Shown here: one piece after another, positions 1 to 30,216 of the stretch | Position numbering within the stretch: position 1 is the first letter of the stretch | Layout: each line of letters begins with the position of its first letter | From: a virus | Taxonomy: Duplodnaviria > Heunggongvirae > Uroviricota > Caudoviricetes | IMG/VR virus record: IMGVR_UViG_2537561604_000012 | DNA: 30,216 nt | Strand: one strand, 5' to 3' | Position numbers and translations under genes: made by a program | The notes under the pieces: generated by a model | Seen by the model: only the letters and a program-made list of their open reading frames with translations | The model's database searches: none | Told to the model about the DNA's origin: nothing

Positions 1-296
1 CTATTTATCGGAAGGTTTATCCTGCTGCGGTTTGTTGTTGACCATATCGCACAACATAGAGAGCAGCATTAACCGTACTTTAAAGGGAGAATGACTAAAC
101 ACGCGCATACACCTCTTGAACTCATTCATAAGACCTCCTGACTTGCTAATCCCATCGATCCTTGAGGGATGATTGCATTACATACAGATATAGCACAGGC
201 TATATTATAAAGCATCAACTATCTGCGAAAAACAACAACTTACAGTGTTATCAATAAGTTACGTTGGTTAATGTCTGTGAGTATTCGGCAGTATTT

Positions 297-1337
297 CTAA
301 GCTGTCGCGACATTTTTGCGACATTTTAGGGGGTTAAGTCGCACAGCATCTTCAAGGTGGCTTGGGGCGAAGTGGGCATAACGCATTGTCATGGTTATGT
401 CAGCGTGGCCGAGAATTTTTTGCAAAACCAGAATGTTTCCGCCGTTCATCATAAAGTGGCTGGCAAATGTATGGCGCAGTACATGGGTAAGCTGGCCGGA
501 GGGGAGTTCAATGCCTGCGCGTTCCAGAGCAGAGCGGAAAGCGTTGTAGCAGGGCTTGGGGAACAGAGCGCCTTTTGTTTCAGGTAATTCGGACAGAAGT
601 TCATCATCAAGGGGAATTGTTCTGTTGCGCTTCCCTTTGGTTTTGACGAACGTGACTTTACCCCCGGCGATCTGGGAGCTTTTCAGCGTTGCCGCCTCAT
701 TCCACCTTGCGCCGGTAGCAAGGCAGATTTTGACAACTAATTCTAGGTACTTAACTTTGCTTCGTTTGCATTCCAGTAAAAGCCGATCAATTTCTTCGGT
801 AGTGAGGAAAGCCATTTCGGTTTCATCAGTACGATACTGTCTGACGTTTTCCAGTGGGTTGGGTGCTGACCATTCACCAATCCGTTTCAGTTCATTGAAC
901 ATCGCTAGAAAGTAAGCATGTTCAAGGTTCATAGTTTTCGGGGAAACCTTAGATACTCTGTTGGTGCGGGCATAATGCCCATCCAGCCTTTTAGCGCGGT
1001 AGGCTGTGAACAACTGGGCATTAAATTCTGTGGCCAGCGGGAATCCCATGCATTCCGCCGCCCAGGTCATAGCATCTTTACGCTTTTCGCCATTGCTCAA
1101 AGCTACGCCGTGGCGTTCATACCACATTGTTATCAGATCTATTAAAGTTCGCTTGTCCTTCCCTTCACCCAGCCACGGAGCTGCGTCTACTTTCTGAAGC
1201 GTATGGTTTTCGAATGCCAGGGCTTCCCCTTTCGTGGCAAATTTTTTACGTATACGCTTCCCGTTCTTGCCATTACTGCGGTTGACGGTGTAGAAGTCGG
1301 CGATCCATTCGCCTGTAGGAAGTTTACGAACGCTCAT
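297..1337 (-). CDS. int: Tyrosine site-specific integrase (phage integrase family)
   Basis: 346 aa ORF; C-terminal catalytic region with HVLRHTFAS (R..H-x-x-R box) and MTMRYAHF (catalytic Tyr); start ATG (1335-1337) directly follows repressor stop (TAAAATG), as in 186 cI-int operon. Confidence 0.9.
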   Translation of the reverse strand: MSVRKLPTGEWIADFYTVNRSNGKNGKRIRKKFATKGEALAFENHTLQKVDAAPWLGEGKDKRTLIDLITMWYERHGVALSNGEKRKDAMTWAAECMGFPLATEFNAQLFTAYRAKRLDGHYARTNRVSKVSPKTMNLEHAYFLAMFNELKRIGEWSAPNPLENVRQYRTDETEMAFLTTEEIDRLLLECKRSKVKYLELVVKICLATGARWNEAATLKSSQIAGGKVTFVKTKGKRNRTIPLDDELLSELPETKGALFPKPCYNAFRSALERAGIELPSGQLTHVLRHTFASHFMMNGGNILVLQKILGHADITMTMRYAHFAPSHLEDAVRLNPLKCRKNVATA

Positions 1338-1338
1338 T

Positions 1339-1920
1339 TTATTTTATCGTCAGAACAACGCGGCCTATGATTTTTATGTCGTCAATTCCGCAATCAAATG
1401 CCATACCAACACCGCTAACTCTGACTTTTCGTACCGGAATCCGTGTAAGAGTGCGGACGCTTGTTTTTCCTTCAACTTCAACCAACCAATCATCGTCATA
1501 AACTTCAGAATAAGACTGGTCAACAATGTACTGAATAAGGCCATCCAGAACACAAATCGGTTGTTGCGGTAAGGGCTTGCCAGGCAGGAAGATGACTTTA
1601 TCAAGCATAAGTGTGCCAGCGTCATAGAGTTGGCCATCAACAATCTTGCTGCGCGGCATTTTGAGTATGTCTAATTCATCATCATTAAATTTACGTCCCT
1701 GTCCTGTTGCCAGCCACTCCAGATTAGCGCCTGTTTCGGCTACGCATTTCACGACAATATCTGCCGGGAAAACTCCACGCTTGTAGCGTGAAGAAAGAGA
1801 ACTGGCTGCCATGTCCAGATGTTCCGCGAGCTGTAACTTCTGCGTAAATCCGTAAGCCTCGATCACCCTGTCAAGAATCGGTGTGCTATCTACGTTTAGG
1901 TCGATTTTAAATGTGCTCAT
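1339..1920 (-). CDS. cI: CI-type immunity repressor (186 CI-like, N-terminal HTH)
   Basis: ORF open 1339-1962 (first codon GTG); first ATG giving MSTFKIDLNVDSTPILDRVIEAYGF... is at 1918-1920 (193 aa). N-terminal HTH-like segment ending ...ETGANLEWLATGQG; located between int and divergent early operon. Start choice is by analogy to size of 186 CI; not verified. Confidence 0.7.
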   Translation of the reverse strand: MSTFKIDLNVDSTPILDRVIEAYGFTQKLQLAEHLDMAASSLSSRYKRGVFPADIVVKCVAETGANLEWLATGQGRKFNDDELDILKMPRSKIVDGQLYDAGTLMLDKVIFLPGKPLPQQPICVLDGLIQYIVDQSYSEVYDDDWLVEVEGKTSVRTLTRIPVRKVRVSGVGMAFDCGIDDIKIIGRVVLTIK

Positions 1921-1955
1921 AGCGAATCCATAAGTCTCGATTCGAGAAATTGCCA

Positions 1956-1984
1956 TTGACACTTCTCGAAACGCGAATTAATCT
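1956..1984 (+). promoter_or_regulatory. Candidate sigma70 early lytic promoter (pR-like): -35 TTGACA (1956-1961), 17-nt spacer, -10 TAATCT (1979-1984)
   Basis: Read directly: ttgacacttctcgaaacgcgaattaatct; flanked by inverted repeat TCGAGAA (1942-1948)/TTCTCGA (1963-1969) that could be a repressor operator; ~70 nt upstream of apl/cox-like start. Confidence 0.4.
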
Positions 1985-2008
1985 GGCTCCATATTTCGAA
2001 TGTTGCCT

Positions 2009-2038
2009 TATATAACCCTGTATTGCCGTACAGGTTAA
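2009..2038 (-). promoter_or_regulatory. Candidate leftward promoter (pL-like) facing pR: -35 TTAACC (revcomp of 2033-2038), 18-nt spacer, -10 TATATA (2009-2014)
   Basis: Reverse complement of 2009-2038 reads ttaacc-N18-tatata; would give face-to-face promoter arrangement known for phage 186 switch. Weak -35; inference only. Confidence 0.3.
2017..2034. promoter_or_regulatory. Perfect 18-bp palindrome CCTGTATTGCCGTACAGG (contains CTGT-N8-ACAG) in switch region / apl leader; candidate operator
   Basis: Sequence 2017-2034 is its own reverse complement; lies between putative pL -35 and -10 and 22 nt upstream of apl/cox start. Confidence 0.45.
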
Positions 2039-2055
2039 CTTGTGGAGTTTGCCTT

Positions 2056-2277
2056 ATGCGTCCGAACATTACAATCATCATCCCAGAACCATACCTGCCT
2101 TTAGACGAGTATTGCCGCCGTACTGGCACCAACAAAGAAACCGCCAGGAACCTGATCGAATACGGAAAATTACCTATTAAGCCGAAGGGTAAGCAGAAGA
2201 AAGGCCTGGTCGAAGTCAACATGGCCGCGCTCACTATTCAGGCTTTAAGTGAATGTGACATTTCGCTTAACGCGTAA
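2056..2277 (+). CDS. Cox/Apl-like small DNA-binding regulator (excisionase / lytic-switch regulator)
   Basis: 73 aa from ATG 2056 (RBS GGAG at 2044-2047); first gene of rightward early operon divergent from cI, position and size as P2 cox / 186 apl. ORF track frame extends to 2023 but without RBS. Confidence 0.6.
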   Translation: MRPNITIIIPEPYLPLDEYCRRTGTNKETARNLIEYGKLPIKPKGKQKKGLVEVNMAALTIQALSECDISLNA

Positions 2278-2307
2278 TCCATCCTACGGATTAGGGAGAG
2301 GCAAACA

Positions 2308-2811
2308 ATGTTTGATTACCAGACATCTAAACATGCGCACTTTGATGCGGCTTGCCGAGCATTTGCAACTGAGCACAATCTTGAAGATGTGGCCGCTGCT
2401 GTTGGTATGAGGCCACAGATCTTGCGCAACAAACTGAACCCAGCGCAACCGCACCGCCTAACCTGTGATGAGCTTTTGGCTATCACGGATTACACCGAAG
2501 ATGCACGTTTACTTGATGGGATGTTAGGTCAGATTAACTGCCTTCCATCCGTGCCGGTGAACAATGCCACTGAAGCCAACATGCAACTGTGTGCGCTTAG
2601 CGCCACTGCGTGTGTGGGAGCGATTGCTGGGGAAGCCGTATCAACTGGCCATATGACCGCCGCCCGCCGTGCTCAAATTTTGGATCGCGCCCGCGATGCA
2701 ATCCGTAGCTTATCCGTGCTGGCTTATACCGTTGAAAGCCGTATTCACTCTGCGCCGGTTCTGGCTGCTGCGGTGGATCTGGTCACAACCCACGCCACCG
2801 GCCTGATGTGA
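2308..2811 (+). CDS. CII-like early regulator (186 CII-sized, 167 aa)
   Basis: Second gene of early operon, RBS GGAGAGG upstream; size/position as 186 cII; N-terminal HTH-like segment. Function inferred from synteny. Confidence 0.5.
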   Translation: MFDYQTSKHAHFDAACRAFATEHNLEDVAAAVGMRPQILRNKLNPAQPHRLTCDELLAITDYTEDARLLDGMLGQINCLPSVPVNNATEANMQLCALSATACVGAIAGEAVSTGHMTAARRAQILDRARDAIRSLSVLAYTVESRIHSAPVLAAAVDLVTTHATGLM

Positions 2812-2820
2812 GGGAACACT

Positions 2821-2994
2821 ATGAAAGCGTTTGTCACTTACCTGAAAAAAGAATCACCAGCCATGCAGTTGCCGAGTGGTTCAACGGGCTGGATAGAACT
2901 GCCGAACGGTCAGCGCTGGAACCCAGGCCACATTTACAAATTCAATGGCCAGCAGCCGCGCCGCCCGTGGTGGCGTCGTCTGATGGGGCTATAG
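2821..2994 (+). CDS. Small hypothetical protein (57 aa), not in supplied ORF track
   Basis: ATG 2821 preceded by AGGGA; translates MKAFVTYLKKESPAMQLPSGSTGWIELPNGQRWNPGHIYKFNGQQPRRPWWRRLMGL; stop TAG 2992-2994 overlaps strong RBS AGGAGG of next gene. Alternative to the 5' part of track ORF 2808-3431. Confidence 0.4.
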   Translation: MKAFVTYLKKESPAMQLPSGSTGWIELPNGQRWNPGHIYKFNGQQPRRPWWRRLMGL

Positions 2995-3002
2995 GAGGCG
3001 TT

Positions 3003-3431
3003 ATGGCGATTAGCCAGGAACAGCAAAAGCGCGGGCTGGAGCATTTAAAACAGATCCGCCGCAAATACTTCAGCAAAAGCAGCGAGGCCGCTGAATGGTG
3101 GGACAACTTAACACCGGAGTGGCGCGGCGTAGTGCTTCATGCTGCTGCGGTTACATCTGGTACCGGGGCATTTAAAGCCCATTTAAGTAAGTGCTGCTGG
3201 CGGGAGCTTTATGACCGCCTGGGCTATCGGGACATGATTCAACTGCGCCAGGGCATTTCACGGGCGCGGTTAACGTTTGAAGGTTTCGGCAGTTTACGTG
3301 ACAGCGATTTTTCGAAGCGCACCGCGAACCGCTCGATCAAAAAAGTACATCCCATTTATAGCAGTGGCGGGGTGCAGATGGTGATCGCGCCGCATATCGT
3401 CCATAAGTTCCAGCAACAGGGGAATCACTAA
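3003..3431 (+). CDS. Hypothetical early-region protein (142 aa)
   Basis: ATG 3003 with AGGAGG 4-9 nt upstream; same frame as track ORF 2808-3431 but with credible start; no recognisable motif. Confidence 0.55.
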   Translation: MAISQEQQKRGLEHLKQIRRKYFSKSSEAAEWWDNLTPEWRGVVLHAAAVTSGTGAFKAHLSKCCWRELYDRLGYRDMIQLRQGISRARLTFEGFGSLRDSDFSKRTANRSIKKVHPIYSSGGVQMVIAPHIVHKFQQQGNH

Positions 3432-3832
3432 TGACCATTATTTCCGTTGAGGGCAAATCGTTGGGGGCAGAGCTGGCTGTGTGGGGCGTCCCGCATAACT
3501 ACGCATTAGCGTTTGCAGAGAAAAGCACCAGTAAAAATGGGCGTATCGCTTTGCATCCGTTCTTCTTCAATGACACTGAACACATGACAAATCCGCGTCA
3601 CTGGCTGGCGATCAATGCTGCTTTCTGGTGCTGCGTGTATCGCGAAGCGGAAAGCAAAGAAGCCCAGATAGAAGCGCTGGCGGGGATTCGTGCAATTTTC
3701 TATACAGCCGGGGCATTGGGAGTTGGCGAGATAAAAGCGCTGATCCAGGAGTGGTGGCGGACAACCTATGAGCTGCACCTGATTCCGGCTCCGAACTACT
3801 CAGCCGCCACAGTACAACCCACTTTTCACTAA
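3431..3832 (+). CDS. Hypothetical early-region protein (133 aa)
   Basis: ATGA overlap with preceding stop (translational coupling); no recognisable motif. Confidence 0.55.
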   Translation: MTIISVEGKSLGAELAVWGVPHNYALAFAEKSTSKNGRIALHPFFFNDTEHMTNPRHWLAINAAFWCCVYREAESKEAQIEALAGIRAIFYTAGALGVGEIKALIQEWWRTTYELHLIPAPNYSAATVQPTFH

Positions 3833-3851
3833 TTAACAGCCTGAATTTTTT

Positions 3852-3870
3852 GGCCACGGTTCAAGTGGCC
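3852..3870 (+). promoter_or_regulatory. GC hairpin (GGCCAC-ggttcaa-GTGGCC) between early genes; possible attenuator/partial terminator
   Basis: 6-bp perfect stem, 7-nt loop, T-run upstream (3845-3850) and interrupted T-run downstream; no clean U-tract so weak. Confidence 0.25.
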
Positions 3871-3899
3871 GGGGATTCTTTTGCCTTAAGGAAACCAAA

Positions 3900-4133
3900 A
3901 TGCACATGACACGTCAGGATTTACCCGCAACAAAATCAGGCACCGACCTGCTGGCCATGCTCACCAAAGCCACGCAGGAAGGTAAAGCCGCAGTTGCTGA
4001 TCTGTGTTCCACCCGTCTGGATAAGCTGGCCACTCATGCGGCCAATGAAGGTTTAAGCGCAACGGAAATCGTTGAGTTAATCCGCGAAGAAGCCGCAGCG
4101 ATTTGCAGCAAAGGCGGTGCGGCATGGCAGTAA
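3900..4133 (+). CDS. Hypothetical small protein (77 aa)
   Basis: ATG 3900 with AGGA at 3889-3892; Ala/Leu-rich helical; no motif recognised. Confidence 0.5.
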
Positions 4134-4453
4134 AAATTCATGCGGTAAAAATTGCGCCAAAATATCTTGATGCAGTAGTGGCTGGTCAGAAAAAGGCCGA
4201 GCTGCGAAAAAACGATCGCGGGTATAAAACCGGTGATGTTCTTTCATTGTGCGAGTGGAAGCACGGGAAATACACCGGGCGAGAGTGGGCGGCAGTTATC
4301 ACCCATGTTTTGCCGGTGAATGAAATTATCGCTGATACCGAAAATTGGGTGGTTTTATCTATCCGTTCGCTGTCACCGCTTGAAGTGCTGGAATACATCA
4401 TTTCAAACGGTGTAACAGAGTCGTTAGTTGGCGGAGGTCAATATGGCCGTTAA
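4124..4453 (+). CDS. DUF3850 / ASCH-like domain protein
   Basis: From ATG 4124: [55 protein letters not shown]... matches the conserved DUF3850/ASCH pattern (K-x-FE-x-RKNDR ... GD-x-L ... E ... YTGR) as I recall it; overlaps preceding stop. Confidence 0.65.
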
Positions 4454-5303
4454 AACTCCGCTTAAATGGGTGGGCAGCAAAGCCCGCCTCATGCCTAAGC
4501 TGCGTCCGCACCTTCCAGAAGGTAAACGCCTGGTTGAACCGTTCGCAGGTTCCTGCGCCGTCATGATGAATACGGATTATGACGAGTATCTGATCGCAGA
4601 TGTGAATCCTGACCTGGTTAATCTTTATAAGGCGATGGCGTATCACACTAATGCGCTGCTGAATGAGCTGGAGATCCTGTTTTCTGCCGGTTCGTTAGGT
4701 GATGTAGAAAGCCGTGCCGTTTTCTATTACGCAGTGCGTGATGCTTTCAATCTTTCTGGTGGTAAGGCCGGTTCTGAATCTGTTGAAAATGCTGCGCGTT
4801 TCCTGTACCTGAACCGGCACTGCTTCAATGGTCTGTGTCGGTATAACCGTCGAGGCCAGTTCAACGTCCCGTTCGGTAAGTACAAAAAGCCTTATTTCCC
4901 CGCTGATGAAATCCGCGCCTTTGCTGAAAAAGCAAAACGCGCAACGTTCATTACTGCCCACTATTCAGAAACGCTTGATTTGGTTCGGGGCGGGAGTGAC
5001 GTTGTTTACTGTGATCCGCCTTATCTGACTGATGCCGACAATTTCACCGCTTACCATGAGCGCGGTTTTTCGCATATGGATCAGGGGCGGCTGGCGCGTA
5101 AACTGCGCCGTCTGGCGGAACGTGGGATTCCCGTTGTCGCGTCAAACAGCGATCTGGAAATGGTGCATTACCTGTATGCAGGGTTTGACGCCGTAAAGGT
5201 TAATGCGCCGCGTAGTGTCGGTGCGGCAGCTGCAAGCCCGAAAACGGCGGCAGAGCTGATTCTTAAATGGCCTTTACCGGCGACTTCTGAGGCCAGCGCA
5301 TGA
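4443..5303 (+). CDS. dam: DNA N6-adenine methyltransferase (Dam/D12 class)
   Basis: ATG 4443 with GGAGG 4433-4437; motifs PFAGSCAV (SAM-binding motif I) and DPPY (catalytic motif IV), [10 protein letters not shown]-terminal motif typical of Dam family. Confidence 0.85.
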
Positions 5304-7321
5304 CGCTGGCAATAAACGAACAATGCTATGCCGTTGATGCCTGGAGGCGGGAAACTTTCGCACCAGGCACACCGGCAGACGCGACTATCACAGAACGCCG
5401 CCTGTGGGCTGTAAACCCGCAGGATTATGAATGGCGATCCCGGTACCTGCATGAGATACCCGACTGGTTAGCCGGGTATTTTGGCCGTCGCTATGAAAAG
5501 CTTTTTTCTGGCCGTGACGGGCGTCGCCGTGCCAATACATTCCTGCGCAAAACAATCGGTGAGAATGTATTGCCACGTCTGCGCAAAGTGGCTGCGCGTT
5601 ACTCGCTGGCCGCTGATGCTGCTGATCTTCCTTTTGGTAAGTCGCTGGAGCGCTTGCCGTCACTAGACCGTCCTGATCTTAAAAAACTGGCTGGCCAGGT
5701 ATCTGGCTGGATTTCCCAGTCACTTTATGACTTCACCGAACAGTTTGATTCCGGCACTGACGACGCCAGAGAGCTGCATCGCCGCACTCTGGAATCTTAC
5801 CGCCATCTTTGTGCCTGTTGCCTGATGCTGAATAACCAGCCGCCGTACTGGACTGAACATGAGGCCAATGAAGGTCAACTGGAAATGCGTAAGGCGGAAT
5901 CCGGGATACTGCGCATGATGGCGCCGGAATGGTGGTACCTGCGTCTTAAACGTGCGCGTGATACGCAGCGCGAGCACATGGCCATTGCGGTGGGACAGGT
6001 GCAAAAAGCGGCCAGCGCTTATGTATCCCGCAAAACACTGGGTGAATGGATAGACCAGAAAAAGCGGAATCTGGAGTTCTTTAAAAAGTTTGATCTGCTG
6101 AATGATGAGGGGCTGCGCATTGCACTGGACAGCATGGTGCACCGCAGCGTTGCAAATCCGGCGATCCGTCGATGTGAACTAATGGTAAGAATGCGAGGGT
6201 TTGAAGATATGGCCAATGAAGAAGGGCTGGCCGGTGAGTTTTACACTATCACCGCGCCATCACGTTTCCATGCGGTTCACAGCAAAGGGGGCTTTGTATC
6301 GCAATGGGATGGAAGTACGCCGCAGGATACCCAGCGCTATTTATGCGGCGTATGGGCAAAAGCGCGTGCAGCGATCTCGCGTGCTGGTATCCATGTATTT
6401 GGGTTTCGGGTTGTTGAGCCTCACCATGACGGGACACCGCACTGGCATATGTTGCTTTTTATGCGTCCGCAGGACGTGGACACGGTACGCGATATTCTTT
6501 GTTATCACGCCAGAATTACCGATTCTGAAGAACTGCAATCTGAAAAGGCGCTGAAGGCGCGTTTTCATGTTGAAGCTATCGATCCCGCCAAAGGTTCGGC
6601 CACGGGCTACATCGCGAAATACATTTCAAAAAATATTGATGGTTTTGCGCTGGATGGTGAGCAGGACGAAGAAACCGGCGAAAACCTGCGTGATATGGCT
6701 AAGTCCGTTTCCGCGTGGGCTTCACGCTGGCGTATTCGCCAGTTTCAGCAGATTGGTGGTGCGCCGGTAACCGTCTGGCGTGAGCTGCGTCGGTTGCGGG
6801 ATCAGGTACTGACAGATCGCAGAATGGATGCGGTTCTGGCCGCTGCTGATGTCGGGGACTGGGCTGCATATACCCAGGCGCAGGGAGGTGCACTGGTTGC
6901 CCGCCGTGATCTGGTTGTTCGTCTGGCCTATGAAATTACGGAACAGGGCAACGAATACGCGGAGGACGTGCAGCGCGTACAGGGTGTTTATTCTCCTTTG
7001 ATTCCTGATTCAGAAGTTTGCACCCGTCTGGTTAAGTGGCAAAAGGTTGCGAAGTTGGCCGAAGCGCCAGCGGAGGCGGGTTTTTCTGGCGGCAACGCCG
7101 CCCCTTGGAGTTCTGTCAATAACTGTACGGAGGGGGGAACCCGCAGACGGTTAAAACTGGAATTACGCAGTCGGGGTTTTGAGGGTTCCGATGAAGAAAT
7201 AGCCATTCTCCTGCGGGGTAGTGGTTTGATATTTGGTCAGGGGGCACTGATTTACCGCAATGGGCGGTTGAAGGAAACACGAAACGAACCATTGCAGGAG
7301 CTTTGGCCGGGGTGGTTATAG
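5300..7321 (+). CDS. A: Rolling-circle replication initiator endonuclease gpA (P2 A / 186 A family)
   Basis: 673 aa; HUH-type motif PHWHMLLF and active-site tyrosine motif TGYIAKYISK; ATGA overlap with dam stop; position at end of early operon. Confidence 0.9.
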   Translation: MTLAINEQCYAVDAWRRETFAPGTPADATITERRLWAVNPQDYEWRSRYLHEIPDWLAGYFGRRYEKLFSGRDGRRRANTFLRKTIGENVLPRLRKVAARYSLAADAADLPFGKSLERLPSLDRPDLKKLAGQVSGWISQSLYDFTEQFDSGTDDARELHRRTLESYRHLCACCLMLNNQPPYWTEHEANEGQLEMRKAESGILRMMAPEWWYLRLKRARDTQREHMAIAVGQVQKAASAYVSRKTLGEWIDQKKRNLEFFKKFDLLNDEGLRIALDSMVHRSVANPAIRRCELMVRMRGFEDMANEEGLAGEFYTITAPSRFHAVHSKGGFVSQWDGSTPQDTQRYLCGVWAKARAAISRAGIHVFGFRVVEPHHDGTPHWHMLLFMRPQDVDTVRDILCYHARITDSEELQSEKALKARFHVEAIDPAKGSATGYIAKYISKNIDGFALDGEQDEETGENLRDMAKSVSAWASRWRIRQFQQIGGAPVTVWRELRRLRDQVLTDRRMDAVLAAADVGDWAAYTQAQGGALVARRDLVVRLAYEITEQGNEYAEDVQRVQGVYSPLIPDSEVCTRLVKWQKVAKLAEAPAEAGFSGGNAAPWSSVNNCTEGGTRRRLKLELRSRGFEGSDEEIAILLRGSGLIFGQGALIYRNGRLKETRNEPLQELWPGWL

Positions 7322-7398
7322 GTGTGCATGTGTGTGTAACACATTCATTTGTCAGTAGATGGCAGGAAATTAAATTTCACAATTCGTGCTTTAAGGTG

Positions 7399-7418
7399 TA
7401 CTGTATGTATATCCAGTT
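7399..7418 (+). promoter_or_regulatory. LexA-box-like SOS operator TACTGTATGTATATCCAGTT (CTGT-N8-CCAG) upstream of small ORF
   Basis: Matches LexA consensus TACTGT-(AT)4-ACAGTA at left half-site perfectly and right half with one core mismatch (CCAG vs ACAG); AT-rich centre; 22 nt upstream of ATG 7441. Confidence 0.5.
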
Positions 7419-7440
7419 ATTTATTGCTTGTGGGGGCTAA

Positions 7441-7647
7441 ATGGATCTTTTGGAGGCGTCGGCACAGCTGGAACGCATTGAGTTATTGGCCAAAATTGCC
7501 CATGTTTACGAAAGTAACCAGAGAGAAAAAACAATCGCTTTGGCCTGGATTGGAGAGCTTGCGGGAGAGGTTCGCGAAATGGTTAAAAAGGAAGGGCAAC
7601 GCCCCCAGAATGGGGGCATTTCAGGCGGCGGGAGTCGCTTTCAGTAG
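7441..7647 (+). CDS. Small hypothetical protein (68 aa) downstream of SOS-box-like site; possible Tum-type antirepressor analogue
   Basis: ATG 7441 preceded by GGGGG; function inferred only from position (186 has LexA-controlled tum after gene A). 3' end overlaps convergent ogr-like gene and hairpin 7601-7617. Confidence 0.4.
   Translation: MDLLEASAQLERIELLAKIAHVYESNQREKTIALAWIGELAGEVREMVKKEGQRPQNGGISGGGSRFQ
7601..7617 (-). terminator. GC-rich hairpin GCCCCCA-gaa-TGGGGGC just downstream of ogr-like stop; candidate terminator of P-Q-ogr transcript
   Basis: 7-bp perfect stem; on minus strand followed within ~12 nt by TTTTT (plus 7584-7588 aaaaa). U-tract not adjacent so moderate. Confidence 0.35.
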
Positions 7648-7890
7648 GTCTAATGCCATCTGGCGCTGATCGGGTGAAAGTGCATTCAGTATTTTTTGCA
7701 CCATCGCATCACCCGCTTTAGCGCTGGGGCTGAGAGTGTGGGAGAACGTCAGATTCATAACAAACGTGTGGCCACACTCAACATCTGAACAGGCGCAGTA
7801 AATATCCGCAATTTGCCGGTGCTTCCTGTTCGTTTTACGAATAACAGCCTTTGAGCCGCATTCCGGGCATTCGATTTTCAGAACTCGCAT
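7621..7890 (-). CDS. ogr: Ogr/Delta-family zinc-finger late-gene transcriptional activator
   Basis: From ATG 7888-7890 (RBS GGAG 8 nt upstream): MRVLKIECPECGS...IYCACSDVECGHTF gives C-x2-C-x20-C-x-C-x4-C with Y-x-C...C-x-x-TF, as in P2 Ogr (C-x2-C-x22-C-x4-C ... ATF). Alternative upstream ATG 7942-7944 overlaps Q stop (ATGA). Confidence 0.75.
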   Translation of the reverse strand: MRVLKIECPECGSKAVIRKTNRKHRQIADIYCACSDVECGHTFVMNLTFSHTLSPSAKAGDAMVQKILNALSPDQRQMALDLLKATPAA

Positions 7891-7940
7891 ATTCCATGCT
7901 CCAGCTGTTAAATGATGCCTGGATTTTAGCCTGTTTCGCC

Positions 7941-9002
7941 TCATGCCGCACCCTTATCCGTTGATTCTGTGTAACTTAAATCAAAGTTAAGGTGTAGCCT
8001 TTCCGGTATTTCGGGATCATTGTTAACGGCCAGCATAAAACGGCGCTGGATGGGGGCAATTTCGCTTTTCTTGTAAATGCGTTCAGCCTTTTCAACATCC
8101 CCCAGTCCGGCAGTGTTCTGCGGGACAATACCGGCGAGGCCAGCAGGGAAACGGTGAGCGTTCAGAATGTCCTGGGCGCTGATGTTCTTGATGTTGGCAA
8201 ATTCATCCTTTGCGGAAATATCCCCCATTTCAATGAATTTGATGGCGTCGCCGTCTCCACCGGGAATGTTTACAAGGATGGTGGAGAAGTTACCGATCCC
8301 TTTGCTGTCACGCAGCTGCTGTTCAATTTCTTCCTCCATTTCGTCCGTCATGCTGGGATCGCGGGTATAAAGAATACCGCCTGTGTGCGCACCATTGTGG
8401 TAATAGCGGCGTCGGAAAATGACCGCTTCACTGTTAAGTAACGCGGAATGCACACCGCCTATGTAGTCCGGCAGCCCGTAGATATGCTGTTGCGGGTCAT
8501 ACATTTTGATGAAGATAATATCTTCTTCTGGCCATACCTGCGGTTCCCCTTCCTGTAACACCACGTAGTCACCAGGCTTATCCAGGGCGTTATCTCTGAC
8601 TTTGCGGCGGCGAATATACAGACCGGGCAAGGGTTCAAGTGCGATCACGTCACCCCAGCCGTTACGAATTTTGGCAATCGCAATATCCCCAAAGGTTATA
8701 TAGTCAAACGCTGCCGCTTCCAGCTGGTCGTGAATAAGCCCGCCCCCCTGGTAGTCTGAAACAATCATGTTTTTACGGGCGTGAATGATGCCGCCGTGCT
8801 GACCGTTAAGATTAATCAGTTGCGCGAGTGCCAGCCGGTCAATCGGCTGGGTGAAGTGATCGGCGGCATTGTCGTACCAGATATCACGGTAATCTGTGCC
8901 GGTAGTCAGAACTGGTTCAGGTTTGCCGAATGTGATAATGCTCATCTTTTTTGATTTGTCGCCGCGCTGGTCGCGCTTAACAAAGCGTTTCTTTTTACTC
9001 AT
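7941..9002 (-). CDS. Q: Portal (capsid portal vertex) protein, P2 gpQ-like
   Basis: 353 aa; immediately downstream of and overlapping (ATGA) the large terminase gene; size matches P2 Q (~344 aa). Confidence 0.8.
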   Translation of the reverse strand: MSKKKRFVKRDQRGDKSKKMSIITFGKPEPVLTTGTDYRDIWYDNAADHFTQPIDRLALAQLINLNGQHGGIIHARKNMIVSDYQGGGLIHDQLEAAAFDYITFGDIAIAKIRNGWGDVIALEPLPGLYIRRRKVRDNALDKPGDYVVLQEGEPQVWPEEDIIFIKMYDPQQHIYGLPDYIGGVHSALLNSEAVIFRRRYYHNGAHTGGILYTRDPSMTDEMEEEIEQQLRDSKGIGNFSTILVNIPGGDGDAIKFIEMGDISAKDEFANIKNISAQDILNAHRFPAGLAGIVPQNTAGLGDVEKAERIYKKSEIAPIQRRFMLAVNNDPEIPERLHLNFDLSYTESTDKGAA

Positions 9003-10774
9003 GCTGCCTCTTTCCTTACACCCCAGCGGGATTTAGGTTTGTTTTCATAATTAAGGGGTTCGTTATGCAGACCGTGGGTAATCGCCCAGAACGCCTCCGC
9101 GTGGCCGGTATCCTGGCTGCGGTCAGCGACAAACGTCATGGCGTTGCCGCTTTGTGTGGTGGTTCGGCGCACAGACATAAAGCTGGCGGCGATCTCTTTC
9201 AGGTTTTTATCCCACTCAATACGCTGGCTTTCCACCACGTCCACCGCTTTCAGTACCAGCTTATTTTTGGTGTTCAGGTCGTAACGAATAGGGACGGCCA
9301 CGCGCATGGCAAAATGCTGAATGTTGTCAAAAACACCCTGGCCAATGCCGGTAACGTCCACCCCCAGATATGTGAAGTTGTATTTTTTGAACAACTGCTC
9401 GATCTGTTTTGCCTGGTACCGGAAGTTCATGCCTTTCCAGTAAATCACCTTCAGAACGCGGAACTTCTCCACGGCGAGCATCGGTGGGGCGATGATGACA
9501 AAACAGGACAAATCCCCGCTGCGAGCCGGGTCAAAGCCGCCCCACACTGGCCTGTCACCGAATGGCCGCGCTGCATCTGGGTTGTGATCCTGCCAGGTGT
9601 CGATTTCAACGCCGCAGGCTTCCAGGTCGGAAAAGCTGAAAACGGAATCTTTGCTGTCAACGAACACGCACATATAGAGCATGTTAAAAGTGGCGTCGTT
9701 GTAGCGGTTGCGAAGTTTCTCGATGTTCGCCAGGTTGAAACCGCCCGCAATGGCATCTTCCATCGTAATGACGTAGCGCCATTGCCCATCCGGGCAGAGT
9801 CGCCCGCCGTCACGCATTTCGTTAAAGGAAGGAAACTTAATGGCCGCACGTTTTTTACTGCCCTGTTTCCACTCATCGCCCGTCCAGAACGGGTACGCCT
9901 GGTGCGTTTTTGCCGATGGCGTTGAAAAATAGGTGGTACGCCACTTGTCATGCGTGGCCATTGCGCTGGCCACTTCGTTAAGTTTTGCAAAGTTTGGTAC
10001 CCAGAAATATTCGTCACAGTACAGGTGGCCACTGTAGGACTGGGCGGTGTTTTTGTTGGTGGAGAGAAAACGCAGTTCTGCGCCGTTGCTTAAGCGGATC
10101 GGGTTACCGGTCAGCGTAATACCGAAATACTGCTCTGCAATATTCACGATGTAAGACCGGAACACTTCAGCCTGAGCCTTTGACGCTGACAGAAAGATTT
10201 GCGGATCGCCGGTCATCACCGCGTTTTCAAACGCTTCAAACGCAAAATACCAGGTCGCACCGATCTGGCGGCTTTTCAGGATATTCCTGACAAGCTGGCC
10301 AATGTTATTGCGCAGGTGTTTCTGATATTCAAAAAGATGTTCCTCAGCCCATGCGTCAAAGTCCTCCTGCGTCAGCGAGGTAATATCGTTTTTCTTGTAC
10401 TTCCGTTTGCTGCGCGGTTCGTCGTCATTGTTGTCCCGCGCAGCTGCTTGCCCGGAACTCTGACCGCTGGCCATTTTCTCTTTGTGTTTATTACTCTGCG
10501 CACGCAGTTTCGTGGCATGAGCAATGAGCATGTCCATTTCTTTCAGGTCGAGATCGGTTTTGTTATCGCGGCTGGCCAGCAGTTGGTAACGGCGTTCAAT
10601 CGCTTCCTCTGTGCTTTCAAAACTGAGCAAATCCGCCCAGCTGTATTTCTCCGCCCAGTAGTAAACGATCCGCGCATTCGGCAGATTTAATTCAGATGCG
10701 ATTTCCTTTGGCGTATAGCGGCGCAGATAAAGTGCGCGAACAACGCCTTTTAATTCTTCAGAGTATTTAGCCAT
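8999..10774 (-). CDS. P: Terminase large (ATPase) subunit, P2 gpP-like
   Basis: 591 aa (P2 P ~590 aa); Walker A-like KSRQIGAT and Walker B-like LYCDEYF; divergent from scaffold gene as in P2. Confidence 0.9.
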   Translation of the reverse strand: MAKYSEELKGVVRALYLRRYTPKEIASELNLPNARIVYYWAEKYSWADLLSFESTEEAIERRYQLLASRDNKTDLDLKEMDMLIAHATKLRAQSNKHKEKMASGQSSGQAAARDNNDDEPRSKRKYKKNDITSLTQEDFDAWAEEHLFEYQKHLRNNIGQLVRNILKSRQIGATWYFAFEAFENAVMTGDPQIFLSASKAQAEVFRSYIVNIAEQYFGITLTGNPIRLSNGAELRFLSTNKNTAQSYSGHLYCDEYFWVPNFAKLNEVASAMATHDKWRTTYFSTPSAKTHQAYPFWTGDEWKQGSKKRAAIKFPSFNEMRDGGRLCPDGQWRYVITMEDAIAGGFNLANIEKLRNRYNDATFNMLYMCVFVDSKDSVFSFSDLEACGVEIDTWQDHNPDAARPFGDRPVWGGFDPARSGDLSCFVIIAPPMLAVEKFRVLKVIYWKGMNFRYQAKQIEQLFKKYNFTYLGVDVTGIGQGVFDNIQHFAMRVAVPIRYDLNTKNKLVLKAVDVVESQRIEWDKNLKEIAASFMSVRRTTTQSGNAMTFVADRSQDTGHAEAFWAITHGLHNEPLNYENKPKSRWGVRKEAA

Positions 10775-10826
10775 GCGGATAATTATGCCGTGGCTGTGAT
10801 GAAAAAACGGTGGTGTTAATTCGTGT

Positions 10827-10855
10827 CTGTTCGGTAAAGCGTTATAACCGAACTG
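10827..10855. promoter_or_regulatory. Dyad-symmetry element GTTCGGT-N11-ACCGAAC in divergent P/O late promoter region; candidate late-activator (Ogr-like) binding site
   Basis: Perfect 7-bp inverted repeat at 10829-10835 / 10847-10853 in 161-bp intergenic region between divergent P and O genes. Does not fit the canonical TGT-N12-ACA spacing exactly. Confidence 0.35.
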
Positions 10856-10935
10856 TTCAGAATAAAGCGTAATGCGGTGGCGGTTTTATTTGGCAATAAT
10901 TGATTTGCAGCGTCAGGGAGTGGAACAGGGGGGAT

Positions 10936-11739
10936 ATGTCACATTTAAAAACTGACTGGCTGTGTGTTGCTACTGAAGGGGATACCGTTGACGGCAGGGT
11001 AATTAAACGGCAGTGGATCATTGATATGGGGGAAACCTATGACTATAGCCACTATGTCGCTTTAATCTGGCCAGAACATGAGGATGATTGCGGGAATTTT
11101 GGTGAAGTGCTGGAAGCCACCTGGAATGATGGTGAAGATGGACTGGCACGGTTATATGTCAGCCTTTGCCCGAATATGCGTCTGATTTTCGCAAATCATG
11201 AAGATCAGCTTTTGTTCTTCTCCATTGAGCCGGAAGAAAACTGGCGCGGTAGCGGGCGTACTTACCTGAAAGGGCTGGCGGTAACAGATACACCTGCCAG
11301 CGTTGGCACCACACGGCTGCGTTTTAGTAGTCGGCGCAATAAATTAACAAAGCAGGGATATTACAGTTGTGTAATTTCCCGTGACGGAAAAATTAAACAG
11401 GAAGCAAGAATGAAGAACTGGCAGAAACGGTTTGGTATTAAGCCAAAGTTTGAAGATGAAACGCCACAGGATAATCCTGCCCCGGATGAAGATAAATTAC
11501 AGGCGCTTGCCAATGTAGTGAACGATCTGGAAGCGCGAGTGGCGAAAATTGAAAATCAACTGAATGACGTTCAGGGTGATGTTGACACAATCGCTGAAGT
11601 GGTGGATACGCAGGAATTTGCGGCAATCCGCGATAATGCAAAAGAAATCGTAACCCGCTTTAACGATCTGGGTAATAAAAACACCCGTACACCGGGGCGT
11701 ACTATTAAAGATAAAGCCGGGAAATTTAATTTCCTGTAA
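10936..11739 (+). CDS. O: Capsid scaffolding protein, P2 gpO-like
   Basis: First ATG of ORF (track start 10900 is TTG); GGGGGG/GGGAG upstream; position divergent from P and upstream of major capsid gene; C-terminal coiled-coil-like segment. Confidence 0.75.
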   Translation: MSHLKTDWLCVATEGDTVDGRVIKRQWIIDMGETYDYSHYVALIWPEHEDDCGNFGEVLEATWNDGEDGLARLYVSLCPNMRLIFANHEDQLLFFSIEPEENWRGSGRTYLKGLAVTDTPASVGTTRLRFSSRRNKLTKQGYYSCVISRDGKIKQEARMKNWQKRFGIKPKFEDETPQDNPAPDEDKLQALANVVNDLEARVAKIENQLNDVQGDVDTIAEVVDTQEFAAIRDNAKEIVTRFNDLGNKNTRTPGRTIKDKAGKFNFL

Positions 11740-11801
11740 TTCGCTTTATTGCTGATTAGTCCAGAACATATTTTTAAATCGCTTAATTGCGAGGGAGTTT
11801 T

Positions 11802-12824
11802 ATGCACCTTAATAATCGTGCGCGGGATTTACTGGATAAATACTCGGCGGGGATGGCGCAGCAGTTTGGTGCGCGTGATACCAGTCGATATTTTTCCCTG
11901 AATGACCCGCAGGAAAATGCGCTGCGTCTTGCGCTGCTGGAGTCCGTCGAGTTCCTGAACATGATCACCTGTCTGGATGTTGACCAGCTGAGTGGCCAGG
12001 TGATCTCTGTCGGTTCCTCTGTGCTGCATACCGGCCGCAGCGAAAATGGCCGTTTCATTCGTCAGGTAGGCGTTGACGGTAATGACTATTCCCTGGTTGA
12101 AACAGACAGCTGCGCCGCACTGCGCTGGGATCTGCTTTCTGTCTGGGCAAACGCCGGTAAGGACGAAAACGAGTTTTACAACCTGGTACAGGCATTCACC
12201 ACGCAGGCTTTTGCGCTGGACATGTTGCGCATTGGTTTTAATGGTAAGAGCCGGGCGAAAACCACTGATCCGGTAGCAAACCCGAACGGTGAAGATGTGA
12301 ACATCGGCTGGCATGAGCGTATGAAAACGCTGCTGGGTGGCAATCAGATTATGACCGATCCCGTGGTGCTCGATGAGGCAGGGGATTACAAGTCACTGGA
12401 TGCAATGGCGTCTGATCTGATTAACGCCAAAATCCCGGCACAGTTCCGCAATGACCCGCGTCTGGTTGTCCTGGTCGGTGCCGATCTGGTCGCTGCTGAA
12501 CAGTACCGACTGTATCAGGCAGCAGACCGTCCGACTGAAAAAATTGCTGCGCAGATGCTGGGAAGCACCATTGCTGGCCGTCAGGCCATTATTCCGCCGT
12601 TTATGCCGGGTAAACGCATGGTGGTTACGCCGCTGTCTAACCTGCACATCTACACCCAGCGCAATACCCGTATGCGTAAGGCGGAGTTTGTTGAAGATCG
12701 TAAGCAGTTCGAAAACAAATACCTGCGCAATGAAGGTTACGCGGTGGAAGTACCGGAGCTGTATGCGGCCATTGATGAATCCGCTGTGACAATCGGCAAA
12801 GTCTCCGAACCGGTGGAGGGCTGA
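11802..12824 (+). CDS. N: Major capsid protein, P2 gpN-like
   Basis: ATG 11802 with GAGGGA 5 nt upstream; segments IGFNGKSRAKTTDPVANPNGEDVNIGW and GDYKSLDAMASDL...DPRLVVLVGADL closely resemble P2 gpN as I recall it. Confidence 0.85.
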   Translation: MHLNNRARDLLDKYSAGMAQQFGARDTSRYFSLNDPQENALRLALLESVEFLNMITCLDVDQLSGQVISVGSSVLHTGRSENGRFIRQVGVDGNDYSLVETDSCAALRWDLLSVWANAGKDENEFYNLVQAFTTQAFALDMLRIGFNGKSRAKTTDPVANPNGEDVNIGWHERMKTLLGGNQIMTDPVVLDEAGDYKSLDAMASDLINAKIPAQFRNDPRLVVLVGADLVAAEQYRLYQAADRPTEKIAAQMLGSTIAGRQAIIPPFMPGKRMVVTPLSNLHIYTQRNTRMRKAEFVEDRKQFENKYLRNEGYAVEVPELYAAIDESAVTIGKVSEPVEG

Positions 12825-12827
12825 TAA

Positions 12828-13532
12828 ATGGCACTTTCCCCCGCGCAGCGTCACAGCCAGCGTATTGCAATGGAACAAAAGCTGAAGCGCAGCCAGGCAC
12901 TGGAAACCGCGGAAAGTATGCACCTGCTGATCAGGGCGCTGGAAACGGATGTGGAACACGTTCGAAGTCTGCCTACCATCGCCGATCGCGTCGAGTATAA
13001 ACGCGATGTGCTGTTGCCGCGCTGGGTTCCCACTGTGGAAGCCTATCTGGAGAGTGGCCAGGTGTATGCAAATCCGGTTTTCGCCTGGTGTGTTATCTGG
13101 CTGTTTGACGTGGGCGATCTGGATAAGGCGCTGGACTGGGCTGACATTGCTATCAGCCAGCAGCAGGCAACCCCGGATCGGTTACGCAGCAATTTTCCCA
13201 CTTTCGTGGCGGATACGATGCTGGCATGGGCGCAGGAAACCGCAGGGCGTGGGGAAAGTGTGGAGCCTTATTTCACCCGCACGTTTGAGCGGGTGGCAAA
13301 CACCTGGCGACTGCATGAGCAAGTGACGGCCAAATGGTTCAAGTTTGCTGGTCAGGAGTTGCTACGCAATGACGATGGCCAGAAAACGGCGGCGGGCGTG
13401 GATGATATTGAAACGCTGGAAAAGGCCGATCAGCTGCTGGCTATTGCAGAAAAACACTACTCAAAAATTGGCGTCAGAACGGCACGGCAGACGATTGCCG
13501 CTCGCATCCGAAAATTGACAACACAAGGATAA
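12828..13532 (+). CDS. M: Terminase small (endonuclease) subunit, P2 gpM-like
   Basis: 234 aa, RBS GGAGGG; immediately after capsid gene as in P2 (O-N-M-L). Confidence 0.75.
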   Translation: MALSPAQRHSQRIAMEQKLKRSQALETAESMHLLIRALETDVEHVRSLPTIADRVEYKRDVLLPRWVPTVEAYLESGQVYANPVFAWCVIWLFDVGDLDKALDWADIAISQQQATPDRLRSNFPTFVADTMLAWAQETAGRGESVEPYFTRTFERVANTWRLHEQVTAKWFKFAGQELLRNDDGQKTAAGVDDIETLEKADQLLAIAEKHYSKIGVRTARQTIAARIRKLTTQG

Positions 13533-13538
13533 CAACAA

Positions 13539-13775
13539 ATGAAAGAAAGCCATTTACAAGGTGCACATACCCATACCGTGGGGGCACATAGCCATTCTCT
13601 GGGTGGTGCACATACCCATACCGTGGGGGCACATAGCCATTCTCTGGGTGGTGCACATACCCATACCGTGGGGGCACATAGCCATTCTCTGGGTGGTGCA
13701 CATACCCATACCGTGGGTGCACATAGCCATTCTCTGAGTGGTGCACATACGCACACTTTTAATACTGAGCAGTAA
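13539..13775 (+). CDS. His-rich tandem-repeat mini-protein (78 aa; 4.4 x 15-aa unit GAHTHTVGAHSHSLG)
   Basis: ATG 13539 with AAGGA 9 nt upstream, co-oriented in head operon; almost entirely HxH-containing repeats. Both strands are open across the repeat, so coding status is uncertain. Confidence 0.4.
   Translation: MKESHLQGAHTHTVGAHSHSLGGAHTHTVGAHSHSLGGAHTHTVGAHSHSLGGAHTHTVGAHSHSLSGAHTHTFNTEQ
13560..13760. repeat. 45-bp direct tandem repeat, 3 identical copies + 1 copy with 2 substitutions + partial copy
   Basis: Unit ggtgcacatacccataccgtgggggcacatagccattctctgggt at 13560-13604, 13605-13649, 13650-13694 (identical), 13695-13739 (2 mismatches), partial from 13740. Confidence 0.95.
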
Positions 13776-13871
13776 ACGACTACCGCAAGCCAGGCGGACG
13801 CGGTGGAGGGCAGAACACCTTGTGTGTAACTGCGCCGTGGAAACCGGCCAGTCCGCCTTTTCGGGGGATTT

Positions 13872-14324
13872 ATGTTTAGCGGAAAGCCGCTGGATTATCA
13901 GGATGAACCGCTGACCAATAACGGATTCTGGCCAGACCTGAATCTGAAGGATTTTCAGGCGCAGCGGTCACTACCGCCAGATATTGACGCTGACACCATC
14001 AGCCAGGCGCTACTTGCGGCGGTGGCGGAGGTGAATGCGGAGCTGGAAAACGTGGAAGCCAGCTGGAAAGCGAAAGGCAACACGCTGGCGGCAGAGGTAC
14101 CAGGCGTAAAAATGGGCGGACTGAACAGCCTGTGCGCCCAGTATATGAAGGCCGTTTTTGCCAGGGCAAAAGCGGATCTGCTGGGGGAGTTTGCCACCAT
14201 CGGGCGGCGTGATACCCATCCGGGACAGGAAAGCATGGAAACCCGTGCGGGGTTACTGGCTGAAGCATCGGTGGTGATCCGCCGTATGAAAGGGCTGAAA
14301 CGGGCAACGGTGAAAAAAGTATGA
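13872..14324 (+). CDS. L: Head completion/stabilisation protein, P2 gpL-like (by position)
   Basis: 150 aa, ATG 13872 with GGGGGA upstream; follows small terminase as in P2; no motif verified. Confidence 0.55.
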   Translation: MFSGKPLDYQDEPLTNNGFWPDLNLKDFQAQRSLPPDIDADTISQALLAAVAEVNAELENVEASWKAKGNTLAAEVPGVKMGGLNSLCAQYMKAVFARAKADLLGEFATIGRRDTHPGQESMETRAGLLAEASVVIRRMKGLKRATVKKV

Positions 14325-14827
14325 GCCAGACGCAGATCCAGAGCCTGACCGCATTTTTTAAAGAGAATGTCCCGCCCCGTGCGATGCGGTCATTTGACAG
14401 TGTGCTGGATGAGATGAAGTTCATTCCTGCGGCGAAGGATTACGGACTGGGACAATATCGCCAGGCGGTGATCCGATATGACGCGGTTCTGAGCTGGGAG
14501 CGTTTCCCGTATCGCCTGTGCCCGCCGCAGCTGCTTATGTCCTTACTGGCGGCGTGGCTGGATGATGCTGACAGGGAACTACTGGATGAAGTGGGACTGA
14601 GTGAAGCCGAACCGGACTGGGATGTGTCGGTGGAGGATGAGGAAGTGGCCACTGTGGTGCTGACTGTTCCGATGGTGGAAGAACTGGTGATCAGGCAGGA
14701 CGAAAACGGGGCTATTCCGTGGCGGGGTGAGCGATGGTCACTGGTTGAGCCTGAAATCTGGACGGCACTGACCGCCAGTATTTACAGCGTGGATGAGCCC
14801 GGTGCGCCGGTGGGGGATAACGAATGA
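14321..14827 (+). CDS. Putative tail completion protein (gpR-like, by position)
   Basis: 168 aa; ATGA-coupled to L; acidic C-terminal half; assignment by synteny only. Confidence 0.35.
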   Translation: MSQTQIQSLTAFFKENVPPRAMRSFDSVLDEMKFIPAAKDYGLGQYRQAVIRYDAVLSWERFPYRLCPPQLLMSLLAAWLDDADRELLDEVGLSEAEPDWDVSVEDEEVATVVLTVPMVEELVIRQDENGAIPWRGERWSLVEPEIWTALTASIYSVDEPGAPVGDNE

Positions 14828-15531
14828 TTGCCGGTGGCGAGCTGAATAAAAAACAGCTGGCCGAATTGCGCAAAGCACTGGCCAGCATGGAGCTGCCGCC
14901 GAGAAAACGGCAGCGTCTGATCTGGCGTCTGGCCAAATATGGCGTGATTGCTGCGGCAAAACGGCATGTGCGCAATCAGGAATCCCCGGATGGCCAGAAG
15001 TGGCCGGGACGTAAGACAAAACGCAAAGGGAAGATGCTGCGCAACCTGCCAAAGCTGCTGCATATCCGTGAAATGCCAGAAATTCAGGCTGTGCGGATCT
15101 ATTTACAGGGCGGCGGATACCGGAACGGGGAAACGCCGGTACCAGCCGGAACGGTGGGTTACGCGCAACAAAACGGAATGCGCGTAAAGGTCAGCCGCAG
15201 TAATCAGCCACGGAAGGCAGAGGCCGGGAAAATGGCGACGCCTGCCCAGGCCAAAAAATTACGGGCGCTGGGGTACCGGGTGAAAACCGGTAAGCGATGG
15301 AAAAAGCCCACACTGGGCGAAATCACCAAAACGATGCCATACAGCCAGGCGGGGCTGCTGATTCGAAAACTCAGCGGTAAAGCCGTGAAAACCAGCTGGA
15401 CAGTGGATCTTCCTGCCCGTGTGTTTCTGGGCATGAATGATGATGAATTTGACAAGGCGCTGGCGCGTCAGCTTCAGGCCATCGGCTTTGGCTGGGACGT
15501 TAAAGCGCAGGATATTAAGGGGAAAGCATGA
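14824..15531 (+). CDS. Putative virion morphogenesis / tail completion protein (gpS-like)
   Basis: 235 aa, basic, ATGA-coupled; resembles phage virion morphogenesis family in composition; by position. Confidence 0.4.
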   Translation: MIAGGELNKKQLAELRKALASMELPPRKRQRLIWRLAKYGVIAAAKRHVRNQESPDGQKWPGRKTKRKGKMLRNLPKLLHIREMPEIQAVRIYLQGGGYRNGETPVPAGTVGYAQQNGMRVKVSRSNQPRKAEAGKMATPAQAKKLRALGYRVKTGKRWKKPTLGEITKTMPYSQAGLLIRKLSGKAVKTSWTVDLPARVFLGMNDDEFDKALARQLQAIGFGWDVKAQDIKGKA

Positions 15532-16655
15532 CCTGGCCAATTGTGACCGTAAACCAGGTAAATCAGCTGTTGGGTGAAACCAATGAAGTGGAACGCACAC
15601 TGCTGTTTATCGGTTCGGGTACCAAAAATGTGGGGAAAACGCTGGCGGTGAATGCCCAGAGTGATTTTGATTCGCTGCTGGGCGAGGAAGCCAGTCCGCT
15701 GAAAAATGATGTTCTGGCTGCTCTGGCGAACGCTGGCCAGAACTGGTGGGGATTCATTCACGTCCTGCCAGCTGACGCGGAGGCAGATGCCTGGGTGAAA
15801 GCGGTTCTGGCCGCGCAGGTGGTGTGCTCTGTGGAAGGCGTGGTGCTGTCTGACGATGTGACCGCTAAAGCGCAGGTAAATCAGGCCGTGACGTTACGAT
15901 CCACCCTGATTTCAAAGTATGGCCGCTGGGTGTGGTTCATTCTGGCCGCACAGGGAATGCAGGACGAAGAAGCCCAGGCGGATTATCAGGTACGCATGGC
16001 CACCCTTCAGGATGGCATTGCAGAAAAGGCGGTGCAGCTGGTTCCCCGCCTGTGGGGAAATGAACCGGGTGTGCTGGCTGGTCGCCTGTGTAGCCGAGCG
16101 GTAACCATTGCTGACAGTCCGGCGCGGGTTAAAACCGGTGCTCTGATGAATCTTGGCAGTGATGAAATGCCGGTTGATGGTACCGGGGAAGTGCTGGAAC
16201 TGGCCACACTTCAGGCGCTTGAAGCACAGCGTTTCAGTGTGCCGATGTGGTACCCGGATTATGACGGTTTTTACTGGGCTGATGGCCGCACGCTGGATGT
16301 TGAGGGCGGCGATTATCAGTCGATTGAAACCCTGCGCGTTGCGGATAAAGCTGCCCGCCGTGTTCGTCTGCTGGCTATCAGCAAAATCGCGGATCGCTCG
16401 CTGAACAGTACGCCGGGAAGTATCGCCGCACATCAGACACTGTTTGCCCGTCCACTGCGTGAAATGTCCACTGCAGCCAGCATTAACGGTGTGTCATTTC
16501 CGGGTGAAGTGAAGCCGCCGCAGGATGGTGATGTGACCATTGTCTGGAAAAACAAAAAGGCGGTGGATATTTACATTGTGGTGCGCACCTGGGAAGTGCC
16601 GCTGCAAATCACCATCAGTCTGTTACTGGATGCGAGTCTGGAGGCTACAGCATGA
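15528..16655 (+). CDS. Putative tail sheath-like protein
   Basis: 375 aa; only sheath-sized ORF upstream of tube-like gene, chaperone and tape measure; N-terminus IVTVNQVNQL...TLLFIGSGT loosely resembles sheath N-termini. Not verified. Confidence 0.45.
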   Translation: MTWPIVTVNQVNQLLGETNEVERTLLFIGSGTKNVGKTLAVNAQSDFDSLLGEEASPLKNDVLAALANAGQNWWGFIHVLPADAEADAWVKAVLAAQVVCSVEGVVLSDDVTAKAQVNQAVTLRSTLISKYGRWVWFILAAQGMQDEEAQADYQVRMATLQDGIAEKAVQLVPRLWGNEPGVLAGRLCSRAVTIADSPARVKTGALMNLGSDEMPVDGTGEVLELATLQALEAQRFSVPMWYPDYDGFYWADGRTLDVEGGDYQSIETLRVADKAARRVRLLAISKIADRSLNSTPGSIAAHQTLFARPLREMSTAASINGVSFPGEVKPPQDGDVTIVWKNKKAVDIYIVVRTWEVPLQITISLLLDASLEATA

Positions 16656-17107
16656 CCAAACGTATTTCGGGTATGTCGTTTGACACCTATATGGACGGCG
16701 ATCTGATCCATATCGAGAAAATCACGCTCGATATTACGGATAACAGCGCTGCCGCCCAGACGCGTGGCGTCCCTGACGGGTATGTGGATGGCGATGTTGC
16801 TGCTGAGGGGGAAATTGAAGTCAGTTCAAAAACACTTCAGGTGCTGACAGCCAAAGCCCGTGCAGCGGGTTCATGGCGTGGGCTTCCCCCACTTGATTTT
16901 CTTTTCTATGCCAAAGCCAGTAGCGAAGAAATGAAGGTGGAGACGTTCGGCAATAAATTGCAGGTCAGCAACCTGCTGGATATTGATCCGAAAGGGGGCG
17001 GCGTGACCACGCACAAAATCAAATATTTCGTGACCAGTCCGAAATTCGTCAACATCAACGGTGTGCCGTATCTGGAAGCGGAAGCCACAGAAAACCTGAT
17101 CGGATAA
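16652..17107 (+). CDS. Putative tail tube-like protein
   Basis: 151 aa, ATGA-coupled after sheath-like gene; size typical of tube proteins; not verified. Confidence 0.45.
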   Translation: MTKRISGMSFDTYMDGDLIHIEKITLDITDNSAAAQTRGVPDGYVDGDVAAEGEIEVSSKTLQVLTAKARAAGSWRGLPPLDFLFYAKASSEEMKVETFGNKLQVSNLLDIDPKGGGVTTHKIKYFVTSPKFVNINGVPYLEAEATENLIG

Positions 17108-17116
17108 GGGGCAGGG

Positions 17117-26872: not shown

Positions 26873-27836
26873 AAGCCATTACCCGGAACTGGCATCCGGG
26901 CTTCATTTGCCAAAGACGGCCAGAGTCGTGGCGCATTCAGAGCCAGTAAAAAGCGGTAACTTTGCCGATCCCTTCCGGCCACGTTACGCCGTGGACGTGC
27001 AACTGCTTGACGCAGACGGAAACCCGGACAATCAGACGCCTGTTTACTCAGCGGTGCCGCTGCCGGTACCAATGGCCGGGAATGATTCAGGTATGTTTCA
27101 GTTCCCGCCTGAAGGGACGCTGGTTGAGGTCGCATTCACAGGAGGCAGACCGGATAAACCCTTTATCAGGCAGACGCTGCCGGATGGCACCAGTCTGCCG
27201 GACGTTAAACCCGGTGAGCAATTACAGCAGCAGCGGGAAGAAGTATCCCTGAGGGTGACTCAGGCGGGTGACTGGGTAAGGCAGACCGATCAGACCATCA
27301 GCGAAACATCAATGGTGCGAACCGTAAAAGCCGATACAGAACAGCGCGAACTGGTCAGCCGTGAAACCACGGTGAAAGCCACGGATAAAACCACGGTACT
27401 GGGAACCGCCACATTGCTGGCCGGAGCCATCCAGCAGGTAAGCGCCGGTGATTATAGCCAGGCGGTGAAAGGTAACAGGCTGGCCAGTATTGAAGGAAAC
27501 GAAGAAACGGACATAGCAGGACAGCAGTCCACTAAAGTGGGCGGTGCTGTAGCCGTGGAGGTTGGCGAAAGTCTGACAGAGAAGATTGCCGCACTGCGTA
27601 AATCAGTGGCTGCTGGCGGTCAGCAGGTCATGGGGGCAACTGTCCATATTGGCAGTGAGAGCATCAACGCCCTGACCATGATGCTGGATACCATTGATTT
27701 ACTGGCAGAGCTTGCGCAGCAATGCGCGAACCATTCGCACCCCACCGTTGGAACTCCAACCAATGCCGCCGCGTTCACACTGACGGCGACGAAAGCCGGG
27801 CAGACCCGGAGCAAATACCAGAATATAATTGCCTGA
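26820..27836 (+). CDS. Baseplate spike / gpV (gp5 OB-fold)-like protein; start uncertain
   Basis: OB-fold-type motif VPLPVPMAGNDSGMFQFPPEGTLVEVAFTGGRPDKPFI; last gene before terminator. First ATG 26820 lacks RBS; frame opens at 26817. Confidence 0.5.
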   Translation: MTRWRSHGRRETAQRQIESHYPELASGLHLPKTARVVAHSEPVKSGNFADPFRPRYAVDVQLLDADGNPDNQTPVYSAVPLPVPMAGNDSGMFQFPPEGTLVEVAFTGGRPDKPFIRQTLPDGTSLPDVKPGEQLQQQREEVSLRVTQAGDWVRQTDQTISETSMVRTVKADTEQRELVSRETTVKATDKTTVLGTATLLAGAIQQVSAGDYSQAVKGNRLASIEGNEETDIAGQQSTKVGGAVAVEVGESLTEKIAALRKSVAAGGQQVMGATVHIGSESINALTMMLDTIDLLAELAQQCANHSHPTVGTPTNAAAFTLTATKAGQTRSKYQNIIA

Positions 27837-27848
27837 CCATGATAACAC

Positions 27849-27873
27849 GCCCGCATAATGCGGGCTTTTTTAT
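27849..27873 (+). terminator. Rho-independent terminator ending the late/tail operon
   Basis: GCCCGC-ataat-GCGGGC followed by TTTTTTAT, 13 nt after stop 27836. Confidence 0.75.
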
Positions 27874-28263
27874 ACCCTTCTCCAGACGCAGCAGAACGCA
27901 CCCTCAGCACTTTAGGCAACAAATTAACCCAACTCAACACACATAAAAGATCGTGCGCATGGCGCTGCGTTGGCGCGACGATGCACCGACAAAATAAATC
28001 TTTCGCAGACAAAAACGGCGCTACACCGCACCCGCCTGCGGTTTCTGGATCTGGAAAATTTTTCTGTTTTATTTTTCTACAAAACAGACCGCCAGACCGC
28101 GCCGCTGCTGGCGGCTTTGCGGAGAACTGAAACTGAAATGATTGAAAAGGATTTCACTTTTTTTCAGTGAAAAGGATCTGTGAAGGATCGATGGGAAAAT
28201 ATAACTATCAGAATATAAAAGAGAAATTGAATTTTAGGTGGCGTTTGTGGATCGTTAGTTAAA

Positions 28264-28272
28264 GGGGGGGGG
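28264..28272. repeat. Homopolymeric G9 tract (intergenic)
   Basis: aaaGGGGGGGGGatatt read directly; lies between the two flanking terminators. Confidence 0.9.
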
Positions 28273-28281
28273 ATATTCTGT

Positions 28282-28313
28282 AAAAAAGCCCGCGACATCA
28301 GATGTGGCGCGGG
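28282..28313 (-). terminator. Rho-independent terminator for minus-strand glycosyltransferase-like gene
   Basis: On minus strand: stem CCCGCG...CGCGGG with inner ACATC/GATGT pairing, followed by TTTTTT (plus 28282-28287 aaaaaa); 40 nt downstream of stop at 28353. Confidence 0.55.
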
Positions 28314-28352
28314 ATGGATAGAAATTTATTCTTATAGAACAACTGAAAAAAA

Positions 28353-29069
28353 TTACTTTAAACTGAGTTTAAAATTTTTGAATTTACCATACAGGGTATC
28401 GCGTACAGAAAAGGAAGGAACCCAATTGAATCCTGTTCGCCATGGGCGAGGACTACCGTGAAAGCATACAACTGAAACATCATCAGGAACTTTGCCAGTA
28501 GCATAATCTGATGCCAAGTCAGGGTTGTAACCTATCATTTTACGTGTGGCTATATGGCATTTGTAACTAACAACAGATCCGGGAATTATATCTTGCCACA
28601 ATACAGGTTTCATGACGCTACCCAGAAACCCCTGATCACCCCATTTATCTTCTGTTTGGCATTCATGCATATTTTTTTCGGGGTCAGTCCAGAACGCATC
28701 CCAAACATATTGTTTGATAGACGCAGGAATGAACATAATGGATGAGTTAACCCTGGAAGGGTGGTTAAACTCCCGCAGCATAGTGAACTCTTTCGCCGCA
28801 TCAAAGATTTTGATATCACCAGTTATGACAACATCAACGTCAAAATAAAGCAGATCCTTATCACCTATTACCGGATGGTTTGGATTAAAAAGCTCAATCT
28901 TAGACCACCAACCTGGAAGGTTGTGCATTAACGGTGCGGTTTCAACACCAGGGATACTTCCAGCATCAGTTAAGCAAATTGAAGGTATGCCTTTAAATTG
29001 GCTATGCAGCCATTGTGCGTGTTTGGGGGTAAATTCTTTACCGCATTTAAGGACGGATACAATCAGCAT
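28353..29069 (-). CDS. Putative GT-A-type glycosyltransferase-like protein (DxD motif); low-GC cargo gene
   Basis: 238 aa; LLYFDVDVVITGDI (DxD-like) after N-terminal beta-alpha-type segment MLIVSVLKCGKEF; convergent to phage late operon, own terminator; AT-richer than phage genes. Family not established. Confidence 0.4.
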   Translation of the reverse strand: MLIVSVLKCGKEFTPKHAQWLHSQFKGIPSICLTDAGSIPGVETAPLMHNLPGWWSKIELFNPNHPVIGDKDLLYFDVDVVITGDIKIFDAAKEFTMLREFNHPSRVNSSIMFIPASIKQYVWDAFWTDPEKNMHECQTEDKWGDQGFLGSVMKPVLWQDIIPGSVVSYKCHIATRKMIGYNPDLASDYATGKVPDDVSVVCFHGSPRPWRTGFNWVPSFSVRDTLYGKFKNFKLSLK

Positions 29070-29250
29070 ATGGGAATCCCATTCTTTAGAGCAATAGTGT
29101 GCATTTTTTGAACATCGGCAATACTAAAATAAATAGTCAGGGCATAATTTTCTTAGGTAAGAGTCATGATGCCTCATGCCATTCCTTACGTAAAGCTAGG
29201 CAGACTCAGCATAATGAGGGGACAAAAAGGGGACGCTGACCACTACAAAC

Positions 29251-29277
29251 AAAAAAGCCACTCCGTCAGAAGTGGCT
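29251..29277 (-). terminator. Hairpin + U-tract (minus strand), second terminator-like element
   Basis: AGCCACT-ccgtcaga-AGTGGCT with aaaaaa on plus side (T-tract on minus). Confidence 0.45.
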
Positions 29278-29432
29278 TAATTATATGATTATAAAGCTAA
29301 AATTTGGTGGCCCCTTGGACTTGAACCAGCGCCCGGGCGATTATAAGTCTTATGGTGTAACCTTTTGATATTTATATATAAATTTTATTTTTATGTGAAT
29401 TTTAAGGATCTCTAACCGCTTTATTTTTGGCT

Positions 29433-29464
29433 AAAAAACCCGCAGTTGTAGCAATGATGCGGGT
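29433..29464 (-). terminator. Rho-independent terminator of minus-strand two-gene operon
   Basis: On minus strand ACCCGCA-13 nt loop-TGCGGGT followed by TTTTTT; 62 nt downstream of small ORF stop. Confidence 0.55.
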
Positions 29465-29525
29465 TGAGTTAGTCTTTAAAACTGAAATTGATCAGCCATA
29501 GCGTTCATAGGTAGCTGCGTATGCA

Positions 29526-29690
29526 TTAACGTTTTTTAGGTGGTGGGGCTACTTGCTGCGTTTGCTGCGTTTGCCGTGGTGGTTGATAACCATTGTTCTG
29601 CTGATTTGGCCTACTTGATGGTTGATATCCCTCATTTATAGGTTGCCAGCCATCATATTTAGTATTGTTTGCCGGTTTTTCTTCAGCCAT
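29526..29690 (-). CDS. Small Gln/Pro/Asn-rich protein (54 aa), not in ORF track
   Basis: ATG (revcomp of 29688-29690) with GTGAGGTAAAAA RBS; translates MAEEKPANNTKYDGWQPINEGYQPSSRPNQQNNGYQPPRQTQQTQQVAPPPKKR; start overlaps upstream gene stop (ATGGCTGA). Confidence 0.45.
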   Translation of the reverse strand: MAEEKPANNTKYDGWQPINEGYQPSSRPNQQNNGYQPPRQTQQTQQVAPPPKKR

Positions 29691-30216
29691 TTTTTACCTC
29701 ACTATTGTTGGGAGAATGTAATTTTACCTCAATAAACTCAACACTTTCTATTTCATTAGTCAATATTATTATGCCTAATGTATCAGCTAGTTCGTGATCG
29801 AAATCGCCATTCTCATCAAGCGCCCAATGTTTCTCAAGATAGATTTGTTCGGGTTCTGGACTATTGGATGCAAATGAGTCACTTCCATAAAAACCACCAT
29901 ATTTTTTACCGTTTTTTAGTGTTACCAATACCCAGCAGCGTTGTCTGGTTGAGAAGAAGTAGTCCCAAGAGCGCCCTATAGGGTGTGGAAGAATATTTTT
30001 GACTTTTTCCCAGTTACGAATTTTTAGCAATGCAACAGGTAATAGTACAGGTATTACAATTAAAACTAAAAAGTAAAAAATGTAATATAAAATAGGGTGT
30101 TTCAAAAAAATGTCATTTGTTTCAATTAGATAAATTGGTATTAAAAGAAATGAAAAATTTATGCAACTATATGAAACAACGTCAATTAAAACTTTTGATG
30201 TATCCAAATCAATTGA
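29683..30216 (-). CDS. Membrane protein with N-terminal TM helices and soluble C-terminal domain; 5' end probably beyond window
   Basis: Track ORF starts at TTG (30205-30207) and frame remains open to window edge; two hydrophobic helices (FSFLLIPIYLI; ILYYIFYFLVLIVIPVLLPVALL); very AT-rich. Confidence 0.5.
   Translation of the reverse strand, partial: SIDLDTSKVLIDVVSYSCINFSFLLIPIYLIETNDIFLKHPILYYIFYFLVLIVIPVLLPVALLKIRNWEKVKNILPHPIGRSWDYFFSTRQRCWVLVTLKNGKKYGGFYGSDSFASNSPEPEQIYLEKHWALDENGDFDHELADTLGIIILTNEIESVEFIEVKLHSPNNSEVKNG

Follow-up and report, generated by a model that had tools for sequence, protein, structure and literature searches.

A 186-type lysis-lysogeny switch of an E. coli prophage with predicted immunity-specific operators and a covarying hairpin among its probable Cox/Apl-type boxes

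The window analysed here is the whole stretch of 30,216 nucleotides from the viral record IMGVR_UViG_2537561604_000012, given as one strand from 5′ to 3′. Its left part contains the following genes:

1-129, minus strand: mntS, at the left end of the window
297-1337, minus strand: tyrosine integrase gene (int), also towards the left end
1339-1920, minus strand: immunity repressor gene cI, 193 aa, with 45% identity to 186 CI and the Pfam domains PF07022 and PF16452
2056-2277, plus strand: cox/apl-like gene, 73 aa, first in the rightward operon, matching PHROG 575
2308-2811: cII homologue, downstream of the cox-like gene

The gap of 135 bp between cI and the apl/cox-like gene, described in an earlier note made from the DNA alone, is confirmed at exactly 1921-2055. 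The layout around it is that of the 186 type: cI (with CI_repr HTH and CI_C domains) and cox/apl are divergent, int lies past cI, and cII lies past apl, with a fil homologue, more early genes and replication gene A farther downstream. CII of 186 and the cII product share 44% identity. The 73-aa Cox-like protein matched PHROG 575, 'Cox-like excisionase and repressor', with an E value of 1.5e-27, and a BLASTP comparison of it with 186 Apl returned no similarity. The DNA of the switch is 100% identical in an E. coli chromosome (strain Combat13F7, NZ_CP019245), where the genes are annotated alike and cI is labelled 'phage repressor protein CI'. The CI and CII homology, the Cox-like match and the matching annotation in the E. 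coli record identify 1921-2055 as the lysis-lysogeny switch of an E. coli prophage that is P2-like and of the 186 type (int-cI / cox-cII-fil).

The Combat13F7 chromosome departs from the window past ~3.4 kb and has host genes at the expected far end of the prophage, so this strain probably carries a prophage remnant or another mosaic. A search of the phage database found no record with a match of at least 85% to the cI-operator DNA, and the Cox type encoded here occurs there in only a few phages, all uncharacterised. From the description given by Nilsson and Haggard-Ljungquist (PMC3448106), the Apl-type protein may belong to their 'group 4' Apl.

The att core is probably a shared GCTATATTATA at 196-206, which lies between mntS and mntR at the left end of the window. 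Tandem GCGACATTTT repeats, probable Int arm-type sites, occur at the 3′ end of int (306-326) and, in a 98% relative (locus L373, 6540-6562), close to the opposite end of the prophage. The attR end is absent from the window, and no 12-mer in common with the window's left end was found in it.

Neither of the two repeats in the switch is significant on the window alone, and since they do not go beyond chance there, related loci were used as evidence. The comparison set consisted of 29 bacterial-genome loci found through CI alignment and several hundred viral-contig loci found through three Cox variants and a DNA pattern. In the half of the switch next to cI, the following features were assigned:

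1934-1948, unstranded: O1, probable CI operator GTCTCGATTCGAGAA, a palindrome ending 7 bp upstream of the -35 hexamer and positioned like the 186 CI sites over pR
1956-1961, plus strand: pR -35 hexamer TTGACA, with TTGACA or a near variant at the same place in relatives
1963-1977, unstranded: O2, probable CI operator TTCTCGAAACGCGAA, occupying the pR spacer, with the same layout in heteroimmune relatives
1979-1984, plus strand: pR -10 hexamer TAATCT, with a predicted start near 1991 and TAnnnT kept in relatives

The rightward promoter that the earlier note had called near-consensus, TTGACA-N17-TAATCT, is present with its 17-nt spacer. The description holds for the -35 hexamer but not for the -10 hexamer, which matches TATAAT at only three of six positions; TAACCT, TAGTCT, TAGAGT, TATTCT and TAGCCT stand in its place in relatives. 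A generic consensus scan of 1700-2400 on both strands reported no promoter, because -10 hexamers of this kind are too weak for the rule of the scan. The TCGAGAA and TTCTCGA strings said to bracket the promoter do flank the -35 hexamer, at 1942-1948 and 1963-1969. They are better read as the right half of O1 and the left half of O2, however, because each belongs to a separate 15-bp palindrome. The core of O1 (1935-1947) is a perfect palindrome of 13 bp, and the centres of O1 and O2 are 29 bp apart.

Loci with the same CI N-terminus keep both O1 and O2, while the 7 bp that separate O1 from the -35 hexamer (1949-1955) vary freely among them, with ATTGCCA, ATTAAAA and ATTGTGA among the variants. 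Where the CI N-terminus is of another type, both positions are again occupied by palindromes, 28-29 bp apart but of other sequence, such as TTAGA-N5-TCTAA, TGTAGAT-N3-ATCTACA, TTCGATTAAGTCGAA and CGCAAAATGCG. Retention within a CI type and replacement at the same positions in other types argue that O1 and O2 are probably immunity-specific CI operators. As far as can be read from the DNA, the lytic promoter is thus covered by immunity-specific palindromes, which is one of the marks of the family.

When the window was searched for more O1/O2-like sequences that could serve as distal CI sites like FL and FR of 186, and for FR-like copies, only matches at chance level were obtained. Several other sequences in this part of the operon were observed along the way. 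TTTCGA at 1994-1999 resembles one O1/O2 half-site; it shares bases with the first Cox box described below, and its distance from the centre of O2 is ~30 bp. The same spot in heteroimmune relatives looks like a half-site of their own CI (TTAGAT is one example), a hint that a third CI site of half strength may compete with Cox there. The cox stop codon is overlapped by TAATCC-N7-GGATTA (2275-2293), at the place of the FR CI site and the pE promoter in 186; this palindrome occurs only once in the window and does not go with the immunity type. Its centre reads TAGGAT on the minus strand, with TAnnnT kept in relatives, and is likely to be the pE -10 hexamer. The start of cII (2308-2336) contains ATGTTTG ... 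TAAACAT, which resembles the region of the 186 CII site.

The half of the switch next to cox contains a second group of features:

1998-2007, plus strand: probable Cox/Apl-type operator box 1, GAATGTTGCC, with direct-repeat boxes in relatives that follow the Cox HTH type
2017-2034, unstranded: conserved stem-loop CCTGTA / TTGCCG / TACAGG, covarying across relatives
2018-2027: Cox box 2, formed by the left arm and loop of the hairpin, the last copy of the box series

The inverted repeat at 2017-2034, CCTGTATTGCCGTACAGG, had been reported as a perfect 18-bp palindrome. It is not perfect: its reverse complement is CCTGTACGGCAATACAGG, and two 6-bp arms (2017-2022 and 2029-2034) surround an asymmetric 6-nt centre, TTGCCG. 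The reported CTGT-N8-ACAG core is there, at 2018-2033, as the only exact match in the window. Comparison with relatives showed that the arms change and the centre stays. Their arm variants include CCGATA / TTGCCG / TATCGG, GTGGATA / TTGGCG / TATCCAC, GTTGAATG / TTGCTG / CATTCAAC, CTGAACT / TTGCCG / AGTTCAG, TGAGCG / TTGCCG / CGCTCA and GCCTATA / TTGACG / TATAGGC, and further ones exist.

Covariation was evaluated on 78 distinct sequences in an alignment made regardless of pairing. A MAFFT alignment of the whole upstream regions had split the right arm by gaps, and the sequences were re-anchored on the loop columns before pairs were counted. Standard pairs filled 86.3% of the cells versus 59.5% in shuffles, and the covariation score was 0.779 versus 0.291, a value that none of 500 shuffles reached. 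Sliding the partner by 1-3 columns as a control gave scores of 0.19 at most. All seven pairs have changed on both sides. A stem of at least five consecutive base pairs is kept in 157 of 198 distinct related upstream regions, with 22 different 5-bp core arm pairs, and the distance from the first loop base to the cox ATG is 31-36 nt throughout, so that the register is fixed within ~5 nt. The excess of covariation over shuffles and the retention of the stem in most distinct relatives show that the pairing is under selection. Compensatory changes keep the helix, as is generally the case for structured RNA, a pattern that by itself names neither the molecule (DNA or RNA) nor the strand.

Other properties of the hairpin bear on strand and molecule. 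Single non-Watson-Crick pairs in the core read as G.U on the plus strand in seven lineages versus A.C in one and so favour the plus strand, while departures at pair 6 (four A.C versus one G.U) favour the minus strand. The folding energies are -7.9 kcal/mol for the plus and -7.3 kcal/mol for the minus strand. The minimum-energy fold of the 70-nt pR leader is without the hairpin, with competing folds and z = -0.03. At loop position 6, a G stands in 93 of the 111 distinct hairpins, and the upstream boxes have T or C there.

An Rfam 15 search with E values up to 10 returned no relevant family, the one match being at chance level (E = 2.6) and to an unrelated family, and no second, nut-like copy of the hairpin was found in the window. 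Two mechanistic roles were considered and rejected. Intrinsic termination would call for a T run after either arm, and there is none, nor is there any terminator-like site in 1700-2400. As for a hairpin-dependent pause, the downstream bases, compared by eye with the G-10/Y-1/G+1 consensus, gave no consistent match. Two loci with truncated cox reading frames of 25 and 30 codons still keep the hairpin, and three Morganella-type loci have a different one, ACATCGA-(A/G)CGCAA-TCGATGT, at about the same place.

The centre of the hairpin recurs outside it. In relatives, direct-repeat boxes of the form (G/A)AT(A/G)TTG(C/G)C occur 10 or 20 bp before the hairpin, two to four per locus and with up to four 10-bp copies in tandem, for example AACATTGCCC ATTATTGCCC ATTATTGCCC TGTATTGCCG; the window has two boxes only, 20 bp apart. 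The box sequence goes with the Cox type: TTGCC is found with NKETAR(N/K)LIEY, TTGGC with S(K/R)STAENLISY and (A/G)TGTTG with ARDM(I/V)RD. Within the loop or box, the fourth base follows the Cox HTH, being C with NKETAR and G with S(K/R)STAE. According to PMC7498355, the RDF operators of P2-like phages likewise consist of direct repeats, spaced by one turn and placed between the promoters, and 186 Apl needs three adjacent sites in vitro; that the window has two boxes speaks against the assignment. An array of this kind would comprise three or more direct repeats spaced 10-11 bp apart, at att as well as between the promoters. Because the loop matches the boxes, the boxes track the Cox type and Apl/Cox operators are direct repeats, the conserved hairpin loop is most simply read as a Cox operator box, on top of which the arms would obey a separate constraint. 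In the 60 nt before the cox ATG of four loci with distant Cox types, three or four clean 10-bp repeats (CAAATAGATA, AGTATTGAGT) are present and the hairpin is missing, so a switch of this kind can do without it.

Box-like sequences elsewhere were also recorded. A scan of the whole window for TATTGCC found no cluster near attL. An exact copy of the TATTGCC box at 2110-2116 lies inside cox, in the codons for E-Y-C-R, and may be there by chance, since the protein motif DEYCRR is conserved. The attR of the 98% relative has two ATTGCA boxes only, 12 bp apart; the box evidence there is weak, and they may be Cox sites in the far arm.

The convergent leftward promoter is predicted at the start of cox:

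2044-2047, plus strand: Shine-Dalgarno GGAG of the cox-like gene, in the nearly invariant column block GGAGTTTGCC
2046-2051, minus strand: predicted pL -10 hexamer CAAACT (complement of AGTTTG), at the 186 pL offset, with a predicted start near 2039 and CAnAnT in relatives
2069-2074, minus strand: predicted pL -35 hexamer TTGTAA (complement of TTACAA, cox codons 5-7), at the 186 pL offset

Relative to the apl ATG, the annotated pL of 186 has its -10 hexamer at -10 to -5 and its -35 hexamer (TTGCGA) at +13 to +18. The offsets of CAAACT and TTGTAA from the cox-like ATG are exactly the same, and their spacer is 17 bp. Cox codons 5-6 (2068-2073) read ATT ACA in all 60 distinct sequences listed, whereas the third positions of codons 2, 3, 4, 7, 8 and 9 vary among them; this comparison used viral loci found by protein match alone. 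Such invariance at synonymous sites indicates selection on the DNA itself. A convergent leftward promoter is therefore very probably present, most likely at the position homologous to the 186 pL, and the 186-like face-to-face geometry proposed in the earlier note finds support, with a good pR in a switch of the 186 type. We infer pR and pL starts near 1991 and 2039, ~48 bp apart. P2-like switches, as described in PMC7498355, have face-to-face promoters 40-60 bp apart with direct repeats of the RDF in between, and the predicted distance falls within this range.

The earlier note had placed the palindrome inside the leftward promoter, as the 17-18 nt spacer between TTAACC (complement of 2033-2038) and TTATAT or TATATA. 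These hexamers do exist in the window, and some relatives have AATAAT-like or TATAAG-like sequences to the left of the hairpin. The -10 candidates lack A2 or T6, however, and the -35 candidate lies inside the covarying arm and its flank, which change freely among relatives, while the site homologous to the 186 pL is kept in every one of them; the promoter scan was silent on both strands. The 186 offsets and the invariant cox codons 5-6 point to another place for pL, and a promoter spanning the palindrome is thus improbable. A role of the palindrome as a CI operator, for instance as a third or distal site like FL or FR, fits the facts that 186 CI uses two kinds of half-site as well as distant palindromic sites and that the palindrome sits inside the switch. 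It is very hard to reconcile with the sequences: the arms do not resemble the O1/O2 half-sites of the TTCTCGA type, the CCTGTA arms are shared by loci of at least five CI N-terminal types, whose pR operators differ, and the TTAGA-N5-TCTAA operator type is found with both CCTGTA and CCGATA arms. With arms and CI operator types uncoupled in this way, we give the CI-operator reading very little credence. The remaining suggestion was a LexA-like site, through which DNA damage would act directly on the switch. CTGT-N8-ACAG at 2018-2033 speaks for it, as does a rank of sixth among 30,197 positions when, as the earlier note had advised, the window was scored for LexA sites, here by the heterology index (HI). 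The score itself, 13.2, is marginal and falls outside the 0.7-12.8 spanned in leave-one-out scoring by all 25 reference boxes. The five central bases are all non-consensus, the centre TTGCCG is not A/T-rich, and the single match compares with 0.28 expected by chance, with at least one in 26% of shuffles. Moreover, CTGT/ACAG occurs in the CCTGTA arm variant only, and orthologous hairpins (with CCGATA, GTGGATA, TGAATG and TGAACT arms, among others) score 30-49, which shows that conservation bears on the pairing and not on the LexA motif. Elsewhere in the window, at 7399-7418 and immediately past replication gene A, stands TACTGTATGTATATCCAGTT, a strong LexA box with an index of 2.2. It is followed by an ORF of 68 aa (7441-7647; PHROG 698, function unknown) whose product aligns at 32% identity with the N-terminus of 186 Tum, over residues 5-42, and is without the DinI-like C-terminal part of Tum. 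This combination of a strong box and a Tum-like ORF after gene A constitutes a predicted SOS input of the 186 kind, at the position of the 186 p95-tum module, and a direct LexA operator in the switch is exceedingly improbable.

The main rival to a folded hairpin is a protein site at the level of DNA, in which the inverted repeat would consist of two head-to-head Cox/Apl half-boxes, or would be some other dimer site, and no hairpin would form. In its favour, the left arm and loop copy the direct-repeat box, and in the ARDM(I/V)RD Cox clade the right arm is the inverted 5′ half of the box (TTGAATG ... CATTCAA). Arm families are also confined in part to particular Cox clades, which makes it conceivable that a protein touches some inner bases of the arms, and the recognition of DNA by Apl-type proteins is loose according to PMC7498355. 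Against this, one identical Cox HTH (TGTNKETARNLIEY) is found with six different core arms, among which complementarity is always kept, G.T intermediates included; the recognition helix of Cox thus does not specify the arms. The arms track neither the CI type nor the CII type. Conservation of an asymmetric centre with variable arms is the reverse of a dimer operator, and the known RDF operators (PMC7498355) are direct and not inverted repeats. On balance this DNA-level reading appears unlikely, though it keeps a real share of the probability.

The explanation that we prefer, and in which our confidence is moderate when it is taken as a whole, combines CI at O1 and O2, a 186-like pL, Cox boxes and a hairpin acting as folded RNA. 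Start sites, the assignment of sites to proteins and the RNA role of the hairpin are the parts that we infer. Briefly, CI would bind the two 15-bp palindromes (consensus TTCTCGA-N-TCGAGAA), O1 adjoining the -35 hexamer and O2 filling the spacer, and would thereby shut off pR; this repression would relieve interference on pL. The -10 hexamer of pL would overlap the ribosome-binding region of cox, with its -35 hexamer in cox codons 5-7, and the two promoters would fire at each other across ~48 bp. The Cox-like protein would bind the (G/A)AT(A/G)TTGCC boxes between the two starts and repress pL. The hairpin would arise from the last Cox box together with a complement of the box's 5′ flank, giving a 6-bp stem and a 6-nt loop. 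Such a structure is judged too small for a cruciform. It would rather act as folded RNA in one or both convergent transcripts, while binding of Cox to the DNA would maintain its loop sequence. Within the 5′ leader of apl/cox the hairpin would stand ~10 nt before the cox Shine-Dalgarno sequence, and in the leftward transcript ~5 nt past the predicted pL start, so that it could affect the stability, translation or mutual pairing of both RNAs.

Because the hairpin lies in the ~48 nt predicted to be transcribed from both pR and pL, both transcripts would carry complementary loops. A more specific proposal is that the hairpin works at the RNA level in the two transcripts, either through kissing of the complementary 6-nt loops or through an effect on leader stability or cox translation, with the DNA doubling as the last Cox box; we regard this version as speculative and rather unlikely. 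If true, it would add a post-transcriptional layer to a switch that has so far been explained by repressors and transcriptional interference only. The convergent-promoter switch of 186 and P2 is a textbook model of transcriptional interference and of excisionase-repressor proteins, and a base-paired element in an RDF operator array, preserved through compensatory changes in a large clade of enterobacterial prophages, suggests that this branch has a control feature that the 186 model lacks. Should the hairpin be a mere by-product of the arrangement of Cox boxes, the region would be one more heteroimmune switch of the 186 type. In either case, a common immunity group in E. coli, Salmonella, Enterobacter, Cronobacter and their relatives gains testable operator and promoter assignments. 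A limited literature search, which took in parts of PMC7498355 and PMC3448106, found no description of a covarying hairpin in a Cox/Apl operator array, and a search on antitermination in the 186 early operon gave nothing usable.

Some likeness to known RNA elements can be traced. The boxB element of lambda nut is also a short covarying stem with a conserved loop, a few tens of nucleotides past the start of an early promoter, a likeness that serves as a lead only; here there is one copy in the window, no match to Rfam, and a hexaloop instead of a GNRA-like pentaloop. Kissing-loop antisense systems (CopA/CopT, RNA I/RNA II and RNA-IN/OUT) are without a counterpart of their YUNR motif in either loop here, and the likeness to them, judged from predicted starts, consists of a G+C-rich 6-nt loop in a stretch transcribed from both strands and of two RNAs with exactly complementary loops.

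Among phage switches, Pe-Pc of P2 and W-phi shares the convergent promoters, the small Cox protein that is both excisionase and repressor, and Cox operators in which direct repeats follow one another at about one helical turn, over the promoters or between them (PMC7498355, PMC3448106). It differs in that P2 has a small C repressor with direct-repeat operators and no cII, and the limited literature search brought up no conserved inverted repeat in the Cox box array. The closest counterpart is the switch of 186 (Eganvirus, Peduoviridae), which is built from CI, Apl and CII. In contrast to 186, the Cox-like protein here is without detectable sequence similarity to Apl, the starts are ~48 bp apart by prediction rather than 62 bp, and two clear CI operators 29 bp apart take the place of three within 57 bp. 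FL and FR lie ~300 bp on either side of pR in 186, and sites like them were not found in this window; the Tum-like protein is shorter, at 68 aa without the DinI-like part; and no hairpin of this kind occurs among the seven Apl sites of 186. The two systems are alike in gene order (int-cI / apl-cII-fil), in CI and CII proteins that are 45% and 44% identical, in palindromic CI sites over pR with one between the -35 and -10 hexamers, in identical offsets of both pL hexamers from the ATG of the first lytic gene, and in a LexA box and Tum-like gene just past replication gene A. Taken together, the layout is that of the 186 switch, most of the family characters compared are present, and the switch described here is a new heteroimmune member of the 186 type.

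Follow-up and report, generated by a model that had tools for sequence, protein, structure and literature searches.

The cII-to-A interval of a 186-like prophage: a likely two-segment early operon with a Fil homologue, a conserved gene pair and a variable cargo slot

Gene content of the cII-to-A interval

Positions 2821 to 5303 of the analysed DNA (a stretch of 30,216 nucleotides, termed the window) form the cII-to-A interval of a 186-like (Peduoviridae) temperate phage that is present as a prophage beside mntS, and constitute the distal end of its early lytic (pR) operon. Six closely packed genes, all on the + strand, were called between cII and A (Table 1), and a Shine-Dalgarno-like sequence precedes each of them. 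The fil and o142 genes are separated by 8 nt, o142 and o133 are joined by a TAATG overlap, overlaps of 10 and 11 nt connect the DUF2732, DUF3850 and dam genes, and the dam stop and A start codons share an ATGA (5300-5303). In relatives, the annotation of gene A reads 'nicking at origin of replication / replication endonuclease', and its product has Phage_GPA (PF05840). Purifying selection was observed for all six genes, with median dN/dS values of 0.058-0.113 against up to 95 related loci. No sigma-70-like promoters were detected in a simple scan of positions 1800-5600, and the absence of promoter-like sites between 2821 and 5303 is weak evidence for a single operon. An Rfam search of the window returned no families.

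An earlier note on this DNA had described a cII-to-A interval of a P2/186-like phage, an assignment that agrees with the 186 and P2 maps and with annotated relatives; all of the ORFs that it named were recovered on the + strand at the same positions. Its count of four uncharacterised small proteins holds for o142 and o133 but not for Fil and the DUF2732 protein, both of which belong to named families. The HMM and structure searches that it had proposed placed four of the six genes in families and gave no match for o142 and o133; the six are not all homologues of well-characterised housekeeping genes.

Table 1. Features of the cII-to-A interval and its boundaries (positions in the window)
Feature	Position	Strand	Description
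cII	2308..2811	+	PF06892 Phage_CP76, E 5.7e-47; left boundary
fil	2821..2994	+	57 aa; PF10893 Phage_186_Fil
o142	3003..3431	+	142 aa; family confined to Enterobacterales P2-like prophages
o133	3431..3832	+	133 aa; TAATG overlap with o142
Predicted intrinsic terminator, 186 tR1 homologue	3847..3885	+	Terminator scan, RNA fold, homology, covariation
DUF2732 gene	3900..4133	+	77 aa; PF10809
Cassette junction AAAGGCGGTGCGGCATGGCAGTAAAA	4110..4135	+	3' end of DUF2732 gene; invariant among relatives
DUF3850/ASCH gene	4124..4453	+	109 aa; PF12961; optional cargo
dam	4443..5303	+	286 aa; PF02086, TIGR00571
Gene A, rolling-circle replication initiator	5300..7321	+	Annotation of relatives; right boundary

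Relationship to known phages

The architecture of the locus mirrors the classical early operons of phages 186 and P2. The window and 186 (i.e. apl-cII-fil-dhr-tR1-CP80...orf84-A) have in common int, a CI repressor with Phage_CI_repr, Apl/Cox and CII, the placement of fil directly after cII, a terminator tail (CGGG[G/C]ATTCTTTTGCC) just before the DUF2732 gene and a last accessory gene that overlaps the start of A, orf84 of 186 being translationally coupled to A. In place of dhr, however, the window contains the unrelated o142-o133 pair, and the genes following DUF2732 encode DUF3850 and Dam rather than the DksA-like Zn-finger protein, exonuclease, DUF5405 and PAPS reductase of 186. The P2 operon (i.e. 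cox-orf78-B-terminator-orf80-orf81-orf82-orf83-A-orf91) resembles the window in that a DUF2732 gene (Orf80) comes after a terminator and that DUF3850 and the replicase A are also encoded, but is without cII, fil and dam; the P2 B protein is unrelated to o142 and o133, and the P2 DUF3850 gene is located after A.

DNA identities of 92-94% across positions 2200-5400 were observed with Escherichia phages ESSI2_ev015, ESSI2_ev040 and ESSI2_ev129 (Peduoviridae, Quadragintavirus) and with E. coli mntS prophages, the value for ESSI2_ev015 and the cluster being 93%. Gene order and annotations in these phages and prophages are as in the window (i.e. CII-like, DUF2724/Fil, two hypotheticals, DUF2732, DUF3850 as 'RNA-binding protein', DNA methyltransferase and A); they differ in that an additional 3'-5' exonuclease gene separates DUF2732 from DUF3850, or in that DUF3850 is missing. 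No record with the exact gene combination of the window was found in phage or E. coli collections, and its architecture recurs at three loci from IMG/VR or GTDB. With slight reshuffling, the cluster repeats gene sets already known from the annotation of ESSI2-like Escherichia phages and of numerous prophages of enterobacteria. The locus itself is of little weight, and the function of o142-o133 is the sole biological question that it poses.

A fixed block and a variable slot

Variation was assessed in approximately 170 related loci, comprising 88 with the full interval and 80 that were probed with Fil. The cII-fil-o142-o133-DUF2732 block is fixed in this lineage, and fil-o142-o133-DUF2732 was present in every relative, being retained at 45-49% identity in Serratia and Jejubacter. 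Its dN/dS values are no higher than the cII value. Variation was confined to the slot between DUF2732 and A, which was either empty or occupied by dam, by DUF3850 and dam, by an exonuclease with DUF3850 and dam, by a PAPS reductase or by a DndB-like gene. The junction at the 3' end of the DUF2732 gene, AAAGGCGGTGCGGCATGGCAGTAAAA, carries the Shine-Dalgarno sequence and ATG of the next gene and is identical in all relatives whatever the cargo. Cargo genes start with either ATGGCAGTAAAA (Dam, DUF3850) or ATGGAA(T/C)TGA (exonuclease, DndB-like and others). DUF3850 and Dam are optional cargo in a slot that extends from the conserved DUF2732 3' end to the 5' end of A. The entire interval had been characterised as variable in the earlier note, which also called for a comparison across relatives; this comparison separated the conserved block from the swapped slot, such that the description applies to the DUF2732-to-A slot and not to the fixed cII-fil-o142-o133-DUF2732 genes. 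For annotation, the site of cargo exchange should be placed at the DUF2732/A junction instead of being extended to the whole cII-A interval.

The 57-aa ORF and 186 Fil

The 57-aa product of the first gene after cII, a gene order identical to that of 186, matched PF10893 with 40.1 bits (cut-off 25), residues 1-37 aligning with profile positions 1-34 of 56. Matches were also obtained to phrog_7623 (E 4.7e-30) and to phrog_816, 'cell division inhibitor' (E 3.5e-8). The protein is basic (pI 11) and is a short-tail variant. Only 28% identity was observed with 186 Fil, which has a longer tail, but a core motif (SP..Q....GW.....G.RW.P) is common to both proteins, and columns L8, S12, P13, G23, W24, G30, R32, W33 and P35 are invariant when 186 Fil is aligned together with its relatives. 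Codons 1-43 exhibited a dN/dS of 0.037 in the fil reading frame as compared to >2 in the other two frames. The ORF was unbroken in all relatives, with conservation of the N-terminal 43 aa and tails that vary to give 57-, 64- and 75-aa forms. The gene is, therefore, real, as proposed in the earlier note on an ORF that the ORF track had missed; membership of the 186 Fil family also bears out the suggestion of a cell-division inhibitor among the small proteins. The longest ORF at 2808-3431 (207 aa, with a GTG start) traverses fil out of frame; it is an artefact, and this wrong call conceals fil in annotation. P2 Orf78 was considered as a further Fil homologue and rejected after comparison, the two being unrelated.

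Overexpression of 186 fil 'blocks cell division' according to the 186 GenBank record. The 57-aa ORF is, as judged from its sequence, a homologue of this inhibitor of cell division. No target was found in the literature searched on Fil. Lambda Kil, T7 Gp0.4 and Qin DicB are other small phage-encoded inhibitors of cell division; these would be functional analogues of Fil, i.e. short, early-expressed proteins whose production leads to filamentation, and no sequence relationship between them and Fil is expected.

A predicted tR1-type terminator downstream of o133

A hairpin followed by a U-tract is located between o133 and the DUF2732 gene. The core stem pairs GGCCAC (3852-3857) with GTGGCC (3865-3870) around a loop at 3858-3864 and is followed by the tail GGGGATTCTTTTGCC. 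The MFE and centroid structures of an RNA fold both contained this hairpin, which was also found by a terminator scan. Across 27 sequences, the stem was 93% paired with 7 double-change cells whilst the loop varied freely, and stem covariation exceeded that of 500 out of 500 shuffles and of all slid controls. As the hairpin is not energetically exceptional on single-sequence folding (z -1.08), the terminator call is based on homology and covariation. The tail, and the position just 5' of the DUF2732 gene, match those of the annotated tR1 of 186 and of a putative terminator in P2. For 186 tR1, termination of pR transcripts and lytic read-through are the subject of a note in the 186 record. The element is accordingly annotated as a predicted intrinsic terminator homologous to 186 tR1, which would part immediate-early from replication-proximal genes.

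The o142-o133 pair

The o142 protein is strongly basic (pI 10.1, charge +11) and all-helical in a structure model of low confidence (pLDDT 65). Its gene is translationally coupled to o133 through the TAATG overlap. Neither protein had a match in Pfam, NCBIfam, PADLOC or PDB sequence searches, and when 5.8 billion and 1.84 billion proteins were searched by sequence and by profile, the same narrow family alone was recovered. A fold search likewise found no relatives outside Enterobacterales P2-like prophages, and hhalign comparisons with every early protein of 186 and P2, including Dhr and B, gave probabilities of ≤1.2%. Among distant relatives of o133, those on short contigs were uninformative as to gene context; two were on longer contigs, and both sit between cII and A in other P2-like prophages. 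The position of the pair corresponds to that of dhr, the host-replication inhibitor, in 186 and of B, the helicase loader, in P2.

As no sequence or fold relatives were found, a role for o142 and o133 can be argued solely from position, conservation and coupling. We guess that both proteins work jointly, early in the lytic cycle, on the host DNA-replication or cell-cycle machinery. More broadly, the pair is tentatively proposed, at somewhat less than even confidence, to provide a new two-protein early function that fills the dhr/B slot and is directed at host replication or the cell cycle or at loading of the replicative helicase. Among specific roles, a Dhr-like host takeover is possible though short of probable. 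Other roles, such as regulation or terminator read-through, account for what is left by this and by the two alternatives that follow.

Replication accessory proteins, i.e. counterparts of the P2 DnaB helicase loader B and not host-takeover factors, are an unlikely identity for o142 and o133. In favour of it, the pair occupies the position of P2 B, after a small post-cox/cII ORF and before the terminator upstream of DUF2732, is fixed in every relative, including a minimal Serratia version without cargo genes, and has a low, cII-like dN/dS, and o142 is strongly basic. Neither protein, however, has any sequence or profile likeness to P2 B or a fold match to helicase loaders, and in 186, which is the nearer of the two in its regulation (CI/Apl/CII type), the same slot is filled by dhr, a non-essential host inhibitor.

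A contribution of o142-o133 to anti-defence was rated as quite unlikely, and the same holds for the wider reading in which o142, o133, DUF2732 and DUF3850 are all anti-defence proteins and the entire interval is an anti-defence island. Early expression would suit counter-defence, and the DUF2732-to-A slot exchanges cargo of a DNA-modification type (i.e. Dam, PAPS reductase, DndB-like gene and exonuclease). A preprint, the only relevant result of a literature search on Fil, dhr, DUF2732, DUF3850 and prophage Dam, reported enrichment of DUF3850 in phage ParB-fold fusions and raised the possibility that it takes part in anti-defence or in interaction between phage and host. Conversely, rather than being patchy, o142, o133 and DUF2732 are fixed and under strong constraint, which is not usually the case for swapped anti-defence cargo, and DUF2732 is conserved from P2 to 186. 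None of these proteins is acidic in the manner of a DNA mimic, and no homology to described systems was found in Pfam, PHROG, NCBIfam and PADLOC searches; in PADLOC, the small ORFs matched no defence model apart from a marginal hit for DUF3850 (E 0.003). The proposal in the earlier note that the small proteins might be anti-restriction or anti-repressor factors found no link in PADLOC, Pfam, PDB or fold searches, and the non-acidic o142 and o133 also speak against it.

DUF2732, DUF3850 and Dam

The DUF2732 protein matched PF10809 (46.2 bits, cut-off 25) and phrog_128 (E 2.3e-21) and had a dN/dS of 0.105. Its gene is the first after the terminator in 186, P2 and the window, and by family and position the protein is the orthologue of 186 CP80 and P2 Orf80. 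The 186 record describes CP80 as being of 'unknown function; not essential'.

The DUF3850 protein was assigned to the ASCH/PUA-like superfamily by matches to PF12961 (81.2 bits, cut-off 22.9), PF04266 ASCH (24.8 bits) and PDB entry 3iuw (E 2e-8), as had been anticipated from the letters. This protein is 48% identical to P2 Orf91 (E 3e-22), has a dN/dS of 0.105 and was encoded in 21 of the 88 related loci. Its identification as a YqfB-type ASCH amidohydrolase was rejected: the match was marginal (E 0.16) and a Glu is aligned with the YqfB Thr, which is the catalytic residue of that enzyme.

The adjacent dam product, already recognised as a Dam-type adenine methyltransferase, scored 221.9 bits against PF02086 MethyltransfD12 (cut-off 22) and 268.5 bits against TIGR00571 dam (cut-off 114.85), and matched the PADLOC 'orphan MTase' model (E 3.4e-91) as well as type II MTase models. 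Identity to E. coli Dam (2g1p) was 43% over 258 aligned residues. A DPPY motif is present at residues 191-194, and D53 aligns with the SAM-binding aspartate D54 of the E. coli enzyme. Residues K9, N120, L122, R124, P134 and Y138 of E. coli Dam are conserved, the first five of which we take to be the GATC-contact residues of the 2g1p structure; the substitutions Y119F and R137K are conservative, and in the FxGxG motif a cysteine replaces the second glycine. Dam is, therefore, very probably directed at GATC. The protein scored below the NF008152 equivalog cut-off (256.2 versus 441 bits) and, on this sequence criterion, is placed as a member of the family and not as an orthologue of the host-type housekeeping enzyme. 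The phage and E. coli proteins have the DPPY motif and GATC-contact residues in common, whereas the phage gene sits within a replication operon. No cognate endonuclease gene is adjacent to dam, which is, therefore, classed as an orphan methyltransferase.

The dam gene exhibited a dN/dS of 0.113 and was present in 78 of the 88 related loci. The 30-kb window contains 126 GATC sites, an observed/expected ratio of 0.94, with neither avoidance nor clustering of these sites. The usual hosts are Dam+, and dam has been lost or degraded in several relatives. An anti-restriction value of the predicted enzyme is plausible; its selective role is uncertain because it is redundant in Dam+ hosts and lost in some relatives.

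Members of the DUF3850 superfamily other than DUF3850 bind modified bases, and DUF3850 is directly followed by dam in 21 out of 21 loci, mostly with overlapping codons. It is nevertheless highly improbable that the two form one functional module, with DUF3850 serving, for example, as a PUA-like reader or specificity partner for methylated or hemimethylated DNA: given the frequency of dam, the 21/21 association has a chance probability of about 0.08 among loci that are not independent, dam occurs alone in 53 loci, and in P2 the DUF3850 gene (orf91) follows A in a genome without dam. Obligate coupling of DUF3850 to Dam was rejected as being indistinguishable from chance at this Dam frequency and by the P2 counter-example.

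A two-segment model of the early operon

From the gene calls, families, selection, synteny, conserved hairpin and distribution of variable parts, we infer a set of biochemical activities, a termination and read-through step and a role for o142 and o133. As a whole, a two-segment early operon with Fil, the o142-o133 pair and a cargo slot occupied by DUF3850 and Dam is likely to be the best explanation of this locus. The tR1-type terminator would divide the operon into an immediate-early segment 1, consisting of fil, o142 and o133, and a replication-proximal segment 2, consisting of DUF2732, DUF3850, dam and A. Following derepression, the Fil made from segment 1 would block host cell division, by homology to 186 Fil, whilst o142 and o133 may act on the replication or cell-cycle targets suggested above. 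Segment 2 would be reached by read-through of the terminator, and its genes are linked by overlapping stop and start codons, such that their synthesis would be coupled to that of A. Dam would then methylate GATC sites on the replicating phage DNA, and progeny DNA would be fully methylated whatever the Dam capacity of the host.

Gene content and selection in the early interval

Between cII and the replicase gene A, the gene arrangement follows the classical design of P2/186 early operons. All six genes claimed for it in an earlier note were found on the plus strand where that note had placed them, each with an upstream Shine-Dalgarno-like sequence. Apart from o133 and DUF2732, which a 67-nt spacer separates, neighbouring genes lie 8 nt apart or overlap (i.e. 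10 nt for DUF2732/DUF3850 and 11 nt for DUF3850/dam); the o142/o133 junction is TAATG and that of dam/A is ATGA. Selection was examined in up to 95 related loci per gene, drawn from IMG/VR, GTDB genomes and annotated collections, and the low median dN/dS values indicate that all six are real genes under constraint. In RefSeq relatives, these genes already carry the same annotations (i.e. Fil family, DUF2732, DUF3850 and DNA adenine methylase, with two proteins listed as hypothetical).

Positions of features in the window, with median dN/dS among related loci
Feature	Position	Strand	dN/dS	Remarks
mntS ORF	1-129	minus
Integrase	297-1337	minus
CI repressor	1339-1962	minus		186-type
Cox/Apl	about 2056-2277
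CII	2308-2811		0.067	PF06892, E 5.7e-47
fil	2821-2994	plus	0.086	57 aa
o142	3003-3431	plus	0.090	pI 10.1, net charge +11
o133	3431-3832	plus	0.058
Hairpin	3847-3885			predicted terminator
DUF2732 gene	3900-4133	plus	0.105	family of 186 CP80 ('not essential') and P2 Orf80
Slot left junction	4110-4135
DUF3850 gene	4124-4453	plus	0.105	ASCH/PUA-like superfamily
dam	4443-5303	plus	0.113	Dam-family methyltransferase
Replicase gene A	5300-7321
ORF downstream of A	7441-7647	plus		68 aa
ORF downstream of A	7621-7944	minus		107 aa, C4 zinc-finger pattern typical of Ogr/Delta late activators

Three Escherichia phages of the ESSI2 group (Peduoviridae, Quadragintavirus) share 92-94% identity with window 2200-5400, and similarly close prophages lie between mntS and mntR in 32 complete E. 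coli genomes out of 5426. This integration site is common to the window prophage and those of E. coli PSS-07 and Combat13F7. No record matched the exact gene combination of the window, which is thus a mosaic representative of a lineage that has been well sampled. The Combat13F7 prophage is a remnant with a large internal deletion, in which codons 1-55 of o142 continue in frame into a gpV/gp5-like tail-spike protein (L004:6804-8543; 579 aa); from int to fil it otherwise matches the window at 99.9-100% identity.

The 57-aa ORF is a fil gene

The 57-aa ORF had been described as missed by the ORF track, correctly: it is nested, in another frame, within a longer mechanical ORF (2808-3431; GTG start, 207 aa). 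Conservation of its frame, on which the earlier note's proposal depended, was evident among relatives: over codons 1-43, dN/dS was 0.037 for the 57-aa frame and exceeded 2 for either alternative, and the ORF is intact in all relatives. The longer ORF was rejected as an artefact that, for its first third, runs over fil in the wrong frame; the actual start of o142 is the ATG at 3003, preceded by an AGGAGG motif. The 57-aa protein belongs to family Phage_186_Fil (40.1 bits; cut-off 25), and it matches PHROGs bearing the annotation cell-division inhibitor. In phage 186, fil is likewise the gene straight after cII, with the record note 'overexpression blocks cell division', and the motif SP..Q....GW.....G.RW.P is common to both proteins. 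The N-terminal 43 residues of Fil are conserved and a variable basic C-terminal tail produces 57-, 64- and 75-aa forms.

Two further arrangements were observed around fil. A decayed copy (L239:3001-3809) has fil and o142 fused in frame (203 aa) and an internally deleted o133 (65 aa). A second insertion site lies between cII and fil, where a moron-like insert of ~750 bp (L020:3606-4359; also L027, L033, L036, L038 and L052) carries a 153-aa ORF that is oppositely oriented and lacks a Pfam match.

A predicted terminator precedes the DUF2732 gene

In the o133-DUF2732 spacer, the hairpin GGCCAC-GGTTCAA-GTGGCC leads into GGGGATTCTTTTGCC. The annotated terminator tR1 of phage 186 is found at the equivalent place, immediately before the DUF2732 gene, with a different stem but the same tail (CGGGCATTCTTTTGCC), and P2 likewise has a 'putative rho-independent terminator' preceding its DUF2732 gene, with GGGGCTTCTTTTTGCC as the tail. 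The six stem pairs were 93% maintained over 27 aligned sequences, with compensatory changes (C-G to U-A) and a loop free to vary; stem covariation exceeded all 500 shuffles and all slid controls. Shared position and tail, together with covariation, identify the hairpin as a tR1 homologue and predicted terminator. By analogy with 186, whose record describes tR1 as anti-terminated in lytic development, it would divide the interval into an immediate-early part comprising fil and its neighbours and a DUF2732-to-A part dependent on read-through. Across three genera (L098:2481-2508 in P2, L005:3385-3413 in 186 and the window), these terminators have unlike stems and the tail GGGG[A/C]TTCTTTT(T)GCC, which may hold a signal beyond a plain U-tract, e.g. 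for read-through or the next gene's ribosome site.

Variation is confined to a slot between DUF2732 and A

The interval had been proposed to be a variable anti-defence cluster. Comparison of 88 loci with a complete DUF2732-to-A interval upheld the variability for the slot between these two genes, where cargo is swapped, and not for cII-fil-o142-o133-DUF2732, whose order was invariant. The block was also retained in Serratia fonticola and Jejubacter, where o142 is only 45-49% identical, and in 79 of 80 loci found with Fil as probe, exceptions being truncated or decayed copies. The slot held dam alone (53 loci), DUF3850 and dam as in the window (13), exonuclease, DUF3850 and dam (8), exonuclease and dam without DUF3850 (1), PAPS reductase with or without dam (4) or none of these four probed genes (9). 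A DndB-like gene or small unknown genes were seen in individual loci.

On its left, the slot is bounded by a fixed junction, AAAGGCGGTGCGGCATGGCAGTAAAA, in all related loci. It forms the 3' end of the DUF2732 gene, includes the Shine-Dalgarno and ATG of the next gene, whichever the cargo, and resembles a docking site at which cassettes are exchanged by recombination. Cargo genes start with ATGGCAGTAAAA (Dam, DUF3850) or ATGGAA(T/C)TGA (exonuclease, DndB-like, small unknowns). The DndB-like gene of one relative (L068:5033-6175; PF14072, E 1e-47) and the PAPS-reductase (186 orf84-like) gene of others show that the slot collects DNA-modification-related genes. Many relatives (L021:3632-3844, L062:6556-6768 and about 25 other loci) have a 70-aa ORF between dam and A, absent from the window, with apparently two transmembrane segments and no Pfam match.

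The Dam-type adenine methyltransferase of the earlier note was confirmed as a Dam-family protein (TIGR00571, 268.5 bits vs 114.85). Its identity to E. coli Dam is 43%, with DPPY and the SAM-binding aspartate conserved, as are K9, N120, L122, R124 and P134, which we take to be the GATC-contact residues of E. coli Dam structure 2g1p. As it scores under the equivalog cut-off for the housekeeping enzyme and no endonuclease gene adjoins it, this Dam is classed as a phage orphan enzyme. The window shows no avoidance of GATC (126 sites; observed/expected 0.94). Where relatives lack dam, its first codons or a truncated copy persist (L011, L036, L038, L055 and L095), indicating that dam is ancestral in the slot, dispensable and repeatedly lost. 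The DUF3850 protein is 48% identical to P2 Orf91, and PDB 3iuw is also related; DUF3850 in phages is often fused to ParB-CTPase folds (2025 preprint). Although dam directly followed DUF3850 in 21 of 21 loci, this was not significant (P about 0.08, with non-independent loci), as dam is present in 78 of 88; P2 has DUF3850 but no dam.

The o142-o133 pair

The claim of uncharacterised small ORFs survives for o142 and o133, which have no characterised homologues. Neither matched Pfam, NCBIfam, PADLOC or PDB in sequence searches, and both match PHROGs families without assigned function. A search of 5.8 billion proteins returned about 100-150 relatives for each, all from Enterobacterales, all 'hypothetical' and none with Pfam domains; a full profile search of 1.84 billion cluster representatives gave only 32 hits for o133. 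The AlphaFold2 model was confident for o133 (pLDDT 86.6, pTM 0.82) and weak for o142 (pLDDT 65), and neither gave a fold match. The pair is confined, among sequenced phages, to the ESSI2 group, Cronobacter phage ESSI-2 and Salmonella phage S.Kent 1-2-1, with o133 additionally present without o142 in one Yersinia phage.

The pair occupies the position of dhr in 186 and of B in P2. Fixed presence, strong constraint, coupling and this position argue for a core early function, unlike that of swappable anti-defence cargo. The two proteins, made together, may act jointly on host replication or cell-cycle machinery. The main alternative is a B-like replication role; profiles of o142 and o133 matched no early protein of 186 or P2, Dhr and B included, and we infer both readings from position, constraint and coupling.

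In the most likely mechanism, derepression of the early promoter would lead to transcription via cox/apl, cII, fil, o142 and o133 up to the terminator, with Fil, by homology, probably blocking division. Read-through transcripts would then supply DUF2732, DUF3850, Dam and A, with translation chained from gene to gene. Through Dam, rapidly replicating phage DNA would stay fully GATC-methylated and so be protected against MboI/DpnII-type enzymes where host Dam is limiting or absent; this presumed benefit is evidently not indispensable.

The o133 fold may predate its pairing with o142. Between cII and the replicase gene of other P2-like prophages, L180:5001-5393 and L181:5001-5411 encode o133-like proteins of very distant similarity (E about 1e-6 to 3e-5), among differing small neighbours.

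Follow-up and report, generated by a model that had tools for sequence, protein, structure and literature searches.

Tum of phage 186 is a LexA-controlled antirepressor of the CI immunity repressor (PMC3121763, PMC7708051), and was described by Lemire et al. (2011) as an antirepressor fused to DinI (PMC3121763). In PSP3 and Fels-2 the two halves of Tum are found as separate genes, the antirepressor activity of PSP3 resides in the upstream gene, and this activity does not need the DinI-like domain (PMC3121763). Repressors of the 186 CI type do not undergo RecA-dependent cleavage, and an antirepressor is required for SOS induction (PMC7708051). A system similar to the locus described here is found in DuoHS, also a P2-like E. 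coli prophage (strain HS), in which a LexA-controlled tum is required for induction by mitomycin C, and in which either deletion of tum or a non-cleavable lexA (Ind-) abolishes induction (PMC12055606). The Gifsy proteins GfoA and GftA and the N15 protein AntC are likewise LexA-repressed small antirepressors that bind and inactivate a non-cleavable immunity repressor (PMC3121763). These proteins and their repressors are from unrelated families and other genomic contexts, and the likeness to the present locus is in mechanism only.

The DNA analyzed here, referred to as the window, is a stretch of 30,216 nucleotides (IMG/VR record IMGVR_UViG_2537561604_000012), and belongs to a P2/186-like phage or prophage of the ESSI-2/Quadragintavirus-like type from E. 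coli. The nearest deposited phages were the E. coli 'ESSI2_ev' phages of the genus Quadragintavirus, which were 93-95% identical to the window where the sequences aligned, and Salmonella phage S.Kent 1-2-1, which was 85% identical. Among 5,426 complete genomes of E. coli, 25 contained the region, always on the chromosome and in some strains at 99% identity or more; for many of the E. coli genome matches listed, ogr was the only annotated feature under the match. Identity of the window with the DuoHS prophage was considered and rejected, as E. coli HS was absent from the 25 genomes listed with the region.

The features of the window are given in Table 1. The region that follows replication gene A is likely to be an SOS induction module, in which a LexA-repressed, stand-alone Tum-type antirepressor would inactivate CI after DNA damage. 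Related loci were fetched from IMG/VR and GTDB, 71 with ORFs of the window type and 80 with ORFs of the type found in phage ESSI2_ev040. There were 148 loci with enough upstream sequence, and a LexA box was scored as present at 18 bits or more.

Table 1. Features of the window that bear on the proposed induction module
Feature	Position	Strand	Basis
Integrase	297-1337	-	
186-type CI immunity repressor, proposed target of the 68-aa protein	1339-1962	-	43% identical to 186 CI
Apl/Cox-like gene	between repressor and CII-like gene		
CII-like gene	2308-2811		
DNA methyltransferase	between CII-like gene and gene A		
Replication gene A	5300-7321	+	
-35 hexamer TTCACA of p95-like promoter	7376-7381	+	identical to annotated 186 p95 -35
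-10 hexamer TACTGT, left arm of LexA box	7399-7404	+	same as annotated 186 p95 -10
LexA (SOS) box TACTGTATGTATATCCAGTT	7399-7418	.	PWM 26.9 bits, kept in relatives
Shine-Dalgarno GGGGG	7432-7436	+	read from sequence; 4 nt before ATG
Short Tum-like ORF, 68 aa, proposed antirepressor	7441-7647	+	phrog_698, Tum N-terminal match, dN/dS
GC-rich hairpin just past ogr-like stop codon	7598-7620	-	fold -19.5 kcal/mol, z -2.1
Ogr/Delta-like late-gene activator gene	7621-7890	-	Pfam Ogr_Delta E 9e-20, phrog_603
Portal Q	7941-9002	-	
Terminase P	after portal Q in listed gene order	-	

As in the p95-tum locus of 186, the 68-aa ORF was located downstream of gene A and is transcribed rightward. The promoter has the TTCACA -35 and the TACTGT -10 of p95, an annotated and experimentally studied promoter, and a 20-bp LexA box over the -10. 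The 186 box (TACTGTATGTTTATACAGTA) also starts at the -10, with 3 differences from the window box in 20 positions. The N-terminal ~40 residues of Tum were homologous to the ORF product, and the partner is a 186-type CI with the same two Pfam domains. The original prediction was that of a possible Tum-type induction module placed as in 186, and it is supported by the position after gene A, the p95-like layout, the CI type and the presence of the box in 145 of the 148 related loci. Unlike 186 Tum, which has 146 aa, the window protein has 68 aa and is without the DinI-like C-terminal half; the window also has no orf97 downstream, where there is instead an overlapping convergent ogr-like gene, and no counterpart to the annotated nested in-frame Tum products. 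In PSP3, as in the window, a short stand-alone protein (TumA, 60 aa) is encoded after gene A behind a LexA box (TACTGTATAAATATACAGTA). The annotation of PSP3 tumA reads 'UV induction of prophage', and the TumA family, phrog_1993, was matched by the window ORF (E = 8e-4). However, PSP3 has a separate DinI-like gene, tumB, directly downstream of tumA, and no such gene was found in the window or in the 148 surveyed relatives.

Analysis of 40 distinct 68-codon alleles showed that the ORF is a real gene under purifying selection. The conserved core consisted of codons 1-48 (positions 7441-7584), with a dN/dS of 0.10, and the tail, codons 49-68, was poorly constrained (0.80). In the two shifted frames over the ORF dN/dS was 1.07 and 1.99, and with such values of ~1 to 2 the alternative frames, a 106-aa ORF at 7349-7669 and minus-strand ORFs, were rejected. 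The protein matched phrog_698 over its full length (residues 1-61 on profile positions 2-62 of 63, E = 2e-22) and, in addition to phrog_1993, phrog_8554 (E = 3.9e-11). A word-index search found 66 homologous proteins, of which the named ones were from Escherichia, Salmonella, Citrobacter, Pluralibacter, Raoultella, and Cronobacter. In a search of the whole library, homologs of 36-112 aa fell into 57 representative clusters. Searches of Pfam and NCBIfam with the 68-aa ORF gave no match, and a PDB profile search gave nothing at E values up to 1. The AF2 model was a two-helix hairpin (residues 3-21 and 27-53) with a disordered tail (mean pLDDT 78), and a Foldseek comparison of this model with the PDB returned generic helical hairpins only, all with E > 0.9, and was uninformative.

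BLASTP aligned residues 4-41 of the ORF with residues 5-42 of 186 Tum (32% identity, E = 1e-5), and hhalign with a 15-sequence profile aligned positions 4-42 with Tum 5-43 (probability 93%, E = 2.6e-7). The DinI domain of Tum was placed at residues 87-145 by Pfam, so the match to the ORF falls in the half of Tum that is not DinI. Tum itself matched phrog_1993 (E = 1e-22), phrog_8554 (E = 1.4e-11), and phrog_698 (E = 2.4e-5), and the 68-aa ORF matched all three of these Tum-linked families. Among their members are PSP3 TumA, in phrog_1993, and, in phrog_8554, a Yersinia phage protein of 60 aa with the annotation 'tum protein'. The direct similarity of the window ORF to PSP3 TumA was weak (hhalign probability 19.5%). 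When PSP3 TumB and the DinI half of Tum were used as tblastn queries, no credible DinI-like sequence was found in the window (best E = 0.63), and no DinI-like partner was found in the 148 related loci. On these alignments, the 68-aa ORF is a stand-alone protein of the Tum N-terminal domain without the DinI-like half, and it is short because that C-terminal half of Tum is missing. The original prediction was correct that the ORF is much shorter than Tum. It had also judged the two to be unrelated by eye, which the BLASTP, hhalign and PHROG matches contradict, and had suggested a distinct SOS-controlled effector, a suggestion at odds with the N-terminal homology to Tum.

The repressor encoded in the window was similar to 186 CI along with its domains: the two proteins aligned with an E value of 3e-49, and the window CI matched the Pfam families Phage_CI_repr (E = 6e-23) and Phage_CI_C (E = 8e-31). 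A Peptidase_S24 (self-cleavage) domain was not found in it by the Pfam search. Because this CI is of the 186 type and has no S24 self-cleavage domain, an antirepressor would be needed for SOS induction.

Comparison of the window with ESSI2_ev040 showed protein identities of 97% for gene A and 96% for CII, and of only 41% for CI and 42% for the small ORF; the diverged core of the ORF was flanked by a conserved promoter and box and by a conserved 3' end. When the ORF and CI proteins were each clustered at 55% identity, ORF class 0 (the window type) was found with CI class 0 in 50 of 50 distinct pairs, and ORF class 1 with a CI of another class in 63 of 64, though the loci behind these counts are not independent events. 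Among loci with a gene A at least 90% identical to that of the window, there were 26 with ORF class 0 and CI class 0, 13 with ORF class 1 and a non-0 CI, and none that were mixed. The two genes are 5.5 kb apart. In other words, the ORF and CI classes swap jointly on a constant backbone, as expected of interacting partners. Two loci (L092 and L093) broke this rule, and class 1 ORFs were found with several mutually divergent CI classes. Fine covariation of the ORF with CI inside class 0 was looked for as well and set aside as weak (Mantel r 0.24; 0.19 for the NTD and 0.17 for the CTD). Within this class the ORF tracked gene A (Spearman 0.74) rather than CI (0.22), and identical ORFs were found beside CIs just 64-79% identical to that of the window. 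Given the weak fine covariation, the divergent class 1 CIs and the two exceptional loci, the co-segregation could partly reflect a few linked recombination events instead of partner specificity.

In the proposed mechanism, host LexA bound at 7399-7418 in the lysogen would cover the -10 and the likely start site of the p95-type promoter, predicted near position 7411, and the 68-aa gene would be silent. After DNA damage, activated RecA would lead to self-cleavage of LexA, the promoter would fire, and the 68-aa protein would be made. Its two-helix core (residues 1 to ~48, equivalent to the N-terminal part of 186 Tum) would bind CI and block operator binding, and inactivation of CI would derepress the early lytic promoter and induce the prophage. 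The module would be antirepressor-only, with no DinI-like domain either fused or nearby, unlike 186 Tum. We infer CI binding by the 68-aa protein, and the prophage induction that would follow, by analogy with 186, PSP3, and DuoHS (PMC3121763, PMC7708051, PMC12055606).

A LexA-regulated gene in this position could also be an accessory gene for a different SOS effector (for example, an inhibitor of division, a toxin, or a modulator of RecA or the SOS response) and not for a CI antirepressor, in which case induction would depend on something else. All three PHROG families are listed as of unknown function, and every name given to the 66 homologs at NCBI was 'hypothetical protein', which would leave room for such a role, as would the uninformative helical hairpin fold, the lack of fine covariation with CI inside class 0, and a similarity to Tum that covers just ~39 residues at 31-32% identity. 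This alternative is nevertheless improbable, since the part of Tum that is matched is precisely the N-terminal part and not the DinI half, and since the promoter, the position and the CI type are all as in 186. Also against it are the joint swapping of ORF and CI classes on a backbone that is 94-97% identical, the absence of a self-cleavage domain from the window CI, and the absence of any other LexA box or candidate antirepressor from the window.

The 68-aa ORF and the ogr-like gene, which is downstream of portal Q, are arranged tail-to-tail with an overlap of 27 nt; the start of the ogr-like gene was taken at the Met of MRVLK, after the ev040 annotation. The hairpin past the ogr-like stop codon is followed within a few nt by a T-run on the minus strand, is also present in ev040 and S.Kent, and sits within tum-like codons 53-60, in the weakly constrained tail of the ORF. 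From its sequence it is probably the terminator of the ogr-like gene. On the plus strand no clear terminator was found after the ORF, the hairpin being without a T tract in that direction. SOS transcripts may read antisense into ogr, as a second role. In a stronger version of this idea, the SOS promoter would chiefly drive antisense or convergent transcription into ogr and the portal-terminase (Q-P) operon, and the ORF would be secondary. Such a role would fit the tail-to-tail overlap, the lack of a T-tract terminator, the presence of a convergent ogr next to the ORF in 76 of the 148 related loci, and the almost neutral ORF tail (dN/dS 0.8), but codons 1-48 are under strong purifying selection, and 186, PSP3 and 72 of the 148 loci have the box, promoter and ORF but no convergent ogr. 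Silencing of the late activator during induction would moreover be counter-productive, and a chiefly antisense role is very unlikely.

The SOS induction module could be extended to a reading in which the ~48-residue hairpin would be a minimal cassette that confers specificity for 186-type CI and can be exchanged, with discrete classes of the two proteins matched and co-swapped by recombination, and in which the SOS transcript additionally runs antisense into ogr and couples the timing of induction to late control. We regard this extended reading as unlikely.

The promoter of the proposed module has a -35/-10 spacer of 17 nt, while that of 186 p95 has 18 nt. The TACTGT -10 is a poor sigma-70 match that fell below the threshold of a generic sigma-70 scan, and for this reason the assignment of a p95-like promoter rests on homology to 186 and on conservation. 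Among 92 distinct upstream contexts of relatives, information content peaked at the -35 hexamer and at both LexA half-sites; the -35 was TTCACA or TTTACA at a 17-nt spacing in 45 contexts and TTCAGC in 35. The end of the LexA box is 22 nt from the ATG of the ORF. The Shine-Dalgarno sequence has the same 4-nt spacing to the ATG as in 186 tum, and its position matches the GGAGG of 186 tum and relatives. A second sigma-70-like element, TTGTCA-16-TAAATT, was found at 7349-7376 and overlaps the -35 hexamer of the p95-like promoter. Its TTGTCA was kept in ev040 and S.Kent. As an alternative promoter this element was set aside and is considered a minor possibility only, as its TAAATT -10 was not conserved in S.Kent and the element was absent from 186.

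The LexA box TACTGTATGTATATCCAGTT has a single mismatch to CTGT-N8-ACAG, in the right half-site (CCAG), and CTG-N10-CAG is intact. CCAG is found in several genuine E. coli SOS boxes, such as those of recN, uvrB, dinI, and lexA. Sites were scored with a 20-nt LexA PWM made from 27 E. coli LexA sites, and the scores are approximate. By this PWM, TACTGTATGTATATCCAGTT was the top site of the 30-kb window, and the runner-up scored 11.3 bits. Among 200 random windows generated with a first-order Markov model, the highest score was 18.9 bits, and none reached that of TACTGTATGTATATCCAGTT. The best chromosomal boxes in a leave-one-out analysis, dinD (26.6 bits) and umuD (26.4 bits), were level with the window box, and the 186 p95 box scored 27.5 bits on the same approximate PWM. 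The heterology index of the window box was approximately 2.4. There were 19 occurrences in the window of the loose pattern CTGT-N8-ACAG with at most one mismatch, but the full 20-nt PWM sets TACTGTATGTATATCCAGTT apart from all other window sites, which points to a strong box rather than to a random occurrence. The probability that this sequence is an accidental AT-rich palindrome of the intergenic promoter region to which LexA does not bind is very small, even with its one departure from CTGT-N8-ACAG and the frequency of the generic pattern, because it scores 15 bits more than the next site and exceeds all of the random windows, is kept in 145 of 148 relatives though the spacer varies, and is near-identical to the p95 box. 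The sequence of the site suggests that LexA binds at 7399-7418 in vivo. The original prediction of a LexA-box match with one core mismatch, overlapping a -10-like region just before a 68-aa ORF with a strong ribosome binding site, therefore held in each part: CCAG was the sole deviation, the PWM score stood well apart from that of other sites, TACTGT lies inside the box, and the GGGGG is 4 nt upstream of the ATG.

The sole exact match to CTGT-N8-ACAG in the window (CTGTATTGCCGTACAG) was at 2018-2033, in the CI/Apl switch region. With a low full LexA PWM score (10.4 bits), it is probably not a LexA site, and might be part of the switch operators.

In the 145 related loci where the LexA box reached the 18-bit threshold, it ended 14-27 nt before the start codon. 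There were 45 box variants among the loci, in which CTGT/ACAG was kept and the differences were mostly in the spacer and flanks. One of the three exceptions (L020, IMGVR_UViG_2791354791_000011; 6136-7479) contained an ISL3-like insertion sequence at the exact center of the LexA box, with a 406-aa transposase and the ends GGGTCTTCCC and GGGAAGACCC, and with duplicate copies of the AT-rich 8-bp spacer ATGTATAT on either side. The insertion splits the LexA half-sites and leaves the ORF ~1.3 kb from the promoter, and the tum allele was otherwise 98.5% identical. Judging by this arrangement, the prophage is probably no longer SOS-inducible. In the other two loci without a strong box, the best sites scored -3.3 bits (L100) and 14.9 bits (L140, TACTGCATGTATAAACAGAA), and these boxes may have decayed or been rearranged.

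Two annotations in ESSI2_ev040 differed from the window. As deposited, the gp27 CDS (L001 3496-3756) has 86 aa, with a start that precedes both the -10 hexamer and the LexA box; given the alignment to the window and the position of the box, a GTG start and a 70-aa product (MQDLFLETIALQRI...) are more likely. The alignment of the ev040 CI (gp38, 165 aa) with that of the window began only at residue 62 of the latter, and the N-terminal helix-turn-helix region appears to have been left out of the ev040 annotation.

Stand-alone short forms of Tum have already been described (PSP3 TumA), and the proposed module in the window would be a reduced form of an induction module already known. These findings leave the established view of 186-type induction unchanged. 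What they add is a probable functional label for phrog_698, evidence for a DinI-less module consisting of the antirepressor only, the class-level pairing with CI, and an allele disrupted by an insertion sequence. The pairing provides a small, tractable system for the study of antirepressor-repressor specificity, and a probable function can be proposed for the small gene family phrog_698 and its relatives phrog_8554 and phrog_1993. These data predict that the P2/186-like prophages of this group in E. coli, Salmonella, and Citrobacter would be inducible by DNA damage, including that caused by antibiotics that trigger the SOS response.

Follow-up and report, generated by a model that had tools for sequence, protein, structure and literature searches.

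An Ogr/Delta-family gene behind the packaging operon of an ESSI-2-type prophage: an ordinary layout with candidate promoters

An Ogr-type zinc-finger gene that directly follows the portal gene Q on the same strand raises the question of how such a gene is expressed, whether as the last member of the packaging operon, from a promoter of its own, or by both routes. An earlier note on this viral sequence (30,216 nucleotides, the whole of which we refer to as the window) had singled out the placement as a departure from P2 that would make the activator part of a late operon. Our searches revealed that the P-Q-ogr layout is ordinary and already described for phages of the HP1/K139/ESSI-2 type. Based on the comparisons given below, we consider it fairly probable that the product is the late activator of a prophage of this type and that it is expressed in two ways, from its own promoter and by read-through from P and Q.

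The ogr-like gene, its neighbours and its relatives

The ogr-like ORF extends in full over 7621-7944 of the minus strand (107 codons), next after and on the same strand as Q, and its conserved core is the short form at 7621..7890, encoding an 89 residue protein that starts MRVLKIECPECG. The leftward late operon begins with P, the terminase large subunit (8999..10774, minus strand; Pfam Terminase_6N, E-value 1.8e-53, with Terminase_6C and Terminase_5), the counterpart of which carries the same annotation in ESSI2_ev129; P overlaps by 4 nt the portal gene Q (7941..9002, minus strand; Pfam Phage_portal, 1.1e-17), likewise annotated as portal in the records of relatives. A gpA-type replication gene (5300-7321, plus strand) lies on one side of the ogr-like gene and the head genes (plus strand, O from 10936) on the other, and the ORF coordinates and Pfam matches thus bear out what the earlier note had read from the sequence, namely an Ogr-type ORF right after Q and between the replication and head genes. 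Converging on ogr is a small conserved ORF (7441..7647, plus strand; phrog_698, PHROG E-value 2e-22), annotated as a hypothetical protein in ev129 and E. coli, which overlaps the 3' end of ogr by 27 nt and also the hairpin that follows it. As a whole the window runs from int and cI through cox to the replication gene, then the leftward ogr-like gene, Q and P, and then O, N, M and on to the tail genes; this agrees with the HP1/K139-type organisation of Peduoviridae, in which the ogr-like gene is found between the portal and replication genes, and the same genome order occurs in K139, HP1, phiO18P and F108. The early region is of the 186 type, with CI-like, Cox/Apl-like and CII-like genes. A search for the P2 cos sequence GGCGAGGCGGGGAAAGCAC with up to three mismatches gave no match, which is consistent with a cos near attP, as HP1-type cos sites adjoin attP rather than lying 3' of the portal gene (PMC2771037).

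Membership of the Ogr/Delta family, which the earlier note had named as a point that alignment could overturn, withstood alignment. The protein matches Pfam Ogr_Delta (PF04606) over the full-length profile (positions 1-47) with an E-value of 9.3e-20 and 70.7 bits, the cut-off being 26.3; its four invariant cysteines (C8, C11, C34 and C39) align with C4, C7, C30 and C35 of P2 Ogr, and the spacing CX2CX22CX4C is common to this protein, P2 Ogr and 186 B. The ORF and its layout are real sequence and not a chance ORF; in 37 relatives the column entropies of the Ogr core at the three codon positions were 0.34, 0.12 and 1.19, a strong coding pattern. Similarity to P2 Ogr itself is low (21% identity in the alignment and 28% in a BLASTP segment of 39 residues), the C-terminal half differs, and the protein scored 16.4 bits against the NCBIfam Ogr equivalog model NF007241, below the cut-off of 116, where P2 Ogr scores 177.6. 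It is a member of the broad Ogr_Delta family and not an Ogr equivalog; due to this we base its role as an activator on family and context.

The layout itself proved widespread. P, Q and ogr share one strand in at least ten genera of Peduoviridae, at 38 of 53 species-representative genome loci, and in ESSI2_ev129, ESSI-2, ev239, Yen324, K139, HP1, phiO18P, F108 and phi3; SI7 has the regulator behind a fragment of the portal gene, where its record ends. For K139 and Smhb1 this arrangement has been stated explicitly in print (PMC8537503), and the placement, being standard in P2-like phages of the HP1/K139/ESSI-2 type, does not deserve the attention the earlier note had given it. That note had also conceded that its proposal would lose force if relatives uniformly combined the same layout with a characterised independent promoter; the layout did recur in them, but the promoter is putative in K139 (P13) and inferred by us here. 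Prophages of the ESSI-2/Quadragintavirus type were found in 30 of 5,426 complete E. coli genomes.

A dyad between two candidate late promoters

Late activators of the P2 type bind an inverted repeat upstream of late promoters that lack a good -35 element, and activate via RNA polymerase; in P2, 186 and P4 the target sites are of the type TGT-N12-ACA. That type was ruled out as the activator site here, as none lies in the P/O region and the window holds five against 8.2 expected. The P/O intergenic region contains a different dyad, TTCGGTAAAGCGTTATAACCGAA (10830..10852; TTCGG-N13-CCGAA), which we presume to be the site of the Ogr-like activator and which is the unique perfect match in the window. 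With up to two mismatches allowed, no further convincing copies were identified in the 30-kb window (counts were at chance), and this single dyad therefore does not explain the control of the tail genes. Of the 37 portal-linked genome loci, 24 have the dyad at the P/O position, as do seven phage records, K139 and phiO18P among them. It also lies inside six tail clusters that lack a portal gene, there downstream of the Ogr-like gene, and so co-occurs with such a gene in phage and tail-only contexts alike. TTCGG-N13/14-CCGAA is absent from the whole genomes of P2 and 186. We propose it as the candidate recognition dyad of this Ogr subfamily, unlike that of the P2 type, and it marks tail-only clusters of Xenorhabdus too.

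On the P side of the dyad, the hexamer CATAAT (10782..10787, minus strand) is a candidate -10 element for a late promoter P(P), with its last T 59 nt away from the dyad centre and the ATG of P only 7 nt further on. All 32 enteric dyad sites listed have an ATAAT on this side, its end at a distance of 58-60 nt from the dyad centre. Mirror-symmetric to it, an ATAAT at 10896..10900 (plus strand), 59 nt from the dyad centre, is the candidate -10 element of P(O), with the start of O (10936) located 3' of it; an ATAAT or ATACT ends at 59 nt in the 13 sites for which the fetched sequence reaches that far. This symmetry suggests a candidate pair of late promoters, P(P) and P(O), around the dyad.

Transcription and translation across the Q-ogr junction

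In the reading we favor, ogr would be transcribed early after induction from its own weak sigma-70-type promoter (7951-7923), which lies within the end of the Q coding sequence and the spacer to ogr, and this transcript would offer only the start at 7890, giving the 89 residue protein. The protein would then bind the dyad at 10830-10852 and turn on P(P) in the leftward and P(O) in the rightward direction, two late promoters that mirror each other, and P(P) transcripts would pass P, Q and then ogr as far as the hairpin at 7620-7598; late transcription running through ogr would thus yield more activator, i.e., positive feedback. On the long mRNA the ATG at the stop codon of Q could couple translation of ogr to that of Q and produce a 107 residue form. 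Such a circuit would be as annotated for P2 ogr and 186 B behind the FETUD and J-D tail operons, respectively, here attached to the packaging operon.

The evidence for read-through comes from the two ends of the ogr-like gene. No terminator-like site was found between Q and ogr in the window, where RNA structure at the junction resembles that of shuffled sequences (z 0.32); among relatives the gap has a mean MFE of -10.2 against a background of -10.6, with no excess structure. Right after the ogr stop is a 10-bp GC-rich hairpin (7598..7620, minus strand; MFE -17.1 kcal/mol, z -2.55), where transcripts of ogr and of P-Q-ogr alike presumably terminate; in the window it has no adjacent U-run, its U-tract being degenerate, and in most of 38 relatives a hairpin with a U-run follows the ogr stop, differing in sequence (folds judged by eye). 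The lack of a terminator before ogr together with the hairpin after it makes it plausible that transcripts from the late P promoter continue into ogr and so give positive feedback. The suggestion that the activator belongs to a late operon therefore held as to its attachment to P-Q, while the feedback loop drawn from it is plausible only.

Were P-Q transcripts instead to end before ogr (e.g., at a Rho-dependent site within the spacer), the 89 residue form would be the sole product and the overlapping ATG incidental. We regard this as unlikely, although the 7890 start has much to recommend it: its strong GGAG Shine-Dalgarno sequence (7899..7902, minus strand) and its ATG are conserved in relatives, the -10-like hexamer described below lies downstream of the upstream ATG, and the short form was the one chosen in the annotation of ESSI2_ev129. 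K139, phiO18P and most clusters without a portal gene allow no other start. What argues against an incidental upstream ATG is the company it keeps. As the earlier note had pointed out, this ATG (7944-7942) overlaps the TGA of Q (7943-7941) as ATGA, and it opens an 18-codon in-frame extension (7891..7944, minus strand) that may give a translationally coupled long form of 107 residues. Of 37 unique portal-linked relatives, 32 have an in-frame overlapping ATG at codon -18 and four others have one at -17 or -14; it occurs in three overlap geometries (ATGA, TAATG and TGATG) and follows a variety of final Q codons, and the Q-ogr spacing is fixed, the sole indel seen being 6 nt (SI7). In related clusters without a portal gene, an in-frame start at that position is missing in eight of nine, and this association of the ATG with Q makes a coupled long isoform possible. 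The absence of an intrinsic terminator between Q and ogr, with one right after ogr in most relatives, and the read-through into ogr and B in the P2 and 186 records further weaken the case for a gene transcribed only independently. In its favor is also the extension itself, which is poorly conserved as protein and has weak periodicity (codon-position entropies of 0.90, 0.84 and 1.12); its frame is open in 37 of 37 unique portal-linked relatives, but with a null probability of 0.71 per sequence and some 5-13 independent lineages this evidence, allowing for relatedness, is weak and only suggestive.

The two starts could be put to use in more than one way. A time switch between two isoforms, with 89 residues made early from the internal promoter and 107 late by termination-reinitiation at the ATGA, is conceivable, and we hold it only tentatively; the long form has a basic N-terminal extension and its activity could differ. 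Alternatively, coupling could serve to maintain translation over the spacer and thereby let the late transcript extend as far as ogr. A coupled long form is precluded in K139 and phiO18P, where stop codons lie shortly before MRVF.

The second half of the favored reading, a promoter belonging to ogr itself, was suggested by comparative analysis. TAAAAT (7923..7928, minus strand; predicted transcription start near 7916) is a candidate -10 hexamer that is identical in 36 of 37 unique relatives, though the codons it overlaps encode L/V/I, K and S/F/L/Y, and the same hexamer is the annotated -10 of P2 Pogr at a nearly equal distance from the ATG. Located 17 nt upstream, in the last codons of Q, is GTGCGG (7946..7951, minus strand), a weak candidate -35 element (nTGnnn) that matches TTGACA at two of six bases. 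Its TG is present in 36 of 37 unique relatives; the T falls on the wobble position of Q codons that specify G, S, D or C, which indicates a constraint at the nucleotide level. A scan of 7200-11100 for consensus sigma-70 promoters flagged none on the minus strand, and the proposed nTGnnn-N17-TAAAAT promoter (7951-7923) is hence a candidate drawn from conservation, which may need an additional factor.

These observations bear on the converse possibility, that ogr is purely a late-operon gene with no promoter of its own, translated by ATGA coupling from the P-Q transcript, the first molecules being supplied by basal leakage from P(P). The ATGA overlap, the conserved in-frame ATG with its invariably open frame, and the empty promoter scan all fit this, as does the choice of the long form by PGAP in E. 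coli RefSeq genomes, a choice shared by the ESSI-2 annotation. We nevertheless consider it very unlikely: an activator made solely from the promoter that it activates could not set the cascade going, the conservation of TAAAAT and of the TG before it extends over positions that are synonymous or alter the amino acid, the Shine-Dalgarno sequence and ATG at 7890 are maintained, the stops in K139 and phiO18P exclude coupling, the ogr-like gene persists with its Shine-Dalgarno sequence and ATG in tail-only clusters of Xenorhabdus that lack P and Q, and in P2 and 186 the corresponding gap contains a separate promoter. Least likely of all is that the zinc-finger protein acts as something other than the late activator (e.g., as a repressor or a packaging-associated DNA-binding protein) and that something else binds the dyad, as the divergence from P2 Ogr and the failed equivalog model might allow, since the Pfam match is well above cut-off with identical cysteine spacing, the scan of early-region and junction ORFs showed no second Ogr-type gene, gene and dyad co-occur in two independent contexts (phage P/O regions and tail-only clusters), and the architecture mirrors the single activator site of P2 common to pO and pP.

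Beyond annotation the import of these findings is small, as the layout is the norm for a large P2-like branch and the feedback wiring is as annotated for P2 and 186. The by-products are a concrete and testable map of predicted promoters and terminator for prophages of the ESSI-2/Quadragintavirus type, and a gene whose two start codons may be assignable to two different transcripts.

Comparison with known phages

The closest counterparts are the Escherichia phages ESSI2_ev129, ev040 and ev015 (Quadragintavirus), with 97-98% nucleotide identity over 7300-11000 and identical gene order, and Cronobacter phage ESSI-2, with about 80% identity over the same interval and identical genes and order; these phages differ from the window in annotation choices alone. 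The zinc-finger protein Orf13 of Vibrio phage K139 and its counterparts in Kappa, Smhb1, phiO18P, HP1/HP2 and F108 belong to the same subfamily (45-56% identity). In this group, too, the gene is flanked by the portal gene, whose strand it shares, and by replication genes, and a dyad like that of the window is found between the terminase and scaffold genes; K139 differs in having an extra orf14 between the portal gene and orf13, and the group in having another conserved element, CTGTAyAAAAACACAG, upstream of the gene.

In P2 (NC_001895), D (22791-23954) is followed by Pogr (-35 at 23973-75; annotated -10 at 23996-24002, containing TAAAAT at 23996-24001), ogr (24036-24254) and a terminator (24265-24288) annotated "for ogr transcript and F operon". 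The P2 gene and the one in the window thus share a small Cys4 Ogr/Delta product, a position directly downstream of a late operon, a promoter within or beside the short gap, its TAAAAT about 33-35 nt before the ATG (here a candidate), and one terminator after the gene that serves both transcripts (here presumed); P2 has a single activator site common to the divergent promoters for O and P, as is proposed here. They differ in the gap, which is 81 nt and untranslated in P2 and 50 nt here, where it can be read in frame from the ATG at the stop of Q, in the presumed dyad (TTCGG-N13-CCGAA rather than the TGT-N12-ACA type), and in the distance from dyad centre to predicted starts, about 66 nt here versus about 55 in P2. 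The contrast with P2 drawn in the earlier note accordingly survives as a difference of host operon, P-Q here and FETUD there, but not as one of principle, as P2 ogr and 186 B likewise come directly after a late operon.

The comparison with 186 gene B leads to the same result and does not single out the window. In 186 (NC_001317) the gene B (20609-20827) follows D (19373-20542), with its own promoter pB (20549-20584) in the short gap and a terminator, tB, annotated "termination of transcription from pB and late promoter". B is of the same family as the ogr-like gene and, like it, comes directly behind a late operon, having a promoter of its own and sharing the terminator with that operon (here candidate and presumed, respectively); the host operon is the J-D tail operon in 186, whereas here the gene comes after the portal gene. 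Repression of pB by CI, for which two sites are annotated, has no parallel that we can propose, as no copy of TTCTCGAA, a candidate repressor operator that lies between cI and cox in the window, was found near the candidate ogr promoter. Judged by these annotated records, a late activator gene within reach of the late transcript is the norm for the family, and the idea of feedback through it is not new; the ogr-like gene described here would share this wiring with P2 and 186, on the packaging operon instead of the tail operon.

Identity, neighbours and distribution of the ogr-like gene

The ogr-like ORF (7621-7944, 107 codons) is the third of three consecutive minus-strand genes, behind the terminase large subunit gene P (8999-10774) and the portal gene Q (7941-9002), both supported by gene calls and profile matches. 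Its first ATG (7944-7942) overlaps the Q stop codon TGA (7943-7941), and a second in-frame ATG at 7890, with GGAG in front of it, gives a protein that begins MRVLKIECPECG. The product matched the Pfam Ogr_Delta model far over the curated cut-off (E-value of 9.3e-20), and in alignments its four cysteines fall on those of P2 Ogr and 186 B, spaced CX2CX22CX4C in all three proteins; identity to P2 Ogr is 21% over the alignment and 28% across a 39-residue BLASTP segment, and the protein falls short of the NCBIfam Ogr equivalog model. Judged by its sequence it is a distant member of the Ogr/Delta family. The earlier note had placed an Ogr-type ORF directly after Q on the minus strand, with an alternative start overlapping the Q stop (ATGA); gene order and the Pfam match bear out the former, and the junction sequence at 7944-7941 the latter. 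Upstream of the ogr-like gene, on the opposite (plus) strand, are a Dam methylase gene and a gpA-type replication gene (5300-7321), the latter followed on its 3′ side by a small conserved plus-strand ORF of unknown function (phrog_698, 7441-7647).

The earlier note had also presented this placement as a notable departure, which did not hold up. The region 7300-11000 has 97–98% identity to Escherichia phages ESSI2_ev129, ev040 and ev015 (Quadragintavirus) and ~80% identity to Cronobacter phage ESSI-2, and the order in the ESSI2_ev and ESSI-2 records is that of the window, with the replication gene first, the regulator, portal and terminase genes next on the other strand, and the scaffold gene last. 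A tblastn search of 50,697 phage records with the 89-residue protein matched 144 records, and inspection of the context in representatives identified an ogr-like gene behind, and co-directional with, the portal gene in ESSI2_ev239, Yersinia vB_YenM_324, Vibrio K139, Haemophilus HP1, Aeromonas phiO18P, Pasteurella F108 and Pseudomonas phi3; the copy in Salmonella SI7 lies behind a fragment of a portal gene, where the linear record ends, and in Burkholderia KS14 and phiE202 the gene is housed in the early operon, not in the portal-linked position. When one genome per species was taken, a relative was encoded at 53 loci, and at 38 of these a co-directional portal gene ends ~50 nt upstream. Among 5,426 complete E. 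coli genomes, 30 carry an ESSI-2/Quadragintavirus-type prophage. An ogr homologue between the portal and replication endonuclease genes has been reported for K139 and Smhb1, with speculation on a different timing (PMC8537503). Given this statement and the recurrence of the layout in relatives, the placement is already known as the standard one in this branch of the Peduoviridae. In HP1-type phages cos adjoins attP and is not behind the portal gene (PMC2771037).

Several ogr-like ORFs are unannotated in their records: those of HP1 (U24159; locus L004, 4240-4790), HP2 (NC_003315, 9329-9553), phi3 (locus L066, 2501-2755) and KS14 (locus L067, 2501-2731). The HP1 reading frame appears split, so that the first CxxC and the YYCAC..CGH part are read in different frames, owing to a genuine frameshift or to an error in sequencing; the HP2 match is in one piece. 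Elsewhere in the window, a 78-codon plus-strand ORF (13539-13775), lying between the genes for the small terminase and head completion, is largely made up of repeats (13560-13750; 4.2 copies of a 45-nt unit, 98% matches) that specify a His-rich GAHTHTVGAHSHSLG motif; it is annotated in ESSI2_ev129 as 'tail fiber protein'.

Candidate transcription and translation starts at the Q-ogr junction

Our searches found no terminator-like site between Q and ogr on the minus strand; the junction folded no better than shuffled sequences (z 0.32), and across relatives its mean folding energy (-10.2 kcal/mol versus a background of -10.6 kcal/mol) showed no excess folding. Directly behind the ogr stop codon there is a 10-bp GC-rich hairpin (7620-7598; -17.1 kcal/mol, z -2.55), and by our reading of the folds a hairpin followed by a U-run occupies this position in most of 38 relatives; the U-run is displaced in the window. 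That the hairpin is kept while its sequence varies among clades suggests conservation of function. The phrog_698 ORF is convergent with the ogr-like gene and covers its last 27 nt as well as the hairpin, and early transcription through it could interfere with ogr expression.

We compared 37 unique portal-linked sequences in a gap-free alignment anchored at the MRV start, in which the most conserved non-coding features were a TAAAAT hexamer, an upstream TG, the Shine-Dalgarno sequence and the ATG at -54. The hexamer, a candidate -10 (7928-7923, minus strand; -38 to -33 from the MRV start), is identical in 36 of the 37, and the TG at -60/-59, 17 nt further upstream on the same strand, is likewise present in 36. 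The codons over TAAAAT vary (CTA/TTA/GTA/ATA for L, V or I, then AAA, then TCC/TCG/TAT/TTA/TTT for S, Y, L or F), and in the TG the T falls at the third position of a Q codon for Gly, Ser, Asp or Cys, so that both elements appear to be constrained as nucleotides and not as protein. The annotated -10 of P2 Pogr contains TAAAAT too, and ends 35 nt before the ogr ATG, compared with 33 nt in the window. From this conservation and the P2 hexamer we infer that nTGnnn-N17-TAAAAT is a weak sigma-70-type promoter with a poor -35, starting near 7916; a transcript from it would carry the 7890 start only. A simple consensus promoter scan did not flag this candidate, and no operator-like motif common to it and the cI-cox region was found. 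The window's early region resembles that of 186, with genes of CI-like, Cox/Apl-like and CII-like type, and its cI-cox region (1940-2060) has inverted TTCGAGAA / TTCTCGAA motifs, likely repressor operators, around a promoter-like TTGACA-N17-TAATCT. Another conserved element, CTGTAyAwAAACACAG, is absent from the window and was seen in K139 (locus L003, 4420-4503), phiO18P (L005) and Aliivibrio (L058, L059), upstream of a -10-like hexamer (TATGAT, TAAGAT or TATAAT) by 10 nt in K139 and by as much as ~15 nt in the other loci; the ogr-like promoter may have an operator or activator site in this element.

Each of the two start codons has evidence in its favour. For the short form there are the conserved Shine-Dalgarno sequence and ATG in the 37 sequences, the position of the candidate -10 downstream of the upstream ATG, stop codons just upstream in K139 and phiO18P, and the poor conservation of the extension as protein. 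For the long form, an in-frame ATG overlaps or abuts the Q stop at codon -18 in 32/37 sequences (codon -17 or -14 in four more), and is kept in three geometries (ATGA, TAATG, TGATG) while the last codon of Q varies; this ATG is also the start in the E. coli RefSeq annotation ('ogr/Delta-like zinc finger family protein'). No stop interrupts the frame of the extension in any of the 37, against 11 with stops in another frame, a test that is weak by itself once relatedness is counted; the sole indel seen is 6 nt, and the weak codon periodicity (0.90/0.84/1.12) resembles that of the coding Q tail (1.16/1.07/1.40). We hold with moderate confidence that the two starts are both in use, each on a transcript of its own, and with similar confidence that the short form is the essential core; the junction may have a two-promoter, two-isoform arrangement.

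The dyad between P and O

A perfect dyad, TTCGGTAAAGCGTTATAACCGAA (10830-10852), unique in the window, lies between P and the head gene O. The pattern TTCGG-N13/14-CCGAA stands at the equivalent position in seven phage records (ESSI-2, Yen324, ev239, K139 and phiO18P among them) and in 24 of the 37 genome loci linked to a portal gene, and nowhere in the whole P2 or 186 genome; it looks like the recognition site of this Ogr subfamily. On the P side an ATAAT (10786-10782, minus strand, in the window) ends 58–60 nt from the dyad centre in 32/32 enteric dyad sites listed, and on the O side an ATAAT or ATACT (ATAAT at 10896-10900, plus strand) ends 59 nt from it in all 13 sites with fetched sequence long enough. 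From this matching spacing, a single dyad appears to serve two mirror-image promoters, as in P2, where a single 'activator binding site; pO, pP' is likewise common to two. The mirror symmetry of 10775-10935 is kept across Enterobacterales prophages (loci L001, L002, L006, L008, L010-L053); in K139 and phiO18P the dyad alone was noted. Only 7 nt separate the end of the candidate P -10, CATAAT, from the P start codon (10774-10787), and a Shine-Dalgarno sequence is lacking; from this we predict a terminase mRNA with little or no leader in the window's subclade. Xenorhabdus and ev239-type relatives have the same -10-to-dyad spacing, but a 38–45 nt leader with a Shine-Dalgarno sequence.

In nine loci (eight Xenorhabdus and one other; L045-L052, L054) there is an ogr-like gene with no portal gene within 3 kb. 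In the two of these that were inspected, the gene is flanked by a host urea-carboxylase-like gene on its upstream side and by gpR on its downstream side; in one, DUF2586 and HP1-Orf24 tail genes were present as well. Such neighbourhoods fit tail-only, tailocin-like clusters. Six of the nine have the dyad downstream of the ogr-like gene, and its company with this gene in a second context supports, but does not prove, recognition of the dyad by the protein. An in-frame ATG at the phage upstream position is missing in eight of the nine, and one has an ATG five codons further upstream; this loss counts in favour of the long form in the phages.

The late activator in P2 and 186

The suggestion in the earlier note that the activator is part of a late operon, coupled to it in a positive feedback loop, is reasonable, but it is not a departure, as the same logic is found in the P2 and 186 records. 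In P2, ogr (24036-24254) begins 81 nt past D, which is the final gene of the late F operon; the record annotates a promoter between D and ogr and, behind ogr, a 'rho-independent terminator for ogr transcript and F operon'. In 186, B (20609-20827) is right behind D, the CI-repressed pB is annotated in the gap, and tB is described as 'termination of transcription from pB and late promoter'. By these shared terminators a late activator on a late transcript is already annotated in both model phages, and the feedback logic proposed here is already known; what differs between the window and P2 or 186 is which late operon hosts the activator gene.

Follow-up and report, generated by a model that had tools for sequence, protein, structure and literature searches.

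An optional mini-gene of H-x-H repeats between the terminase and head-completion genes of ESSI-2-like P2-family phages

H-x-H fibre proteins and the mini-gene of the window

Octahedral iron sites formed by His-x-His (H-x-H) motifs from three protein chains have been described in T4 gp37, the R1/R2 pyocin fibres, P2 gpV and phi92 gp138, and are proposed to set the folding register of the three chains (PMC6116203). In gp37, seven Fe ions along the axis are coordinated by motifs that three chains contribute (PMC6116203, PMC6957217, PMC12609058), the iron-binding histidines are essential for plaque formation (PMC6957217) and needle length is tracked by the number of motifs (PMC12609058). At 1026 aa, gp37 includes collar and receptor-binding head domains and depends on the chaperones gp38 and gp57A; its chain doubles back into a six-stranded needle. 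At the spike apex of gpV and gp138, as in the R1/R2 pyocin shafts, one H-x-H per chain contributes to an octahedral six-His Fe site, and this one site sits within a large folded protein.

We analysed a 30,216-nucleotide stretch of viral DNA (IMG/VR record IMGVR_UViG_2537561604_000012; hereafter, the window), which represents a P2-family temperate phage with ~98% identity over the M-L region to Escherichia phage ESSI2_ev129 (Peduoviridae, Quadragintavirus). ESSI-2-like coliphages have been isolated from infant gut samples and are reportedly rare in E. coli (PMC6969025). The genes in this region run in the order scaffold O, capsid N (11787-12824), the terminase small subunit gene M (12828-13532, plus strand; Pfam PF05944, E = 1e-39), a mini-gene, the head completion/adaptor gene L (13872-14324, plus strand; Pfam PF05926, E = 2e-38) and then the tail genes. 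The mini-gene (13539-13775, plus strand) comprises 78 codons plus a stop and was delimited from the open reading frame list, its match to PF03335 and the in-frame alleles described below. Its ATG lies 6 nt past the M stop codon, with a Shine-Dalgarno sequence, AAGGA, read directly at 13525-13529 (plus strand), 9 nt 5' of the ATG and inside the last codons of M.

Using Tandem Repeats Finder, we found that most of this ORF is an array of 4.2 copies at 13560-13750 (plus strand), with a period of 45, 98% matches and a score of 368. Each 45-bp copy encodes one di-heptad, GAHTHTV + GAHSHSLG. A reading of the letters without database searches (the sequence-only reading) had described a tandem-repeat mini-gene inserted between M and L with three identical copies, one diverged and one partial. 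This is what we observe: the first three copies do not differ from one another, the fourth has two base changes (GGG>GGT, synonymous, and GGT>AGT, Gly>Ser) and the fifth is partial. The translation, MKESHLQ(GAHTHTVGAHSHSLG)x3 GAHTHTVGAHSHSLS GAHTHTFNTEQ*, thus reads as MKESHLQ, four GAHTHTV-GAHSHSL[G/S] di-heptads and a closing GAHTHTFNTEQ. The product is predicted at 7.9 kDa and pI 7.0, with 19 His among its 78 residues (24% His) and nine H-x-H motifs, and contains neither Cys nor a signal peptide.

The product passes the Pfam PF03335 (Phage_fiber) model in five stretches, at 31.0 bits against a cutoff of 20 (E = 1.8e-7), and contains the tandem H-x-H core with small flanking residues typical of that family, which bears out the proposal that its repeats are of the tail-fibre type. 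An exhaustive HMMER search of 1.84 billion representatives returned 59 hits. The non-spurious matches were of two kinds, fibre or baseplate proteins with H-x-H arrays following a Collar or Gp10_C domain, and large proteins with about 40 consecutive H-x-H heptads; the only short real matches were alleles of the mini-gene and a 54-aa protein from a diverged phage. The tip of T4 gp37 (2XGF) was the sole sequence match of solved structure, a weak one (E = 0.025) that falls on the H-x-H strand. Searches of Rfam (at the gathering threshold) and NCBIfam gave no match, PHROGs gave sub-threshold tail-fibre matches only, and no PADLOC family matched the product at E <= 0.1.

Both gp37 and the mini-gene product consist in part of units of the G/A-H-x-H-x-V type. 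They differ in the spacing of the motif, which is 7/8 residues in the mini-gene product and 9/13 in gp37, in the absence of any other domain from the 78-aa chain, and in the location of the mini-gene in the head module. In contrast to the one site of gpV, gp138 and the pyocins, up to nine or ten potential sites occupy almost the whole chain here. The best HMMER matches, two phage-like proteins of 1026 aa (P0002) and 234 aa (P0004) with about 20-40 uninterrupted 7-residue H-x-H units, share the 7-residue period over dozens of units, but have large N-terminal regions before the arrays and a conserved C-terminal globular domain after them. This shared domain has the pattern …YGVFRE…LEYR…GW.RLDIT…QIRRK…, and neither protein has a Pfam domain above the cutoff.

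The tail fibre of the same phage (534 aa, 22742-24346, followed by its assembly protein at 24346-24933) offers the nearest comparison. Like the mini-gene, it is a late gene of the same motif family, with four consecutive H-x-H units at its C-terminus (24170-24277, plus strand; translated, 9-aa period). Unlike the mini-gene product, it has Phage_tail_fib and Collar domains and a repeat period of 9 aa rather than 7/8. The resemblance between the two that had been pointed out earlier therefore stands at the level of the motif, which fills the fibre's 36-residue end, and does not extend to the DNA, for which blastn found no similarity between the mini-gene and the fibre gene. Given this lack of DNA similarity and the different repeat period, we rejected a recent copy of the phage's own fibre as the origin of the mini-gene. 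As a separate observation, the part of the fibre that leads up to the H-x-H tip is mosaic, with Gly/Ser-rich or GAHTHSVSGTAASAG segments that differ, and the sole sizeable break in colinearity between the window and two ~95% identical prophages (L128 and L129) falls at ~23990-24196, in the distal part of the fibre and the start of Tfa. Such mosaicism is as expected for host-range swapping.

RefSeq/PGAP labels the mini-gene 'tail fiber protein', 'phage tail protein' or 'hypothetical protein'. The 78-aa product has no Phage_tail_fib, Collar or Gp10_C domain, and the gene lies between M and L, ~9 kb upstream of the fibre and Tfa genes and outside the tail module. We do not class it as a tail fibre because every fibre feature other than the repeat is missing. 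We searched the literature for H-x-H proteins that stand alone and for a moron between M and L, and no relevant report came up.

Allele lengths and constraint on the peptide

A word-indexed protein search yielded one candidate only, and an exact-sequence look-up found none of six alleles in the collection. As the repeat defeats word and exact indexes, alleles were sought by DNA pattern scans and by the exhaustive HMMER search. tblastn with the 82-aa allele against 50,697 phage records recovered ESSI2_ev129 only, with the low-complexity filter probably limiting. In total, 15 distinct alleles of the window's mini-gene family were found, with lengths of 32, 33, 47, 48, 53, 61, 68, 73, 78 and 82 aa, in related prophages and metagenomic contigs that carry the gene in the same position. 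Three of these (48 aa, 73 aa and an extra 32-aa variant) came from a metagenome scan; the statistics below use 13 distinct alleles, namely the other 12 of the window family and the gene encoding the 54-aa protein.

The range of lengths confirms the copy-number variation that the perfect repeats had suggested. The alleles are built of units with the pattern [G/S]-A-H-x-H-[S/T]-[V/L/A], which number 3 to 10 and in many alleles only 3, and array length changes in steps of 45-bp di-heptads or 21/24-bp heptads. Alleles of the window type form a ladder of 33, 48 and 78 aa, corresponding to 1, 2 and 4 copies of the 45-bp unit. These changes are likely to arise by slippage or unequal recombination between repeats. 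One 73-aa allele (L130, metagenome contig OBZV01012238.1) includes, flanked by normal heptads, a unit cut short to 5 residues, SAHSV; an indel thus need not span a whole unit, and the frame is kept nonetheless.

All 15 alleles are in frame and have in common the start codon, the ribosome-binding site, the N-terminus MKESHLQ and the C-terminus HTHTFNTE[Q/H], with the AAGGA Shine-Dalgarno sequence kept in every one. This excludes a non-coding repeat without conservation of the ribosome-binding site, which had been named as a finding that would speak against a gene. Across 29 distinct 21-nt units, entropy at the three codon positions was 0.55/0.53/0.94, and 37% of differences were synonymous in frame, compared with 21% and 6% when the frame is shifted. 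At Ser positions the codon changes between AGY and TCN, and at Gly positions it rotates through GGN. The second His of the motif is invariant (29/29 distinct units), and the first is present in 23 of the 29, being replaced by Tyr in five and by Arg in one; Gly occupies unit position 1 in 24/29 and Ala position 2 in 26/29. Diverged alleles carry many substitutions with the motif intact. On comparison of these sequences, the excess of third-position and synonymous variation, together with the invariant second His, indicates purifying selection on the peptide. We conclude that the mini-gene is a genuine, optional, protein-coding gene of ESSI-2-like (Quadragintavirus) P2-family phage.

The M-L junction as a cargo slot beside a conserved spacer element

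We surveyed the M-L gap in 110 relatives retrieved through their L protein, the comparison that had been suggested for this junction. The mini-gene was present in 4 and absent from about 90%. In 98 of the relatives, a conserved spacer element makes up the entire gap; 6 have an unrelated ORF of 65-83 aa, and the remaining two (L119 and L122) have larger computed gaps in which no cargo ORF was seen. Among 5,426 complete E. coli genomes, 5 of ~25 prophages of the window type carry the mini-gene. In the prophage of E. coli EC101, which is otherwise ~95% identical, M is followed by a spacer of ~96 nt and then L, with no mini-gene between them.

Aligning the window with the empty-slot prophage L129 places the inserted DNA at 13533-13775 (plus strand). 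Presence and absence thus differ by a clean indel of ~243 bp between conserved neighbours, as is characteristic of a moron, although a promoter and terminator of its own, which also mark morons, were not found near the mini-gene in a consensus-based scan for sigma-70 promoters and terminators. The insert had first been put at 340 bp, a figure that takes in a further ~96 nt (13776-13871, plus strand) belonging to the ancestral spacer outside it. Nor does M run straight into L in P2-type operons, as had been supposed: the classical M-L spacers are 99 nt in P2 (L216 1902-2000) and 92 nt in 186 (L217 3149-3240), and the relatives of the window have the structured spacer of ~96 nt. An empty-slot prophage ~95% identical genome-wide has the same gp37-like fibre type, and we accordingly rejected a requirement for the mini-gene in fibre assembly. 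Neither the making of infectious phage nor the assembly of the phage's own H-x-H fibre depends on the mini-gene.

The spacer element was defined by covariation and a covariance model. Of the 19 pairs predicted, 12 carry compensatory double changes across 32 diverged copies; the share of paired cells is 95.5%, compared with 83% in shuffles and 30-48% with slid partners, and the covariation score is 0.45 versus 0.21. The covariance model matches the window at 13773-13873 with 105 bits and recovers the element from every ESSI-2-like lineage tested; it has no match in P2 or 186, whose spacers differ in sequence while containing an analogous long GC-rich hairpin (GGGCGGCACGCCGGTC...GACCGGCGTCCACCGCCC). 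No Rfam family matched the element. In or beside its internal loops are GGAGG, with a strictly invariant GAG core, and a near-invariant CCGUGGA. At the end of the element lie a T-run and GGGGGA, the ribosome-binding site of L; in most lineages the outer stem is followed by the T-run and then by the ribosome-binding site of L. It may act as a terminator or attenuator, be a site of processing, or control the translation of L. We also noted that the start of L is annotated differently between sources: ESSI2 phage records place it 51 nt further upstream (504 bp; L001 2523-3026 versus L003-L007) than PGAP does (453 bp), and this upstream start falls inside the structured spacer.

The unrelated ORF found in the slot (65-83 aa) is annotated as 'L33' in ESSI2_ev040 (L002 2236-2433) and belongs to phrog_8618. 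ORFs of this type also occur at L053, L055, L091, L120, L123 and L125, including prophages of Yersinia and Enterobacter. L33 lies directly after M with its own ribosome-binding site and has replaced the 3' end of M; it had no match in Pfam, PDB or PADLOC. Like the mini-gene, L33 (as in ESSI2_ev040 and ESSI2_ev015) is optional and uses the same insertion point, and the stop codons of both cargoes sit where the M stop is in empty phages, abutting the spacer. It differs in being unrelated in sequence, free of repeats and more widely distributed. In ESSI-2-like phages, then, the M-L junction is a cargo slot; it may be the sole junction of the operon with non-coding room.

In the window, M and the mini-ORF are in one reading frame, separated by TAA CAA CAA (13530-13541 with the start codon), and read-through of the M stop would put the H-x-H array at the C-terminus of the terminase small subunit. 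This shared frame is probably a coincidence, because L33-type cargo is not in frame.

The 54-aa protein found by HMMER, MMNNKNNNVCTHNHAVGAHTHSLGGTHSHTPGVHTHSLGGTHTHTLGAHTHEQA, is encoded directly upstream of the Phage_GPL gene in a diverged phage (L013), in which L has 58% identity to that of the window, the gene after it 40% and the last part of M 52%. Here the order is M, spacer element, mini-gene and L, so that the insertion point is unlike that of the window, and the termini of the protein are unrelated to those of the window family. In the closest relative (L136), the flanks are ~99% identical and precisely this ORF is missing, a clean 165-bp indel. The gene is known from one contig: it was absent from all 63 relatives in the L013 clade, and scanning IMG/VR directly turned up no second copy. 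The repeats of the window and of L013 share 80% DNA identity over 120 nt, which could reflect a constrained peptide. H-x-H mini-genes have thus entered the M-L interval at two different points at least, the second case being one contig.

Candidate roles of the mini-gene product

We propose that the mini-gene encodes a late accessory protein that is a fibre shaft and nothing else, a metal-stapled trimeric needle whose length varies with the number of repeats; by analogy with the fibre systems above, we give this reading about even credence. With no promoter or terminator of its own inside a late operon, the gene is expected to be expressed late, alongside virion parts; the product would be made with the virion proteins from the head operon, using its own ribosome-binding site. 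Three chains would then align, each H-x-H giving two of the six histidines of an axial octahedral site for Fe(II) or another metal, and so form a short trimeric beta needle, stapled by metal and lacking both an attachment domain and a receptor-binding head. The conserved termini may serve as contact surfaces and the variable array as a spacer, with decoration of the head or neck, or joining to another trimeric virion protein, as candidate targets. An AlphaFold2 model of the product reached a pLDDT of 55, for a monomer of a presumed obligate oligomer, and is too poor to be informative. About 20% of the distinct units have Tyr or Arg for the first His and would be unable to form a six-His site. 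Since an unrelated ORF can occupy this slot too, the position beside L counts for little as evidence that the product acts at the head or neck.

Small, dispensable, trimer-forming proteins encoded in or near head genes are familiar from T4 Soc, lambda gpD and the T4 fibritin whiskers. Their likeness to the mini-gene product is a functional analogy only, and attachment to capsid or neck is hypothetical here.

The alternative that fares best, though we think it unlikely, is a neutral or decaying passenger, in which an ORF-sized fragment of fibre-like repeat entered the one permissive junction of the late operon, brings the phage no benefit whether translated or not, and drifts by slippage until it is lost. 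The sporadic distribution fits this well, with the gene missing from about 90% of relatives and from the whole of the L013 clade, as do the many 3-unit alleles, the units that lack a His, the unrelated ORF in the same slot and the intact appearance of the isogenic phage without the mini-gene. Drift would hardly have kept the frame, start codon, ribosome-binding site and both termini in 15/15 alleles despite many indels, or the motif in diverged alleles with many substitutions, and the codon-position statistics and invariant second His point instead to purifying selection on the peptide.

An ambitious version of the shaft proposal, to which we assign a rather low probability, is a homotrimer held together solely by up to nine or ten Fe(II)/Zn ions, a 'metal wire' that would dock by its termini on a three-fold position of the capsid or neck and whose recurrence beside L would be functional. 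If so, the natural alleles would be a ready-made length series and the product a new kind of decoration fibre for P2-family phages, and the recurrence beside L in two lineages would reflect function and not just a permissive site.

Somewhat less probable again is a soluble, cytoplasmic, non-structural protein that buffers or delivers Fe, Zn or Ni late in infection, perhaps loading the H-x-H sites of fibres and spike, or alters host metal homeostasis. A His content of 24%, a neutral pI and late co-expression with iron-containing virion parts would suit such a role, but the regular G-A-H-x-H-S-V heptad and the match to PF03335 point to a defined beta-fibre fold and not to a loose His-rich tail, phages without the mini-gene build the same fibre, and the literature searched gave no experimental precedent. 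A metal-binding peptide and a decoy, both raised in the sequence-only reading, are conjectures.

The leaders of his operons are known His-rich peptides, and the stop codon of the mini-ORF lies 1-4 nt from the conserved hairpin, which is followed by a T-run. We nevertheless regard as very improbable a regulatory upstream ORF or leader peptide, in which the passage of ribosomes through this His/Thr/Ser-rich frame would govern the terminator-like element and, through it, how L and the tail genes are expressed. About 90% of relatives have the element but no ORF, and as the M stop is in the same place in them, the ORF contributes nothing new; the mRNA here is no more stably folded than shuffled sequence (z = -0.93), and no alternative pairing joins the ORF to the element; an array ranging over 3-10 units would not be tolerated in a leader; and the retention of Ser across tRNA families argues for selection on the peptide. 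An attenuator of the his/thr type was rejected on the separability of element and ORF, the position of the L013 mini-gene 3' of the element and the same z-score.

Mis-assembly is conceivable with perfect repeats, but a non-coding repeat or assembly artefact, against which the sequence-only reading had cautioned, is scarcely credible because phage ESSI2_ev129 and E. coli EH09-18-41, assembled independently, have the gene at the same 237 bp, other allele lengths bear their own substitutions, and the coding statistics oppose it.

These findings bear on how H-x-H fibres are studied. The iron sites formed by such motifs have so far been examined only inside very large, chaperone-dependent proteins. 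The natural series of 3 to 10 units, in a protein of 4-8 kDa, would be the smallest system in which to test whether H-x-H motifs and metal suffice for trimer folding, and would also suit asking how length and metal content scale. The database labels are corrected in that the mini-gene product is not a tail fibre, and the M-L junction of ESSI-2-like phages emerges as a cargo slot adjoining a conserved structured RNA/DNA element. While the repeat family was already known, a naked H-x-H shaft carried as an optional late gene is, by comparison with the systems considered here, plausibly new.

Follow-up and report, generated by a model that had tools for sequence, protein, structure and literature searches.

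A GT8-like glycosyltransferase of the PmgQ family as prophage cargo in Escherichia coli, with a possible role in LPS-core modification

The window (the whole stretch of DNA analysed here, 30,216 nucleotides in length) holds a P2/HP1-type E. coli prophage that is inserted between mntS and mntR and carries a minus-strand glycosyltransferase gene towards its right end (Table 1). Given that the attL core is present in the window and that attR was mapped in L001 to window-equivalent position ~32510, ~2.3 kb past the window end, the gene lies inside the prophage. It opposes the plus-strand late operon, the last gene of which ends at 27836, and it is clearly richer in AT than the phage backbone: its GC content is 41.6%, and 37% at third codon positions, versus 52.0% for the region from integrase to spike (297-27836). 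The original prediction had described a convergent, comparatively AT-rich gene with its own terminator, and the analysis bears out each of these features.

Table 1. Coordinates of the glycosyltransferase gene and of associated features in the window.
Feature	Position	Strand	Details
attL core GCTATATTATA	198..208	plus	empty K-12 mntS-mntR site aligned to both junctions
Late (tail) operon terminator, facing the glycosyltransferase gene	27849..27865	plus	scan: 7-bp stem with 6 GC pairs, then TTTTTTAT
Variable cargo slot, after the last tail gene	28257..30216, on to attR		38.4% GC within the window
Glycosyltransferase gene terminator	28282..28313	minus	hairpin CCCGCG..CACAUCUGAUGU..CGCGGG at 28313-28289, CUUUUUU at 28288-28282
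Glycosyltransferase CDS	28353..29069	minus	ATG start, 238 aa, intact ORF of 238 codons
5' region, must contain promoter and ribosome-binding site	29070..29254	minus	GGGA 7 nt before ATG
Upstream intrinsic terminator	29255..29278	minus	scan: 10-bp stem, then TTTTGTTTGT

The gene appears to form a transcription unit of its own. Its intrinsic terminator lies 40 nt past the stop codon and was missed by a simple terminator scanner because of a bulge in the stem; RNA folding of the surrounding segment (28270-28352, minus strand) yielded -16 kcal/mol at z=-2.2. On the upstream side, the terminator at 29255-29278 insulates the gene from the minus-strand transcription unit of a 54-aa ORF and DUF6338, and two terminators together with a tRNA relic separate it from the neighbouring defence-like unit. 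Between the upstream terminator and the start codon, no sigma-70-like promoter exceeded the scan threshold, and inspection by eye revealed 8-of-12 candidates only. The TGT-N12-ACA site of P2-type late activators is likewise missing upstream of the gene, which is uninformative given that the window as a whole shows no enrichment of this motif (5 occurrences versus 8.2 expected). An Rfam scan of 27700-30216 returned nothing meaningful, and ARAGORN detected no intact tRNA. Nucleotide similarity to five homologous loci ends exactly at the ends of the coding sequence; the flanks are unlike at these loci, and a mobile cassette with conserved flanking DNA was therefore rejected.

By its surroundings, the gene appears to be an autonomous cargo gene, or moron: a separate, AT-rich and convergent unit in the variable stretch that separates the last tail gene from attR, as had been proposed from its position at the right end of the prophage. 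Similarity to 24 sister prophages, with backbones 95-97% identical to that of the window, breaks off at 28256, and one of these sisters carries genes for a serine O-acetyltransferase and an AAA ATPase in the slot instead. The remaining slot genes of the window are the 54-aa ORF, DUF6338, the candidate defence gene PDC-S64, and two small ORFs; at loci H9-H11 the match is confined to the DUF6338 section of the slot, DUF6338 being the sole annotation under it. The glycosyltransferase gene thus lies within the prophage, yet is variable and dispensable between otherwise collinear phages. It is carried by only one of 5,426 complete E. coli genomes and is therefore not part of the core chromosome, in line with the expectation of an island gene. 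An identical protein is intact in prophage remnants stripped of nearly all structural genes, which applies to at least 14 of the 24 contigs read. One locus, L013, has the glycosyltransferase as its sole cargo and was considered as the ancestral state; this arrangement proved to be derived, through a deletion in which the attR core was lost as well. Taken by itself, the gene is solidly identified but rather ordinary as prophage accessory genes go.

The open reading frame is no product of chance, as judged from the number of its homologues and from the low rate of amino acid-changing substitutions: a first search with the 238-aa protein recovered 283 homologues at E<=1e-3, the family profile retrieved 5,880 clusters at 50% identity, and within the clade of the gene pN amounts to 0.11-0.18 versus a saturated pS of 0.72-0.88. 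The original prediction could not assign the protein to a named family. Searches of the 238-aa query against Pfam (even at E<=10) and NCBIfam yielded no match, but PHROG 1962 ('glycosyltransferase') matched residues 1-223 on profile positions 1-224 of 230 at E=4.2e-81. This profile supplies the missing name, and by its sequence the protein is a further member of the known PmgQ family, which comprises pmgQ of phage P1 and hdmD of P7 (39.5-40% identity over 93% of the length in tblastn). The PmgQ family has no Pfam model of its own. Our literature search on PmgQ, HdmD and pmgO/pmgP found no functional study or experimental characterisation of any member; P1 pmgQ is non-essential (PMC10695390). 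Two groups of enzymes considered as characterised homologues turned out to be unrelated, namely KdoT/GnaT of A. baumannii, which are GT-B enzymes, and the phage GT-A enzymes acting on DNA, which are JGT-like.

The protein is a soluble, cytoplasmic, metal-dependent (DxD) glycosyltransferase of the GT-A type and belongs to a divergent, GT8-like family. Weak matches to PF01501 (Glyco_transf_8) occur in 16 of 52 homologues (best E=7e-4); since the gathering threshold is not reached, we file the query as GT8-like and not as a member of Pfam GT8. A search of the PDB with the single sequence produced spurious matches to strigolactone esterases (E about 0.05), and the family profile was needed to recover AgtA (6.6e-7) and glycogenin (5.5e-6), both aligned at the DxD, SG, GDQG, and HG.PRPW motifs. 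The homology to CAZy GT8 (LgtC, WaaO/WaaJ-type enzymes, glycogenin, AgtA, GlyE) is thus at the level of profiles (E about 1e-6); pairwise identity to GT8 is 10-16%, and the protein is shorter, with 238 aa versus about 280-340 for LgtC and WaaJ. A confident AlphaFold model (pLDDT 96.8) agrees with the GT-A-like fold anticipated from the DxD motif: the single Rossmann-like fold of the model is nearest to solved GT8 structures, and GlyE, glycogenin and AgtA are among the top structural matches.

The motifs shared with GT8, i.e. DxD, (N)SG, GDQG, and ..G..[KR]PW, are conserved in the family. The DxD first noticed in FDVDVV corresponds to D77-V-D79 at the end of beta-4, with D77 present in all 52 homologues and D79 in 51; in the PDB profile search it aligned to the DxD of GT8, represented by D-A-D of glycogenin and AgtA. 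S109 (51/52) aligns to the NSG of glycogenin, and residues 144-147 to its GDQG (G144 in 51, D145 in 52, and Q146 in 48 of the 52 homologues). In GT8 enzymes, the His of HxxGxxKPW serves as third metal ligand. The family has C202-F-H204-G-x-P-[RK]-P-W210 at this position; in the profile alignment, C202 occupies the column of the metal-binding His and a conserved His follows two residues later. The basic C-terminal tail (residues ~219-238, ..KFKNFKLSLK) is specific to the clade of the window protein. An amphipathic, membrane-anchoring helix as in LgtC was considered for this tail; the helical hydrophobic moment (0.16-0.35 for most tails) is no higher than that of shuffled tails, and a C-terminal membrane anchor is therefore unsupported.

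Clues to function come from the genomic settings of the relatives. In Pectobacterium sp. B1J-3, a homologue with the same motifs and 51% identity follows a WaaZ-like gene at a distance of 10 nt, in a cluster with the order WaaQ, GT4, WaaP, PEtN transferase, GT8, WaaZ-like, homologue, GT25. Representatives of three Klebsiella and two Raoultella species have homologues of 41-44% identity between WaaF/WaaC/WaaZ-like and WaaQ/GT4 genes, and the homologue of M. morganii, within the same range of identity, adjoins WaaZ-like, WaaQ and GT4 genes. Overall, these waa-cluster proteins are 40-51% identical to the query and similar in size (221-244 aa), and NCBIfam has no name for them. They differ from the window gene in being chromosomal, co-oriented with core genes and next to a WaaZ-like (Kdo III transferase-like) gene; the waa-cluster location is a property of the homologues only, and the window gene itself is prophage cargo without such a neighbour. 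Solo chromosomal homologues (50-74% identity, no phage genes nearby) are found in two Shimwellia and two Vitreoscilla species and at one of two Salmonella loci. Other members of the same clade occupy cargo spots in P2/HP1-like, P2-like, Mu-like and lambda-like prophages, either after tail-fibre or fibre-assembly genes or beside att/integrase, and are sometimes accompanied by a gene for a hexapeptide-repeat acetyltransferase or a GT4 enzyme. Elsewhere in the family, members are fused or adjacent to glycan-building enzymes (MptE-like domains, SAM methyltransferases, PIG-L), and distant members of about 200 aa (30-45% identity) lie between portal, capsid and connector genes, many of them in head/neck modules.

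Of the roles originally put forward, modification of the host surface is favoured by the homologues inside waa LPS-core clusters. We consider it about an even chance (a probability of roughly 0.5) that the gene serves to modify the LPS core of the host, so that one Leloir-type enzyme would suffice for lysogenic conversion or for the masking of a receptor. In the lysogen, the glycosyltransferase would take a UDP-hexose as donor and add an alpha-linked sugar to the core oligosaccharide during its assembly at the cytoplasmic face of the inner membrane; the alpha linkage would follow from the retaining mechanism of GT8 enzymes. The LPS core is where P1 and phages of the P2 type adsorb, and an altered core would change a common phage receptor, with lysogenic conversion or a block of superinfection as the outcome, and without the three-part Gtr system. 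The LPS core appears to be the most likely acceptor given the relatives in waa clusters, the solo chromosomal homologues, and the identical protein in gutted remnants, and GT8 itself includes LPS/LOS core enzymes. Association with the membrane is common among LPS-core transferases that have no transmembrane helices (PMC12856342). As a counterpoint, the acceptor specificity of glycosyltransferases can change at the 40-51% identity that separates the query from its waa-cluster homologues.

The Gtr systems of temperate Shigella and Salmonella phages (GtrABC) provide a precedent for prophage-borne alteration of a receptor glycan, and their genes also lie near the attachment site or tail genes. They consist of three membrane proteins (a flippase, a GT2 bactoprenol glucosyltransferase, and a GT-C serotype-specific transferase) and modify the O-antigen in the periplasm; in contrast, the window encodes a single soluble GT8-like enzyme, and its cargo slot contains no Gtr-like gene. 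A different acceptor at the cytoplasmic face, such as an O-antigen unit, enterobacterial common antigen, colanic acid or capsule, would still amount to lysogenic conversion through a lipid-linked envelope glycan. The evidence from enzyme class applies to such acceptors as much as to the LPS core, and genes typical of polysaccharide tailoring are found in the vicinity of family members: hexapeptide-repeat acetyltransferase and GT4 genes in the cassettes, and the serine-O-acetyltransferase-like gene in the slot of the sister prophage. However, all chromosomal contexts with recognisable sugar-pathway neighbours are waa core clusters (WaaQ, WaaP, WaaC, WaaF, WaaZ-like), with no O-antigen or capsule locus among them, and we therefore regard another envelope glycan as an unlikely acceptor.

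The main alternative to action on the host, in which the enzyme would decorate capsid, tail or fibre proteins of the phage late in infection, is similarly unlikely. Reports on mycobacteriophage genomes have interpreted phage-encoded glycosyltransferases as capsid-glycosylating (PMC11256854), and the distant relatives in head/neck modules, which lie among portal, capsid and connector genes and beside methyltransferase, PIG-L-like and MptE-like genes, suggest that at least part of the family acts on virions. Of 80 species-representative loci, 21 have terminase, portal or capsid markers within 10 kb, pmgO, pmgP and pmgQ of P1 belong to one 'putative morphogenetic' operon, and the homologue of an E. 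albertii P2-like prophage is located directly downstream of, and co-directional with, fibre genes. The window gene, by contrast, runs against the late operon and is flanked by a terminator on either side, the partner genes of the head modules are missing from its locus, and the virion-glycosylating enzymes (mycobacteriophage capsid glycosyltransferases, A64R of chlorovirus PBCV-1) score below GT8 in structural comparison. The solo clade members on the chromosomes of Shimwellia, Vitreoscilla and Salmonella and the intact copies in remnants devoid of structural genes suggest that the enzyme acts on the host rather than on virions, as do the relatives inside waa clusters.

Were the enzyme to glycosylate a protein inside the cell, either of the host or of an incoming phage, it would serve in defence or anti-defence or in a toxin-like capacity. 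Some GT8 enzymes act on proteins (glycogenin, AgtA and GlyE, all among the top structural matches), and PDC-S64 resides in the same slot. In addition, the homologue of L028 (P2-like) lies between ogr/portal and a replication gene, with these roles assigned from ORF order and N-terminal sequences only, and P2 itself carries old and tin in this slot. Nevertheless, we consider a protein target improbable: the protein matched no PADLOC-DB defence profile at E<=0.1, the two terminators and the tRNA relic set the gene apart from the defence-like unit, and loci H9-H11 share nothing but the DUF6338 part of the slot. The suggestion of a glycosylating toxin-like enzyme found no support, as the protein neither has its closest fold among the known toxins and effectors (TcdA/B of GT44, Lgt/SetA, NleB/SseK) nor contains, within its 238 aa, an added delivery or targeting domain. 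A role in DNA modification, also raised at the outset, would place the sugar on modified phage bases for evasion of restriction, and GT-A enzymes glycosylating 5-hydroxymethylcytosine do exist in phages (bioRxiv 10.1101/2023.12.21.572611). Those enzymes, however, are JGT/TarP-like with the motifs R...DDD...EDY/F and are encoded beside C5-methyltransferase/TET or thymidylate-synthase-like genes (bioRxiv 10.1101/2023.12.21.572611). The fold of the window protein matches GT8 and not JGT or T4 glucosyltransferases, and the annotation of the sister prophage contains a Dam-type adenine methylase only and no hydroxymethylation gene, which renders this role highly improbable.

If the LPS-core reading is true, a single small cytoplasmic prophage enzyme would constitute a new route to lysogenic conversion. 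It would change a receptor on which many coliphages depend, among them P1, phages of the P2 type and numerous lytic ones, with bearing on phage host range, resistance to phage therapy, and the typing of E. coli LPS cores. It would also offer a first functional handle on a family of about 5,900 clusters (50% identity), which includes the classic and unexplained pmgQ of P1 as well as unnamed waa-cluster genes of Klebsiella, Raoultella, Morganella and Pectobacterium. Should the reading prove wrong, the gene would still be a correctly identified glycosyltransferase moron.

More tentatively, and with considerable doubt, PmgQ-type GT8-like enzymes might represent a widespread and unrecognised form of LPS-core remodelling by phages from within. 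The solo, basic-tailed clade would then be a one-gene device for receptor masking and superinfection exclusion, with a mechanism unlike that of Gtr, that moves from one cargo hotspot to another in P2-, Mu- and lambda-like phages, and the enzymes with WaaZ/MptE-like partners (P1 pmgO-pmgP-pmgQ and many head-module cassettes) would be included. A partner gene accompanies the waa-cluster homologues (WaaZ-like) and many of the phage homologues (PmgO-like); its absence beside the window gene counts against the LPS-core reading. That the phage partner is related to WaaZ is a guess on our part: when P1 PmgO/PmgP and the phiNP neighbours were considered as WaaZ-type Kdo transferases, NCBIfam gave no match and Pfam returned sub-threshold MptE-like matches only.

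The P1 and window proteins have the DxD, GDQG and HG.PRP motifs in common, as does HdmD of P7, and differ in setting and tail. P1 pmgQ is part of an operon with pmgO, pmgP (weak MptE-like matches) and ppp, preceded by C1 operators and a late promoter, whereas the window gene is solo and convergent; the tails of the P1 clade are acidic (..SSFFERESE) and those of the window clade basic. In a neighbour-joining tree, the Pectobacterium protein is placed beside the prophage-cargo clade and not within it, which likewise weighs against the LPS-core reading.

The GT gene, a minus-strand ORF proposed from sequence to be glycosyltransferase-like cargo, is a conserved and selected gene for a GT8-like enzyme, carried as autonomous cargo of the prophage. 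As the original prediction held, it is a genuine ORF convergent to the plus-strand late (tail) operon, possesses its own terminator and is more AT-rich than the phage backbone (41.6% GC compared with 52.0% from integrase to spike). Since minus-strand terminators lie both downstream and upstream, the gene constitutes an insulated unit; a promoter scan yielded none above threshold, so that all elements of an own transcription unit except the promoter are confirmed. In the closest clade, pN is 0.11-0.18 and pS 0.72-0.88 (saturated), and the borders of the CDS are precisely where nucleotide similarity to homologous loci stops.

Over its last 2.4 kb the window is 100% identical to E. coli Combat13F7 (L001), where a deletion-bearing copy of this prophage lies between mntS and mntR. 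The att core, GCTATATTATA, was defined by alignment of the empty K-12 site with the two prophage junctions; given that attL is located near the window start and attR beyond its end, the GT gene belongs to the element and not to the flanking chromosome. Sister prophages are present in 24 complete E. coli genomes, the best being 95-97% identical to the backbone. Similarity to them ends at 28256, and one sister at the same chromosomal site carries a serine-O-acetyltransferase-like gene and an AAA ATPase in place of the GT cargo. The region from 28257 to attR is therefore a variable cargo slot, here containing the GT gene, a tRNA relic, a 54-aa ORF, a DUF6338 gene, a PDC-S64 candidate defence gene and two small ORFs. 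This agrees with the proposed moron at the prophage right end, and the GT gene is not core chromosome, being found in only one of 5,426 complete E. coli genomes; the identical protein is indexed in 785 blocks of a large assembly collection.

Features of the prophage right end and its attachment sites (window positions unless stated)
Feature	Position	Strand	Remarks
attL core	198-208		empty-site alignment
Split spike ORFs	26165-26872 and 26820-27836		gp5/V-like spike; Phage_base_V and Gp5_C hits
Late (tail) operon terminator	27849-27865	+	terminator scan; 3' of last operon gene, ending at 27836
GT gene terminator	hairpin 28313-28289, CUUUUUU 28288-28282	-	40 nt beyond stop codon
GT gene CDS	28353-29069	-	238 aa, ATG start
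Terminator upstream of GT gene	29278-29255	-	terminator scan; accompanies tRNA relic
tRNA-Ile(CAU) gene relic	29305-29352	-	3' two-thirds; matches K-12 ileX, anticodon stem to CCA
54-aa ORF	29526-29690	-	Q/P-rich; overlaps start of DUF6338 gene
DUF6338 membrane protein gene	29683-30216+	-	runs past window end
Remaining slot genes	L001 13727-16527		slot continued beyond window
attR core	window-equivalent ~32510; L001 16711-16721		empty-site alignment; ~2.3 kb past window end

The GT protein is a member of a family already known and annotated, with putative function. Searches of Pfam, NCBIfam and PADLOC gave no match, while PHROG 1962 ('glycosyltransferase; moron, auxiliary metabolic gene and host takeover') gives a full-length match (E=4e-81), and tblastn showed ~40% identity to PmgQ of phage P1 and HdmD of P7, which supplies the family name missing so far. 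P1 pmgQ is non-essential (PMC10695390), and we found no study of it beyond this point. The predicted DxD motif (FDVDVV) is present: K57, D77 and D145 are invariant among 52 diverse homologues, D79 and H204 are found in 51 and Q146 in 48. An AlphaFold model built from this alignment is confident (pLDDT 96.8, pTM 0.93), and among viral models the nearest to it are those of proteins from uncultured phages, with either a GT8 label or a fused MptE-like domain. The family profile retrieves AgtA (6.6e-7) and glycogenin (5.5e-6) from the PDB, with the DxD, SG, GDQG and G..[KR]PW motifs in register, and 16 of the 52 members give weak PF01501 hits. Sequence and model place the protein as a putative GT8-like GT-A enzyme of the PmgQ family, outside Pfam GT8 by threshold. 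In contrast to GT8, the metal-binding His column is a conserved Cys (C202) in the PmgQ family, with a conserved His two residues on. The family comprises 5,880 clusters at 50% identity (E<=1e-3), often with fused MptE-like or SAM-methyltransferase domains. A basic C-terminal tail (..FS.K..L..K.K..K..), without significant amphipathicity, marks the clade at least 49% identical and is absent from the P1 and short clades.

Close relatives are solo cargo in unrelated temperate phages: here after the spike gene, in lambda-like phage Chlobot between a fibre-assembly gene and the integrase, in phage Chuche after tail genes, and in an E. albertii P2-like prophage after fibre-assembly genes, sometimes with a GT4 gene. 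In Mu-like prophages of Klebsiella aerogenes and Salmonella (the latter with a hexapeptide-repeat acetyltransferase) and in Citrobacter prophages they are convergent to a fibre-assembly gene; a P2-like phage (L028) has one in the ogr/portal-replication gene slot, the gene roles there being assigned solely by ORF order and N-terminal sequences. Other members of this clade stand alone on the chromosome, away from any phage, in two Shimwellia species (between a copA-like and a GntR-family gene), two Vitreoscilla species and one of two Salmonella loci. LPS-core clusters contain further homologues: the cluster of Pectobacterium sp. B1J-3 runs WaaQ, GT4, WaaP, PEtN transferase, GT8, WaaZ-like, homologue, GT25 (WaaQ and WaaP scoring above NCBIfam cut-offs), in Klebsiella sp. 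I138 the homologue has WaaF/WaaC/WaaZ-like on one side and WaaQ/GT4/GT4/GT2 on the other, two further Klebsiella species representatives and two Raoultella show the same flanking markers, and in Morganella morganii it is beside WaaZ-like, WaaQ and GT4 genes.

Modification of the LPS core that changes a phage receptor is the best explanation for the GT gene, with a probability of about 0.5. The enzyme would take a hexose from a UDP-sugar and attach it in alpha linkage to the LPS core at the cytoplasmic face, and the modified core would alter the receptor. Three observations favour a host-directed LPS-core role for this clade: homologues lie in waa clusters, chromosomal copies exist away from any phage, and the identical protein persists in prophage remnants (of 24 contigs, at least 14 lack nearly all structural genes). 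Against it, the waa-cluster proteins are only 40-51% identical to the GT protein and branch beside its clade, not inside, the WaaZ/PmgO-like partner of other loci is absent here, and the promoter scan was negative. Transfer to another lipid-linked envelope glycan seems unlikely to us.

Distant members (~200 aa, 30-45% identical) reside in phage head and neck modules next to methyltransferase, PIG-L-like and MptE-like genes, and terminase, portal or capsid markers accompany 21 of 80 species-representative loci; for the GT gene, virion glycosylation is about as improbable as the envelope-glycan reading. Glycosylating toxins score only 9-10 in fold comparison with the GT model. A protein-directed defence or toxin activity is less probable still. 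DNA glycosylation lacks a supporting pathway and is very improbable. Of the roles first considered, host-surface modification is favoured and DNA modification lacks support; observation and interpretation are both upheld. The analysis adds the GT8 assignment, the exact placement in an att-bounded slot and a sorting of the family's contexts into head-module, waa-cluster and solo-cargo ones, which together make the LPS-core hypothesis directly testable.

A PmgO/PmgP-like gene is present at ~32 of the 80 loci, usually just upstream of the homologue, as in P1 (pmgO-pmgP-ppp-pmgQ; L007 2144-4702) and phiNP (L006 4466-6303). Phage PmgQ-type genes very often follow such a gene, which hits MptE-like models weakly, or have an MptE-like domain fused to them (also L036 4827-6660 and many of L131-L197), and in bacterial waa clusters a WaaZ-like gene adjoins. 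An NCBIfam search linked neither PmgO nor PmgP to WaaZ; one fusion protein weakly matches both MptE-like and WaaZ_KDO_III Pfam models. The phage and the waa-cluster partner may both belong to one type of keto-sugar transferase.

Between two 9-bp direct repeats, GCGCAACGG, sister prophages carry 31 bp that are missing from the window (site 26853-26864). The resulting frame shift turns their single 566-567-aa last tail gene into two overlapping ORFs, and the tail of this prophage is probably defective. Several decay states of the prophage occur (L001 10298-12037; also L008, L010, L013 and L014): a deletion from ~3000 to ~26900 that joins the spike gene to an early gene (579-580-aa hybrid ORF), a capsid-to-spike deletion, and a 2.85-kb deletion removing the DUF6338/PDC-S64 genes plus the attR core. 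Every one of these states retains an intact GT gene.

Elsewhere in the slot, a 341-aa protein matches PADLOC family PDC-S64 (E=2.5e-47); three loci (H9-H11) match the slot in its DUF6338 part alone, with only DUF6338 annotated beneath the match. The tRNA relic, called by neither ARAGORN nor Rfam, differs from ileX by a C-to-T substitution in the anticodon and the loss of 2 nt from the T stem; it resembles either the remains of an attachment site used by a tRNA-integrating element or a phage tRNA that has decayed, and suggests that the slot is a mosaic. Between the late-operon terminator and the slot, ~275 bp (27982-28256) without a convincing ORF are kept at 88-91% identity in many sister prophages regardless of cargo; including a minus-strand terminator-like hairpin (28015-28032), they could serve as an anchor for recombination when cargo is exchanged, or encode a small RNA. 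The 11-bp att core is the integration site of the prophage family in the divergent mntS-mntR promoter region and directly adjoins a palindromic ATAGCACAGGCTAT element upstream of mntS; integration puts >30 kb between mntS and mntR.

Follow-up and report, generated by a model that had tools for sequence, protein, structure and literature searches.

Gene organization of the locus

The window considered here is the whole 30,216-nt stretch of IMG/VR record IMGVR_UViG_2537561604_000012 (Caudoviricetes). Its right end carries two overlapping minus-strand genes, encoding a membrane protein of the Pfam family DUF6338 (PF19865) and a 54-aa peptide with GYQP repeats, followed by a terminator-like hairpin. 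The DUF6338 ORF (29683..30216, minus strand, 534 nt) is cut by the window end, and the start given for it in the ORF table is a TTG at 30207. In the 100%-identical locus of E. coli Combat13F7 (L001) and in contig L080 the complete gene comprises 627 nt encoding 208 aa, so that the window holds residues 32-208 and the stop codon, and the first 31 codons, including transmembrane (TM) helix 1, lie beyond its end.

The peptide gene (MAEEKPANNTKYDGWQPINEGYQPSSRPNQQNNGYQPPRQTQQTQQVAPPPKKR; 29526..29690, minus strand) starts within the end of the DUF6338 gene. Its ATG (29690-29688) and the DUF6338 TGA (29685-29683) share the sequence ATGGCTGA, giving an 8-nt overlap (29683..29690, minus strand), and a Shine-Dalgarno GAGG (29697..29700, minus strand) is located 6 nt 5' of the ATG. 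A comparable arrangement is found in relatives, in which the gap between the two genes is -26 to +32 nt (63 of 64 related loci) and an SD-like motif precedes the peptide start (55 of 64). Downstream of the peptide gene, a G+C-rich hairpin at the operon end (29431..29465, minus strand) has an 8-bp stem (AACCCGCA/UGCGGGUU) followed by U6, and is present in both the MFE and centroid structures; its 13-nt loop kept it from being called in a simple terminator scan. An earlier sequence-only reading had described a minus-strand operon truncated at the window edge, coupled through the overlap and a ribosome binding site, and closed by a terminator. All of these elements are present, and the missing part of the first gene is supplied by the two identical loci. 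A tRNA-like fragment near 29316-29350 is recognized by neither ARAGORN nor Rfam.

The peptide is hydrophilic, lacks both a signal peptide and TM segments, and carries a charge of +3 (7 K+R vs 4 D+E), being rich in Q, N and P rather than in R and P. It contains the motifs GWQP (residues 14-17; 29640..29651), GYQP (residues 21-24; 29619..29630) and GYQP (residues 34-37; 29580..29591), and ends in the tail PPPKKR (residues 49-54; 29529..29546), all on the minus strand. In an alignment of the peptides (A5), G34, P37, P50 and P51 are invariant, and G14, G21, Y22, P24 and Y35 are at least 90% conserved. The previous description of a low-complexity Q/P/N-rich peptide is thus right about the biased composition, but a sequence with three G[YW]QP motifs and a Pro-rich C-terminus is not merely of low complexity. 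In Combat13F7 the peptide is annotated by PGAP (WP_152951382.1).

The DUF6338 membrane protein

The large protein matches PF19865 with 128.6 bits (cut-off 26.5, E 3.1e-37), with residues 8-195 aligned to profile positions 7-202 of 205, and is also named DUF6338 in RefSeq. By this alignment it is a full-length member of the family, which comprises 3357 clusters at 50% identity.

Two TM helices are encoded within the window. TM helix 2 (residues 37-64; 30118..30201, minus strand) is assigned from AF2 helices, alignments and conservation across 71 homologues, and bears the conserved polar motif [DE]x[VI][SA]YSCIN. TM helix 3 (residues 72-98; 30016..30096, minus strand) is assigned from AF2 and conservation across the 71 homologues, and is followed by a K/R-rich cytoplasmic linker with a conserved HP...WDxFF motif. 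Polar motifs conserved in the TM helices include PGF and YSCIN. After TM3 the 71 homologues count 3.2 K+R vs 0.65 D+E, and the positive-inside rule accordingly predicts an N-out, C-in topology. Two N-terminal TM helices and a soluble domain had been proposed from the window sequence; the soluble domain stands, and the full protein has three helices because TM1 lies outside the window.

The soluble part (residues 114-194; 29728..29970, minus strand) is a predicted cytoplasmic Sm/Hfq-like beta-barrel, consisting of an N-terminal helix and a strongly bent five-stranded antiparallel sheet as in the Sm fold, and among structural matches of DUF6338 the Sm/Hfq fold ranks first. Remote-homology and structure comparisons thus provide the protein with both a Pfam family and an Sm/Hfq-like cytoplasmic domain, and overturn the statement of the sequence-only reading that no known domain is recognizable. 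The protein has no LSM or Hfq Pfam match at E <= 0.1, and Sm2 and the RNA-binding sequence motifs of Hfq/Sm proteins are unrecognizable in it. The DUF6338 profile gives 0 matches among all PDB sequences at E <= 10. In BFVD, a single viral protein, uncharacterised and from Siphoviridae, is matched weakly over the full length (E 1.3e-5); the remaining matches, also weak (E at least 1.9e-3), mostly involve small viral proteins, and two of them carry Sm-like or RNA-binding annotations. DUF6338 has no match in PADLOC-DB v2 at E <= 0.1 or in PHROGs. Literature searches found no papers for PF19865 and nothing relevant on transmembrane Sm-like proteins in anti-phage defense, and the DUF6338 annotations found include neither the Sm/Hfq-like fold, the three-TM topology, the downstream peptide nor a described function.

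The GYQP peptide family

We define the peptide family by position, as a 40-85-aa hydrophilic ORF on the same strand with a start within ~30 nt of the DUF6338 stop, and by motif, as two to four G-[YWH]-x-P motifs together with a PP-containing C-terminal tail. The window peptide belongs to it on both grounds (8-nt overlap; GWQP, GYQP, GYQP and PPPKKR). A GYQP-type peptide is encoded downstream of DUF6338 at ~69 of 77 loci from many phyla, and at every intact locus for which downstream sequence is available. In L017 an intact DUF6338 gene is followed by an IS element and no peptide gene. At three loci (L072, L075 and L078) DUF6338 is frameshifted and the peptide ORF is retained. Two or more G-[YWH]-x-P motifs are present in 58 of the 66 distinct peptides, most of which have the C-terminus PP[PKG]x[EKPR]. 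As a control, 3918 other 40-90-aa ORFs at the same loci include 2 genuine false positives with at least two motifs, corresponding to a background rate of ~0.05% for the motif pattern.

A profile search against 5.8 billion sequences retrieves 310 peptide clusters at E <= 1e-3, none with a name or Pfam domain; all 120 listed of the 310 have lengths of 50-74 aa. The peptide itself has no matches in Pfam, NCBIfam, PADLOC (at E <= 0.1) or PHROGs, and a literature search on GYQP is dominated by SARS-CoV-2 spike epitopes and gives no useful match. In a reverse test, a DUF6338 gene directly precedes each of three peptide matches, which occur in 10 places. Distant relatives from Mesorhizobium, Rhodococcus and Dietzia have a Pro-rich ORF downstream of DUF6338 too, and tandem copies of the peptide gene are found in A. 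pittii (2), L033 (2) and P. stutzeri (3). No third gene is conserved: 147 Pfam families are represented among the 129 immediate neighbours, and the loci share no upstream ORF. Judged by this gene order, DUF6338 and the peptide form a self-contained two-gene module conserved across bacterial phyla.

The peptide ORF is unannotated in most automatic annotations, and is missed by gene callers in 4 of 5 Salmonella loci. These omissions, together with a composition biased to Q, P and N, could be taken to mean that the membrane protein alone is real and the small ORF a low-complexity reading frame that arose by chance. This explanation is refuted and retains a negligible probability. Relatives that share 77% nucleotide identity retain the intact ORF; pairwise dN/dS is 0.04-0.10 and synonymous sites are nearly saturated, values by which it is a genuine gene under strong purifying selection. 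The motifs common to several phyla, the 310 clusters, the low background rate and the detection of homologous peptides by mass spectrometry also argue against a chance ORF, and the conservation that the sequence-only reading had asked of the small ORF is thus found.

The mass spectrometric evidence comes from Pseudomonas (Stutzerimonas) stutzeri 'operon 9', in which the DUF6338 gene Pstu14405_RS12030 is accompanied by genes for three novel small proteins rich in proline. Digest-free mass spectrometry detected these intact in whole-cell, non-membrane fractions, with up to 100% sequence coverage and 44-114 PSMs (PMC10433244). Intact recovery at this coverage from non-membrane fractions indicates that the peptides are unmodified and cytoplasmic. 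The organization resembles that of the window, with a 194-aa DUF6338 gene followed by same-strand hydrophilic Pro-rich ORFs ending in PPPPKK. Unlike the window, the operon encodes three tandem peptides of 36-47 aa that lack GYQP motifs, so not every family member has the motif. The authors judged the three peptides to be restricted to P. stutzeri, and the conserved family and the link to the fold were not recognized (PMC10433244).

Prophage setting and distribution

The pair makes up the last two genes of a cargo operon in a P2/HP1-like prophage, which is inserted in the mntS-mntR interval. When the empty K-12 site is set beside it, a 15-bp duplication is seen at both insertion ends, with the attL core (GCTATATTATAAAGC) at 199..213 and the attR copy beyond the window end, adjoining mntR. 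An AT-rich cargo block (38% GC vs 52% for the phage) containing the pair lies between the last tail gene and attR, and the GC content of 29526-30216 is 34.7%, vs 51.9% for the prophage body. Horizontal acquisition, suggested earlier from the composition, is strengthened by this position of the pair, in AT-rich cargo of a prophage that has a 15-bp att repeat at either end. The pair has the features of a phage moron, including deviant GC, a terminator, a position between tail gene and attR, and content that is variable among relatives.

At the nucleotide level the cassette is present in 4 of 5426 complete E. coli genomes, and the same phage type occupies another att site in Salmonella and Citrobacter. 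Related pairs are found on other prophages, one phage-plasmid, 21 plasmids (one of 10 kb) and variable islands. On small plasmids of 10-16 kb the pair is located beside a MazF-type toxin-antitoxin (TA) system and replication genes, and the cassette is kept in heavily deleted prophages. Some DUF6338 loci lie among ordinary metabolic genes. The sequence-only reading would have yielded to homologues that were ordinary conserved host membrane proteins; a gene in 4 of 5426 E. coli genomes, carried on prophages, plasmids and variable islands, is not a housekeeping gene.

The upstream neighbour in this operon, outside the window, is a PADLOC match to PDC-S64. Neighbours in relatives include Abi_C, SNF2, TIR and SIR2 proteins, an SMC/AAA_15 ATPase, Gabija-like ATPases, an NTase plus SLATT pair and an MmeI-type restriction-modification enzyme. 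Matches that recur among the 129 immediate neighbours are SNF2, AbiEii-type AAA_21, TIR_2, OLD-TOPRIM, Eco57I and GajA. Upstream ORFs of ~75 aa seemed to recur as well, and were rejected as a third gene since they are unrelated to one another. By a rough count without matched background, about one in ten immediate neighbours is defence-like, and many are ordinary metabolic genes. The association of the pair with defence genes is one of guilt by association, and an abortive-infection, exclusion or toxin-immunity role is plausible from this genomic context.

Comparison with known systems

Exclusion and abortive-infection genes are known as prophage cargo, for example lambda RexAB, HK97 gp15 and P2 old/tin/fun, none of which is homologous to the pair. 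The pair resembles prophage morons in being AT-rich, oppositely oriented, terminator-ended and situated after the tail genes next to the att site, in a block that varies between relatives and has defence candidates as neighbours. It lies outside the classical gpA-portal and tail-fibre hotspots of P2/P4 defence genes (Rousset et al. 2022, PMC9122126).

With respect to the protein, the DUF6338 domain differs from Hfq, Sm and LSm proteins in being anchored by three TM helices and in having no detectable LSM/Hfq sequence similarity. The Sm fold is best known for RNA binding, and RNA is the ligand of the Hfq/Sm/LSm proteins, whereas the ligand proposed here for DUF6338 is the repeat peptide. In MscS-type channels a cytoplasmic Sm-like beta domain comes after three TM helices, a gross layout resembling that of DUF6338, which we take as a lead only; DUF6338 did not match TM3, the beta domain or the C-terminal domain of MscS in sequence or fold. 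With respect to the peptide, the pair differs from RiPP loci in having no conserved modifying enzyme beside the putative precursor, and the P. stutzeri homologues are unmodified. Proline-rich antimicrobial peptides (PrAMPs) are secreted and strongly cationic with Arg-Pro repeats, and the window peptide does not belong among them.

Possible functions of the pair

The pair probably functions in conflict between mobile elements. Our preferred reading, held tentatively and with a little less than even confidence, is that of a membrane module for such conflict in which the repeat peptide binds an Sm-like ring. The Sm-like domains of DUF6338 would assemble, like Sm, LSm and Hfq, into a ring lying beneath the inner membrane, and the disordered peptide would make multivalent contacts with this ring, each subunit site taking up one aromatic-Gln-Pro motif. 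Multivalent binding would explain both the repeats of the ligand and the translational coupling of the two genes. The complex may help its mobile element against other phages or elements, the membrane protein being an effector or a blocker that acts at the membrane in exclusion or abortive infection, and the labile, polyproline-rich peptide its regulator, sensor or neutraliser. In the only natural in-frame fusion of the two (P0218), the peptide part is undocked with pLDDT 51-65, in an AF2 monomer model whose tail has no alignment depth. The broader proposition, that such pairs constitute a phylum-spanning two-component class on mobile elements in which a membrane-anchored Sm/Hfq-like ring is controlled by a disordered, multivalent repeat micropeptide, representing a new conflict or anti-phage mechanism, is possible but more doubtful.

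Addiction offers another interpretation of a translationally coupled two-gene layout carried as an adjacent pair on mobile elements. DUF6338 would then be a membrane-damaging toxin and the unstable, disordered peptide its antitoxin, and the toxin would be released once the element is lost or translation stops, a scheme that overlaps with the abortive-infection version. The company of MazF-type TA and replication genes on the 10-16 kb plasmids and the retention of the cassette in heavily deleted prophages fit with it, and a disordered polyproline-rich peptide would be typical of a labile partner. We nevertheless consider it unlikely, given that the P. stutzeri peptides are abundant in normal growth (44-114 PSMs), that the putative antitoxin gene is the downstream one and its product lacks a DNA-binding domain, and that the peptide ORF is kept at the three loci with frameshifted DUF6338; the intact DUF6338 gene without a peptide gene in L017 also argues, weakly, against strong toxicity. 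The Sm/Hfq fold as best structural match, the breadth of the family (3357 clusters) and the loci among ordinary metabolic genes would suit an RNA-binding protein of Hfq/Sm type tethered to the membrane, which would serve in housekeeping or stress rather than in conflict, for example by holding or sequestering RNA there, with the peptide as modulator or chaperone. Such a role is quite unlikely for a module that resides on prophages and plasmids, has a very patchy distribution (4 of 5426 E. coli genomes), is flanked by highly variable neighbours (147 Pfam families among 129) and shows no detectable Hfq/Sm RNA-binding sequence motifs.

The peptide may alternatively be the active product, for example an intracellular proline-rich effector that targets ribosomes or translation, or else a signal or antimicrobial that is exported, with DUF6338 as its exporter, anchor or immunity protein. 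PPP, PPG, PPD and PPE are established EF-P-dependent stalling motifs, and they occur as endings of the peptides; the peptide pattern is at least as conserved as that of many effectors, and the peptide gene is duplicated in tandem in A. pittii, L033 and P. stutzeri. An antimicrobial role of proline-rich small proteins was also raised by the authors of the P. stutzeri study (PMC10433244). Set against these points are the lack of a signal peptide or leader and of a processing or modifying enzyme conserved nearby, a mildly basic sequence (+3) without the Arg-Pro repeats of known PrAMPs, the unmodified, cytoplasmic state of the P. stutzeri peptides, and a three-helix protein with an Sm barrel that is unlike any known exporter, which together make the peptide decidedly unlikely as the active product.

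Implications

The two-gene unit of DUF6338 and the GYQP peptide is widespread and previously undescribed. The micropeptide family is routinely missed by gene callers, and, if the interpretation is true, its simple motifs could permit systematic annotation, including that of the 310 unnamed clusters. DUF6338 (more than 3000 clusters) would then gain a fold, that of a membrane-tethered Sm/Hfq-like protein, and an obligate partner, providing a handle for experiments, and the three orphan proline-rich peptides of P. stutzeri would be explained as members of a general system. The combination of Sm ring and repeat peptide would represent a new component logic in phage and plasmid cargo, and the first bacterial Sm-fold ring whose peptide ligand is dedicated to it and encoded by a coupled gene. 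Even without a role in defence, a membrane-bound Sm ring that binds a peptide would, if true, be new biology.

The two-gene unit

The large gene (29683-30216, minus strand) is present in the window as its 3' part and continues past the window end. In E. coli Combat13F7 and in L080, a contig with the identical locus, the complete gene encodes 208 aa, and its first 31 codons are missing from the window. It is directly followed by a 54-codon small ORF encoding the peptide (29526-29690, minus strand), whose ATG overlaps the TGA of the large gene inside ATGGCTGA, with GAGG 6 nt upstream of the ATG. Downstream of the peptide gene lies a hairpin (29465-29431, minus strand) with an 8-bp G+C-rich stem and a U6 tract. 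The pair region has a GC content of 34.7%, versus 51.9% for the remainder of the element. The segment 29300-30216 is 100% identical to Combat13F7, in which the small ORF carries the RefSeq annotation 'hypothetical protein' (WP_152951382.1). The sequence-only reading had thus correctly described and located the edge-cut minus-strand ORF, the overlapping 54-codon ORF, the ribosome binding site, the hairpin and the AT-richness; its interpretation as an abortive-infection, exclusion or toxin-immunity module is partly supported. Of 64 related loci, 63 have an intergenic distance between -26 and +32 nt, and 55 have a Shine-Dalgarno-like motif. DUF6338 and the peptide form a strict two-gene unit.

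The GYQP peptide family

That the small ORF might be spurious is refuted: it is intact in relatives with 77% nucleotide identity, with pairwise dN/dS of 0.04-0.10 (synonymous sites being near saturation), and its motifs are shared across phyla. We sampled 77 DUF6338 loci, one genome per species, spanning Gammaproteobacteria, Betaproteobacteria, Campylobacterota, Bacteroidota, Chloroflexota, Chlorobiota, Nitrospirota, Planctomycetota, Omnitrophota, Cloacimonadota and one archaeal MAG. In essentially every intact locus with downstream sequence, a hydrophilic ORF of 40-85 aa lies directly 3' of DUF6338 on the same strand, following the pattern M-x(9-14)-[DEN]G[YW]QP-x(4-8)-[KR]GYQP-x(12-20)-GGYQP[TP]..G.xP.N..PP[KG]x[EKPR]. 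At least two G[YWH]xP motifs occur in 58 of 66 distinct peptides, and in only two genuine false positives among 3918 other ORFs of 40-90 aa in the same loci; this control scan recovered five more peptides missed by the first filter, located downstream of frameshifted or extended DUF6338 ORFs. Where the peptide gene is missing, the locus runs into a contig end, is a pseudogene or, in one case, has an IS insertion.

Searching 5.8 billion proteins with a profile built from 40 peptides yielded 310 clusters at E <= 1e-3. All 120 of the matches listed have a length of 50-74 aa, and none of them carries a Pfam domain or a name beyond 'hypothetical'; neither Pfam nor NCBIfam contains the family. Reverse searches from three of the peptide matches found DUF6338 immediately upstream in all 10 places returned. 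Distant DUF6338 members (~25-30% identity) in Mesorhizobium, Rhodococcus and Dietzia plasmids are also followed by a Pro-rich ORF that has G[YF]xP, a PPKK-type tail or both. The peptide is cytoplasmic, disordered and under selection; it carries a short aromatic-Gln-Pro repeat three times and has a tail of polyproline and lysine.

In a literature search, DUF6338 was mentioned only by PMC10433244, which reports three proline-rich peptides (e.g. MVSSPGSGVQTNGANPPAPANVRPAMAPTAPPPPKK) detected by digest-free mass spectrometry and encoded right after P. stutzeri DUF6338. They are intact, abundant and apparently unmodified, and were regarded by the authors as species-specific (PMC10433244). They have the PPPPKK tail in common with the GYQP family but lack GYQP.

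Gene arrangement varies in several loci. Tandem peptide genes follow a single DUF6338 gene in L033 and L099 (10119-10430), and peptide copy number therefore varies, with two genes in some elements and three in P. stutzeri. In L088/L090, two DUF6338 genes lie within 4 kb (414-1016 and 4404-4988), with a called peptide gene after the second only. In a metagenomic contig (L111, 3001-3753), DUF6338 is fused in frame to a GY[EK]..GYKP..PPKK peptide (P0218, 250 aa), and the gene adjoins an MmeI/Eco57I-type enzyme. In GC-rich genomes, further 'long' DUF6338 proteins (as in L012, L013 and L054) end in tails rich in Ala, Ser and Pro, which resemble an out-of-frame translation of the peptide gene.

The DUF6338 membrane protein

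The sequence-only reading had recognised no known domain in the large protein; this is wrong, as the protein belongs to Pfam DUF6338 as a full-length member (E 3e-37). Searched against 1.84 billion representatives, a profile built from 45 homologues matched 3357 clusters (50% identity). The AlphaFold2 (AF2) model (pLDDT 74.5) contains long helices at residues 3-29, 37-64 and 72-98, followed by a short conserved linker (HP...WDxFF) and a beta barrel; for a relative with 41% identity, modelled from a deeper alignment, pLDDT over the domain is ~95. The modelled structures show a three-TM protein with an Sm/Hfq-fold domain. Charged residues, counted in 71 homologues, are distributed as the positive-inside rule predicts for N-out, C-in, a topology which would place this domain in the cytoplasm. 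Highly conserved polar motifs occur in the TM helices (PGF in TM1, [DE]x[VI][SA]YSCIN in TM2), so the membrane part does more than anchor the protein.

The prophage and its cargo

The window is a P2/HP1-like prophage, and identical loci carry integrase, CI, CII, Fil, Baseplate_J, tail fibre, Caudo_TAP and HP1_ORF34 by annotation or Pfam match. Comparison with the empty mntS-mntR site of K-12 defines the insertion ends: a 15-bp direct repeat, GCTATATTATAAAGC, bounds the whole insertion (attL at 199-213; attR adjoining mntR, past the window end), so the pair lies inside the prophage. The AT-rich block to which it belongs (38% GC) lies between attR and the last tail gene and is read in the opposite direction to the tail genes; its order of transcription is 298-aa protein, 341-aa Cys-rich protein, DUF6338, peptide, terminator. 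The 341-aa protein, with a zinc-ribbon-like C-terminus, matches the PADLOC defence candidate PDC-S64 (E 2.5e-47); its gene lies beyond the window end (L001, the Combat13F7 locus, 9031-10056, minus strand; L080 6955-7980, plus strand), reads in the same direction as DUF6338 and precedes it by 20 nt. This gene may share a transcript with the pair in the present phage, but elsewhere it is not conserved as a partner. A separate second cargo gene (28353-29069, minus strand) encodes a 238-aa protein matching PHROG 1962 ('glycosyltransferase', moron category, E 4e-81), with no Pfam match; it is absent from the related prophage that E. coli SC477 carries at the same att site.

Related prophages in SC477 and, inserted elsewhere (close to mug and rpoD), in Salmonella and Citrobacter keep DUF6338 and the peptide with differing companions, so the two genes are a conserved unit travelling with the phage. 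In Combat13F7 and two Citrobacter loci (L108, L110), internal deletions have removed most structural genes. In these decayed prophages, the end bearing the integrase or repressor survives, as does the cargo end with its DUF6338-peptide pair (100% identity in Combat13F7); this hints at selection for the cargo after phage decay.

Known P2 defence hotspots are gpA-portal, downstream of gpL, and the integrase-att interval (PMC9122126; bioRxiv 10.64898/2026.02.27.708500), and no mention of the DUF6338-peptide module was found on searching these two sources. In this phage, the classical hotspot (7322-7944), between gpA (5300-7321) and portal (7941-9002), seemingly contains only a 107-aa ORF, probably Ogr/Delta-like by analogy with a Citrobacter relative; cargo is concentrated at the tail-end/attR side rather than at gpA-portal. 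The last tail-region gene, 567 aa in L080 and L082, is apparently split in the window (26165-27836) into overlapping ORFs (26165-26872 and 26820-27836) and is marked 'frameshifted' by RefSeq in SC477; this could be a programmed or mutational frameshift. Between the glycosyltransferase-like and peptide genes lies a tRNA 3'-end-like fragment (..GGTTCAAGTCCAAGGGGCCACCA; ~29316-29350, minus strand), followed by a strong terminator hairpin (29255-29278, minus strand; 10-bp stem and T-run). ARAGORN and Rfam recognise no tRNA there, and the fragment may be a fossil att site or a cargo-exchange scar.

Genomic context across the family

There is no conserved third gene, with 129 immediate neighbours matching 147 different Pfam families. 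Recurrent-looking small upstream ORFs were rejected as a third gene, being mutually unrelated. By raw counts over the 129 neighbours, the most recurrent domains are of defence type (SNF2 and Helicase_C, AbiEii-type AAA_21, SMC_N and AAA_23, TIR_2, OLD-like TOPRIM, Eco57I, and full-length GajA with E down to 3e-273). Individual loci adjoin Abi_C and a prophage remnant (Enterobacter), SNF2, TIR and SIR2 (an E. coli integrative element), RecT/YqaJ prophage genes with a methylase and an SMC/AAA_15 ATPase, HNH nucleases, the MmeI-type restriction-modification enzyme of L111, or a nucleotidyltransferase-SLATT pair 11 nt upstream (Mesorhizobium plasmid). In P. stutzeri, a DUF1156 methylase and SNF2/PLD helicase gene pair, which we take to be typical of DISARM-like systems, precedes the DUF6338 operon by ~14 kb. 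With this pair at 2646334-2652095 of CP036186 (supplement of PMC10433244), the operon's setting is consistent with a defence island.

The module also occurs on the Klebsiella phage-plasmid pJN2-26, where the peptide has 43 aa, and on 21 plasmids; among these are a mobilisable A. pittii plasmid of 10.5 kb, on which two peptide genes stand in tandem, and a Fluviibacter plasmid of 16 kb. At the nucleotide level, the cassette is present in only 4 of 5426 complete E. coli genomes. Prophage and plasmid carriage, this rarity and the variable neighbours, by raw counts, do not suit a housekeeping gene and fit an accessory module of mobile elements.

Proposed function and alternatives

Sm-fold domains (Sm, LSm, Hfq) form 6-7-membered rings with one ligand site per subunit. 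The DUF6338 domains may assemble into such a ring under the inner membrane, and the peptide, with three spaced copies of one short motif, would be a multivalent binder that controls it. Binding is proposed because Sm-fold rings offer one ligand site per subunit and the peptide repeats one motif three times, and because tight translational coupling of two genes fits a complex. In the AF2 monomer model of P0218, the single natural in-frame fusion, the peptide part is undocked, which, in a monomer, speaks neither for nor against binding. The complex would act for its element against competing phages or elements, through exclusion or abortive infection via the membrane part. We hold the whole chain, from peptide binding and control of the ring to service in conflict, to be possible, at slightly under an even chance.

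The coupled pair could also be a toxin-antitoxin-like addiction module, which we consider unlikely. The Sm-like domain might instead belong to a membrane-tethered RNA-binding protein with a non-conflict role, a reading we find rather improbable, and the idea that the peptide is an effector with DUF6338 as its exporter or immunity protein seems to us more doubtful still. As to known peptide systems, the module differs from RiPP systems in having no conserved nearby enzyme and in the unmodified state of the homologous P. stutzeri peptides by mass spectrometry, and from proline-rich antimicrobial peptides in that the GYQP peptide is neither secreted nor Arg-rich. The module has no PADLOC defence-model match and no PHROG match. 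Its base composition, terminator, position and variability are those by which a phage moron is defined.

A peptide-controlled membrane ring serving mobile elements in conflict is thus the function that we infer for a module whose components resemble no characterised system, and which we rate as new at the system level. The window copy appears to be one member of a broadly conserved, seemingly undescribed module, pairing a membrane Sm-like protein with a GYQP micropeptide.
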